This document shows positions 1 through 64,000 of a DNA stretch of 64,000 nt, one piece after another; within the stretch, counting starts at the first letter, position 1, and every line of letters starts with the position of its first letter. This stretch comes from Mobula hypostoma (Eukaryota). The DNA lies in assembly GCF_963921235.1 (NCBI RefSeq), contig NC_086097.1, positions 23,624,001 through 23,688,000 on the forward strand. The letters run 5' to 3'. The notes under the pieces are model-generated. The model did no database searches, was not told where the DNA came from, and worked only from the letters and a program-made list of their open reading frames with translations. A program made the position numbers and the translations under genes.

Positions 1-255
1 AGCCATGGAAGCAGGTGGTGGATGGTCGTATGAGGAGCGGGTGCACATCACAATTCCTGGTTATGCAACCACTGACGCCAGACAGACAATCTCTGAAGAA
101 TATTGATAATGGCTGGGGTTACCCGTCTTGTAAAGACACTGCCCAGAAGAAGGCAATGGCAAACCACTCCTGTAGAAAAAATTGCCAGGAACAATCATGG
201 TCATGGAAAGATGATGACTGTACACTTCATACGACTTGGCATATAATGAATGAAG
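1..255 (+). mobile_element. RTE-derived short non-autonomous retroposon (Bov-A-like), cut by window start
   Basis: Contains GAAGGCAATGGCAAACCACTCC, a motif typical of RTE-derived SINE/bipartite elements, and ends in a short TGAATGAA tail. No coding capacity. Confidence 0.55.
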
Positions 256-958
256 TATTATATGACTCAATATTAACGAATGTTCTGGGTCCAAATATTC
301 CTGCACTACATGACCAATTTTATTTTGAAGATTTTTAATTTTTTTATGTCAGTATGAGATTTCATTATACAGTCTTTTTACTACATAGTCTTAACCTTGC
401 CTTACCTCCAGGCAACAAAGCATTGCTTTGGGCTGCGTATGTTAATGCATTCTGCTTTGATTCAAGATTCTGCATTGGCAACCTTGTGGTCAAGAGGAGG
501 TATCTACTAGGATACTTGGTTTTCATAGTGAGAGCAATGTGGAGTGAGTGGCAGAATTGTTCAAACACCTCACACTGAAGAAGATCACAATTATGCTTTG
601 ACATTTCCTATCCTTACTTTGGTTCATAGTGAGAGGCAGCTGGATGGAAGACAGAAACAGAAGAAAATAGGAGCAGGGGGAGACCACCAGACCCCTTAAG
701 ACTGTCCCACCATTCAAAGTACAAAAGTTCAAAGTTCACATTAAATTTATTATCAAAGTACATATATGTCACCACATGCTATCCTTCGATTCACTTTTTG
801 CAGGATTCAGAGTAGAACAGAGAAATACAATAAAATCAATGAAAAACTATACAAAGACTGACAAGTAACCAATGTACAAAACAAGATGAACTGTGGAATG
901 AATGAATAGATACATAAATAAATAATACTGAGAACATGACTTGGGGGAGTAGTCCATA

Positions 959-1650
959 TGTAGCGCTCCGGCTGCCCTCAGGGTTGCTCAGCTCGCTGTC
1001 GTCTAGGTTAACAGCCTCGGCCCCGCCAAACTGGATAATTCGTTTGTGTGGATGCTATGTGATGTACCCCACCCCACCCAAATAACAGACAATACACCAG
1101 ATGCAATTAAATGATTTATAGTTTATAGATATTACTGGAACTATATAATTAAGAGAGAATAAAATATAAAAGGAAAATAAAAGGCGCCACACTTATCAAA
1201 GTTCAATCTCTTCGTGCACAAAACAGTTGGAGCTCAAGGACCTTCTTCTTCACCCTGCGACCCCTCGGACCACCTCGACTGGCCGCCTGGGACCAACAAT
1301 GGTGGTCGACCAGACGCTCCACACAAGTCTGTCTCCGTCTCCTCGCCGAACGCCCTCCTCAGGGTCTGACCCCGTTAGTGGACATCACAGCACATCGTCC
1401 ATCCTCTGTCTCGCTCTCCCGCCTTCTGCCCCAAAACCCCGCGCATACAGTATCTTCAAATACACCAAAACCATAACAACTATCCCAATTGGTTAATAGC
1501 ACCCTCTAATCACCCTCTAAACAAAAACAAACTGCTAGCGCAAACTTTCTCAGCGTTTAACACAACAAAGCCGCATTCCCCACATTAACATAACAAAGAT
1601 GCCATTTTAATTAGCCTCCGCAGTAACATAAAAGTCGAAACCCCCTTACA
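959..1650 (-). mobile_element. Solo LTR (692 bp; Gypsy or ERV type)
   Basis: Starts TGTA and ends TACA, flanked by CATA at 955-958 and 1651-1654. Removing it rejoins a Rex1-type 3' UTR (agtccata|tgttgtggaatc, compare 57717-57736). Strand is tentative. Confidence 0.8.
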
Positions 1651-1923
1651 CATATGTTGTGGAATCAATACATTCAGTGTGATTGTGGTTAATTTATGCT
1701 GGAGTGAGCTCCTCTTCTGTGCCTGTTGCCCCCAACCATTAATTTCTTGATCTTTCACATACTTGGCTATCTCGAGTTTAAATATACCCATAATGTGGCT
1801 TCCACCACACCCTGGAGCAGAGAGTTCCAGAGATTCACTACCGTCCAGAGTCACTGAGTCATAGAGTGTTACAGTGCGAAACAGGCCCTTCAGCCCATCT
1901 AGTATGTGCTGCTCTATCTAGTC

Positions 1924-1994
1924 CAGGGGTCCCCAACCTTTTTTGTGCCATGAACCAATGCCATTAAGTAATGGACCCCAGGTTGGGAACCCCT
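1924..1994. mobile_element. Small hAT (Charlie-like) MITE
   Basis: TIRs CAGGGGTCCCCAACC ... GGTTGGGAACCCCT; CTAGTCC recurs at both junctions; lies within a CR1 3' fragment. Confidence 0.7.
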
Positions 1995-3627
1995 AGTCCC
2001 ATTGACTTGCATGTGGACAAAAGCCCTCCACAGCTCTCCCACCTGAGAGAAGAAATTTTTAAGTGCCTCAGTTTTAAAGACCAACCCCACCATTTTTGTT
2101 GTTGCCTCTCCTTATCCTTGGCTGTCTTGCTTGTGAAAGTAACTTGGTATCTACCCTGAAAAACCGGGGTATATGTTTGAATAAATTCCAAGGAAGACAG
2201 ACCTAAACTATTTAGCCTGTCTTAATAAGACTAAACTCTGGTCTCACAAATTGGCATTTCTGAAAAACTTTGATGTTACTGTGTCTTTGTTTAGATAAAT
2301 GGGACTAAAACGGTACACAGCAGTCCAGGAGCAGTCTCACCAGTGCCTATAAAACTGTGACAAAACCTGTTCTTAACTATCTGCTCAATCTACTTGCCCC
2401 CATTTTGTGATCCACGCACTGGAAAACCAAGACTTTTCCAAACTTCACTCACTTGCAGGGTCCCACGATGTAAATAATGATTTGCCTTTTGATTCCTCTT
2501 GCCAAAGTACATGTACTCACACCTCCCCACATTAAATTTCATTTGCTAGTTTACAAGTTCAAGTTCCAGATTTTGTCTTTCAACCGTACACATGTGTACT
2601 GGCCAAAATGCAGCAATGTTCCTCCAGAACAAGTTGCACAACACAGTATGTATGTTACTCACACAACATATAAAGTCGAATTACCACAAATAAATTTATA
2701 AATAATGTGTATTTATGTCATGAGTTAAAAAGGAAATAAAATAACGCTACTATTGCGATTGAGTAAAGATGATGGCGGTGGCTGGGAAGGTGGTGAAACT
2801 GATCCTGTCCCGGGAGCAGAGTGAAACCAAATGGAGATGTGGACATGGTACTGAGAGGTGCCCAACACCATACAGAAGTTCCATCTTGATACCACAGTCA
2901 AATAAGGAACAAATAAAGTGTGAGAGATGTCTATGAGAAACACCCACATCACTGACCCCAGGGTTATCAATGTTCCGGTGATTAAGGGTAGAATGGATCT
3001 TGAAGAAACGATTGTAGTTTGGAAGCAGCAGACATACATCTTGCATTACTTGCATGAGACAGAGACTTCACGACCTCCTGATGCAGATACAATAGGTTCT
3101 TTTAAGAGACTCTTAGATAGGTACATGGAGCTTACAAAAATAGAGGACAATACAGTAGGAAAGTTCTAGGCAGTTTCTAGAGTAGGTTACATGGTCGGTG
3201 CAATATTATGGGCTGAAGGGCCTGTAATGTGCGGTAGATGTTTCTTACATCCAAGTTCCTTTTCAACAGTAATGGGAATTGAACCCCGAACCTACAGTTA
3301 CCGCTGCAAAGCATTGCACTAAGTGCTACACTACCCTGCCAGCCCAGAATTCAATGATTTTTGACAGCACCATCTCTGGAGTCAAGTGTTTAAAAGAAGA
3401 GATGTGGAGGGAGCCCAAGCCTAGAGAATTTCATTTGAAGAATTTGAGTGATGTTAGAAATGCAGATAATTATAAAAAGAACAAATCTGTATTTATGTGT
3501 TTGATGCATTCGTGAGCAGACAAAAATGGTAAGGATTGCCCAGGTTAAATTCTCAATTAACTGGATGACAAATCATTTCAGAGATAAGTTATGGATATCA
3601 TTTTATGTGCCTAAAGTCACTAATAGG

Positions 3628-4280
3628 TATTGGAATTGGTTTATTATTGCGTTTATACTGACATACAGTGAAAAGCAAGTCTTGCATACTGTTTATACAG
3701 ATCAAATCATTACACAGTGCATTGAGGAAGAACAAGGTAAAACACTAACAGAAAGCAGAATGAAGTGTAACAGCTGCAGAGAAAGTGCAGAGCTGCTGGA
3801 CAATACGGTGAAAGATCATAGTGAGGTAGATAGTGAGGCTAAGAGTCCATCTAACCATACTAGGGAACCATTCAATAATTTGATAACATTGGGATAGAAG
3901 CTGTCCTTGACCCTAATGATACGTGGTTTCAGTCTTTTGTATCTTCTGCCCAATGGGAAAGGGGAGAGGAAAGAATGTCTGGGGTGGGTGGGTTCTTTGA
4001 TTATACTGGCTGCTTTACTGCTGCAGTGAGAAGTATAGACAGAGCTCATAGAGAGAAGGCTGGTGTCCACAACTCTACAGTTTCTTGTGGTCACAGGCAG
4101 AACCGTTGACATACCAAGCCAGATAAGACACTTTCTGCAGTACATCCATAAAAATTGCTGAAGGTCGATGGGGACATACTAAATTGGTTTAGCTTCTGGA
4201 GGAAGTCAAGGTGTTGGTCAGCTTTCTTGACCGTGGCCGTGGGATCTGGACAGGTAGCTGGTACTGTTCACTCCTAGGAA
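3628..4280 (-). mobile_element. Rex1/Babar-type LINE 3' fragment
   Basis: ORF 3816..4145 encodes KAASIIKEPTHPRHS...GRRYKRLK...KDSFYPNVIKLLN, the typical C-terminus of these LINE ORFs. Confidence 0.75.
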
Positions 4281-4782
4281 TAGTATGCTGGATAAAGAGG
4301 CCTCTTGTATGAGATTATTTTTCAAATAATTCATAGGTTTTATTGTTACAACGGCAAGACAAACACATGGTTCTGGATTGTTTTCAGTGACTAAATTTAA
4401 AGTTTGCAATCCATGTGAGATTTTATACTAAATCCCCAGTGCAATAACCTAACACATTCACAAATTCTAATCACAAATCTCTTTGTCCTCTTCAGCAAGC
4501 AAAAGTGCTGTACAACCAATAAATTGTTTGTGAACTTTAGTCACGGTTGTTATAACCATGTACTCCATAAAGTAGGAAACAGCAGGCATGTAATAAAGGA
4601 TTTCTATCTCTCTCATTTGCTTGCTTTTCTCTTCCAGGGGAGAGGTTATGGGTATTTTACTCTCCAGGTGCCAACACTTCTTTGAGAACAGAAGCTTCAT
4701 TATGAGTAGATACTGCAAAAAAAAAGTCATCAACATTTGAAAATAATGAAGCAATTATTGTACGATTCCCAATACCACTTGA

Positions 4783-4840
4783 TAAGTGTTCTCTGATTGT
4801 GTGCAAGAAACTAAGTGTTCTCTGATTGTGTGTGAGAAAC
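4783..4840. repeat. 29-bp tandem duplication
   Basis: TAAGTGTTCTCTGATTGTGTGCAAGAAAC followed by TAAGTGTTCTCTGATTGTGTGTGAGAAAC (2 differences). Confidence 0.9.
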
Positions 4841-4900
4841 CGCAAATATCAGTTATTCAATCTTGTTCTGTTTGCAGTTATAAAGGAAATACTGTGTTTA

Positions 4901-5151
4901 AAACACAAGAGATTCTGCAAATGCTGGAAATCCAGTGCAGCACATAAGAAAATATTCGAGGAAGTCAGCAGGTCAGCCAACATCAATGGAGGGGAATAAA
5001 GAGTCAACATTTCAGGCCAAAAACCTTCATCAAAACATTTCAGGCCTTCATCTTGGTGAAGAGTCTCAGCCTAAAATGTCTTCTCTTTATTCCTCCCCTT
5101 TATTCCTGCCTGACCTGCTAAGTTCCTCCAGCATTTCGGTTGTGTTACTCT
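4901..5151. mobile_element. Fold-back unit of two inverted Penelope-like termini
   Basis: Left arm matches 52605-52740 and right arm matches 54100-54200; degenerate hammerhead-like cores meet in the centre. Confidence 0.7.
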
Positions 5152-5219
5152 AAAATATTGTGTTTGCTCTTCCGGCTTTTCTCAGTGAAATGGTAATGAT
5201 TAAAGGTTAAAGAAGCTTT

Positions 5220-5546
5220 ATTTGTTCTACATACATCAAAGTCGCGAAACAAACAGTGAAATGCGTTGTTTGTTGTTTTGTGTCAACGACCTACTCAATC
5301 AGAGGACTCTGCAGAGCAGCCTGCAAGTGTTGCCATTCTTCCGTTGGCAACATGTGTTAGCATGGTCACAACTCACTAACCCTAACCCCTATATCTTTGG
5401 AATGTGGAGGAAACTGGAGAAACTGGGAGAAATCTACATGGTCATGGGGAGAATGTACAAACTCCTTACAGACAGTGGCAGGAATCGAACCATGACCGGT
5501 GATTTTTGTGGCGCTGTAAAATGATTGTGTTAACTGCTACACCACG
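5220..5546 (-). mobile_element. tRNA-derived V-SINE (HE1-like)
   Basis: Minus strand has an A-box-like GTGGTGTAGCAGTTA, a B-box-like GGTTCGATTCC and the V-domain AAGGAGTTTGTACATTCTCCCC. Confidence 0.7.
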
Positions 5547-5904
5547 GTAGAAACAAATACAAAAGGTCGGAGAAATTTAGCAGATCAGGCTTCACCTATA
5601 GAGGGGAATAAACAGTTGATATTTTGGGCTGTGATCTTTCCTCAGGACCAGATAAAGGGCTCAGCCAAAAACATTGACTGTTTGTTCCTCTCCATAGATG
5701 TTGCCTAGATGCTATGTGGACACCTCATCCATGAAAATGTAAGCAACTCTTAGCCAACCAATGAAATGGCCTAACAACTGACATTTCAGAGTTAATTCAT
5801 CAGCACCATCTTTTCAATGACAGATATTCATTGAAATTCTCACTTGGCATTCCCACTTCCCAAAACAAATATAGGAAATGAGCAACACTCACAAAATGTT
5901 GGAT

Positions 5905-6066
5905 GAATGACAAGGATCTCGGCCCGAAACATCAACTGTATGAAGGGTCTCAAACCGAAACATCGACTGTACTCTTTTCCATAGACGCTGCCTGGCCTGC
6001 TGAGTTCCTCCAGCATTTTGTATGTGTTGCTTGGATTTCCAGCATCTGCAGATGTTCTCCTGTTTA
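5905..6066 (+). mobile_element. Penelope-like terminus with two tandem hammerhead-like units
   Basis: GGATCTCGGCCCGAAACATCAACTG followed by ATGAAGGGTCTCAAACCGAAACATCGACTG, then the conserved GCTGCCTGGCCTGCTGAGTTCCTCCAGC tail. Confidence 0.7.
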
Positions 6067-7099
6067 CTATAGGAAATGAGGAGGTCATTATCAAGCTGGT
6101 TAGTGCCTTCAGTGTGGCATACAATTTCAGAGATTGAGGTGCAGAGAAAAACTGATGAATTGGAGACAGACTCAGAAAGGGCTTGAGTGAAAATGATCCA
6201 ATTCTGGAGGCTTAAGGACACATCTGGCATGTTATGTCATCAAAGTAATTGAGAAAGCTAAGACTATGGAAAAGTAAGGCAGAGACTATTACATTACGTT
6301 GTAGAGGGTGGACAAGGGAACACAGGTACAAAGCCAAGTACAAAACAAATTTAGCTCTGATATATGAGTATGATCTCAGCCAAATCAATTGACGTTCAGA
6401 TCAGACACGTGGATAAAGTTGCTGTGTGATGACTGGAATGAACACATGCTATCGTGGCGGAATTGTATATTGGTCCTGGATAGATGTAATAACGGAGGTC
6501 AAAGGTCTGGTGTATTGTGTAATGCTCAAATCACCAATGAGCTCATTCTGCTGGTGCTATAGGTTTAAATCACCAATTAGCTCACTCTCCTATGTCAAAT
6601 CCATATGACCATAAAGCATTGGAGCAGAATTAGCCCATTTGACCCATTGAGTCTTCTCTGCCATTCAATCGTAGCTGATTTATTTTTCCTCTCAACCCCA
6701 CTCTCCTGTCTTCACCTTGTGACCTTTGACACCCTACCATTAAGGAGGAGGTACAGAGCCTAAAGACGTGCACTCAGCATTTTGGAGTAACACAGACAAA
6801 ATGCTGGAGGAACTATGCTGGTGGGACTACCCCAGAGGTCATGGGTTAAGGATAAAAGGTGAAAAGTTTAAGGGAAAACCTCTTCACTCAGAGTGTCATG
6901 AGAGTGTGAAATGAGCTGCCAGCACAAGTAGTGCATGCAAGCTCGATTTCAACTTTTAAGAGAAGTTTGGAGAGGTACCATGGATGGTAGAGGGCAATGG
7001 TCCTGGTGAAGGTTGAAGGGGCAAGGCAGTTTAAATGGTTCAGCATGGACTAGATAGGCCGAAGGGCCTGTTTCTTTCCTGTACTTTCCTAAGACTCTA

Positions 7100-7670
7100 C
7101 GAACACAGTAGGTCAGGCAGCATCTATAGAAAGGAAAGAAAAATTGACATTTCAGGCCAAGACCCTTCATCAGGACTGGAAATGAAGGAGTAAAATGCCA
7201 GAAATAAGAAGACTGGTGGGCGGGAGTGGAGGGGAAGGAATACAAGCTGGAAGATGATAGATGAAGCCAAGTAAGGGGAAGATGGGTGGGTAGGCGAGGG
7301 TGGAAAAGGTTAAAGAGCTGAAGAAGAAAGAATCTGATAAGGGAGGAGTGTGGACCATGGGGGAACGAGAAGGAGGAGAGGCACCAGAGGCAGGTGATGG
7401 GCAGATGTGGAGAAGAGAAGGGGCTAGAGGAGAACCAGAATGAGGGAGGAAAAAGAGAAAAATGGGAACGGGAGAAATTACCGACATGCTGTCAGGTTGA
7501 AAGCCGCCCATATGGAACATGAGGTGTTGCTCCTCCATCCTAAGAGTGGCCTCATTGTAGCAGTATTGGAGGTCATGGACCAATATGTAGGAATGGGAAT
7601 GAGGATTGGAATTAAGATGGTCACCAAGAAATCCTTCTTGTTGCAGATGGAACGAAAGAGCTTGACACAG
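7100..7670 (-). mobile_element. Penelope-like element 3' fragment
   Basis: EATLRMEEQHLMFHMGGFQPDSM (ORF 7170..7583) matches the endonuclease C-terminus seen at 53813-53900; hammerhead-like motif near 7143-7179. Confidence 0.75.
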
Positions 7671-7761
7671 CTGATCAGAAACAACTTCTTCCCAGGGGTG
7701 CAGTGCTAACTTTTTTAGGTGCTGGAGCTGACAAAATGCTTGCCATTTCCTATATCCTCTC

Positions 7762-7884
7762 TATATATATGTCACACCCAATTTGTGTACCTGCTCATTT
7801 CATGTACTGGGCAACTTCCTTGCCCCATTCATGTAATGAGCAGTTACATAAATTGGGTGTGACATATATATATATATATATATA
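7762..7884. repeat. ~95-bp palindrome (MITE-like) flanked by (TA)n
   Basis: TATATGTCACACCCAATTTGTGTACCTGCTCATTTCATG pairs with CATGTAATGAGCAGTTACATAAATTGGGTGTGACATATA (3 mismatches in 39). Confidence 0.85.
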
Positions 7885-8187
7885 GGGCTTCTTATAATGT
7901 CAAGCACTAACCAAGATGAAAGAAATATATGAATTCCAGAGCTCCACAGAAATATAGTGATAGTTAAGACATTAACAAGATTATAGCATATCACTACATT
8001 TCTGTGTGTAACTGGTACATTAAAACATATAATACTTAATTTAATGATATGACAAAGTATTGCACGGTTGCACTTACTAATTATCATAAAATATAATTAT
8101 CAAGCAAGTAAAGAAAAAGACGGTAATCATATATTTTACCAATTTAAGAGTAATTACCTACTTACCAAATGCCACCAATGAGAAGTT

Positions 8188-9864
8188 TCACAATAATTTC
8201 CACGAAGGGTCAGGCGTAATATATGTCCAGGAGTCTGAAGCGACTCTTGGCCTGGTGTCATCTGCTGATCTGTGGTACCGCAGCCATGATGTGACATACG
8301 GCTCAGGATTCCACTGAAATAGAGGAGGTCTGTGTAGTTTAACAAACATAAGTGCTGATACATGCTCTATGAGAATTCTTGAGTGTGTTGTTGTTATTAC
8401 CAAGTTCATGTGACTGAATCCTCTCACACTCAGCAGTACTAATAGGAATAACTTGTGAACAGCTCAGTAATGGGCGTAAATCTTGGGGGATGCCGCATCC
8501 AGAATCCTCCACATAATCTCTGAAGGCATTTATTACAGAGGAAGAAGAAAGCTTAAACCTCTTACAGAGAGATGATATTGCAGCTTCTCCATAATTAGGT
8601 GGTATTTCAGCAGGCCAGTTATCTTTATCAAGAACACACATTTCATTTAGCAGGGATTTATACATACCTTGAAGTTTAAAAGTTTGAGAACCTTTCAAGG
8701 ATGTTGCTGTGAAGATACGGTGCTGCAAATTGTTTATAAGACTAGTAAGAAACTGTAGATAATTAATGGAAACAATTTTGTTTTGCTTGTTAAGGTAATT
8801 TCTCCAAACTTCCCCTTTTCAGCTGCCTCTTGAGCTTCTAGAGTTTTTGTACCAGGTTGCTCTTTCAGTCCATGCAGTGACCTTACGCTCCATTGGATCA
8901 GTTTGTCTGCATAAACAATCGTAGTAGTGTGTTTCTGTAAACACTCTGACAGTAAACCAAGTTCATGCAACGTGTCATACATTAGAGCCAAGTCCAATGG
9001 AAACTGTTCTGAAGAGAGTCTTTTCAACAGACCTTCATAGGTTTTTCTGTCACTCCAGATCTTGTTTCATCCTTCGTTGCTTTTTCAAAATGAAAACCCA
9101 GTGCTTCATAATTTTGCCACACTGCTGAAACTGTTTGAAACGAGCTAGCTACCCACCTGGTGCCCAGAACACGGCCTATTTTGCAAATTTGTTGTTCTAG
9201 TTGAGAGGCACATTCAGACAGTTCCTTTTGATTTAGAGGTGATCTACTGGAAACAGAGTACAATTTGTCCATAAATGATTGAAAATGGTTTATTCCATAA
9301 ACTGCTCTCACTGAATCACCTACTGCAAATTCTAATCTGTGATTAAGACAGTGCCAAATTTTCATATCAGGGTAATGTTCCTTGAGAATTGTAGCAACAC
9401 TAGATTTGACACCAAGCATTACGCTCGCCCCATCACTAGCAAATGCTACAAGGTTCTGTTTCAAGTAAGAGTCATCAGACCCATGGTTATTGAGACAGTT
9501 CAATAGATGCTTAGCAATAGTTGCAGCTTTCTGATCAGGCAGTTCAATTAGATCTAAAAACATAAAATGGGGATCGCCTTCCTTATCACTTTCACATTTC
9601 AAATAAACTACTAGGGCGGTCTTGATGCTCAGGCTTGTTGATTCATCAATGAGAACAGAAAGTTTGCCATTTATCTGTTTGATATGCTAGCAAATTTTCT
9701 TTTTCATATTAATAGCTATGTGATTAATTATCTCTGTATCACTAGTGCGGGAATGCAGTCCAATTCCAATGTCAATACCTTTTTTTTTGAAGTTCCAATA
9801 AGCCAAAGTGATCAGAGTATGGTCTATCATTCTGAGCTAAATAATATGCAGAACAAAAAATTGA
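8188..9864 (-). pseudogene. hAT transposase (ZNF862-like), frameshifted with internal stops
   Basis: Motifs in order: AYYLAQNDRPYSDH, LIDEST (first catalytic D, read by hand near 9640), ASDGASVMLG (second D), HCLNHRLE (CxxH), TRWVAS, PISTAECERGFS (catalytic E, across a frameshift). ORFs 9024..9602, 8734..9027, 8339..8728, 8188..8427. Confidence 0.88.
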
Positions 9865-10046
9865 ACGAACCAGAGAGACCATTTTTGCCATTGTAGGGGT
9901 AGCACTAACACTTCCACGAATTTCAGCTTCTTTCTGCTTTATTGTGCGAATGCTCGATTCCTTCTCACCGAACTTGCGGCCCACTTTGGCAAGCGACATG
10001 CCACTTTTCAAAAGATCTAAGATTTTTATTTTCTCGGCGAACAATG
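9865..10046 (-). pseudogene. Tigger/pogo (CENP-B-type) N-terminal HTH fragment
   Basis: EKIKILDLLKSGMSLAKVGRKFGEKESSIRTIKQKEAEIRGSVSATPTMAKMVSLVR resembles the HTH_psq N-terminus of Tigger transposases. Confidence 0.75.
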
Positions 10047-10739
10047 CTCAAACAACGAGTGCTGGAGAGAGACTGAGGATCGGTGAAATGGCGGGAGGCT
10101 ACAGCAGGGAATGCTGGGACAACGGGTCAAGCGAGGAGGAATTTCACAAATACCTAAATAAAAAACAATCACAGCTCCAGGATTTCACCAAAAACGATCA
10201 AATATCCTAATGTTATTCGTGGTATTTTCCCCACCAGCCACCACCCCCTCTCCCCAACCCCCAATTCCGTAAAATTCCCGCTATTTAATATGCGGCCGCT
10301 GTTAAATTCCCCGCTTGATTATTATGACTTTTTTTTTACAGAGGTGCTGGAGTGGTGCTCGGGTGAGCTCCGGAACACTGCCCCCTGTTTCTTCCCCTCT
10401 GCCATTGCCTTATAGGGATGAACACTACCTCACTATTCCTCTTTTTCCCAATTTATTTATTTTATTTCTTATTGTAACTTAATAGTAATTTGGTATATCT
10501 TACCTTCCACTGCTTCTACAAAATAATAAATTTCATGGCATGTCAGTAACAATAAACCTGCTTCAGATTATTTCTGATCCCTTAATGAACTTGTGTCCCT
10601 TTGTTATCGGACTTCCTGCCAATGGGAACAAAATCTCCATGTCTACCCACAAACCTTCATAATTTTGAATGCCTGTTTTGGGTTTTTCGATAATGAAAAC
10701 AATTGAATCCTATCTCACCCCCTTACCCAAGTTTTAGCC

Positions 10740-11050
10740 TTTAGCACAACGCTTTACAGTGCCAGCTGTAAGATCTAGGTTTAATTCCCACTGCAGTCTT
10801 TAAGGAGTTTGCACCTTCTCCTCATGACAACGTGGATTTCCTCCATGTGCTCCAATTCCATCCCATATTCTAAAGGATTGTGGGTAAAGGCATTAGTGAG
10901 TTGTGAGCATGCTATGTTGGCACCGGAAGCATGGCAACACTTGTGGGCTGCTGAGCAGAATCCTGGCTAATTCGATTTAACGCAAACAATTTCACTGTAT
11001 GTTTTGATGTTTCAATCTTCATGTAAAAAATAAAGCTCATCTGAAGCTAA
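10740..11050 (+). mobile_element. V-SINE (HE1-like)
   Basis: Decayed tRNA head, V-domain TAAGGAGTTTGCACCTTCTCC...GGATTTCCTCC, and AATAAAGCT tail. Confidence 0.7.
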
Positions 11051-11227
11051 TCAACCCTGGTATAATTCCGGTAAAATTTCTCAGGAGCCTCTTCAATGCC
11101 TGGGATATCCTTCCTGAAACACGGGGATTTGTGTTAGACTCAACTCTTGTTATTTTTTAACATAACAAGATTATTTTAAAGTTCCATATTTAAGCATGGC
11201 TTCAAAAAATTTTAATGCTTTTTTTTT

Positions 11228-11516
11228 ATAGGCATCTGTTAGTCTCATGAGACCATAGATTTGCGCCTTGGAAAGTTTCCAGGGCACAGGACTGGGCAAG
11301 GTTGTGTGGAAGACCAGCAGTTGCCCATGCTGCAAGTCTCCCCTCTCCATGCCACCGATGTTGTCCAAGGGAAGGGCATTAGGACCCATACAGCTTGGCA
11401 CTGGTGTCATCGCAGAGCAATGTGTGGTTAAGTGCGGTGCTCAAGGACACACACACTGCCTCAGCCAAGGCTCGAACTAGCAACCTTCAAATCCCTAGAC
11501 GAACACCTTCACCACT
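11228..11516 (-). mobile_element. tRNA-headed SINE of a second family (probably RTE-type tail)
   Basis: Minus strand reads AGTGGTGAAGG (A-box), AGTTCGAGCC (B-box), CORE-like GTGTCCTTGAGC...CACTTAACC, and ends at a poly(A) run. Confidence 0.6.
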
Positions 11517-11699
11517 TTTTAAACAGATAAATTATCTTGTCCTGCCATAATTCAGGATTTATGTGTGTGAACCTTCGGAGGTTCTTTACCAATTACTGTG
11601 TGTGTCCTCTCCTTTTCATCCTCACCGGAAATTAGATGTTGTTTCCTTCTCCATGGCTCTGACACACTGTCTGTGTGGAAGTCATGGTTATCATCATGA

Positions 11700-12010
11700 A
11701 CGGCATGGGAGCATAATGCTTTACAGTGTTATTGATCAGCGATTGTGGTTCAATTCCCACCTCTGCCTTGAAGGAGTTTGTACATTCTCCTCATGACTGC
11801 ATGGGTTTCTTCCGGGTGCTGCGGTTTCCTCCCGCATTCAAACGATATACAGGTTCTTGTTAGTGAGTTGTGGGCTTGCTGCATTGGTGACATTTCCACA
11901 CCGCCTCCAGCACAATCTTCAGACTGAGTTGCTAGTTGACGCAGAACAACACATTGCAATGTGCATTTCGATGTTTCAATGTACATGTGACAAATAAAGC
12001 TAATTTAATC
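11700..12010 (+). mobile_element. V-SINE (HE1-like)
   Basis: GGTTCAATTCC B-box, V-domain GGAGTTTGTACATTCTCC...GGGTTTCTTCCGGGTGCTGCGGTTTCCTCCC, and ACAAATAAAGCTAAT tail. Confidence 0.75.
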
Positions 12011-12587
12011 ATATCACAATGCTGGTTATGACAGGAGTAAATGTAGTTTTCAGGAAGAGAGGCGGCAGAAGTTTTAAGTTATTAATGACACTGAATCCTA
12101 GTCATACATCTTCAAAGTCAAGGAGTAGTTGCATTCGATTTCTTTGCAAATTGCAGCGTTTTCATGAGGGCAGCTTCCTTTTTAATGAAATACTGCAAAT
12201 AGAAATCAGACAGGTCCAATGGAGAGGGAAATGAAATCATTGTGGTCAGCAAGAGCATCAGTTCAGTTTATGGTTGTGTCTTCTGAAGAGATGGAAGGTG
12301 GGTAGAAAGGAATTATGATTCCAGTGATTTATTTGTGAAATTATTTTCACAGCTCTTTGAGTACAGAACTGCTGCAGATCCATTGTGCATATATGCAACT
12401 CCGTACTATTTTGAGTCCCACCCAAATTTAACCATGTTAAAACCATAAGACCTTAATCCTACACGGGTTCTTCCAGCAGGTTGTGTATTTATCCCATTCA
12501 GCCTGTTTTGGAATATAAATAACTCAAATGAGCTGATGTTCTCCAGTGCCTCTCTGGTACTGTTATCAGTACAGAGGAAGTCTTCTC

Positions 12588-12905
12588 CATCATTCCATCA
12601 TGGGTGATTTATTTTCCCTGTCAACCCATTCTCCTGTGTCCTTCCCATAACCTTTGATGCCCTTGCTAATCAGGAGCCTATCAATCTTTGTTTTCAATAT
12701 ATCCAATGACTTGACCTTCACAGCCGTCTATGGCAATGAATTCCACAGATTCGCCACCCTCTGGCTAAAGAAATTCCTTCTCATCTCTGTTCTAAAAGGA
12801 TATCTGATCCTAAACACTCTCACTATTGAAGAGATCCTCTCCACCTCCATTCCATCCTGGCCTTTCAATATTTGGTAGGTTTCATTGACATCCACTCTCA
12901 TTCTG
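12588..12905 (-). mobile_element. CR1 LINE 3' fragment
   Basis: ETYQILKG...FRTEMRRNFFSQRVANLWNSLP (ORF 12728..12913). Confidence 0.8.
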
Positions 12906-13209
12906 AGGGACAAATAATGAGATCGTGCATTGATAGCATTGTCTCATTCCTGTGAATAAATATAGGCACCAAAAAGGGTAGCAGAGCAGTGATTTGTAGT
13001 ACAGAAAGGCACCAGTGATCATGATTTCAGAAAGGGTAATTGAGGGAACGCAAACTGATCCTCATAGAGAGATCAGAAGTGGAGAAAGTGGGAATTTCAA
13101 ATTCCTGCATGTCAATATCTCTGAGTATCCAACCTTGTCCCAACATATCGATGCAGCAATGAAGTGACTATATTGCATTAGGTGATTGAGGAGCAACACA
13201 GATTTTCTC

Positions 13210-14055
13210 TTCAAGCAACACACATGAAAGTTGCTGGTGAACGCAACAGACCAGGCAGCATCTCTAGGAAGAGGTGCAGTCGACATTTCAGGCCGAGACC
13301 CTTCGTCAGGACTGACTGAAGAAAGAGTGAGTAAGGGATTTGAAAGTTGGAGGGGGAGGGGGAGATCCAAAATGATAGGAGAAGACAGGACGGGGAGGGA
13401 TGGAGCCAAGAGCTGGACAGGTGATAGGCAAAAGGGATACAAGAGGATCATGGGACAGGGGGTCCGGGAAGAAAGACAAGCGGGGGGGACCCAGAGGATG
13501 GGCAAGGGGTATATTCAGAGGGACAGAGGGAGAAAAAGGAGAGTGAGAGAAAGAATGTGTGCATAAAAATAAGTAACAGATGGGGTACGAGGGGGAGGTG
13601 GGGCATTAGCGGAAGTTAGAGAAGTCGATGTTCATGCCATCAGGTTGGAGGCTACCCAGACGGAATATAAGATGTTGTTCCTCCAACCTGTGACGTGACA
13701 AGTGGAAGAGTTAACTGGCTGAAGCAAAAGGAATCTGACAGGAGAGGAGAGTGAACCATAGGTGATAAAGAAGGAGATGAACCAGAGGGAGATAACAGGC
13801 AGATGAAGAGAAAAGAATGGTTGGGGGGGGAGCAGAATGGGGAATGGGAAAAGAGAGAAGTGGGTTTGGAGATAATTCACTGGAAGTTGGAAAAATCGAT
13901 GTTCATAACATCAGGTTGGAGGCTACTCGAATGGAATATGAGGTGTTGCTCTCCAGCCAGAGTATGACTTATTCGAGGCAGTAGACAAGGCCAATAACAA
14001 ACATGTCAGAATGGGAATGGGAAGTGGAAATGATACGGGTGGCCACCGGGAGATC
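13210..14055 (-). mobile_element. Two adjacent Penelope-like 3' fragments (13210-13690 is better preserved)
   Basis: Purine-rich UTR, repeated TCGATGTTCAT...CAGGTTGGAGGCTAC endonuclease-end sequence, and a hammerhead at 13277-13314. Confidence 0.75.
13277..13314 (-). ncRNA. Minimal type I hammerhead ribozyme motif (Penelope-associated)
   Basis: Minus strand reads CAGUC-CUGACGA-AGGGUCUCGGCCU-GAAA-UG-UC-GACUG: 5-bp stem I, intact CUGANGA and GAAA cores, short stem II, vestigial stem III and a GUC cleavage triplet. Confidence 0.8.
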
Positions 14056-14971
14056 ACTTTGCTGCACTACCTCTCAGGCAAGCTTATTCTCCTGTAAAAA
14101 CGGAGATGAAAATTGGGGCAGTGCCTCCAGGAGTGAGACTGCACTTGGAGTACTCTTTATAGTTTTGCTCTGTTTTTTTAAAAGAAGTAAGTATGTACCT
14201 TGGAGGGTGGGGAGGAGGAATGTTTGCATCTTAAACGTGGCTGGCATCATGAAGAGCAATTGTCTGAGAGACTTGACTGAGACTGACAGTGCAGGGGAAC
14301 TGAATTAACATTCAGTGACCGACAGCTGCAACTGTGCAGGGTAATTTGGTACTGCCACACTACATTAACTCCTCCAGCATTGTTAACTGGATCTGTTATT
14401 TGTAACTCAGAGCTTAAATGAAAGTTTTTCACCACATCAGAACCTGGGAAAAATGGTGAAGAATGCTTTCTAAAAAGCATGAACTGCCACATTGCATATC
14501 TTTTTGTGAATTTTATCTGAAGGCGGATCAGGAAATTGGTTCTGGATCCACGTAGAGGCCGCTGGAGATGTGCAGCAGCAGTATCTGTTTGAAATACCTT
14601 GTGCAACATTTTCTGTACATTTAAGGTCCATGTAAAGGCACTGAAGCAATCCATTACTAAGGAGTTGATATCTGTTCCAGTGTTAGTAAAAGAGAAGCCC
14701 AACCCAATTCTGTCTTCCACTGGAAAGTCCAAGGCAACCTTTCTTCGAGTTTTATCCTTATGTCTGTCATATGATATATAACCCCCTCCCAACATTCTTC
14801 ATTGTCCCCACTGTGTCCTCATGACTTGTCCTACCCACTACTTGACCTGCTGAGCTCCTCCAGGGCTTTAAAAATGCTGGAGAAACTCAGCAGGTCAGGC
14901 AAGATCCACCGGGAGGAATAATGAGTCACATTTCCAGGCTGAGGCCCTCCATCAGGTCTGGAGGGGATTGG

Positions 14972-16985
14972 GATCAGAATCAGGCTTAATATCACTGGCA
15001 TATGTCGTGAAATTTTTGACTTTGCGGTAACAGTACAATGCAATACATAGTAATAGAGGGAAAAAACTGTGAATTACAGAAAGTACATATATATTAAATA
15101 GCTAAATTAAATAAAGAGTGTAAAAACCAGAAGGAAAAAAGCAGTGAAGTAGTGTTCATGGGTTTAATGTTCATTCAGAAATCACATGGCAGAGGAGAAG
15201 AAGCTGTTTCTGACTTATTGAGTGTGTGCCTTCCCACTTCTGCACCTCCTTCCTGATGGTAACAATGAGAACAAGGCATAACCTGGGGGATGGGGGCACT
15301 TAATGATGGATGCCACCTTTTTGAGGCATCACTCATTGAAGATGTCTTGGATACTATGGAGGCTAATGCTCATGTTGGAGCTGACTAAGTTTACAGCTCT
15401 CTGCAGCTTACTTTGATCCTGTGCAGTAACTCGCCCCCCCCCCCACACCCTTTTGGAATACTCTCCATGGTCTATCTTTAGAAATTTTTGAGTGCTTTTG
15501 CTGATGTACCAAAACTCCGCAAACTCCTGATGTAATAGAGCTTGCTGCCCCGCCATTTTTGTAGCCGCATTGATATGTTGGGTCCAAGTTAAGTCCTCTG
15601 AGATATTGACACTCAGGAACTAGGAATTGCTCACTCTTTCCACTTCTGATATTTCCATGAGGACTGGTGTGTTCCCTCGTCTTACCCTTTCTGAAGTCCA
15701 CAATCAGCTCTTTGGTCTTACTGACGTTGGGTGCAATGTTGTTGCTGCAGCACCACTCAGTTAGCTGCAACATCTCACTCCTGTACATCCACTCGTCACC
15801 ATCTGAAATTCTTCCAACAATCGTTGTATCATCGGTAAATTTATAGGTGGCATTTGAGCTGTGCCTAGCCACACAGTCATGGGTGTAGAGAGAGTAGAGC
15901 AGTGGGCTAAGCACACACCCCTGAGGTGCAGCAGTGCTGATCATCAGTGAAGTGGACATGTTGTTTCTGATTCACACAGATTGTGGTCTACCCGTTCGGA
16001 AGTCAAGGATCCAGTTGCACAGGGTGGTACAGAGGCCCAGGTTCTGGAGCTTTTCAATCAGAACTGCGGAATGATTGTGTTAAGTGCTGAGATGTAGTCA
16101 ATAAACAGCATCCTGACATGGATATTTGCATTGTCCAGATGATCCATGGCCACGTGAAGAGCCAGTGATATCAAATACACTGTAGACCTATTGTGGTGAT
16201 AGGCAAATAGCAGTGGATCCAGGTCGTTCCTAAGAAAGAAGTTAATTCTGCCCATAATCAATGTCTCAAAGCACTTCATCTCTATAGATGTATGCTCTAC
16301 TGGACAACCGTCGTTAAGGCAGCTCACCCTGCTCTTGGGTACTGGTATAATTGTTGCCTTTTTGAAGCAGGTGGGAACTTCCAACTGTAGCAATGAGAGT
16401 TTGAAAATGTCTTTGCAGGTTTTCAGAGGGCTGACCCTCTTGAAAGACAGCCTGATATTGGCCTCTGAGACAGAGAACACAGGGTCGCTGGGTGCTACAA
16501 GGAACTGCCTAGCTGTAGTTTTATTCAAAGCGAGTATAAAAGGTGTTGAGCTCATCTGTGAGTGAAGCATCACTGCCATTCATGGTATTAGGTTTGACTT
16601 TGTAGGAAATAATGGCCTGCAAACCTGCCAAAGTTGACGTGTGTCTGATTTCGCCTCCAACCTCATTCGGAATTGTTCCTTAGCTCTTGAAATAGCCCTC
16701 CGCAAATCATACTTGTACACACTTCTTGTACACACTTGGTTCACCAGACTTAAATGCCTCAAATCTAGCCTTCGACAGACTATGAACCTCCTGGTTTAAC
16801 CATGGCTTTTGATTTTGGTAAGTACAGTAAGTTCTCATAGGCACACACTCATCCACACAGGTTTTAATGAAGTCAGTGACAGCTGTGGTGTACTCATTCA
16901 GACATGAAGATGAATCCTTGAAGGGAGTCCAGTCCACCAATCCAAAGCAGTCCTGGAAGCCTTCCTGCACCTCCTTTGTCCATGT
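14972..16985 (-). mobile_element. Rex1/Babar-type LINE, 5'-truncated, decayed RT with internal deletions
   Basis: NQKPWLN, PTCFKKATIIPVPK, DPLLFAY, VRMLFIDY, APQGCVLSPLLYSLYTHDC, YKFTDDTTIVG, NVSKTKELIVDFRK; GATTCTGAT tail at the low-coordinate end. Confidence 0.88.
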
Positions 16986-17744
16986 AAAGTGAAAAACACT
17001 CTATAGATGCAGGTATTTCTCCAGTTCTCGATCGTGTTTTCCAATAGCAAATCAAATTCCTCTTTAAGAAACTTCAAAGCAGAACACAGATAACAAAAAT
17101 TTTATGAGGAATTGTTCCAAATCGTTTTTCTTCTCCTGTCAAATCCTTTGGATGAGTCTATCTCATTCTGTACTTTATTTCCTATTTTACCTATGTTTCT
17201 GATGTAGAACTCGTAAATTTGAGCTGGGCACATCATAATCTGCACGGTCCCTATTAAACCTTCAGCAGGTGTATGTTTGCCGCCAGTCCAGCAACTAATT
17301 TGCAAGCTGCAACAGTTTGTTTTCTTTACACACATCGGTTTTTGCCTGTCTTGTTGGGCGTGGTTTTTCATTGATTCTATTGTGTTTCTTGTATTTACAG
17401 TGATTGCAAGAAAATGAATCTCAGAGTTGTACGTGCTAACATATACGTACTTTGATATTAAATTTACTTTGAACTTTGAACGGTTCGGTAATTCTTGCTT
17501 TTTAGTTCAAATTCCTACATTTCTTCACTTCTTCTCTGGGAACTTCACTCTGTCTCTTCATCTTCAGTGTTCCATCCACTCCTCCATTTCTGAGCTTTCT
17601 ACATCCCCGGTTTAAGTTGCTCCAAAATTGAAAAACAGTCCTTGGTTTTGGAGCTCCCATTGTGAATCTCAACCTCTAACACTCAAAACATCTTTGTCCA
17701 AATTTTTGGTGACCTATATGTATCCAGTTTAAAGCATCAAAAAC

Positions 17745-18200
17745 CAGAATTAGGCTATTTGACCCATCAAGTCTGCCTTGCCATTCCAAATGGCTGATAT
17801 ATTATTCCTATCAACTCCATTCTCCTGCCTTTTCCCTGTAACCCTTGAGACCCTTACTAATCAAGAACCTATCAACCTTCACTTTAAATATACGCAATGA
17901 CTTGGACTTCATAACCATCTGTGGTAGTGGAGTCCAAAGTTTCACCACCCACTGGCTAAATAAATTTCTCCTCATGGCAGAACAGACTTGATGGGCTGAA
18001 CGGCCTAATTCTGCTGCTTCTATGTCTTATGGTTTTATGGTCTCTTTTCTAAAGAGATGTCTTTGTTTTCTGAGGCGGTGTCCCCTGGTCATAGATTCCT
18101 CCATGATAGGAACCATCCTCTCCATCTCCACTCCACCCAGGCCATTTGATAGGTTTCAAAGAGATCCACCCTCATTTTTCTAAACTCCAGCGAGTACTGG
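17745..18200 (-). mobile_element. CR1 3' fragment with a short + strand CR1 tail nested at ~17975-18042
   Basis: Same 3' sequence as 25400-25800; the nested piece ends TCTTATGGTTTTATGG. Confidence 0.65.
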
Positions 18201-18639
18201 TCCGGGTGCTGTATAAATGCAAGTTATTGTTTGTATTTCTGGCACAAGTGAAGAGACTCTTTGTCCTACATCTCCTCTCTCTTAATATATGGAACTATCC
18301 TATTAAAAAAAAGGCCAACGGGTTCCCATCAAACCATAATATGTTGAGAATTGAACTTCGACTGCTGTCGCTAGATGTATGAAGCTACAGTGCTGCAGTT
18401 TGTATGTCAGTTTTCTGTGCCTTCTACTTGGTGACACTGTGAGCTCGAGAATAAATTGCAGCAGAAGTGAAGCGAATCAGAAAATGCTGCAAAACATTCA
18501 GCAGCTCCAGCAACAGAAGGGAGAGAAACACATTAGGTCCATCATAGTTGGTAGAACTGAGATCTTACAAGAAAAAGCAAGGAATCAAAGGATAGGGTGG
18601 AAAGTGAAGGAGAGGGAGGAGTGGTGATAATTTTATTAG

Positions 18640-19070
18640 AATCTCAGAGTTATAAAGTCCATGCTGAACTATTGTTCTGCCTCATCCCACTGACCTGCAC
18701 CATCGGCCTCCATACCCCTCCCATCAATGCAGCTATCCAAACTATTCTTAATTGTTGAATTCAAACCTACTTCTACCTCTTGTGCTGGCAGATCATTCCA
18801 CCCTCTCACCATCCTCTGAGTGATGAAGTTCCCCCTCAGGCCCCGCTTTAAACATTTCACCTTTCACTGTAAGCCCGTGTCCTCTCATTCTAGTCTCACC
18901 CAACCTCAGTGGAAAAAGCATGCTCGTATTTATCCTATCCATATCCCTCATAATTTTGTATACTTCTGTCATATCTCCTTTCATTTTCCTACACTCCAGG
19001 AAAGAAAAGTCCTAACCTATTCAAGCTTTTCTTGTAATTCATGCCCTCAAGTTTCAGCAACATCCTTAGA
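18640..19070 (-). mobile_element. CR1 LINE 3' fragment
   Basis: MKGDMTEVYKIMRDMDR...LFPLRLGETRMRGHGL; NFITQRMVRGWNDLP. Confidence 0.8.
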
Positions 19071-21193
19071 AATGTGGGAGAAAATTGGGTGATGGGGTGG
19101 GAGGAAGATGTGGACAAAGGGTTAAGCTTGTGATTGAGAGAAAAAAATGGACTTCACCATGCTTTCGACACATCACCAGCACTTTATCCTGATCTTAAAT
19201 ATCCCATGTGATCATTGTGCCAATTTGAATCAATGCTTCTGGAAAATGATGTAGAAAGTAAGGTATGCTGCTGACTCACAGTGTCTCAGACCCAATTTTG
19301 ATTTCTCGTCACTGTGGGGATATCTTTCTCCCTATAACAGCATGGATCCCTCTTCCCTCATCTGATCTTACCTGTCACCTGCCAGCTTGTGTCCTTCCCC
19401 TCCCTTGCCTTCTTATTTTAGCTTCTAGCCCCTTCTTTTGCAGACTTGATGAAGTGTCACAGCCTGAAACTTCAAATGTTTACATACTGTCTGTTCTGTT
19501 GAGTTCCTCCGGCAATTTGCATGTGTTGCTCTGGATTTCCAACATTTTCTCTTGTGTTCCTGAAAACCCACCCTCAAGGTTTTAGGGACAGCTTCTTCCC
19601 CTCAGAATGGTCAATGAACCCTTGAACTTTTGATATTGTAAATTATGGTATATTTTATGTATTGCACTGTACTGTTGCCACAAAACAACATATTTCAGGA
19701 CTAACTTCAGTGATAGTAAGCCAGACTCTGATTTCTCCCCTGCTCTGATGTCTTCACACATCTCAAATTTCTGGTTGCTAGATTAAGTATCCAGCGTAAA
19801 TTACCTCTTGTGTAGGTAGCTGGTAGGATATTTGAGGGGTGATAATGGTTATCTGAGTGAATGAGTTACTGGGAAAGTTGGGAAAATGAGGTTCGGTAAG
19901 TAAACTTCAGGAAAAACATAGCATCTGTGCAAGGAAAGAGCTGGTTAATGTTTCAGATTGAGGCTTGTATCAGGACTCAGAATTGAAAAACTGGGATTCT
20001 GCAGTATACTTCCCTCAATGCACTGACAATGTGGAATAATCTATATCAATGGCATGTAAACAAAGTTCTTCACTGTCCCTTGGTACATGTGACAATTACA
20101 AAAATATAATTTAGCAATTTAATTTCTCTAGCATAGATTCAATGAAATGGATGACCTCCTTATATGTCATAAGGATACTGTGTTCCTTCTGTACTTTGTA
20201 TGTGTTCTTCTGGGTTTCCAGTATCTGCAAAATCTCTAGTGTTTATGAAGAAATTAATATTTAAAGGAAACCATTAAAAATAAACACAACAAGTTTGTTA
20301 ACAAAACTTTTGCCTTATTTATTTTGTGTGCTAATTGAGTAAAAAATCAGACAAGCCATTTTTCTGATCATCTGCTAAGTAAATTCCACTGGAACAGGCA
20401 CGAGCATTGGTAATCGACAGGTCCTTAAGAAACTGTACTTGCAAAATATCTTGCATCTAACATAATCAATGCAATCAAATAGAAATGGATATCTTTGCAG
20501 TTTTAGATGGGTCAGTTTTAGATGGTTGAATAAAAGAACAAAGTTATAAATGTACCCAATAGCCAAATCCAAAAATGAATGGTGATAAAATTTGAGAGAT
20601 GCATATTTAGATATATATGTAAAATATTTCAGATTGAAAGGCCTGTTTGAAAAAAAGGCGAGTTTACTTGAAGGCATTGAAATAAAGAACTTGGATTTCT
20701 GTATTTTTTTTTGTTAGAGCATCCAAAAGAACTTAACAATCCATGAAGTACTTTAAAAGTGCAGTCACTGTTGTAGGAAATATAGCGGCCAATTTTTTTG
20801 TACAGAGTGTTCCCGCAAATTGCAATGAGGTGATGACTGGATAATCTGTGAAGCGTTTCCAACTGAAGGACAGATGGAGATATCCACAAGTCCTCCTCCA
20901 ATTACTTTCATGGAATCTATTGGAAAAGGCAGAAGAAATCTTGATCTACTTCATTTGATAGGTCTCCAACAATGCAACGCTCCCTCCTTACAAAGGTCTC
21001 TCAGGATAATCAGACTAGAGATTTTGCTCAGTGGCCTGAAATCACCACTTCTGCTTCTCCAATAAGTGACTGTGGATTACTCGCCATTACCAGTGTTTTG
21101 AGGAGATTAATGGGGTCTTTTTTGGGGGGGAGGGGAGATGTGGCAGAATGTATTTATCTTCTTGCTGTTTACCTTTGGCTTCCTTGTTTTAAG

Positions 21194-21835
21194 GATTAGA
21201 TTATGAGGACACACAGTCCTCTTTTATTGTCATTTAATAATGCATGCATTAAGAAATGATACAATGTTTCTCCAGAATGATATCACAGAAACACATGACA
21301 AACCGACTGAAAAACTGACAAAAACCACATAATTATAACATATAGTTACAACAGTGCAAAGCAATACCGTAATTTGTTAAAGAACAGACCATGGGCACGG
21401 TAAAAAGTCTCAAAGTCTCTCAAAAGTCCCATCATCTCATGCAGACGGTAAACCTCCAGCACCGCAAACTTGCTGATGCAGCATCCTGGAAGCATCCAAA
21501 CACAGTCCGACTCTGAGTTCGTCTGAAAACTCCAAGCCTCCGACCAGCTCTCCGACACCGAGCACCGAGCACCATCACTGACAAGCCCTTTGACCCCGGC
21601 CCCAGCAACAGGCAATAGGCAAAGCCGAGGATTTGGGGCCTTCCCCTCCAGAGATTCTCGATTGCACAATAGCAGCGGCAGCAAAGCAGGCATTTCAGAA
21701 GTTTCTCCAGGTGTTCCTCTGTGCTTCTCACGGCTGTCTCCATTAAAACAGGATGGTGCATGGCCCCTAGTTAACACATACGATATCATTCGGAACGGCT
21801 ACGTGTGCTGTGTTGCGCCGCCATCTTCTCCTCCC
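21194..21835 (-). mobile_element. Non-coding, internally deleted LINE-derived element
   Basis: Minus strand starts GGGAGGAGAAGATGGCGGCG (YY1-like LINE 5' motif) and ends with AATAAA and an (AATCT)n tail; CpG-richer than its flanks; no RT. Confidence 0.6.
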
Positions 21836-21989
21836 TCCTGTCCTTGCTGGAGGGAGGAGGATGTTTGGTTTTCCAGATGTTCCTCTGCAATGGAAGCATC
21901 AAAGATTGAGCAGTTCCCTAACTCCACTCCAATGAGAAGTTGTTGCAGAGAAGCTGCAAAACTGCAGCAAGAGAAATTTTAAAAGTCAT

Positions 21990-23750
21990 CGGCAACTTCT
22001 TCAGAAAGGACAGGGAGGGAGGCAAAAGAGGTGGGGGCATGGCACTGTTGATCAGAGATAGTGTCATGGCTGCAGAAAAGGTGGACATCATGGATGGATT
22101 GTCTACGGCGTCTCTCTGGGTGGAGGTTAGGAATAGGAAGGGGTCAATAACTCTACTGGGTGTTTTTTATAGGCTGCCCAATAGTAACAGGGATATCAAG
22201 GAGCAGATAGGGAAACAGATTCCGGAAAGGTATAATAATAACAGAGTTGTTGTAGTGGGTTGTTTTGATTTCCCAAATATCGATTTTCATCTCCCTAGAG
22301 GGAGGGGTTTGGATGGGATGGAGTTTGTCAGGTGTGTTCAGGAAGGTTTCTTGACACAATATGCAGATGAGCCTACAAGAGGAGAGGCTGCACTTAATCT
22401 GGTATTGGGAAATGAACCTGGTCAGGTGTCAGATCTCTCAGTGGGAGAGCATTTTGGAGATGGTGATCATAATTCTATCTCCTTTACAATAGCATTGGAG
22501 AGAGATAGGAAGAGACAAGTTAGAAAAGTGTTTAATTGGAGTAAGGGGAATTATGAGGCTATCAGGCAGGAAATTGGAAACTTAAACTGGAAGCTGATGT
22601 TCTCCAGGAAAAGTACGGAAGAAATATGGCAAATGTTCAGGGGATATTTGTGTGGAGTTCTGCATAGGTACTTTCCAACGGGACAGGGACATTATGGTAG
22701 GGTACACGAACCATGGTGCACAAAGACTAGTCAAGAAGAAAAGAAAAGCTTACAAAAGGTTCAGAGAGCTAGGTAATGTTAGAGATCTGGAAGATTATAA
22801 GGCTAACAGGAAGGAGCTTAAAAAGGAAATTAGGAGAGCCGGAAGGGGCCATGAGAAGGCCTTGGCAGGCAGGATTAAGGAAAACCCCAAGGCATTCTAC
22901 AAGTATGTGAAAAGCAAGAGGAGAAGACGTGAAAGAATAGGACCTATCAAGTGTGACAGTGGGAAAATGTGTATGGAACCCGAGGAAATAGAATAGGTAC
23001 TTAATGAATACTTTACTTCAGTATTCACTATGGAAAAGGATGTTGGTGATTGTAGTGTTGACTTGCAGCAGACTGAAAAGCTTGAGCATGTGGATATTAA
23101 GAAAGAGGATGTGCTGGAGCTTTTGGAAAGCATCAAGTTGGATAAGTCACCGGGACCGGATGAGATGTACCCCAGGCTACTGTGGGAGGCGAGGGAGGAG
23201 ATTGCTGAGCCTCTGGCGATGATCTTTGCATCATCAATGGGGATAGGAGAGGTTCCGGAGGATTAGAGGGTTACGGATGTTGTTCCTTTATTCAAGAAAG
23301 GGAGTAGAGATAACCCAGGAAATTATAGACCATTGAATCTTACTTCAGTGGTTGGTAAGTTGATGGAGAAGATCCTGAGAAACAGGATTCATGAACATTT
23401 GGAGAGTATAATATGATTAGGGATAGTCAGCATGGCTTTGTCTAGGGCAGATCGTGTCTTATGAGCCTGATTGAATTTTTTGAGGATATGATTAAACACA
23501 TTGATGAAGGAAGAGCAGTAGATGTAGTGTATATGGATTTCAGCAAGGCATTTGATAAGGTACCCCTTGCAAGGCATATTGAGAAAGTAAGGAAGCATGG
23601 GATCCAAGGGGACATTGTTTTGTGGATCCAGAACTGGCTTGCCCACAGAAGGCAAAGAGTGGTTGTAGGCGGGTCATATTCTGCATGGAGTGGTGTGCCT
23701 CAGGGATCTGTTCTGGGACATTTACCCATCATGATTTTTATAAATGACCT
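21990..23750 (+). mobile_element. CR1 LINE ORF2 fragment (APE endonuclease and N-terminal RT), decayed, 3' end missing
   Basis: FRKDREGGKRGGGMALLI, GVFYRLPN, PTRGEAALNLVL, GDGDHNSI, KSPGPDEMYPRLL, VDVVYMDFSKAFDKVP, SGVPQGSVLG; stops after FINDL. Confidence 0.9.
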
Positions 23751-24212
23751 TGAGATGGACAGAACCTGCACTGCAAATCCAGCGGGATCTGCTCAGCCAC
23801 AGTGAGCAAATGGACCCTATTTCCTACTTTGTCCGGGACAAGTGGCACGAAGACCGAACTAGACATTGACGTACTGGTCTGTAAAGAGCTCTGGTTAAAC
23901 CTCATTTAGGATTTTGGCCACTCTATTACAGCGAGAATATCCGGGCCACAGATAAAGTCCAAGCACAGTTGATTCATGTGGATAAGATCAGTGGTAGGAG
24001 GCTGAAAAGGGAGTCGGTAAAATGATGACCCAGTGAAATTCAGAAACTGGCGGGTTTATTGATGAAGGATTCTTTATACCGGTCTGCAAATGGGCATCAA
24101 CTGGTAACATTAAAGGTTTGAAGGAAGAGACTAGAAGAATTCTATTCCCAAGTTTATAAAGTGCAGAAATCGTTGTTTGTTGCTGACCACTGTGAGCACT
24201 TAGAGAATTGTG

Positions 24213-24750
24213 AACAGTTTTGAGCCCCTCATCTGAAGAAAGCATGTGCTGGCATCGGAGAGGGTCCAGAGGAGGTAAACAAGCATGATCCAGGGAATGA
24301 GCCTGTTACCATGTGAGGAATGTTTGATGACTTTGGACCTGTACTCGCTGGAGTTTAGAAGAATGAGGGGAGATCCCGTTGAAACCTTCTGAATACTGAA
24401 AAGCCTAGACAGAGGATGTTTCCTATTGTGGGAGAGGCTTGGTTCAGAGGGTACAGCCTCCGAATGCAAGGACGTCCCTTTATAACAGAGATGAGGAGTA
24501 ACTTATTTAGCCAGAAGGTGGTGAATATGTGTAATTCATTGCTACTGACTGCCACGGAGGCCAAATCATTGGACATACTTAAAGCAGAAGTTGTTAGATT
24601 CTGGATTAGTAAGGGCCTGAAAGATTATAGGAGAAGATGGAAGAGTTGGGTTGAGAGGGATGATAAATCAGCCATATTGGAATCATGGAGCACAGTCAAT
24701 GGGCTGAATGGCCTAATTCTGCTCCTATGTCATGTAGCCTTATGGTCTTC
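24213..24750 (+). mobile_element. CR1 LINE 3' fragment
   Basis: EMRSNLFSQKVVNMCNSL followed by the CR1 3' UTR (AATGGCCTAATTCTGCTCCTAT). Confidence 0.8.
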
Positions 24751-25399
24751 ATGGTACATGTATAATTTAAAAAGAGTACCTCAAGTGTTCTGTTTTCAAT
24801 ATTTTGCAATGAATTTGAGCAAGAAGTCCTTCATAAAAATATTAAAAAGCATAGGAAAAGAGCAAATCTGTTCCAATAAATAACTGGTGTCTGTGATGAG
24901 ATTTCCATTGTTCCACACTTTTAAGGAAGGTTAATTGAAGTGTTAAAACTATAAGACAAAAGTTTCCTTTTTGGCTGTACTTAGGAGATTGTATCCAGAC
25001 TGCTCTTAATTGCGTTGCTATTTAGTAATGGCTTTTGTGAAATCTGTCCTTTAACTCTTGGAGTTCATGTCTTTACCGTTAAGTCTACTGTGCCATCATT
25101 ATAAAGTAAATGTATCTGCCCGAGAGTGGGCTGATTACATTTACTTGGAATGTTTAGATACAGTCTAAGCAGGCTTTTGAAGAGAGAGAAAAAATACTGT
25201 TTTACAAAAATTTAAATAGTAAAGCTAGAACAATAGATGTAATTTTTTATTTCATTAGAATATATTACTTGGTTTAGTTAACAGCGTTAACAAGAATGTA
25301 TGAATGTAAGAAATACATAGAGTAATGGTGAGCTTGGAACATACTCTGCCATTCAGTACCATTATGGCTGATCTTGGTCCAAAGTTATGAAAGTATATT

Positions 25400-25972
25400 A
25401 GACCATAAGACACAGGAGCAGAATTAGACTACTCAGCCCATCGAGTCTACTCCGCCATTCTTTCATAGATGATATATTACCCCTCTCAACCCCATTCTCC
25501 AGACTTCTCCCTGTAACCTTTGATGCCCTTACTAATCAAGAACCTATCAAACTCACTTTAACTATACCCAATAACTTGGCTTCCACAACCATTGGTGGCA
25601 ATGAATTCCACAGAATCATCACCCTCTGACTAAAGAAATTCCTCTTCAGTTCTGTTCTGGAGGGGCATCCATCTATTCTGAGGCTGTGCCCTCTGGTCCT
25701 AGTCTCCTCCACTAAAGGAAACGTCCTCTTTACATGCACTCTATTTCAGACTTTCAACATTCAATAGGCTTCAATGAGGTTCCCCCTCTATCTTCCAAAC
25801 ACCAGCAAGTTGAGGCCCAGAGCCATCAAACACTCATTAACACTTTTATTCTGGGGATCATTCTCCTGAACATCCTCTGAACCCTCTCCAATGTCAACAC
25901 ACCCTTTCTTATATAAGGGGCCCAAATCTGCTCAAAATACTCGGAGCATGATCTGAACAATGACTATAAAGC
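25400..25972 (-). mobile_element. CR1 LINE 3' fragment
   Basis: FPLVEETRTRGHSLRI...RNFFSQRVMILWNSLP (ORF 25536..25739) plus tail. Confidence 0.8.
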
Positions 25973-26519
25973 CCAGGAAGTACTTGTCTGTGACCCAGCT
26001 GCAAACAGGTTTTCTCACTACAAGTCCACGAATCCAGTCCATCAGCTGTCACTTGTCTCAAAATCACTGAAAATGTCTGAAATAATTGTACTAAACCAGT
26101 AACTAGTTTCATTAAAGTACACCAGTTGATTTCTTTGTATGTATATTTAATGTCAAACAGTTCAATAATATGTCGATGAAACATCCCTCCCCACCCCTGC
26201 TCCCAAGAAAAGCAATGCAGTTTAAAGGTCTTTACAAACTAATGCAAATAGTGGAATTTTGTACTGTCAACCCAAGGGAGTTTGTGGATGAAAAACTGCC
26301 TTCGATGAATTGAATTTTAAGTATATAAAATTTGGAGAGAGAATATAAAATTATAAGAGGCATAGATGGTCAGACTCTTTTCCCAGGGCAGAAGTGTAGA
26401 AAGCCTAGAGTTTGGAGAGGAAACATATAAAGGAGATGTGCAATTTTTTACACAGAGATTGGTGAGTACCTGAAACATGCTGTTTGGAGCAATTTAGGCA
26501 GGGAATAGAGGGCCAGGTG

Positions 26520-26880
26520 GTGCAGGAGACTTACGCCCCACACCACCAGGTTCAGGAACAGTTATTACCCCTCAACCATCAGGCTCCTGAAACTGTGTGG
26601 ATGCTTCACCCACCTCAACAATAAACTGAATCCACGTCCTATGGATTCGCCTTCAAGGACTCCATATCTCTTGTTCTCTGCATTTATTTACTTATCCTTT
26701 TTTTTGTATTTTTGCAGAATTTGTCTTCTTTTGCACATTAGCTGTTTGTCAGTCTTTGTGTGCAGTTTTTCATCAATTCTATTGTATTTCTCCATTCTAC
26801 CTTGAATGCCCACAAGAAAATGAATCTCAGGGTAGTATACGGAGGCTTTCATAATAAATTTAATTGAAACTTTGAACACT
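26520..26880 (+). mobile_element. Rex1-type 3' fragment
   Basis: CACACCACCAGGTTCAGGAACAGTTATTACCCCTCAACCATCAGGCTCCTGAA (HTTRFRNSYYPSTIRLL) followed by 3' UTR. Confidence 0.7.
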
Positions 26881-27071
26881 GAGACGTGAACATGCCGACA
26901 TGTTGGGCATTTATCGTCCAGTGCCAACGGCTCTGGGGAATACCGATTCCACAGCCTGTAGGCTCACTTCCAAGGACTCTACAACTCATGTTATCAGAGT
27001 TCTTTATTTCATTTTTTTTGTATTTGCACAATTGGTCTTTTTTTACATATTGGTTATTTATCTGTCTTTAC

Positions 27072-27492
27072 AACATAGAAAATCTACAGCACAATACAGG
27101 CCCTTCGGCCTGCAAAGTTGTGTCGAACATGTCCTTACCTCAGAAATTACTAGGCTTACCCATAGCCCTCTATTTTTCTAAGCTCCATGTACCTATCCAA
27201 AAGTCTCTTAAAATACACTATCATATCCGCCTCCACCACCATTGCCGGCAGCCCATTCCATGCACTCAACACTCTCTGAGTAAAAAATCTTACCCCTGAC
27301 ATCTCCTCTGTACCTACTTCCAAGCACCATAAACCTGTGCCCTCTTGTGGAAGCCATTTCAGCCCTGGGAAAAAGCCTCTGACTATCCACACGATCAATG
27401 CCTCTCATTATCTTATACACCTCTATCAGGTCACCTCTCATCCTCTGTCGCTCCAGATGCTCAAACCTGTTTTCATAAGGCATGCTCCCCAA
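27072..27492 (-). mobile_element. CR1 LINE 3' fragment
   Basis: RMRGDLIEVYKIMRGIDRVDSQRLFPRAEM; FFTQRVLSAWNGLP. Confidence 0.85.
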
Positions 27493-28582
27493 TCCTTTCT
27501 ATAGTTTCCACATCCTTCCTGTAGTTCCTTTGACAATGCATAGTTTCTGTTCTGTTTCTTTACTTTCCTGTAAATGTCTGCAGGAGAATGAATCTCATAC
27601 AAGTATATGCTGACATATATACACTGTAATAACAAATTTACTTTGAGTTGACTTTGTTGTTTGGGTAATTAGGTATTTATTTTCCAACTAACCTGAACAC
27701 AAAATGCAGGTCCATATTTCCTTAAGCACAAAAATTCATTAAAAGATCATGAATAATAAAGTGAGTGGGGAAAAAAAAGCCTTCCATGGGGACATGGTCC
27801 TCCTGATTAAATTTGCCATTTTTTTCCTCTTGGAAACCATTTAAGTAAATGCTATTTAAAACAGCAGTTTAATTGTTGGTCTGCTCATTTGTCAATGAGA
27901 TGACTTGTCTTCTTCCACCTCAGCACCATTCCCCATAGCTTCTGAGGAAGCGCGTGTATCTGTCTGTGTATGTCTCTGCATACATTGATAAATTATCCTT
28001 TCCAGAAATGGTCTCTTGATGCCACGAGACAAGAGCTAAATAGCAGGTACTGGGATAAAGAATTACTTCAACAAAAAAGGGGAAAGAGGTCCTCTCAAGC
28101 TGTGTCCAGCTGATGGGAGTATGATGCCTCTGAACCAAGAAAACAGCTACCCGCTGTTCAGAATGTAAATGTACTTGAGCATCTGTTGTAGGATGACAGC
28201 AAATGCAAATTCCCAGCTGTAGCGAGAACTCAGCCTAAATCTGCTCCATTGTGAGGCCAACAACACTGTTCTAAGAGAGCCTATGGAAAATGCCACCAGT
28301 ACAAAAACATTCATCCCAGCAGCTAGGTGTTTAGATATGGATTCTCCCAAAAATCTTTCTGTATTTTATCTATTTAACATTCAATTCCTCACTTGCAGCT
28401 TATTGATTGTTTCTGGTTAATCTCAGTTTGATTAGGTCACACCTGCTAAAACGTTATTTGAAGAATACTTGTGTGTAATTATGCTTGAACATAAACATCA
28501 GGCATGCTCTCAAAAAATGGAATTTATATCCTTTCATTTAATAATAGGTGTTATTGTTTCAAGTATTTTTCTTCATTGAGAT

Positions 28583-29052
28583 CAGTTATTCTCACACCAC
28601 GAGGATCAGGGACAGTTACCCACACCACCAGGTTCAGGAACAGTTATCGCACACCACCAGGTTCAGGGACAGTTAACGCACACCACCAGGTTCAGGAACA
28701 GTTATTCACACACCACCAGGTTCACAAACAGTTACCCACACCACCAGGTTCAGGAACAGTTATCGCACACCACCAGGTTCAGGGACAGTTAACGCACACC
28801 ACCAGGTTCAGGAACAGTTATCGCACACCACCAGGTTCAGGGACAGTTAACGCACACCACCAGGTTCAGGGACAGTTAACGCACACCACCAGGTTCAGGA
28901 ACAGTTATCGCACACCACCAGGTTCAGGAACAGTTATCGCACACCACCAGGTTCAGGGACAGTTAACGCACACCACCATGTTCAGGAACAGTTATTCTCA
29001 TACCACCGGGTTCAGGAACAACTGTTAACCTACAATTATCAGGCTCCTGAAC
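28583..29052 (+). repeat. Minisatellite, ~15 units of 28-30 bp, derived from a Rex1 ORF end
   Basis: Unit CACACCACCAGGTTCAGG(A/G)ACAGTTA(T/A)CG; the last unit continues into the Rex1 tail ATCAGGCTCCTGAAC; a single-copy relative lies at 26540-26590. Confidence 0.95.
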
Positions 29053-29987
29053 CATATGTTACGCTGAGATTTTTTTTTTGAGAAATAAAGCTAATTTTAT
29101 CTTGCACACTGACATGTAGAGAGAGAGAGAGTCACAGTGAATCCATGAAGAAGGCCCACTCCCAAGTCAAGCTTTGTGGCCTCCACAAATAGTCAGAATG
29201 ACCTATCAGCACAGAGGAAACAATTCAGCCCTTCTAGCCTGTTCTTCCATTCAAAGTGATTCAGGCAGATCAGCATCTTAATACCCTCCCCACTATCTTG
29301 ATTACATATACATAAAGCAGACATATAACATCCAATCCCTGATCCTCATGTCAGTGTTCATGGCTGATCATGTAACCCATCCTACAATCCCATCTTGCTT
29401 TATTCCTTTAGTTCATCCAAAAATCTATCCACTGTGGCCTAAATCTGCTCAGTGATAGTTGTCCAAGGTAGACAGTTCCAAGCTTTGGTGAAAACTCAAC
29501 TAGTAATCGCAAACTAACAACCTCCATACCCAAATTCAAACTACACGTTGACAGTGATGTTTGTTAAATCCAATGATTATTTACAATTTAATAAAAACTT
29601 GTTACTGGAAACAATAGAACCATACTGCTCGTGTCTTCTACAGTGAAGACTAATGGAAAATACTTATTCTGTTCATCTGCCCTGCCCTTCCCTTGTCCCC
29701 CATTACTACTTCTCCACCATCGTTTTCGAGGAGTCCAATATCCACACTCGCCTCTCTTTTACTGACAGCTGTGGAAGCCAAGTCTTTATGTATACTTAAG
29801 GAAGAGATTGATCGACTCTTAATTGGTCAGGGCATGAAGGGATAAGGAGAGAAGGCAGGACATTGGGGCTGAGAGGAAAATTGGATCAGCCATGATGAAA
29901 TGGCAGAGCAGACTCGATGGGCAGATGGCTTAATTCTGCTCCTATATCTTATGGTTTTAAGGTCTAAACAGTTATTAGGAAGATTTA

Positions 29988-30542
29988 CACTCAGTGGCCT
30001 CTTTAGTAGGTATACCTGTACTTCTGTTTGATAATGCAAATAGCTAATCAGTTAATCAAGCATGTAGATATGGTCAAGAGGTTCTGTTGTCCTTCAGACG
30101 AAACATCAGAATGGGGAAGAAATGTGATCTAAGTGATTTTGACTGTGGAATGATTGTTGATGCCAGTCAGGGTGGTTTGAGTATCTCAGAAACTGCTGAC
30201 CTTTTGGGATTTTCACACACAAAAAGCTCTATACATTACAGAGAACGGTGCTACAAACAAAAAAAAATCATCCAGTGAGTGGCAATTCTGTTGGCAAAAC
30301 TGCTTTGTTGATTAAAGAGATCAGAGGAGAACTGCCGGACTGGTTCAAGCTGACAGGAAAGTGACAGTAACTCAGATAACCATGTGTCACAACCGTGGCA
30401 TGCGGAGGAGCACCTCTAAATGCACAACACATTGAATCTTGAAGTGGATGGACTGCAGCAGCAGAAGACCATGAACACACAGAAATAGACTCAGTGGCCA
30501 TTTTATTAGGTAGCTCCTGTTATCAACAGTCACCACTGAGTG
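29988..30542 (+). mobile_element. Tc1/mariner non-autonomous element with transposase N-terminal remnant
   Basis: TA|CACTCAGTGG ... CCACTGAGTG ends; MGKKCDLSDFDCGMIVDASQGGLSISETADLLGFSH is a Tc1-type paired-like HTH; an extra left-end copy sits at ~30489. Confidence 0.8.
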
Positions 30543-30897
30543 TGGATCATCCTTACAAACAACACCAAGCCCATACATAATGCAAATGAAGAAATGCATC
30601 TGCATTGTATCCACTTTACAGGCAGATATTAGAAGTGATAATCTTCTTAGAAGGACTGATAAATATTTGTCTGCATGCAGACCTCAGAAATCAGCCATGA
30701 GGAAATGGTGGAGCAGACTTGATAGGCCAAATGGCCTAATTCATCTCCTATAACTTATGGTCTAATGGAAATACAGGAGGATTTCCCCAAGTGGTCAAAA
30801 TATATGAATGAATTCGCTGTTGAAATTCCCCTCTTCCTTTCACTGTAGCTAACTCTCTACCTTCAGCCTTTCAAGGTCAACGATCCACTAATTCTTA

Positions 30898-31090
30898 AAC
30901 ACAAGAGAATTTGCAGATGCTGGAATTCCAGACCAATTCACACAAGATGTCGGAGGGACTCAGCAGGTAGACAGCATCTATGGAGGGGAATGAGCAGTCA
31001 TTATTTCAGGTTGAGACCATTCTGTTGAAGAGTCTCAACCTGAAATGTTAACTGTTTATTCTTCTCCTAGATGCTGCCTGAGCTGCTGTG
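30898..31090. mobile_element. Fold-back unit of two inverted Penelope-like termini
   Basis: Central ATTTCAGGTTGAGAC...GTCTCAACCTGAAAT is a perfect inverted repeat; arms continue into CAGCATCTA / TAGATGCTG. Confidence 0.75.
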
Positions 31091-31366
31091 TAACTGATTA
31101 CCATTACCATACATCTCCTGGAATGTGGTTGCAAAGCCCATTCTTTTACATGACCCCACGTCACAACCCGTAAATGATGCCAAATCCACTGAAGTGGTTG
31201 ATTCTTAACTGTCCATTAAAATTTCTCAGCAATCCACTCAGATCCTGGGCAGCTGGGAGTAAACACTCAGCTTGGGAACAACACTGAGATTTTGAAAATT
31301 GATGTAATTAAAAATATATAAAAAGAGAAAGATTCCAGTATTGGAGAGAAGGAGAGGGATGCAGGA

Positions 31367-32625
31367 TTTTCGAGGAGGTTATCAGGAAAGTGGTTTTCGA
31401 GGAGGTTACTAGGAAAGTGGATGAAGGGAAGGCAGTGGATGTTGTCTACATGGACTTCAGTAAGGCCTTTGACAAAGTCCCACATGGGAGGTCAGTTAGG
31501 AAGATTCAGTCGCTAGGTATACATGGAGAGATAGTAAATCGGATTAGACATTGGCTCAATGGAAGAAGCCAGAGAGTGATAGTGGAGGATTGCTTCTCTG
31601 AGTGGAGGCCTGTGACTAGTGGTGTGCCACAGGGATCAGTGCTGGGTCCATTGTTCTTTGTCATCTATATCAATGATCTGGATGATAATGTGGTAAATTG
31701 GATCAGCAAATTTGCTGATGATACAAAGATTGGGGGTTAGTAGACAGTGAGGAAGATTTTCAAAGCTTTCAGAGGAATTTGGACCAGTTGGAAAAATGGG
31801 CTGAAAAATGGCAGATGGAGTTTAATACAGGGAAGTGTGAGGTATTACACTTTGGAAGGACAAACCAAGGTAGAATATACAAGGTAAATGGTAGGGCACT
31901 GAGGAGTGCAGTAGAACAGAGGGATCTGAGAATACAGATACAAAATTCCCTAAAAGTGGCGTTATATGTAGATAGGGTCGTAAAGAGAGCTTTTGGTACA
32001 TTGGCCTTTGTAAATCAAAGTATTGAGTATAAGAGTTGAAATGTTATGGTGAGGTTGTATAAGGCATTGGTGAGGCCGAATTTGGAGTATTGTGTACAGT
32101 TTTGGTCACCCAATTACAGGAAGGAGATTAATAAGGTTGACCGAGTGCAGAGAAGGTATACAAGGATGTTGCTGGGACTTGAGAAACTGAGTTACAGAGA
32201 AGGATTGAATAGGTTAGGACATTATTTCCCGGAGCATAGAAGAATGAGGGGAGATTTGATAGAGGTGTATAAAATTATGATGGGTATAGATAAAGTGAAT
32301 GCAAGCAGGCTTTTTCCACTGAGGCAAGGGGAGAAAAAAACCAGAGGACATGGGTTAAGGGTGAGGGGGAAGAGTTTAAAGGGAACATTGGGGGGGCTTC
32401 TTCACACAGAGAGTGGTGGGAGTGTGGAATGAGCTGCCAAATGAAGTGGTAAATGCGGGCTCACTTTTAAAATTTAAGAAAAACTTGGATAGGTACATGG
32501 ATGAGAGGTGTATGGAGGGATATGGTCCAGGTGCAGGTCAGTGGGACTAGGCAGAAAAATGGTTCTGCACAGCCACGAAGGGCCAAAAGGCCTGTTTCTG
32601 TGCTGTAATGTTCTATGGTTCTATG
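31367..32625 (+). mobile_element. CR1 LINE, 5'-truncated, RT to 3' tail, a few stops and frameshifts
   Basis: VDVVYMDFSKAFDKVPH, SGVPQGSVLGPLFF, KFADDTKIGG, KWQMEFN, LVRPNLEYCVQFWSP; tail TTCTATGGTTCTATG. Confidence 0.92.
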
Positions 32626-32669
32626 ATTAATAGCAAAGCTCTTTCAATGGGCAGCTCAAACATAATAGA

Positions 32670-33220
32670 GCATGAAACATAGAACAGTACAACACAGTAC
32701 AGGCCCTTTGGCCCACAATGTTTTGCCAACCTTTCAACCAACTCTAAAATCAATCCAAACCTTCACTCCTACATAGCCCTCCATTTTCCTGTCATTCATG
32801 TGCCTATCCAAGGGTTTCTCAAATGCCCCTAATCTATCTGTCTGTACCACCATCTCTGGAAGTGCTTTCAACACATTCATCACTTCCTGTGTAAAAATCC
32901 TCCCTCTGACACCCCCCCCATACTTTCTTCCAACCACCTTATGCTCCCTATGTCCTGGGGAAATGTCTATGCCTACCACTTGATCCATGCCTCTTATCAT
33001 TTTGTTCCCCTCTGGCAAGTCACCTCTCATCCTTCTTTGCTCCAGAGAGAAAAACTCTATCTTGCTCAACATTTCCTTGTAAGACTTTTCCCTAATCCAG
33101 GGAGCATCCTGGTAAATCTCCTCTGCACCCTCTCTAAAGCTTCCACATTCTTCCTATAATGAGGGGATCAGAACTGAACACAAGATTCCAAGTGTGGTCT
33201 TTCCGGAGTTTTATAGAGCT
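32670..33220 (-). mobile_element. CR1 LINE 3' fragment, tail-to-tail with the previous copy
   Basis: FFSLEQRRMRGDL (ORF 32734..33072) and a CR1 tail. Confidence 0.8.
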
Positions 33221-33654
33221 AATGATTTTGGAGATGATAGTTTATATCATTGTTTTGAATACACGTGGAATTGAGAAGAATTTCCAGCACAGGAATCTAC
33301 ATTGTTTCAAACAATGAAGGAATTTTATAAGGTAGGCATAAAGAAATGGTTTCCACATGTAGCGGAGCCATTGGTATGTCCATCAAGGCCATCAATATGT
33401 CACTAATAAGTGAAATAAGCAATAGTTCTATAGTGCTGCAACATTACCTCGTGGGCTTACGGGTAAGCTACATAATGGAAATGTTGCAGAACAAGTTCCC
33501 ACACAGACCTTGAGAATTAAATTAACATCTTGGCAGCTGGGAAATTTAAATTAAAGTAATTAAAAATTAATCTGAAATAAAGAGCAAACATCAGTAACAG
33601 TAACCAGGAGTTTACTGGGTTGTTGTAAAAGTTCACCTGGGGAGGAAATCTGTT

Positions 33655-34697
33655 TATTTATTATTGAAAGATACAGCATGGAACAAGCCCCTCCGGCCTA
33701 GCAAGCAGTGCCATCCAGCAACCCACCAATTTAACACATATCTAATTACAGAACGATTTATAATGACCAGCCTAATTACAAAACAATTAATCTACTAATT
33801 GGTGCATCATTGGACTGCAGGAGGAAACTGGAGCACCTGAAGAAACCCATGTGATCACGGACAAACTCCCTACCGACAGCAGCAGAATCGAACTCCGAAC
33901 TCCGATGCCCGGCACTGTGGTAACGTTGTGCTAGTTGAGACACTACCATTGCCGTTATCGTGTTGGACCTGAACATGACTGAGAACAGACTAGTGTGGTT
34001 AAACTGTGAAATAGTCCAGCCAAGGTATATGAGTCAGGCAATTCAGATTTGGATACGTTTATTTATCACTTGTACCTTGAACACAGTGAAATGATTTTGA
34101 TTGTGTTAACAGCCAACGCAATCTAAGGATGCACTGGAGGCAGCCCGCAAGCATCACCACACGTTCCGGCACCAACATACAGTAGCATGCCCGCAATGCT
34201 TTGCTGAACAACACAGAACACAACAGACAACAAAACACCAACAGCAAGCGAGTCCTGTATACAGACATGTATACAGACCAACAACAGAATCATGGATTTA
34301 CGGACACTGGGCTGTGACTTCCCTAGTGAACTCGCAGAGACCTGCAGTGCCAGGCTTCTGGATTTCCAATCAACCTTAGGGCTTTGATCTTCAATACTTA
34401 TTGATTTGTTGCTTGATTGACTGATTGAGATACAGCGTGGAAGAGGCCACGGTGATTCTTCAAGCTGCGCCGTCCAGCAACCCTCGAATTAACCCTAAAC
34501 TAATCATGGAACAATTTACAATAGCCAGTTAATCTAACAAGTGGTACATCTTTGGACTATGAAAACCAGAGCACCTGGAGGAAACCTACGCAATCACTGG
34601 TAGAACGTACAAACTCCTTACAGACAGTGGTGGGAATTGAACACAGGTCGCTGGAACTGTAAAGCATTTTGCTAGCCACTATGCTTCTGTGCCAGCC
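33655..34697 (-). mobile_element. Cluster of V-SINE and related non-autonomous fragments
   Basis: V-domain complements at ~33820-33890 and ~34560-34630; SINE-type tail shared with 11880-12000 at ~34055-34190. Confidence 0.6.
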
Positions 34698-35827
34698 TAT
34701 CAACCCCAGGACTTACCAATGGCTGTAAATGGGGACCCTGGTAATTAGGGATGGACAATAAACACTGAGAATAAATATAAGTGATTTTTAAAAAAGTAAA
34801 TTTATGTTTTGAAAATATTTGCATGGACAATATTTGAAAAATGTTTGCACAGTAAGCAGTGCATCATTTTCTTTATGCACAATTGACACAATGATAAACA
34901 TTGAGTTGACTTGGATCATTGTTATTAAAAGGTACGGTATTACAAGAATCTCTGGCCGCACTCTTTTGGGGACTTGTCAAAACTCCTGGGTTTGATTCTC
35001 CTTGGATATCAAGTCGCTGAGTGAGGCATGTGGTCCTTTAATTAATTATAGTTGGGCCACAACGCTTACAATATGTGTTCTTCCCACCACTATTAATCAC
35101 AGTGCACACAAAGCCTGCTGATGCCTTTCACCTACAACACACTTTGTCAAAGCTCTCTCACTCTCAGTCAATGGCTGGGGCCTTGCAGTCAGGTCCAAAT
35201 GCCTTGCACTGCACTTGAAGCAAAGCATTTTCTTGTCACTATGTATTCTATTATACCTGAACATAAGATTCCTGATTAGAAGGGCTATTGAAGTTACAGG
35301 GAGAAGGGAAGAGAAGGAAAATAAATCAGCCACGATCATTGGATATGGAGCAAGCTTAAAGAGCCAAATTGCCCTATTCTGCTTCTATATCTTATGGTAC
35401 AGGAGCTCAGGTTCCACAACATCGGTTCAGGAAGAGTTATTCTCCTTCAAACATTATGCTCCTAAACTAATGTGGATAACTTCACTCACCTGAACACTGA
35501 ATTGATTCCACAACCCATGGAATCACTTCAAAAGACTCTAAAGCTCATGTTCTCAGCATTATTTATTTATTTTTTTGTTTGTTTGTTTGTCTGTCTGTTT
35601 ATTTATTATTTTTTTGTTTTTTATTTTTTATTTTTTCTCATCTGAAGTTGGTAAAACCTAAGGTACAGGCATAGCCAAGCACACTCATTTCTCAATTGCT
35701 AGAAACTTTCAAACTATTCTAGTGGTGTTTAGTATTGTGACTTTCTGGAGATTCAGATAAATATTGTTGTGTTGGCCAAATTGTTTAATGCTATTGTGTA
35801 ATGCCTTTGGGACAATGTATACCCTAT

Positions 35828-37430
35828 TCAGTGCTCAGCGAACTGAAAGGTCTTATGGTGGATAACTCACCTGGACTAGAAGGACTACATCCCAGAGTCC
35901 TGAGAAAGATTGCTGAAGAGATAACAGATGCATTGGTCATGAACTTTCAAGAATCACTTGATTCTGGCATGATCCCGGAGGAGTGGAAAATTGTAAATGT
36001 CACTCCACTCTTTAAGAAGGGAGGAAGATAAAAGAGAAGAAATTATAGGCCAGTTAGCCTAACCTTGGTGGTTGAGAGAGTGTTGGAGTCCATTATTAAG
36101 GACAAGGTTTTGGGGTACTTGGAGACGAAAGATAAAACAAGTCGAAGTCAGCATGTGAAAGGAGATCTTGCCTGACAAATCTATTAGAATTTTTCAAGGA
36201 AGTAACAAGCAGGGCGAACAATGGAGAGGGAGAAGATGTCACTTACTAAGATTTTCAAAAGGCATTTGATTAAGTGCCTTACATGAAGCTGCTTCAGATG
36301 GTAAAAGCCTATGGTGTTACAGAAAATATATTGGCATGGATAAAGGGTTGGCCGACAAGAAGGAGGCAGCGAGTGGGAATAAAGGAGATCTTTTCCGGTT
36401 GGCTACCAGTGACTAGTGGTCTTCCTCAGGTCTCAGTATTGGGACCGCTACTTTTCACATCCTTTATCAATGGTTTAGATAGTGGAATTGATGGATTTGT
36501 GGCAAATTTTGTGGCTGATATGAAGACAGGTGGAGGGGTAGGTAGTGCTGAGGAAGCAATGTGATTGCAGCAGGACTTAGACAAACTGGAAGAATGGGGA
36601 AAAAGGTGGCATATGGAATACATTGTTGGGAAATGTATGATAATGCATTTTGGCAAAAGGAACAATAGTGCAGACTATGATCTAAATGGGGAGAAAATTC
36701 AAACATCAGAGGCGCAAAGGGACTTAGGAGTCCTCGTCTAAGACTCCCAGAAGGTTAATTTACAGGTTGAGTCTGTGGAAAAGAAAGCAAATGCAATGTT
36801 GGCATTTATTTCAAGGGGCATAGAATATAAAAACAAGGAAATAATGCTGAAGCTTTATAAGACACTCATCAGGCTATACATAGAGTACTTGTCAACAGTT
36901 TTGGGCCCTTTATCTCAGAAAGGATGTACTGTCTTTGGAGAGAGTCCAAAGGAGATTCACGATGATGATTCTGGGAATGAAGGGGTTAACATATGAGGAT
37001 TGTCAGCTTTGGGCCTGTACTCACTGGAATTCAGAAGAATGTGTGGGGATCTCACTGGAATCTACTGAATGTTGAAAGGACTAGATAAAGTGGATGTGAA
37101 GAGGATGTTCTCTCTGCTGGGTCTATCCAGAACTAGAGGGCACAGCCTCAAAACTGAGGGGTGACCTTTTAGAACAGAAGAAAGGAGAATTTTTTTTTAA
37201 CCAAAGAGTGTTGAATCTGTGGAATGCTCTGCCATAGACAGTGGTGGAGGTGAAATCCATGGATATGTTTAAAGCGGAAGTTGATAGATTCCTGATTGGT
37301 CGGGGCATCAAGGGAGGGCAGGTGTATGGGGTTGAATGGGATCCAGGATCAGCCAGGATGAAATAGCAAAGCAGACTCAATGGGCTGAATGGCCTGATTC
37401 TGCTCCCAAGTCTTGTGGTCTTATGGTCTT
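35828..37430 (+). mobile_element. CR1 LINE, 5'-truncated and decayed
   Basis: SPGLEGLHPRVLR, WKIVNVTPLFKKG, SGLPQVSVLGPLLF, degenerate FVADMK; tail TCTTGTGGTCTTATGGTC. Confidence 0.9.
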
Positions 37431-38944
37431 CATGTTCCAAAGCCTTTAAATTTTCTTTTTTAATTCTGCATATTTCTGGTGTTTTTCACATTGATTTCTG
37501 TAAGTTATGTGTGTTTGGAATGGTTATATCTATTGTTATTTATTGTTATTATTTGTTTTACTTGTATGTGCACATTTTTTCTTCTTGGTTATTTGTCTTT
37601 GTGTGTAGTTTTTCATTGATTCTATTGTATTTCTTTGTTCTACTGTGAATGCCTACAAGAAAATGGATACGTGGTGACATATATTTAATTTGATTATAAA
37701 TTTGCTTTAGTCTTATGATCTTATATATTTAAGAATGTTTCATTTAGACCCTTTTTGTGTGAAGTATGCATGTTCAGCTTGTATGTATAGGGTTCAGATT
37801 CATTTATTTAGCACAGGGAAACAGACAGTGAAATGCGCCATTTGCATTAACAGTCAGCACTGTCTAAGGGTGTGCAGGGAGCAGGCCACAAGCATCACCA
37901 CGCGTTCTGGCGCCTGGCGCTAACATAACAAGCCTCCAATACTCAGCCAAACAACACAGGACAGAACAAAACTGAACACAACAAGCAACAAAACAACTGT
38001 AGTAACTTCTACTTTGAAAAAGGCACACTCGACAACTTCATGCCCAAGAAACAACTTTATCTCGAACTTCAAAATCGTTATGTATATACAGAGGCTTTTT
38101 ACAACCTGTATGGCATGGCAGGGACACTATATACAAAGCCCACCGGAAGTGAAAAAGAACAGAAGTAGAACCCCCATTATCCTAATTAGTATTAACTTAC
38201 TTTTAATAATGCTCACATTACAACAACAACTACAGTAAAATATGTATTTAAACCGCACCCCCCCCATCCACCCACATACTCACTCACCCCTTCACACATG
38301 CAGACAGTCCTTTTCTCAAGTAACTCCCAAAATGGGAGCAATTTTTCTGCATAAGGTACTCTGTGATCAGAAATGGCTTTGCATATTGATTAAGTAAATT
38401 CAAGTTGGAGTTAAATTTCTGGACCAGAAAGGAATTAAATTAAGGATGACACTGTAGCATAGCAGTTAGTTTAACGCTATTACGCTAATGATCTGGGTTC
38501 CTTTCCTGCCGCTGTCTGTAAGGAGTTCATACCTTCTCCCCGTGACCATGTGGGTTTCATCCAGGTGCTCTGGTTTCCTCCTACTTTCCAAAACTGTGTG
38601 GGTTAGTAGGTTAATTGGTCACAGGGGTGTAATTGGGCAGCGTGGGCTTGTTGGGCCAGAATGGCCTTAACATCTGTATCTTTAATTACAGTTAAGAGGA
38701 GCGGGCAAGAATGTAACATTGAGCCCAATGATATGTTTAGACAGTTCCCCCATGGGGAACGGTCAGAAAAGATTATATGAGGCAAACATAGAACAGCTAT
38801 GATCCACTTGAATGGAGGGATAGACCTGAGGGACCTAATGATCTATTTGTGCTCCAAAGGAGGTACAGGAGCCTGATGACCCTCGCTCAGTATTTTAACA
38901 CCAGCTTCTTCCCTCCACTATCAGATTTCAGAACAGTCCTTGAA

Positions 38945-39425
38945 CCATAAGACCCTAAGACACAGGAGCAGAATTAGACCATTCCATCATGGCTGATTTA
39001 TTATCCCTGTCAACCCCATACTCCTGTCTTCTCCCAGTAAACTGTGATGCCCTTACTAATCACAAACCTATCAATCTCCGCTTTAAAGATACCCAGTGAC
39101 TTGGCATCCACTGCTGTCAGTGTTAATGAACTCCACCCTCTGGCTGAGAAAATCCGCCTCATCTCTGTTCTAAAGGGACATCATTGTATTCTGAGACTGT
39201 GCCCTCTGGCCCTTGACCCTCCCACTATATTGGAAACATCCTCTCCACATCCACTTTATCTCAGCCTTTCATTACTTGATGAGTTTCAATGAGATCATCC
39301 CTCATTTTTATAAACTCCAGCAAATATAAGATCATAAGACAAAGAAGCAGAATTAGGCCATTCAGCCCATCGAGAAGGCTCCACCATTCCATCATGGCTG
39401 ATTTATTATCCCTCTCAACCCTGCT
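38945..39425 (-). mobile_element. Two CR1 3' fragments
   Basis: Two CATAAGAC...GCAGAATTAG tail starts (38946 and 39333) with CR1 C-terminal coding remnants. Confidence 0.7.
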
Positions 39426-39683
39426 CTGTGCACTATCTGAAATGGAACCAGAAGCAGAATCAGTGGGTAACACTTGGAAAAGAATCGGACACATGTTTCT
39501 GAGTAACAAAAAAAAATAGAGGGCCTTTGGGAAGGGTGATGAGTTGAAGCTACCTGCTAAGCCTTCAATTCACACATGGCATCAAAAACTCCTTTCAGTG
39601 CTTTAAGAAAAAGACTTAAAGCATATATAAATCTTTCCCCAGTCGCATCATATCCCAAATGCTCTTCCATCTAAAATTCTAGC

Positions 39684-40027
39684 TGTTATGTATTGCACAG
39701 AGCAGGGATGGCAACAGAGTAGTTTGATTAGACATGTTTACTGATTCGTGTTATTAACAGTACCTGTTGAGAAACTTGCAGTGCAGGAGAGATGAACTGG
39801 GCCTGCCGAGACAAAAATATGCACACTTGAAAGCCCGCATTGTGGTGATATGATGTATAAGAATGTGATTGGAGAGCGTTCTGAGCATGTGCAGGGATGA
39901 TAGAAAGATTGAAAAAACATGGTATTGTGAAAACGTTGTGGTTGTTGTTAAATAAAAGTTCTAGTTTAAACAGAAGATGGTACTTTATTAGTAACACACG
40001 GTATGTATGAATATAAAGAACACAACA
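39684..40027 (+). repeat. 5' LTR (344 bp)
   Basis: TGTTATGT...ACACAACA inverted termini, AATAAA near 39951, followed directly by the PBS. The 5' boundary rests on the TG motif only. Confidence 0.8.
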
Positions 40028-40045
40028 TGGTGTCAGAAGTGGGAT
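40028..40045 (+). promoter_or_regulatory. Primer-binding site complementary to tRNA-Leu(CAA) 3' end
   Basis: TGGTGTCAGAAGTGGGAT is the reverse complement of ATCCCACTTCTGACACCA, the 3' 18 nt of vertebrate tRNA-Leu(CAA) as I recall it. Confidence 0.85.
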
Positions 40046-40054
40046 AGAAGAATA

Positions 40055-42300
40055 AGAGTGACGTAGTTAATTCAGAAACAAAGGTTCTGAACTTAAAGAG
40101 GGGTAACTTTGAAGGTATGAGACATGAATTAGCTAAGATAGACTGGCAAATGACACTTCAAGGATTGACGGTGGATATGCAATGGCAGGCATTTAAAGGT
40201 TGCATGGATGAACTACAACAATTGTTCATCCCAGTTTGGCAAAAGAATAAATCAAGGAAGGTAGTGCACCCGTGGCTGACAAGAGAAATTAGGGATAGTA
40301 TCAATTCCAAAGAAGTAGCATACAAATTAGCCAGAGAAAGTGGCTCACCTGAGGACTGGGAGAAATTCAGAGTTCAGCAGAGGAGGACAAAGGGCTTAAT
40401 TAGGAAGGGGAAAAAAGATTATGAGAGAAAACTGGCAGAGAACATAAAAACGGACTGTAAAAGCTTTTATAGATATGTAAAAAGGAAAAGACTGATAAAG
40501 ACAAATGTAGGTCCCCTGCAAACAGAAACAGGTGAATTGATTATGGGGAGCAAGGACATGGCAGACCAATTGAATAATTACTTTGGTTCTGTCTTCACTA
40601 AGGAGGACATAAATAATCTTCCAGAAATAGTAAGGGACAGAGGGTCCAGTGAGATGGAGGAACTGAGCGAAATACATGTTAGTAGGGAAGTGGTGTTAGG
40701 TAAATTGAAGGGATTGAAGGCAGATAAATCCCCAGGGCCAGATGGTCTGCATCCCAGAGTGCTTAAGGAAGTGGCCCAAGAAATAGTGGATGCATTAGTG
40801 ATAATTTTTCAAAACTCGTTAGATTCTGGACTAGTTCCTGAGGATTGGAGGGTGGCTAATGTAACCCCACTTTTTAAAAAAGGAGGGAGAGAGAAACCGG
40901 GGAATTATAGGCCGGTTAGCCTAACGTCGGTGGTGGGGAAACTGCTGGAGTCAGTTATCAAGGATGTGATAACAGCACATTTGGAAAGCGGTGAAATGAT
41001 CGGACAAAGTCAGCATGGATTTGTGAAAGGAAAATCATGTCTGACGAATCTCATAGAATTTTTTGAGGATGTAACTAGTAGAGTGGATAGGGGAGAACCA
41101 GTGGATGTGGTATATTTGGATTTTCAAAAGGCTTTTGACAAGGTCCCACACAGGAGATTAGTGTGCAAACTTAAAGCACATGGTATTGGGGGTAAGGTAT
41201 TGGTGTGGGTGGAGAATTGGTTAGCAGACAGGAAGCAAAGAGTGGGAATAAACGGGACCTTTTCAGAATGGCAGGCGGTGACTAGTGGGGTACCGCAAGG
41301 CTCAGTGCTGGGACCCCAGTTGTTTACAATATATATTAATGACTTGGATGAGGAAATTAAATGCAGCATCTCCAAGTTTGCGGATGACACGAAGCTGGGT
41401 GGCAGTGTTAGCAGTGAGGAGGATGCTAAGAGGATGCAGGGTGACTTGGATAGGTTGGGTGAGTGGGCAAACTCATGGCAGATGCAATTTAATGTGGATA
41501 AATGTGAAGTTATCCACTTTGGTGGCAAAAATAGGAAAACAGATTATTATCTGAATGGTGGCCGATTAGGAAAAGGGGAGGTGCAACGAGACCTGGGTGT
41601 CATTATACACCAGTCATTGAAAGTGGGCATGCAGGTACAGCAGGCGGTGAAAAAGGCGAACGGTATGCTGGCATTTATAGCGAGAGGATTCGAGTACAGG
41701 AGCAGGGAGGTACTACTGCAGTTGTACAAGGCCTTGGTGAGACCACACCTGGAGTATTGTGTGCAGTTTTGGTCCCCTAATCTGAGGAAAGACATCCTTG
41801 CCATAGAGGGAGTACAAAGAAGGTTCACCAGATTGATTCCTGGGATGGCAGGTCTTTCATATGAAGAAAGACTGGATGAACTGGGCTTGTACTCGTTGGA
41901 ATTTAGAAGATTGAGGGGGGATCTGATTGAAACGTATAAGATCCTAAAGGGATTGGACAGGCTAGATGCGGGAAGATTGTTCCCGATGTTGGGGAGGTCT
42001 AGAACGAGGGGTCACAGTTTGAGGATAGAGGGGAAGCCTTTTAGGACCGAGGTTAGGAAAAACTTCTTCACACAGAGAGTGGTGAATCTGTGGAATTCTC
42101 TGCCACAGCAAACTGTTGAGGCCAGTTCATTAGCTATGTTTAAAAGGAAGTTAGATATGGCCCTTGTGGCTACAGGGGTCACGGGGTATGGAGGGAAGGC
42201 TGGGTTCTGAGTTGGATGATCAGCCATGATCATAATAAATGGCGGTGCAGGCTCGAAGGGCCGAATGGCCTACTCCTGCACCTATTTTCTATGTTTCTAT
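40055..42300 (+). mobile_element. Young 5'-truncated CR1 LINE
   Basis: Uninterrupted ORF2 frame, CR1 3' UTR, TTCTATGTTTCTAT tail, AATA at 40051-40054 and 42301-42304. Confidence 0.95.
40117..42210 (+). CDS. CR1 ORF2 reverse transcriptase region (697 aa, endonuclease domain absent)
   Basis: KSPGPDGLHPRVLKE, NYRPVSLTS, QHGF, YLDFQKAFDKVPH, GVPQGSVLGP, FADDTKLGG, WQMQFNVDKC, RDLGV, FFTQRVVNLWNSLP; no stops. Expression is unknown. Confidence 0.85.
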   Translation: MRHELAKIDWQMTLQGLTVDMQWQAFKGCMDELQQLFIPVWQKNKSRKVVHPWLTREIRDSINSKEVAYKLARESGSPEDWEKFRVQQRRTKGLIRKGKKDYERKLAENIKTDCKSFYRYVKRKRLIKTNVGPLQTETGELIMGSKDMADQLNNYFGSVFTKEDINNLPEIVRDRGSSEMEELSEIHVSREVVLGKLKGLKADKSPGPDGLHPRVLKEVAQEIVDALVIIFQNSLDSGLVPEDWRVANVTPLFKKGGREKPGNYRPVSLTSVVGKLLESVIKDVITAHLESGEMIGQSQHGFVKGKSCLTNLIEFFEDVTSRVDRGEPVDVVYLDFQKAFDKVPHRRLVCKLKAHGIGGKVLVWVENWLADRKQRVGINGTFSEWQAVTSGVPQGSVLGPQLFTIYINDLDEEIKCSISKFADDTKLGGSVSSEEDAKRMQGDLDRLGEWANSWQMQFNVDKCEVIHFGGKNRKTDYYLNGGRLGKGEVQRDLGVIIHQSLKVGMQVQQAVKKANGMLAFIARGFEYRSREVLLQLYKALVRPHLEYCVQFWSPNLRKDILAIEGVQRRFTRLIPGMAGLSYEERLDELGLYSLEFRRLRGDLIETYKILKGLDRLDAGRLFPMLGRSRTRGHSLRIEGKPFRTEVRKNFFTQRVVNLWNSLPQQTVEASSLAMFKRKLDMALVATGVTGYGGKAGF

Positions 42301-42386
42301 AATACGTTTCCTAACATGGGAGAATCGAAGATAATTTTCTGAAAAAAGGGTTCGAACTGTTTTGGTGTTTGCTAACAGTTTTACAA

Positions 42387-43118
42387 ATGGAAGGTTTGCA
42401 GCCTCCGTCGACACTTCACTTGTCTGGGAATGTAGTTGAGAACTGGAGAAAATTTAAGCAATGTTTTGAATTGTGTTGATTGGCGATCGATGCGGATCGA
42501 AAATTGGAAAAAACGAAAGCTGCGCTTCTACTCCACATAATAGGTGACAATGTAATTGAGGTATATAATCATTTTATTTTTGAAAATGGAGATAATTTAA
42601 AGTTAAAATCGATAATGGACAAATTTGAAGCATTTTGTATACCGAAGCGTAATGTGATATACGAGCGGCATAGATTTTTTACATGTACACAGAGAGCTGG
42701 TGAAACTATTGATCAATATGTTACTGAGTTGAGACACCGGAGTAAAACTTGCAAGTTTGGAGAACTGACAGACTCTGTCATTAAAGACAGAAGTGTTTGT
42801 GGCATTCTGAATAATGGTCTGAGAGAAAGACTGTTAAGAGAAAAAGACTTAGACATGGATAAAGCTTTGATGCTCTGCAAAGCTTCAGAAACCGTGACGT
42901 CACAGGCTAAAGAACTTTTCATTGAGAACTGTAATGTAGACGTTGTGAGGAAGTGCAAACATATTAGAAAAAATAATAAAATGACAACAAAAATGACAGA
43001 GAGCAAGACGTCATCTGAGAGCATCGGCCAAAACAGTGTCCAGCATATGGGAAAATGTGTAACGACTGCAGTAAGAGTAATCATTTTTCATACTGTTGCA
43101 GAAGGTGAAAGAAAATAA
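42387..43118 (+). pseudogene. Gypsy gag remnant
   Basis: ATG at 42387 reads MEGLQPPSTLHLSGNVVENWRKFKQ, with an in-frame TGA at 42477, then YERHRFFTCTQRAGETIDQYVTELR and LRERLLREKDL. Confidence 0.85.
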
Positions 43119-43132
43119 AACTAGTAAATGCA

Positions 43133-45943
43133 GTGCTTGAAAATGAACTTGAGTTTTATATTGATGTGTTTTGTGAAAACAAACAAAGTAAGAATGACTG
43201 GACTATTCCATTGCAAGTGAACCAAAACAATATTCTGTTTAAACTTGATGCTGGAGCACAAGTAAATGTTCTTGCAGAATCTGAGTTTAATGCATTAAAG
43301 CCAAGACCAAAGTTACATAAGACAAACATAAAAGTGACTGGGTATTCAGGTGCAGACATTCCAGTTAAGGGAACATGTGTGGCAAAAGTATCACACAAAA
43401 CTATTGTGCACACGCTTTCATTTGTGGTGGTGGCAAAGAATGTACAGTAAATACTGGGTTTATCTGCCTGTGAGAGACTGAATTTGGTGAAAAGATCTTA
43501 GTCCTGGACAGTGACACAGAGTGAGAATACAGTGACTTGATGAAAGAGTATGAAGACTTGTTCAAAGGGCTTGGTTGTCTTCCAGAAGAGCACACGATTA
43601 AAATTGACAACACAGTGCCACCCGTAGTACATCCATGTAGAAAAGTGCCTTTTGCATTACGTCATCAACTGAAAACAGAGCTAGAAAGAATGGAATGACA
43701 AAGAGTCATAAAAAAAATTGATGAACCGACTGAATGGGTCAATTGGCTTGTCATTGTTGATAAGAAAAATGGAAAACTGAGGACTTGCTTAGATCAAAGA
43801 GACTTGAATTGAGCCATTAAAAGAGAGCATTTCAAACTGCCTGCTCATCAAGAAATTATGTCACAGTTTGCTAATGCAAAGTACTTTAGTAAATTAGATG
43901 CATCTTCAGGATTCTGGCAACTTAAACTAGATGAACCGAGTTCAAAGTTGTGTACCTTTAACTCTCCTTTTGTCAGATATTGTTTTCTTGGGCTTCTGTT
44001 TGGAATTGCATCAGCTCCTGAAGTGTACCATAAAACTATTCACATGCTATATGAGCACATTGAGGGTGTGGATACTTCCATAGACAATATTATTGTTTGA
44101 GGATCATCTAAACAAGAGCATGACACCAGACTCAAGACAAGTCTTTGAGGCAACACGCAAGGCAAACCTGAAGTTGAATGAAGACAATTGTCAGCTAGGA
44201 GTGACTGAACTTACCTTTGTGGGTGATATCATCAGCAATGAGGGTGTGCGTCCTGGTCCATTGAAGGTTTCTGCTATTGAGAACATGCCAAGACTGCAAC
44301 GTAAAAAGGATGTTCACAGGTTTATGGGAATGGTTAACTACATGGGAAAATTCATACCCAATCTTTCGGAACAACTTGCTCCATTGAGGCAGATAACAAA
44401 AGGGAGAAATGAATGGAGCTGGAACCACGAACAGGAGAAGGCATGGCAAAATCTCAAGAAAGTGCTCACTAAAGAACCAGTGTTGAAATTTTATGATGCT
44501 GAGACCCCCATCAAAATCTCATGTGATGCATCTCAAGCAGGCTTAGGGGCAGTATTACTCCAAAAACATGATCAGGAATGGCTACGGGTGACATATGCAT
44601 CTCGTTCATTATCCGATCCAGAAACAAGGTATGCCCAAGTTGAAAAAGAATTGCTCAGCATCGTGTTTGCTTGTGAGAGATTTCACCAGTTTGTGTCAGG
44701 GTAAGCTATTGATGTTGAAACTGATCATAAGCCTCTGATTGCATTGTTTCACAAACCTTTAAGTAACTGTCCTTCGCGAATTCAGCGAATGATGATCAAA
44801 TTGCAAAGATGTGCATTGAATGTGTCATACACACCTGGAAGATTCATGTACACGGCTGACACACTTCCCAGAGCTGTGGATCCAACAACAAAAGACAGTC
44901 ACAGGGACACTGTTGATGTTCAGGCATTTGTTGATATTGATCATAGAGACTGTACCTGTTGCTTCCAAAAAATTGGAACTGCTGCGTCTGGAGAGAGAGG
45001 GACAGAATTCTTAGTCAGGTAATGCAAGTGGTGATGGATGGATGGCCAGATAATAAGCATGACTGTACCTTAGATGTACAAGAATATTGGAACCACAGAT
45101 CAGAACTTTCTGTTGTGGATGGGATATTGTACAAAGGCAGCAGAAATGTGATTCCTAAAAGTCTCCAAAAAGAAATGCTTGGGAAGATTCATGAAGGCCA
45201 CCTAGGTATTGAAAAAGGTAAGAGAAGGGTGCGGGGAGTGATGTTTTGGCTCAGGATGAATCAAGAAATTGCAGAATTGGTGTCTTCTTGTCAAATATGC
45301 CTTAAATACCAAACTAGCAACCCTAAGGGAACACTGCATCCACATCCTAGTTGTCAGAGACCTTATCAAAAGGTAGGCATTGATCTTTTTGTAGCTGAGA
45401 ACAAAGATTATCTATTAATAACATATTACTGCTCACTGTATCCTGAAGTATGTGGTCCAAGCAGAACAACAACAGAGAATGTAACTACATGCATGAAATC
45501 AGTTTTTTCCAGACATGGTGTACCTGATGAAGTTTTCACAGACAGTGGTCCACAATTCACTGGTGAATGCATGAGACATTTTGCTCATGAATGGGGCTTT
45601 GTTCATACAACATCTAGTCCATTTTTCCCTCAGTCCAATGGATTAGTTGAGAAGTCGCTAGGAATTATTAAGAAACTGATGCACAAAGCAAAAGATGGTG
45701 GGAGGTGATTTTTATAAAGTTTTGTTAGCCTATCGCAGTACTCCACTTGAATGTGGATTTTCACTTGCTCAGTTCTTGATGGGATGCCGTTTGAGATCCA
45801 ATCTACCAATAGATGAGAACTTTCTGAGAACAGAGGGAGGTGAACAAGTGAAAAGATGGAAAGATGAATACAAAGCAAAGCAGAAAACATACTTTGACAG
45901 ATGTCTCATCCATTACCTGAACTGCACGAAGGAGATGAAGTAA
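43133..45943 (+). pseudogene. Gypsy pol remnant (PR-RT-RNase H-IN)
   Basis: FKLDAGAQVNV (protease), FSKLDASSGFWQ and degenerate SIDNIIV (RT), DASQAGLGAVLLQ and RYAQVEKELL (RNase H), HEGHLG...CQIC, IDLF, TDSGPQF and SNGLVEK (integrase); many frameshifts. Confidence 0.92.
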
Positions 45944-46014
45944 GGATACAAGACAAAATGAACACATGGACACAAAGCTATAGTACAACCCAGATCATAC
46001 ATGGTCCAAACAGA

Positions 46015-46266
46015 AGGGAATGATAGATTGAGAAACATGGTATTGTAAAAACATTGTGGTTGTTGATAAATATAAGTTTTAGTTTAGTAGTAGAGCTACT
46101 AGGACTTGATGTTTCAATCCCTATGGTAAGTCGGCACTCTCGATCTTGGCAGTGGGCTTGGAGTGGTGACAAGGAGGCAGGGTAGGTACGTCATTGGGGT
46201 CATCAGGTGGACAAGATGGTTCTTTATTAGTAACCCCCGGTACGTATGAATATAAAGAACACAACA
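46015..46266 (+). repeat. Partial 3' LTR with an internal ~126-bp insertion
   Basis: Matches 5' LTR ~39893-40027 except for extra sequence at 46087-46212. Confidence 0.85.
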
Positions 46267-46439
46267 CACGTGAAAAGACAAGGTGTGTGTTGGAGGCCCA
46301 GTTGATTCACTGCACAAACACATACGCACTTGCCACATTCTCGCAATCGGCCTCGTATGATTCCTTCAGCACTCTCATAATACACAAGCTCCACATGTAA
46401 ATCTCTGTACAGACCCAAACACTGTTTCATTTAGTTTTT

Positions 46440-46648
46440 ATTTATCAGCGATACAACACGTTTCAGGACCTTCCGACCCAATGAGCCTGCACCACCCATT
46501 ACAGACATGTGACCAATTAACGTACTGCCCCGTACTTTAGAATGTGGGTGGAAACCTACATGCCCACAGAGAGAATGTACAAACTCCTTACTGATGGCAG
46601 CAGGAACTGAACCTGGTTGCTGGTACTGTAATAGTGTTATTTTTACCG
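46440..46648 (-). mobile_element. V-SINE (HE1-like), decayed
   Basis: AGAATGTACAAACTCCTTAC V-domain complement and a tRNA-like head. Confidence 0.65.
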
Positions 46649-48278
46649 CTACTCTACTGCGCCACCCTGTGTCAGCAGAGCTGAGGACTGGTTAGTGCAT
46701 CAAGGATAACTCCCCTGTTCATCTACATAGTATAGAGTTTTTGTGCTGCGTCAAGCTGGGAGGGTTGACGGGTTATAGGTTAAACTGAATCAGCATTAGA
46801 GGTTCGACCCGAAGGCTGAAGCCCTGCGTCTGCGAATCTGTGAGTTCCCTGGGGAAGTCCGAGGTCTGACATCTGCGAACCTGTGAGCCCACTAGAGTCT
46901 CAGTGATGATCAGTCCTCGGGTTAGAGGCCTGCCTGCGTGTGCGGGAAGGAGCAAAGAGCTTCTTTGCTGTTGCTGTTGACGACGTTGTTGCTTGTGTCA
47001 TTCTGCTGAGCATTGTGGGTATGTTAGGCTGGTGCCAGGCTGTGTGGTTGCAGGGAACATGGTGGAACGTGGCGGAACGTGGCATCGGAATGTATGGTGA
47101 CACCAGGGGCTGCTTTCAGCACATTCTCAGGTTGTGTTGGTTGCCATTTCACTGCATGTTTTGATGTAGAGGTTTGATGTGATAAGTAAACTTGCAACCA
47201 GATCTGAATCGCCTGAATCATATGCCTTGGTAGACTATTTCAGGTGTTAACCACACTGGTTTGCAGTCACGCTCAGGTCCAACATGATGACAACAACGAT
47301 AGCGTAGTGTTTGGCACAATGCTATTACAGCCTTGGGACGTAGGATTTCAGAGTTCAATTCGAGCGCCATCTGTAAGCAGTTTATTCATTCTCCCCGTGA
47401 CCTCATGGGTTTCCTTCAGGTGCTCTGGTTTTCCCCAGTTAACAGTTGGTTGTTACTGTCATTGGCACATTTCACTATATATTTGTGTACAATACATGTT
47501 CAAAATACACTAAAACTTCCTCCCAGAGGCCGCTAATGAAGATTTTCAAAGATCGGAACAGTTTGAAGAAGATAAACAGCAAAAGTATGCTGATGAATAA
47601 ACAACAGACATATTAGACAGGATTATGATTAGAAGAATAAAAAGAAGTAGTCTAAAAAGTTATTAAAGCATGTAATGCTTTTCCACTAGCTCCTGAGGGA
47701 AACTCTGCCAAAGACTATAACAGAGTTTAAAATTGAATTGGGCATGCATAAAGAGGTACATGAAAAGTGGAGATAAAGTGGATTAGAGCAGATAGTGCAG
47801 TTAATGAGCTAATGTTTGCAATGGCACAATCATCTGAACTGTATTAGACTTCTGTGCTGTAATTTTTCCAACACGATCACTACTTCATTTAGGATCACAT
47901 AACAAATTCATCCTCAAATGTTTTTTTTTTCTCTGTTTGATTCACTTTATCTTGCTGGCAGAAAGGACGCCCTTATCAGATCATTTGTTTATAGCAAGTG
48001 TGTCAATCCAATTACCAGAAGTCTAATTACTCACGTCGAGCTGGCAGCACTGGCAACCCGTAAAAGAGACGGTGGTTAGACTGGAGAAGGTATGTTTTTT
48101 GCCTTAAAGCAAAGAAGAGGTGATTTGTTAGAGGCATCTACAATAATAAAATAAAATCATCTGATGTCAGAAACACTCAGTAGTCAGTCTGCAAGAGTAA
48201 CTAACTATTGCTGTGCCGGCTGAAAGCATTGGGTTCAGCCACAATGGTTCGAAAGGCAAAAGTTGCTATTCACAGAGA

Positions 48279-48692
48279 GGGCGGCATGGTAGCGTAGTGG
48301 TTAGCACAAAACTTTACAGTGCAGATGACTCGGGTTCAATTCCCGCTGCTGCCTGTAAGGAGTTTGTACATTCTTCCTGTGAGCGTGTGGGTTTCCTCCA
48401 GGTGCTCCGGTTTCCTCCCATGGTCCTACTGGTTGGTAGGTTAATTAATTGTGACTTGTCCCATGATTAGGCTAGACTGAATTGGGGGATAGCTGTGTGG
48501 TGTGGTTCGAAGGTCCGGAAAGGCCTAATTGGCACTGTATCCCACATCTTTGAAATGTGGGAGGAAACTGGATCAGCTGGAAGAAACCCACATGTTGAGG
48601 GGGAGAACGTACAAACTCCTTACAGACAGGGGTGGGAAGTGAACCTGGGTCGTTGGCACTGTAATAGCGTGATGATAATCTCCACATTACCA
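48279..48692. mobile_element. Two V-SINEs in inverted arrangement (+ 48279-48540, - 48540-48692)
   Basis: GGGCGGCATGGTAGCGTAGTGGTTAGC...GGTTCAATTCC head with V-domain, followed by a reverse-complement V-domain and head. Confidence 0.75.
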
Positions 48693-48880
48693 ATCGGGTA
48701 TCAGGACAACTGCATAAGAGTATTGACCACTTCCGACCACTGTTCTTTGTAGAAGCTCAACGTAAGGGAGTTTGCCTTCATGTTTTCTACACTGAAATAG
48801 TGTTAAATATTTCAAAATTACCTACTTGGCATTAAAATTCTGGCGATATGCTAAAGTTCTGAAAGGCACAGTTCCATTAC

Positions 48881-49525
48881 TGTTACGTTTGTAACTCCAG
48901 AAACTAATCAAAAGGAAAACAGTGGATTCTGGGATACTTGAGTACTTAGTTTTACTTAAGAGAATTACTTACTGCCCATTATCCCTCTTGTGTTTAGGGC
49001 AGCAATGAAGGTCCTCCATCTCTGGTGGTGTTCAGGGCTTCCTTCATCACGTCATCAGCTTCCTCTCACTTCTCACTATTGTCAGTCATGCCAGTCCCAG
49101 ATGGAGACTCAGGAATGACATCGCTCTCAGATGTAGAAGGATTCTTCATTGCTGTTTCCGTAACAATGTTGTTTTACCAGTCGGGGTTGTTAGCCCTGAG
49201 GCAAACCCCCGAACCTGGAGAACTTTTGACGTGTTCGGCATGAGTGAACCTACCAAGAGCCAAAGTATGAAGCCCTGACTCCAGCCAATTTAGCTCTTCG
49301 GGGCATTGAGCCACACAAGCCTCCGAACCACGGCAAGGTTGTAGTCCTCTTTGGAGGTTACTTTAGTGAGGTGCTCATGTATGACCTGGTGGCATAATGA
49401 CATAGACCATTCATGTACTTGAACATATAACCCGTAATGAATTATGTCAACAAGCAAAGAATGCTTGCTCAAACAATACATTTACCATAATACTCAAATA
49501 TTACTGAAATATTAAATACACTACA
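48881..49525. mobile_element. Probable old solo LTR interrupted by an RTE-derived non-autonomous element (48963-49356, minus)
   Basis: TGTTA...TACA ends without a clear TSD. The insert has an RTE-like 5' region (CCTTGCCGTGGTTCGGAGGCTTG on minus) and a TAAGTAA tail, with TTACTT on both sides. Confidence 0.5.
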
Positions 49526-50334
49526 ACTATAAGTTCTGTTTTTCATATAGTTCTGTACAAGTCTTGAGCAGTGACTCAAACGAGACCACTGGAAGAAAAG
49601 TTTCTCCTGAGATGCTTCCCTGCCAGAATTCACAGTTAATTTTTAAGAAATTCATATGTATGTGTATAATAAGCAAATATTTACATGTGGGGAAGAGTGT
49701 AGGAGGTGAAAAAGATGCTGATTTTAAAACCGAATCATCATTTGCAGGCGTCCTGGGTGATAAATCGAGGCCTCTTCAGCCTGGCCTTTGGAGCCAAATC
49801 CAGGTTTATACTTCACACCCCAAGTAATGTCACCACCTCCATAATCAGTTGTGCCACACACAAGACGTGTGACTACCCTTCTGGTATTTATATTGAATCT
49901 GACTGTCAAACTGCAGTCTTTCATTTATTAGTGCCTCAGTAGATATTTTTAATTGTTGGTATTTGTAATGCAAGGATGAGAAATTCGATAGTCAAATTTT
50001 CAAGAGTTAAACAAATTGAAATCTTAGAGTTATATTTCTACCTCTGCTACAGTTCCATGAGTTCCAGTCGCTCAGCAGGGTCTTGAGACCAACTGATCAA
50101 TGGGCGGTTTACTTAACTCTGGCAAAGGAAAGAAACTTGTCAGGTTCACATGGCAGTGGTTAACTTCCTGTGAGAATGTTTGATTCTCCATCCAATTGAA
50201 TGGTTTAAAACTCCTGAGGTAAATTAACTTGAGTTCAGTTGAATCATTGCACCAATCAAGAAATGGGATCCAACCCAATCTTTAGGTTTCTAACCTGTCT
50301 TGAAATGTATCTACGTTGATCCAGTGACAAAAAC

Positions 50335-50647
50335 AGAGAACGTAGAACATTGCAGCACAGTACAGGCCCTTTGCCCCACTTTAAGCTACTCTATGATCAA
50401 TCTAACCCTTCCCTCCCACCTAGCTCTCCATTTTTCTATCATCTACGCATCTACTTAAGAGTCTCTTAAATGACCCAAATATATCTGCCCATACCACCAT
50501 CCTGGCAGCACCTTTCACACGCTTGTCAGTCTGTGTAAAAAAAAAACCTACCTTCATACTTTCCTTCAAATACCGAAAAATTATAATCCCCTGTATTAGC
50601 CATTTCCACTTTGGGGAAAAGGTACTGGCCATCCACTCCATCAATGC
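50335..50647 (-). mobile_element. CR1 3' fragment
   Basis: GSFKRLLSRCVDDRKM and tail AGAACGTAGAAC...ACAGGCCCTT. Confidence 0.7.
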
Positions 50648-51130
50648 ATAGTCATAGTCATAGTCATACTTTATTGATCCTGGGGGAAATTGGTTTTCGT
50701 TACAGTTGCACCATAAATTATTAAATAGTAATAAAACCATAAATAGTTAAATAGTAATATGTAAATTATGCCAGTAAATTATGAAATGTCCAGGACCAGC
50801 CTATTGGCTCAGGGTGCCTGATCCTCCAAGGGAGGAGTTGTAAAGTTTGATGGCCACAGGCAGGAATGACTTCCTATGACACTCTGTATTGCATCTTGGT
50901 GGAATGAGTCTCTGGCTGAATGTACTCCTGTGTCCACCAGTACATTATGTAGTGGATGGGAGACATTGTCCAAGATGGCATGCAACTTGGACAGCATCCT
51001 CTTTTCAGACACCACCGTCAGAGAGTCCAGTTCCATCCCCACAACATCACTGGCCTTACGAATGAGTTTGTTGATTCTGTTGGTGTCTGCTACCCTCAGC
51101 CTGCTGCCCCAGCACACAACAGCAAACATG
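50648..51130 (-). mobile_element. Rex1/Babar-type LINE 3' fragment with (GACTAT)n tail
   Basis: FAVVCWGS...RINKLIRKASDVVG...ILDNVSHPLH (ORF 50809..51129); CATAGT repeats at 50648-50668. Confidence 0.8.
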
Positions 51131-51853
51131 CAAACAGCAAAATTCCTCTGTTTCTAAGAGCTCTGCACTGGATCTTTCTGTTTCTCATCATTTAAACTCC
51201 ATAAAACTGAGTCATGGGAAGAATGTACAAACTCCTTAGAGACAACAGTGGGAATCAAACCCCAATCAGTGATCAACAGTGCTATAAAGGATAATAAGTA
51301 GATGCCACACAGTTAATGATTCAACCCAGATTCTTAAGTTATAGGTGGTTGAACAAAACTATGATATTTTTATTCTTTATTTTTGTCCTTGAGTTAAGGG
51401 ATTTCAACATTAATTGTGAAAAATGGTGTAGACATTGAACATTCCAGTGTTCTGCTCAAGTGCACAGTAAAGAGAGGCCATTAAAACTACCTGTTGTGCT
51501 TGTAACATGCATCATTAAAACAAGGATAAATAATAATGCAAGCTTATTTCATAGCATTTGATACTTCTAATATTTGCAGTTTTTCCTGCAAGTCTGATAA
51601 TTGCAAATCTACATGACTTCATCATTAGATAATCTTAATATTTAATGTTTCAAACATTCTGGGCCAGATCTTCAAGACAATTGCTCATTTCTTTGATGTA
51701 TTATAATTTTAATGAGAAGCCTTCAAAACGCTCCATGGTATCTCCTTTATTTGTAGCTTCTTTTAACCACGTAACAACCCAGAACACTTGCCCTCACATT
51801 CTGGTTTATTAATCATTCTGAAAACGTATCCACCCCTTTTGTTTCCTTCTCAC

Positions 51854-52172
51854 GGCAGCAAGGTAGTATAGCGGTTAGTGTAACGCTTTACAACACCAGC
51901 AACCTGTGTTCAATACCCATCACTGTCTGTAAAGAGTTTGTGTGTTCTCCCTCTGACCACGTGTGTTTCCTCTGGGTGCTCCGGTTTCTTCCCACATTCC
52001 AAAGACACACAGCCTGTTAAGTTGTGGGCATGCTTTGTTGATGCTGGAAGCATAGCAGCACTTACGGTCTGTCCTCAGCATATTCTCAGACTGTGTTGGT
52101 CATTGACATAAAAAAACATACTTCACTGTATATTTCAATTGTCATGTGACAAATAAAGCTAATCTCTTTTAA
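51854..52172 (+). mobile_element. V-SINE (HE1-like), near full length
   Basis: A-box-like GGTAGTATAGCGGTTAG, B-box-like GTTCAATACC, V-domain and ACAAATAAAGCTAAT tail. Confidence 0.75.
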
Positions 52173-52604
52173 TCTTGTCAATGCTCTCAACCTCGTTCTC
52201 CCAACCTCTTCACCACTTCACTTGGTGATGCTGTCTATATTCCATCTGTGTAGCCTCCAACCTAATGACATGAATATCGATTTCTCCTTCTACACCAAAA
52301 TAATTCCCTCCCCTCTCCTCCTCTTCTATTCCCACTCTGGGCCCTTACCTCTTCTCATCTCCCCCTGAGTACCATCCTCCTTCCCTTTCCGCTCCTCTCC
52401 TATCAGATTCCTTCCTTTCCAGCTCTTTACCTTTCCTGACCCCCTTGCTTCACCTACCTCCTTCTAGCAATCCTCTTTCCCTTCCCCCCGCCTTCTTATT
52501 CTGTCATCTTCTCCCTTCCTTTCCAATCTTTTCAATGCTTGAAATGTCAACTGTTTATTCATTTCTGTAGATACTGCCTGATCTGCTGAGTTCCTTCAGC
52601 TTTT

Positions 52605-54232
52605 TACAAATAAGAGAAAATCTGCTGATGCTGGAAATCCAAGCAACACACACTAAATGCTGGAGGAACTCAGCAGGCCAGGCAGCATTCATAGAAAAAA
52701 AATACAGTCGACGTTTCGGGCTAAAACCCTTCGGCAGGATTAGAGAAAAAAAGCTGAGGAGTAGATTTAAAAGGTGGGGGGAGGGAAGAGAGAACCACCA
52801 GGTGGTAAGTGAAACCTTGAGGGGGAGGGATGAACTAAAGATCTGGGAAGTTGATTGGTGAGATGAGGTGAGAGAGGGCAAAAGGGATTGGTAATGGAGA
52901 AGGTGGGGGAGTGGTGGTGTGGTGAGCACCCATGCTGAACTCATCGACTTCATCCACTTTGCCTCCAACTTCCAACCTGCTCTCTATTTCACCTGGTCCA
53001 TTTCCGACAGCTCCCTTCCTTTTCTCGATCTCAGTGTCTTTGACTCTGGGGACAGCTTATCCACCAATGTCTATTACAAACTCATGGGCTCTCACAGCTA
53101 TCTAGACTACACCTCGTCCCACCCTACTACTTGTAAAAATGCCATCCCTCTTTCTCAATTCCTCCATCTCCACCGCATCTGATCTCAGGATGAAGCTTTT
53201 CAATCTAGAACGAAGGAGATGTCCTCCTTTTTCAAAGAAAGGGGCTTCCCTTCCCCCACCATTAACACTGCCCTCAACTGCATCGTTTCCATTTGCTCTT
53301 ACCCCATCCTCCTACCGCACTACCAGGGACAGGGTTCCTCTTGTCCTCACCTATACCCCACCAGCTTCAGAGTCCAACACATAATTCTCCGAAGCTTCTC
53401 CCACCTCTAAAGGGATCCCACCACCAAGCACATCTTTCCCTCCCACCCACTTTCTGATTTCTGCAGGGATTGCTCCCTAGACGACTCCCTTGTCCATTCG
53501 TCCCTCCCCACCAATGTCCCTCCTGGCACTTATCCTTCCAAAGGAACAAGTTCTACACCTGTCCCTACACCTTCTCCTTGACTACCATCCAGGGCCCTAA
53601 ACAGTCCTTCTAGGTGAGGCAATACTTCACCTGTGAGTCTGTTGCGGTTTTCTTTACTGTGTTTGGTGCTCTTGGTGTGGTCTCCTGTATATCAGAGAGA
53701 TCTGATGTAGATTGGGAGACCGCTTTGCCAATCATCTACACTCTGTCTGCAAGAACAAGCAGGATCTCCCAGTGCCACTGATTTTAATTCCACTTCCCAA
53801 TCCCATTCTGACATGTGCATCCATGGACTCCTCCACTGTTGTGGTGAGGCCACACTTAGGTTGAAGGAACAACACCCCCAACCTGATTGCATGAACATCG
53901 ATTTCTCAAACTTCCAGTTATACCTCCCAACCCTCCCCCCTTCTCCATTACCCATCCTCTTTTCCCTCTCTCACCTCATCTCACCAATCAACTCCCCAGA
54001 TCTTTACTTCATCCCTCCCTGTCCAGGTTTCACCTATCGCATGGTGGTCCTCTCTCCCCTCCCCCACCTTTTAAATCTACTCCTCAGCTTTTTTTCTACA
54101 GTCCTGCTGAATGGTTTCTGCCCGAAACGTTGACTGTATTTCTTTCCATAGATGCTGCCTGCCCTGCTGAGTTCCTCTAGCATTTATGTGCGTTGCTTGG
54201 ATTTCTAGTATCTGCAGAATTTTTCGTGTTTA
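52605..54232 (+). mobile_element. Penelope-like element, 5'-truncated, with inverted terminal repeat
   Basis: RT C-terminal part (FTWSISDSSLPFLDLSV, YLDYTSSHP, IPLSQF) and GIY-YIG remnant YCVWCSWCGLLYIREI*CRLGDRF from 53655; 52605-52915 is an inverted copy of ~53930-54232. Confidence 0.88.
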
Positions 54233-55010
54233 TGATTTACTTCTCCTTTCTGCTTTAAGATGTATCTTAGAATCAATCTCCAAATAAATTTATGATCATC
54301 GTCCTTACCAGATTTGGAATATGCAATTGGAAATGGTTTATTTGTGTCAAATTTACTGAGATATAGTGAAAAATGTTTTTTTTAAGTGCCATCCATCAGA
54401 TCATGCCACATTAAGGTAGTAAAAAGGGAAAATGGCATGCAAAATGTAGCGTTACAGTTGCAGGTAGACAACTAATGCACAAAGGCCATGGTGAACCAGA
54501 CTGGGAGATCAAAAATGTATCTATTGGTGTATGAGAAGTCAATTGAAGGTTCTGTAACAGTTGTCCTTGAGCATGGTGACAAGCGCTCTTAATTTTTTTG
54601 TATCTTCTGCCCAATTGGAGGGGGAGAGAAGAGAGGAAGACCAGGATGGGAGGAATCCTTGAATATTTTAGCTGCTTTCATCAGGCAGCAGGGAGCACAC
54701 ACCGAGTCAATGGAAGTGAGATTGGTTTCCGCGATGGACCGGTTCATTCACAAGCACTCCACAGTTTCCCCAGGGTCTTATGTAGAGCTGAGATGCATAT
54801 CAAGCTGTGAAGCATCTGAACAGGATGTGTTCGGTCTGTTCTATAATCCTCCTGCAGTGCAGTGTTGCTCGAGGTTAAATGAATGGCTCCGTTCCTCATG
54901 CAGCTGCCACAGTGATGTATCTCAATTCCAGCAGAATCTCATTTCACACAAAATTGTATAGATCTGGTAACATTTCTGTGCCCCCATCCACCTTCCTAAC
55001 AGCTATTAAT

Positions 55011-55558
55011 CAAAGTTCAAAGTTTAAAATAAATTTTATTATTCGAGTACATAATATGTCACCATATACAACCTGAGATTCATTTTCCTATGGGTATACT
55101 CTGCAAAGATATAGAATAGTAACTATAACAGGATCAATGAAAGATCAACTAGAGTGCAGAAGACAACAAACTGTGCAAATGCCAGTGTAAATAAATAGCA
55201 AAAAATAACAAGAACATGAAGTAGCAAGGTAAAGTACTTGAATTGAGATCATTAGTTGTGGGAACATCTCAATGGATGGGCAAGTGAGTGTAGTTATCCC
55301 CTTTTGTTCAAGAACCTGATGGTTGAGGGGTAGTGACTGTTCTTGAACCTGATCATGCGCGTCCTGAAGCCCTTGTACCTTCTGCCTGATGGCAGCAGCG
55401 AGAAAAGAGCACGGCCAGGGTGGTGAGGACCTCTGGTAATGGTTGTTGTTTTCCTACGACAGCGTTTCATGTAGATGTGCTCTATGATTGGGGGTGGTTT
55501 TTCCATGATGTACCGTGCGAATCTATTACCTTTTGTATGATTTTCCGTTCAAGGGCAT
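55011..55558 (-). mobile_element. Rex1/Babar-type 3' fragment
   Basis: PHHPGRALFSLLPSGRRYKGFRTRMIRFKNSHYPSTIRFLN (ORF 55294..55506). Confidence 0.8.
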
Positions 55559-56164
55559 AAACACAAGAGATTCTGCAGATGCTGGAAATCCAAAGTAGTA
55601 CAAACACAATGCTGGAGGAACTCAACAGTTCAGGCAGCATCTATAGAAAAGAATGAACAATCAACATCTAGGCAGAGACCCTTCATCAGAACTGTTAATT
55701 TCCTTCAAAAGCTCAAGCTGACCCATGGTGTTTAACTGATCAACTTGGAATGGGGTAGAGGAGAAACAAGGAAAGATTAAAAAAACAATAATTCTATTCA
55801 GATTCAGGAAATACACTTTTTAAAAAAAAAGTGATGTGTAATTCTAAAGAAAGAATTATAAATTCAATACAAAGAAACATAATTATAATTACAGAGAGCT
55901 TCAGATTTAAAATTGCAGTACCTACAAAAATGGTACCATTAGGCAAAACAATGAATTCATTTTGTAGCTCAGTTATTCAAAGAGTGCAGCTGTGTGGACC
56001 CTGATCATTGAGCAACACTGGGTCTCTGTGTGTTGATGCAGAATGTGCTTCTGACTGCAATCCGTTCATCCCTGCAAATTCAGAAGGAAACATTACACAC
56101 TTGCCATTTTGTTTTTTTGGATTCAACACCGCCTTTGTGGGAAACTTTGAGGATATACAAGCGC

Positions 56165-57392
56165 AGTAGATAGAGGGGAATGGATGGATATTATTTACTT
56201 GGATTTCCAGAAGGCATTCAGTAAGGTGCCACGTAAAAAACTTATCCATAGGATAAGGATGCATAGAGTTGGGTGTGATGTATTAGCATGGATAGAGGAT
56301 TGGCTAACTAACAGAAAGCAGAGAGTTGCATATTTCGTATATTCTTATGTTACTCTGGTTGGTAATCAGTGGTGAGCAGTGTGCTTGCTGCAAGGGTCAG
56401 TGCTGGGCCCGCAACGGTTCATGATATACATTAACGATCTGGAAAAGGGGACCAAGTGTAGTCTATCTAAGTTTTCTGGTGATAGTAAATTGAGTGGAAA
56501 ATCAAAATGTGCCGGGGAGTCTACAGAGAGATTTAGATAGGTTAAGTGAGTGGGCAAGGGGCTGGCAGATGGAGTACAATGTTGGTAAATGCGAGGTCAT
56601 CCACTTTGGAAGGAAAAATGTGAGATCAGATTATTATTTAAATGGTAAAAAAATGCAGCATACTGCTGTGCAGAGGGACTTGGGAGTGTTTGTGCATGAA
56701 TCACAGAAGGCTGCTTTGCAGATGCAGCAAGCTATCAAGAAGGCAAATGGAATGTTGGCCTTCATTGCTAGAAGGATTGAATTTAAGAGCAGGGAGGTTA
56801 TGCTGCAACTGTACAGGGTACTGGTGAGGCCGCACCTGAAGTACTGCGTGCAATTCTGGTCTCCTTACTTGAGGAAGGATATACTGGCCTTGGAGGCAGT
56901 GCAGAGGAGGTTCACCAGGTTGATTCCGGAGATGAGGGTTTAGGCTATGAGGAGAGATTGAGTTACTTGGGACTATACTCGGTGGAATTCAGAAGAATGA
57001 GAGGAGATCTTAAACAAAATTATGAGAGGGATAGATAAGATAGAGGCAGGAAAGTTGTTTCCACTGGTAGGTGAGACTAGAACTAAGGGATATAGCTTCA
57101 AGATTAGTGGGATTAGATTTAGAATGGAGATGAGGAGGAACTGCTTTTCCCAGAGAGTGGTGAATCTGTGGAATTCTCTGTCCAATAAAGCGGTGGAGGC
57201 TACCTCAGTAAATATATTTAAGATAAGTTTGGATAGATTTTTGCATAGTAGGGGAATTAAGGGTTATGGGGAAGAGGCAGGTAGGTGGAGATGTGTCCAT
57301 GGCCAGATCAGTCATGATCTTTTTGAATTGTGGAGTAGGCTCGATGGGCCAGATGGCCTACTCCTGTTCCTATTTCTTATATTCTTATGTAA
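56165..57392 (+). mobile_element. CR1 LINE, 5'-truncated and decayed
   Basis: DIIYLDFQKAFSKVP, WQMEYNVGKC, LVRPHLKYCVQFWSP, FSQRVVNLWNSL; tail TTCTTATATTCTTATG. Confidence 0.9.
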
Positions 57393-57799
57393 CTTTGTGA
57401 CATTCAGAGGGAGTGCCCATTGAATCTTTGTGCAGCCTTGGGGAATTGATCTGAAGCAGTACTGCCTTAAAGTTGTTTCAAAGAAGATCAAAGTCCAACG
57501 TTTGAAGTATTATTTATTATCAAATTACCAATATGTCACCATGCACTACCTTGATATTCATTTTTTGCAAGCATTCATAGTAGAACAAAGAAATACAATA
57601 TAATCAGTGAAAATCTACACACAAAGATGAACAGCCAATGTGCAAAAGAAGAAAGACTGTGCAAATGCAATAAATAAATAATACTGAGAACAAGAATTGA
57701 AGAGTTCTTGAGAGTGAGTCTATAGCTTGTGGAATCAGTTCAGAGCTGAGATTATTCATGCTGGTTCAGGAGCCTGGTGGTTGAAGGGTAAGATGGATG

Positions 57800-58385
57800 A
57801 CATCAACTGCCCCCTGATGGATCTAACACCTCATCTGACTAACCGATTCATAAAGTCATATAATCAAACAAGCAGAAATCGGTCTATTGACCCGATGGCC
57901 TTTGCCAACTATCAAATATTGGAGGAGGCCAACATGACCAGCAACTCCACCACAAAAAAACAACACCAACTCCGATGGATAGGTCATGCCATCTGGATGC
58001 CTAATTCATGTCTCCCCACACAGATCCCTTACTCCCAGTTGAGGAAAGGCCAGCGAGCCCCTGGTGGGCAAAGAAAGCACTTCAAAGATAACATCCATAT
58101 CAGCCTAAAGAAAGTCAACAATAAACTGAGGAGACATTACATTCCATAGATGCTCCTGGAGGAAATCTGTTCGAGGAGGGCGCTATGCCACATGGGAACA
58201 ACCTCCACAGTGGCGCAGAGAACGTGACAGCTGTGAAACCAAAAGACCAACCACTAATCACAGCCACACTTACTCATGTCCATATTGCACCAAAATATGT
58301 GGATCCCTGATCAGCAACTACAGCCACCTGAGGACCCTTCCAATAGACAGCCCCTGAGGAGGACGTCATACTTGACTCCAGTGAA
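57800..58385 (+). mobile_element. RTE (BovB-like) LINE 3' fragment
   Basis: QLRWIGHAIWMPNSCLPTQIPYSQLRKGQRAPGGQRKHFKDNI and a C-terminal CPYCTKICGSLISNYSHLRT zinc-finger remnant. Confidence 0.8.
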
Positions 58386-60432
58386 TGCACTGTACTACCA
58401 ACCATCTACCATTCACTTACACCAATCACAGACTGATTCCAGTTTATTCTGGCCACATTCCAATGAGCTTCCCCGAGATTCTACCACACACTAGGGGCAA
58501 TCTACATACTGGGGACAAGTTACATCCATTTAACCTACCAACCCTCGAGCCTGATGGACGTGAGAGGAAACTGAAGCACCCAGAGGAAGCCCAATTGGTC
58601 ACTGCAAAGAATGTGCGAACTCCACAGGGACAGTGTCTGAGGTCAGCATCAAGCCTGAGTCATTGGAGCTACTGCTAGCTGCGCCACTGTGCCATCCAAA
58701 ACTATATGATGTACAGTCCTGCTGAAGGGTTTCAGCTCGAAACCTCAACTCTACTCTTTTCCTAAATGCTGCCTGGCCTGCTGAGTTCCTCCAGCATTTT
58801 GTATGTGTTAATGTAGCTTTAGAGTGGCAACTGAATCTTTTCCAAAATACAAATGTTTAGTGGGATGATAAATACTCTTGTTCTTGTGGGACACTTCCTT
58901 TGAAGTATCATGTTCTTTTATCCCATGTATCACAATTTCCTTCCCTTCACTGTTCTGAAATTGCCCCACAAAATGTCTCCTCTGACTGGCTTCTGACCTC
59001 TTATCCTGCTACCCCCACAAATGGCTTAGTGTCTGTCCTTTGACAACATTTCTCTTAAAATAACATTTAATCACGCAGTTTCTCCAGTGGTTCATTTTGT
59101 TTTCGTCCAGATGTCATAGAACATAAAATAGTTTTACAAGAACAGGCCCTTCAGCCCACAATGTTATGCCAAACCAAATAAATTGGTAATCAAGTGCCCA
59201 GCTAAATTAATCTCTTCTATCTACATAATGTCCATATCCTTCCATTTTCCTCACATTCATGTGCCTATCTTGATGCCACCTAAAACGACTTGAAGGGGCA
59301 GAAGGGCCTATTCCATAAACACAAGGAATTCTGCAGGTGCTGGAAATTCAAGCGACACACATCAAAGTTGCTGGTGAACGCAGCAGGCCAGGCAGCGTCT
59401 CTAGGAAGAGGTACAGTCAACATTTCGGGCCGAGACCCTTTGTCAGGACCTATTCCGTGCTGTATTTCAATAAATATATTTTTTAAAGTTAACTCTGATG
59501 TATCTTTCAAGCCTCAGAATTCAGGGGAATAGATTTCAGATGGCGATGAAGAGGAACTTCTTTTCCTAGAGAGTAGTGAATCTGTGGAATTCTCTGCCTG
59601 GGAAGCAGTAAATACTACCTTATTAAATATATTTAAGGCACAGTTAGATAGATTTTTGCATGATAGAGGAATTGAGGGCTAAGGGGAAAAGGCAGGTAGG
59701 TAGAGCTGAGCCACGGCCAGATCAGCCATGATCGTATTGAATGGTGGAGCAGACTCAATGGGCCAGATGGCCGATTCCTGTTCCTGTTTCTTATATTCAG
59801 ATTTTCTTAATGGGTTAGATTTCAATATTATCTGACTCACATCCTTAATTTCTGCAAGCTGAATCTATTAAATACTTTTGAAGTGAAGCTACTGTTATAA
59901 CATAGGAAGTACAGTTACCAATTTGCACATTACATGTTCCCGGAAACATTAACAAGATTGTGAATAGATAATCTCCTTTCTGTGATGTTGATTCAATGAT
60001 AAATGTTAGCTTGGATACCAGGGATATTTTACTTGCCGTTCTTCAAAAGTCTGCCAAAAGATCTTCAAGAATGAGATATAAAGGCAAACCAGGCTCTTGA
60101 ATCAGTGTGGATAACTTCACTCACCTCAACTCTGAACTGATTCAACAATCACTGGACGCTTTCCAGGACTCTACAACTCATGTTCCCAGTCTTATTATTT
60201 TGTTTAATTGTCAACTTATTTATTTATGTTTCTTTTTTGTATTTGCACGGTTTGTCTTCTTTAGCACGCAGGTTCTTTGTCCGTCTTTGTGTGCAGTTTT
60301 TCATTGATTCTCTTGTATTTCTGTTGTCTGCAAGCAAATTAATCTCAGGATAGCATATGGTGACATATTTATACTCTGATTATAAACTTACTTGGAAATT
60401 TGAAATGGGCTGTTTATTTAACATCCCAAAAT

Positions 60433-60950
60433 TAGAATGAGAATCAGGTTTATTATCACTGATGTACACCATGAAATTTGTTGTTTTGTGGCAGCAGTAC
60501 TGTGCAAAACATATAAATTCCTATAAAGTGAGAATGAATAAATGAATAATTGTGTGAAAGAGGAATAGTGAGATAGTGTTCATGGTGTCGTGAACTGTTC
60601 AGAAATTTGATGGTTGAGGGGAAGAAGCTGTTCCTCCCTAATGCTAATAATGGGAATAGGGCATGCCCCGGATGGTGAAAGTCCTAATAATGGATGCTGC
60701 CTTCTTGAGGCACTTTGTTTTGAAGATGCCCTCAATGGTAGAGAGAATTGCGCTTTTGCTTGAGCTGGCTGAGTCAACAATCCTCTGAAGCCTCTTTCGA
60801 TCCTGCACATTGGAGCTTCCCCACCAGGGGGAGATACAAGTGCTCAGAATGCTCTCCACCACACATCTGTCGAAATTCGTTAGGTTATCTGATGACATAC
60901 CAAATCTCATCAAACTCCTATGGAAGCTTTGTAACTGCTGTGCCTTCTTT
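60433..60950 (-). mobile_element. Rex1/Babar-type 3' fragment
   Basis: NFDRCVVESILSTCISPWWGS...DRKRLQRIVDSA...CLKKAASII (ORF 60644..60985). Confidence 0.8.
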
Positions 60951-61131
60951 GGGACCTGAAACTGTTCACACGAAGCTGACACCACTGGGAAAAAAAGACT
61001 GGCACAATTGTCTGAGTAACACTCCCTCAGTGATATTTAAGTGTTTCAGCCTGCATTTTTGTTGCCAGGTTTCCAGACTGGGCATGAGCCACAAGCTTAA
61101 ACACAGGGATGAAAGTGCTACCCATAAACTA

Positions 61132-61357
61132 CAACACAAGAGATTCTGCAAATGCTGGAAATCAAGAGTCATACACACAAGATACTGGAGGAAATCATCA
61201 CATCAGGCAGCATCTTTGTCAGCAAACAGTCAACATATTGGGCTGAGCCCCTTTATCAGGAACAATCATCCTGATCTCAGCCCGAAACGTCGACAATTTA
61301 TTTTTCTCCATAGATGCTGTCTGGACTGATGAGTTCTTCCAGTATCTTGTGGGTATT
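61132..61357. mobile_element. Fold-back unit of two inverted Penelope-like termini
   Basis: CACAAGATACTGGAGGAA ... TTCTTCCAGTATCTTGTG inverted arms; central GGGCTGAG...ATCAGGA / TCCTGAT...CTCAGCCC. Confidence 0.75.
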
Positions 61358-61721
61358 AACAATAAACCACAGTAGACAATGCAGGTCTCCAGTGATTTTA
61401 ATCTAATAGCCACGTGATGAATTCTAGATAGTCTAGTAGTTTAAAATCTAGAAGAATTCTACCTTCATTTTTTAATATATAATCCAGAAGCTGCTATTAA
61501 AATCTTATAGGTTTTCATTCTCTCTCTTATTATTAATGATTTGGCCACCGACCTTTTTTATTTCAAAAGATCACTCCGTGTTTCTTTGGAAACTATTAGG
61601 GAAGAAAACACATTTTCTGCATCACAAATTTTATTTGGAAAAGAAAATGCTAATCTCTCCTTGCAGCTCCGGAATGTCTTTGCACGTCTTCCAGGGTGCT
61701 TAGTGCTAGGAGCTATGGTGA

Positions 61722-61972
61722 TGGGGCTGCCAATCCTACAGGATTGTCCCAGAGTCATCAGGAAATAACGATTAATCTTGCCCGCCAGCAACCCAGGAGA
61801 GAAACAGATTTCAAAAATGAGTTTCTTTGTAATTATATTTGCACACTTAGTTTAATGGTTTTAAAATTGTCTGCATTGGGAGGTGGGGAAGAACTTATTG
61901 AATGAATGGGACAGTCAGAGGCAGGCAAGACCTCCAGGAATACTGTGTTCCCAATTAGTGTTGGCAGTCCTA
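61722..61972. mobile_element. Old MITE with TAGGGTTGCCA-like TIRs
   Basis: Left TGGGGCTGCCAAT versus reverse complement of right end TAGGACTGCCAAC (10 of 13 match); no TSD remains. Confidence 0.5.
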
Positions 61973-63017
61973 CCCGCAGATGGATGGAAAGCACTAAGTG
62001 CTGTATCTCCAGATTGCCGCTTTGCAGCATTGGCTACCTTTGGGAGGCATCCAATGTCTTTTGGTTGATATTTACTTTTTTTTCGGTCTTTTTGTGTAAA
62101 ACTGTCTGGCAATCTGTGACAGAAACATGAAGGAGGAGGTGCTTCTGTTTCTCGCTCACTCCAATTGACTTGGCATGACCTGTTGCTGTGGGCTCCAGCA
62201 GAAGCAGGCTGCAATTTAACTCGCTCCTTCTCCGCTCTGGCTGTTATTATTTGTAATTACAAATCATTATCTCTTGTCTTTTCTCCACCAGCCACAATGC
62301 AGAGAGTGATTTACATGAATAGCATTCTGATTTCGAAGAGAACAAGCGAGTGCGTGTGAGGCAGAGAGATAAAGAAGGGCACTTGAGCATCGCGTTTCTG
62401 AACATTGCACCATCGTATTGTTAATGCATCCTTTTGTTACAAGCTTATTGTTATGAACTCAGCTTCCAAATTATATTAATGAACTTGACATATATGGACA
62501 ACCTTGCAGCCCTCACCTCTTCTCCCCCACCGCCCCATTCCCCAAAGAAACTGCCTCTTGGCACCGTATGTAATTTTAGGACCAAATGAATTTGCACAGC
62601 AATTTACCTTACACTTGAAGCCGTTCTGCTTTTGTTTTAGAAAATGTAGAACATACACACTCAGAGGTCGCTGTTTAAGAGCATAATATTTTGAGTAAAA
62701 ATGCACAAAGATACCTATATTGCTTAGTAACCTGAATAGTTTATTTCAACAATCAGTCTTTATTGTGAGTCTTGATTAAATGCCTTTTTGTTTGCTTATT
62801 TGCATTTCAGTATGTAATGACTTGAATTCCTATTTGCCATGTAGTCCCCACAGCTCTGAGCACAGGAATTCTTTGGGATCTGACTCGACTCCACTTGGAA
62901 AATACCATAAGATTTAAGTTAGTGTTGAATGAATGATACATTTTAAGTCGGACTTCATGGAGAATTGCTCTAAGTTCCATTGAGATAGAACCAAGCAATC
63001 TTTAGCTTTTACCTGAA

Positions 63018-63770
63018 AGACCATAAGACATAGGAACAGATTTAGGCCATTCAGCCCATTAAGTCTGCTTCACCTTTCAATCATGATCGATATATTATCC
63101 CTCTCAACCCCATTCTCCCGTCTTCTCCTGTAACCTTTGATGCCCTTACTAATCAGCAAACTATCAACCTCCACTTTAAATAGACCTAATGACTTGCCCT
63201 CCACCGCCATTGTGTTACAGCGAATTCCACAGATACATCGCCCTTTGGCTGAAGAAACTCATCCTCATCTCTATTCTAAAGGGACATCATTCTATTCTGA
63301 GGTTGTGTACTCTGGTGTTGGAATTCCCCACGAAAGAAACATCCTCTCCACGTCCACTGTATCTATGTCTTTCAATATTCAATAAATTTCAATGAGATAC
63401 ACCTCATTCTTCTAAACTCCAGCGAGTACAGATCCAGACCCATCAAATGCTCCCCACATGTTAACCGCTTCATTCCCATGATCATCCTCATGAATCTCCT
63501 CTGGACACTCTTCAATTCCAGAACATCGTTTCTTAGATAAGGGGCCCAATCATCAGAATCAAATATCGCTGTGATGATTGTACGTTCTAGTATCAATTGT
63601 TTGGCGACAATAAAGTATAAAATATAAAACTTCTCATTATAATCAGAATACAGTCTTACCAATGCCTCATAAAGCCTTAGCATTACATGCTTTGCTTTTA
63701 TATTCCAGTCCTCTCGAATTGAATGCTAAGATTGCATTTGCCTTCCTCACCACCGACACAACCTGCAAAG
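63018..63770 (-). mobile_element. CR1 LINE 3' fragment
   Basis: MLRLYEALVRL, WAPYLRNDVLELKSVQRRFMRMI, LYSLEFRRMR plus tail; an unrelated ~85-bp insert at ~63550-63635. Confidence 0.85.
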
Positions 63771-64000
63771 AGGAGATAGTGTCTTTGTTTAACATTTCAC
63801 TCAAAAGAATACATTGAAGGTATTGTTCTGAAGCATCAGCTTAGATCCTATGTTCATTTAATGTAAACCCACAAATTCCTAACTTATTGGCAGATGTCCT
63901 AATCTCTGAAATACCAGTGGCATCTAAAGGATGAAGGCTTTAAGTAGAATTCTTTGATGCCACATCCCATCAGAAGATCTTGTGGTAGAAATCCACTCTT

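What the first reader, a model, noticed from the sequence alone, without database searches (positions are those of the whole stretch)
9772..10046. Tigger-type HTH fused in frame to a hAT transposase inside hAT ends
Seen: ORF 9772..10044 reads a ~60-aa Tigger/CENP-B-like HTH (EKIKILDLLKSGMSLAKVGRKFG...MVSLVR) straight into hAT sequence (SIFCSAYYLAQNDRPYSDH), with the junction near 9864. All of it lies between hAT TIRs with an 8-bp TSD, and I see no Tigger TIR. Known: hAT transposases normally begin with a BED- or TTF-type zinc finger, and psq-type HTHs belong to the pogo/Tigger group. Inferred: either a cross-superfamily chimeric transposase that moved as a unit, or a Tigger insertion followed by deletion that is in frame by chance (1 in 3). 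This copy is dead: a frameshift follows at the T-run near 9780 and there are stops.
Basis: partly seen in the sequence, partly recalled or inferred. Interest (0 to 1): 0.7.

Follow-up and report, generated by a model that had tools for sequence, protein, structure and literature searches.

The report
Tigger scrap riding a hAT transposon
One jumping gene (Tigger) landed inside another (hAT), and deletions left a piece of its DNA-binding region joined in frame to the host's broken enzyme gene; this composite was copied around the genome, most likely as a passenger rather than as a working hybrid enzyme.

Summary
A 91-aa frame (9772-10047, minus strand) joins a CENP-B_N helix-turn-helix (E 8.9e-6) to hAT sequence inside hAT ends (7693-10387, TSD 7/8). 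The genome shows the whole history. There are Tigger-free hATs with the empty TA or an excision footprint, hATs that still hold the Tigger 3' TIR ahead of the hAT's own ATG (consensus ORF 740 aa, zinc-finger start), and many deletion derivatives. The window's junction occurs at 3 loci. A longer in-frame sibling junction occurs at 87 loci, with distinct TSDs, so the composite did move as a hAT. A working chimera is unlikely: the Tigger ATG and first helix are missing in 105 of 105 copies, only 4 of 9 independent junctions are in frame (chance, P 0.35), non-fused derivatives also spread, and 0 of 84 copies are intact. A frameshift before the catalytic core is the commonest state, but the templates' frame there is unresolved, and the element's first ATG is in the fused frame. 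A fused protein is therefore not excluded. The scan noted this composite before, on another piece of this genome (e1-9399189).

The parts
7685..7692 (+). 8-bp target-site duplication, copy 1 (CTTCTTCC)
   Evidence: read; 7 of 8 match to 10388-10395
7693..7707 (+). hAT terminal inverted repeat at the element's 3' end
7693..8187 (-). hAT 3' arm, with a 53-nt inverted repeat (7762-7872) and a (TA)n run
8188..9866 (-). remnant of the KIAA1586-like hAT transposase gene, codons 180-740 of the family consensus; own ATG and zinc finger deleted; 4 frameshifts and 1 stop
9780..9788 (+). T-run (A-run in element sense) that breaks the frame before the first catalytic Asp; the same length is the commonest state in sibling copies
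9865..9866 (-). Tigger-to-hAT deletion junction, in frame, 2-bp microhomology (GT); present at 3 loci
9772..10047 (-). 91-aa stop-to-stop fused frame without a start codon at its 5' end; first Met at 9997-9999
9865..10040 (-). Tigger coding fragment (CENP-B_N helix-turn-helix plus linker)
10036..10114 (-). Tigger 5' untranslated fragment, joined to the coding fragment by a 134-bp deletion (5-bp microhomology) that removed the Tigger ATG
10115..10387 (-). hAT left arm ending in a degenerate terminal inverted repeat
10388..10395 (+). 8-bp target-site duplication, copy 2 (TTTCTTCC)
   Evidence: read

Best explanation
This is a dead 2.7-kb deletion derivative of a hAT transposon that carries the remains of a Tigger element which inserted at a TA in the hAT's 5' leader, and it was most likely moved in trans by an intact, zinc-finger-bearing transposase of the same hAT family, the in-frame join being likely accidental. 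Shown: the empty TA site, hAT copies with both Tigger coding sequence and the Tigger 3' TIR, loss of the Tigger 5' end and ATG, at least 9 independent Tigger-to-hAT-coding deletions at short microhomologies, and spread with hAT ends and 8-bp TSDs. Inferred: the TA-CAG-TA and TA-CCTG-TA sites are Tigger excision footprints; the deletions came from interrupted gap repair; the transposase source was an ATG-bearing variant; everything happened in one short burst.
For: Tigger-free hAT: 7 of 30 leader loci examined (of 50 matches) plus 4 more; 2 have a single TA, 1 TA-CAG-TA and 8 TA-CCTG-TA. The Tigger 3' TIR plus TA joined to the hAT leader occurs at 30 loci. L181, L182 and L281 hold the HTH region and the 3' TIR together. 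The consensus of 35 ATG-bearing copies gives an open 740-aa ORF with a CxxC...H...H start that aligns with 9 homologs. The Tigger ATG region is present in 0 of 105 HTH-bearing hAT-family copies, and the hAT left arm in 0 of 30 ATG-bearing Tiggers. 4 of 9 junctions are in frame, P 0.35. Non-fused derivatives also spread: C junction 12 loci, K 7 of 141 sampled copies. TSD matches of at least 7 of 8 in 64 of 96 copies with both ends. 0 of 120 listed homologs match the Tigger part. BED is needed for Hermes excision (PMC10368747, Introduction).
Against: The most abundant derivative (87 loci) is an in-frame fusion, and 61 of 64 copies keep the frame at the junction. In its consensus the first ATG from the element's 5' end is the in-frame internal Tigger Met. 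The A-run is in frame in 18 of 63 copies, 2 copies keep the uninterrupted-frame TT form, and a slippage model cannot tell 8-, 9- and 10-A templates apart (lnL -208.1, -207.9, -209.9); a mix with about 30% in-frame templates fits best (-204.5). No intact source element was found (0 of 84), so the trans-acting source is inferred. Selection on the HTH could not be tested because embedded and free consensuses are identical.
Confidence: 0.85

Rival explanations
1. The abundant sibling (87 loci) encoded a working hybrid transposase of about 748 aa. It would start at the internal Tigger Met and use the complete Tc5 helix-turn-helix in place of the hAT zinc finger, which would explain its high copy number.
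For: In-frame junction in 61 of 64 copies; first ATG of the consensus is in the fused frame; L126 has 311 open codons from the HTH past the first catalytic Asp, with HTH_Tnp_Tc5 at E 1.9e-8; the template's A-run frame is unresolved.
Against: The copies lack both Tigger TIRs that such a domain would be expected to bind (binding specificity recalled). Helix 1 of CENP-B_N would not be translated, and the CxxC half of the zinc finger is gone. The A-run is out of frame in 45 of 63 copies. The one supported sub-clade with an in-frame run (L128-L130) has a stop at that spot. The in-frame share of junctions equals chance.
Confidence: 0.06
2. The fused frame was translated but gave a non-catalytic product (about 218 aa if the frameshift holds). 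It could act as a repressor of Tigger through the Tc5 domain, or as a poison subunit of the hAT transposase, and tolerance or selection by the host would have helped these copies accumulate.
For: The first ATG is in frame; the 234-aa consensus frame holds the whole Tc5 domain; free Tigger and the composite have similar ages.
Against: No expression data; all copies decay with frameshifts and stops; the window's variant has lost the Tc5 domain altogether.
Confidence: 0.06
3. The three loci with the window's exact junction arose by three separate deletions at the same microhomology, so this particular junction never moved as a unit.
For: The three share only 1 substitution, at a site changed in 41 copies, and are not a supported clade; the TSD of L100 is unresolved.
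Against: Both breakpoints are identical with only 2 bp of microhomology. All 3 keep a 15-bp block found in only 8 of 68 sibling copies. The whole family tree is star-like (95% terminal length), so few shared changes are expected.
Confidence: 0.08

Closest known systems
KIAA1586-like hAT transposases (database name; P0001 Latimeria 78% identical, P0003 with Dimer_Tnp_hAT)
   Same: The catalytic core, the CxxC...H...H N-terminal finger in ATG-bearing family members, CAGGGG-type ends and 8-bp TSDs.
   Different: The window's copy has lost codons 1-179 and carries a Tigger piece in their place; 0 of 120 listed homologs has a Tigger-like part.
pogo/Tigger elements (free family in this genome, L004, L005, L224-L253)
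   Same: CENP-B_N and HTH_Tnp_Tc5 domains; the embedded consensus is identical to the free consensus beyond the deletion point.
   Different: The embedded piece has no 5' TIR, no ATG and no DDE region, and moved with hAT ends and 8-bp TSDs instead of TA.
Microhomology-born deletion derivatives: Ozma to Gnome/Elf/Goblin (PMC3814204, abstract seen)
   Same: Several non-autonomous families from one parent by internal deletions at microhomologies, each then amplified.
   Different: Here the parent is a nested two-superfamily composite, the microhomologies are 2-5 bp rather than 6-8 bp, and most derivatives are 1-4 kb long.
Pack-TIRs (PMC8277862, passages seen) and MER6 carrying the SINE V domain (PMC6887750, search listing only)
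   Same: Foreign sequence carried between TIRs and amplified by transposition.
   Different: The cargo came in by its own transposition at a TA (empty site and footprints seen), not by template switching, and it is another transposase's DNA-binding region.
Hermes (PMC10368747, Introduction read)
   Same: hAT architecture, about 3 kb, 8-bp TSD.
   Different: Hermes needs its BED finger for excision; the fused derivatives lack the equivalent finger in whole or in half.

Membership tests
hAT superfamily element | short TIRs and 8-bp TSD | tested here: met
   window 7 of 8; 64 of 96 copies with both ends match at least 7 of 8
hAT superfamily element | transposase homologous to hAT DDE enzymes | tested here: met
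   256 homologs, best 78% identical; homolog P0003 has Dimer_Tnp_hAT at E 1.8e-5; the window's own frames gave no Pfam hAT hit
autonomous hAT element | N-terminal zinc finger and own start codon | tested here: not met
   deleted in the window copy (junction at codon 180); present in ATG-bearing relatives (weak zf-C17orf113 hit below cut-off)
autonomous hAT element | intact transposase ORF | tested here: not met
   window copy has 4 frameshifts and 1 stop; 0 of 84 long copies are intact
pogo/Tigger element | CENP-B_N / Tc5 helix-turn-helix domains | tested here: met
   CENP-B_N E 8.9e-6; Tc5 only in the longer sibling
pogo/Tigger element | Tigger TIRs with TA target duplication | tested here: not met
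   absent in the window copy; the 3' TIR plus TA survives at 30 relatives
functional chimeric transposase | continuous ORF with start, DNA-binding domain and catalytic core | tested here: inconclusive
   native ATG absent in 105 of 105; internal in-frame Met present; consensus is broken at the A-run but the template's frame is unresolved
functional chimeric transposase | purifying selection on the fused frame | tested here: inconclusive
   consensuses identical to the parents and a star-like tree leave no branch to test
functional chimeric transposase | excision and integration activity | not testable with these tools
   needs a cell assay
non-autonomous deletion derivative | parent ends kept, internal deletion, several copies with distinct TSDs | tested here: met
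   3 loci for this junction; sibling has 33 distinct TSDs in 33 of 44 copies

The most novel reading that the evidence does not exclude
Part of the 87-copy sibling lineage made a Tigger-hAT hybrid protein of about 748 aa: the Tc5 helix-turn-helix in place of the zinc finger, on a complete hAT catalytic core, started at the element's first ATG. It transposed or regulated the family, a natural DNA-binding-domain swap between two transposon superfamilies caught with all its intermediates.
Probability: 0.07. Interest if true: 0.75.

Novelty: new member of a known kind. Interest (0 to 1): 0.3.

Why it matters
As a passenger case it is an unusually complete record of one transposon nesting in another: empty site, insertion, likely excision footprints and a series of deletions, all amplified in one burst. 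It shows how nesting plus deletion can produce in-frame cross-superfamily fusions by chance, which is the raw material for domain swaps. It also warns that such fusions in repeat consensus libraries need not be hybrid enzymes. If the sibling fusion were active, it would show that a hAT core can work with a foreign DNA-binding domain, which bears on transposase evolution and retargeting.

Tried and rejected
Intron reading of the roughly 425-bp gap: rejected, because the missing piece is coding sequence of both parents. Splicing into the HTH frame to supply a start: the best acceptor-like AG is out of phase and a TGA closes the frame; not tested on RNA. A rescued sub-lineage (L128-L130, in-frame run): has a stop at that codon. 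My interim claim that the sibling's template was frameshifted: only the commonest state, not resolved by the model. L158 and L159 were counted as stub variants but are Tigger-free. Rows dropped before the 4-of-9 count: 5 copies in 4 classes with secondary indels at the sibling junction (L170, L190, L193, L194, L195); the phase of L177 is uncertain. Pfam found no hAT domain in the window's frames or in L144. Sequencing runs: no RNA holder listed; no reads or contigs were laid, so expression and presence of the junctions in other species remain open. Earlier findings by sequence: nothing. Literature searches listed no paper whose title or abstract start describes a Tigger-in-hAT composite; the phrase 'chimeric transposase' had 0 occurrences in the 15 of 19 papers listed. 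Repbase and Dfam could not be searched, and no supplements were read.

Full report
Observation. The minus strand has a 91-aa stop-to-stop frame at 9772-10047. Residues 3-44 match CENP-B_N (E 8.9e-6, above cut-off). The last 30 residues belong to a KIAA1586-like hAT transposase whose core has 256 homologs, the best 78% identical. The element runs from 7693 to 10387 between hAT ends with a 7-of-8 TSD (read). It has 4 frameshifts and one stop. The frame has no start at its 5' end; the first Met is residue 17.

Copy numbers. The window's exact junction occurs at 3 loci (20-nt pattern, at most 1 mismatch, control 0). The sister L099 has its own 8-of-8 TSD; the TSD of L100 is unresolved. Most relatives have about 425 bp more at this point: further Tigger coding sequence (the Tc5 domain) and hAT codons 117-179. 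That longer junction (G) occurs at 87 loci and is in frame in 61 of 64 copies examined. The join between hAT left arm and Tigger occurs at 135 loci, the window included. Of 96 sampled copies with both ends, 64 have a TSD matching at least 7 of 8; for G it is 33 of 44, all distinct. The composite therefore moved by hAT chemistry.

History. A free Tigger family with TA-flanked TIRs and its own ATG exists. Its consensus equals the embedded consensus apart from the first 7 positions at the deletion point. Among 30 of 50 loci with the hAT leader start, 22 have the Tigger 3' TIR plus TA directly upstream, 1 has a deletion across the site, and 7 are Tigger-free. Four more Tigger-free loci were found. 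Of these 11, 2 have a single TA, 1 has TA-CAG-TA and 8 have TA-CCTG-TA, 6 of which may be one duplicated segment. I read the last two forms as excision footprints (footprint pattern recalled for Tc1/mariner-type elements, not from a call). L181, L182 and L281 keep the Tigger HTH region and its 3' TIR inside hAT ends, and the TIR-to-leader join occurs at 30 loci. About 0.9 kb further on lies the hAT's own ATG. The consensus of 35 such copies is an open 740-aa ORF, whose CxxC...H...H start aligns with 9 homologs (zf-C17orf113 hit weak, below cut-off). So Tigger inserted in the hAT leader, lost its 5' end and, in the HTH-bearing branch, 134 bp with its ATG (5-bp microhomology). Separate deletions then gave many variants. 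Group divergences are 3.4-4.2%, the G consensus has no substitution against the ATG-bearing consensus, and 95% of the tree of 101 copies is terminal branch, which points to one short burst (inference).

Against a working chimera. The Tigger ATG region is in 0 of 105 HTH-bearing family copies, and 0 of 30 ATG-bearing Tiggers have the hAT left arm. Of 9 independent Tigger-to-hAT-coding junctions, 4 are in frame (P 0.35 at one in three), after dropping 5 copies with secondary indels at the G junction. Derivatives with no fusion also spread (12 loci for C; 7 of 141 sampled for K). G and the window's variant have no Tigger TIR and lack half or all of the zinc finger; the Hermes paper states that the BED finger is indispensable for excision in vitro (PMC10368747, Introduction read). 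The G consensus of 40 copies breaks at an A-run before the first catalytic Asp. 0 of 84 long copies are intact, and 0 of the 120 listed homologs (of 256) match the Tigger part.

For a chimera. The most numerous variant is in frame, and its first ATG from the 5' end is the in-frame internal Met. L126 is open for 311 codons from the HTH past the first Asp. The A-run is in frame in 18 of 63 G copies and has more long alleles than a control run of 8 A (Fisher P 0.002). A stepwise slippage model fits 8-, 9- and 10-A templates about equally and a mix with about 30% in-frame templates best. Pure-A runs also occur in Tigger-free copies, so which state is ancestral is unclear. Selection could not be tested, and expression is unknown (one search listed no RNA holder, which is no evidence either way).

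Comparison. It works like the microhomology-born deletion families of PMC3814204 (abstract) and like multicopy Pack-TIRs (PMC8277862, passages), except that the cargo arrived by its own transposition. Four literature searches listed no description of this composite; repeat libraries were not searchable. An earlier AI note on another piece of this genome (e1-9399189) reached a similar verdict without copy numbers. My reading was set before I saw it. The data here show that the composite was copied many times and came from a true nested insertion. Those notes call the genome ray-like; I did not test that.

Verdict. A real, mobile, non-autonomous hAT-Tigger composite (confidence 0.85), a new member of a known kind, interest 0.3. 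A hybrid protein from the G lineage remains possible (about 0.07 for a functional role) and can be tested directly.

Noticed in passing
L271/L284, L280/L298, L259/L299, L158, L159, L265, L266, L285-L288: Tigger-free hAT copies with a single TA, TA-CAG-TA or TA-CCTG-TA at the insertion site; likely empty sites and excision footprints copied along with the hAT. The 6 copies on small contigs C109, C140 and C148 share one structure and may be one duplicated segment.
   Followed up: yes
L128-L130 (C2), L204-L207 and L210 (C62), L122-L123 (C67): Supported small clades of sibling copies lie within a few Mb on one contig with different flanks, which suggests local hopping.
   Followed up: partly
L118, L206: Fusion-junction copies that carry the TT form of the A-run typical of the stub variant; possible mosaics from template switching between family members.
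   Followed up: partly
window 7762-7872: 53-nt inverted repeat (89%) in the hAT 3' arm next to a (TA)n run; many copies break or are deleted at this point.
   Followed up: no
L004, L005, L224-L253: The free Tigger family is mostly a 1.6-kb internally deleted form, about 90% alike between copies; no full-length copy with a whole DDE region was sought.
   Followed up: partly
L173 (C73:9490950-9498100): Two fusion-junction copies in tandem, with further internal duplications.
   Followed up: no
window 10778-11040, 11747-12004; 7100-7550, 13230-13960: Dispersed SINE/LINE-like repeats, 60-80% alike, flank the element.
   Followed up: no
P0086, P0089; P0019, P0025 and others: Two hAT homologs carry precomputed Tc1-type domains (PF13358, PF01359), possibly gene-model fusions; several carry PF02338 (OTU-like protease by a source's name).
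   Followed up: no
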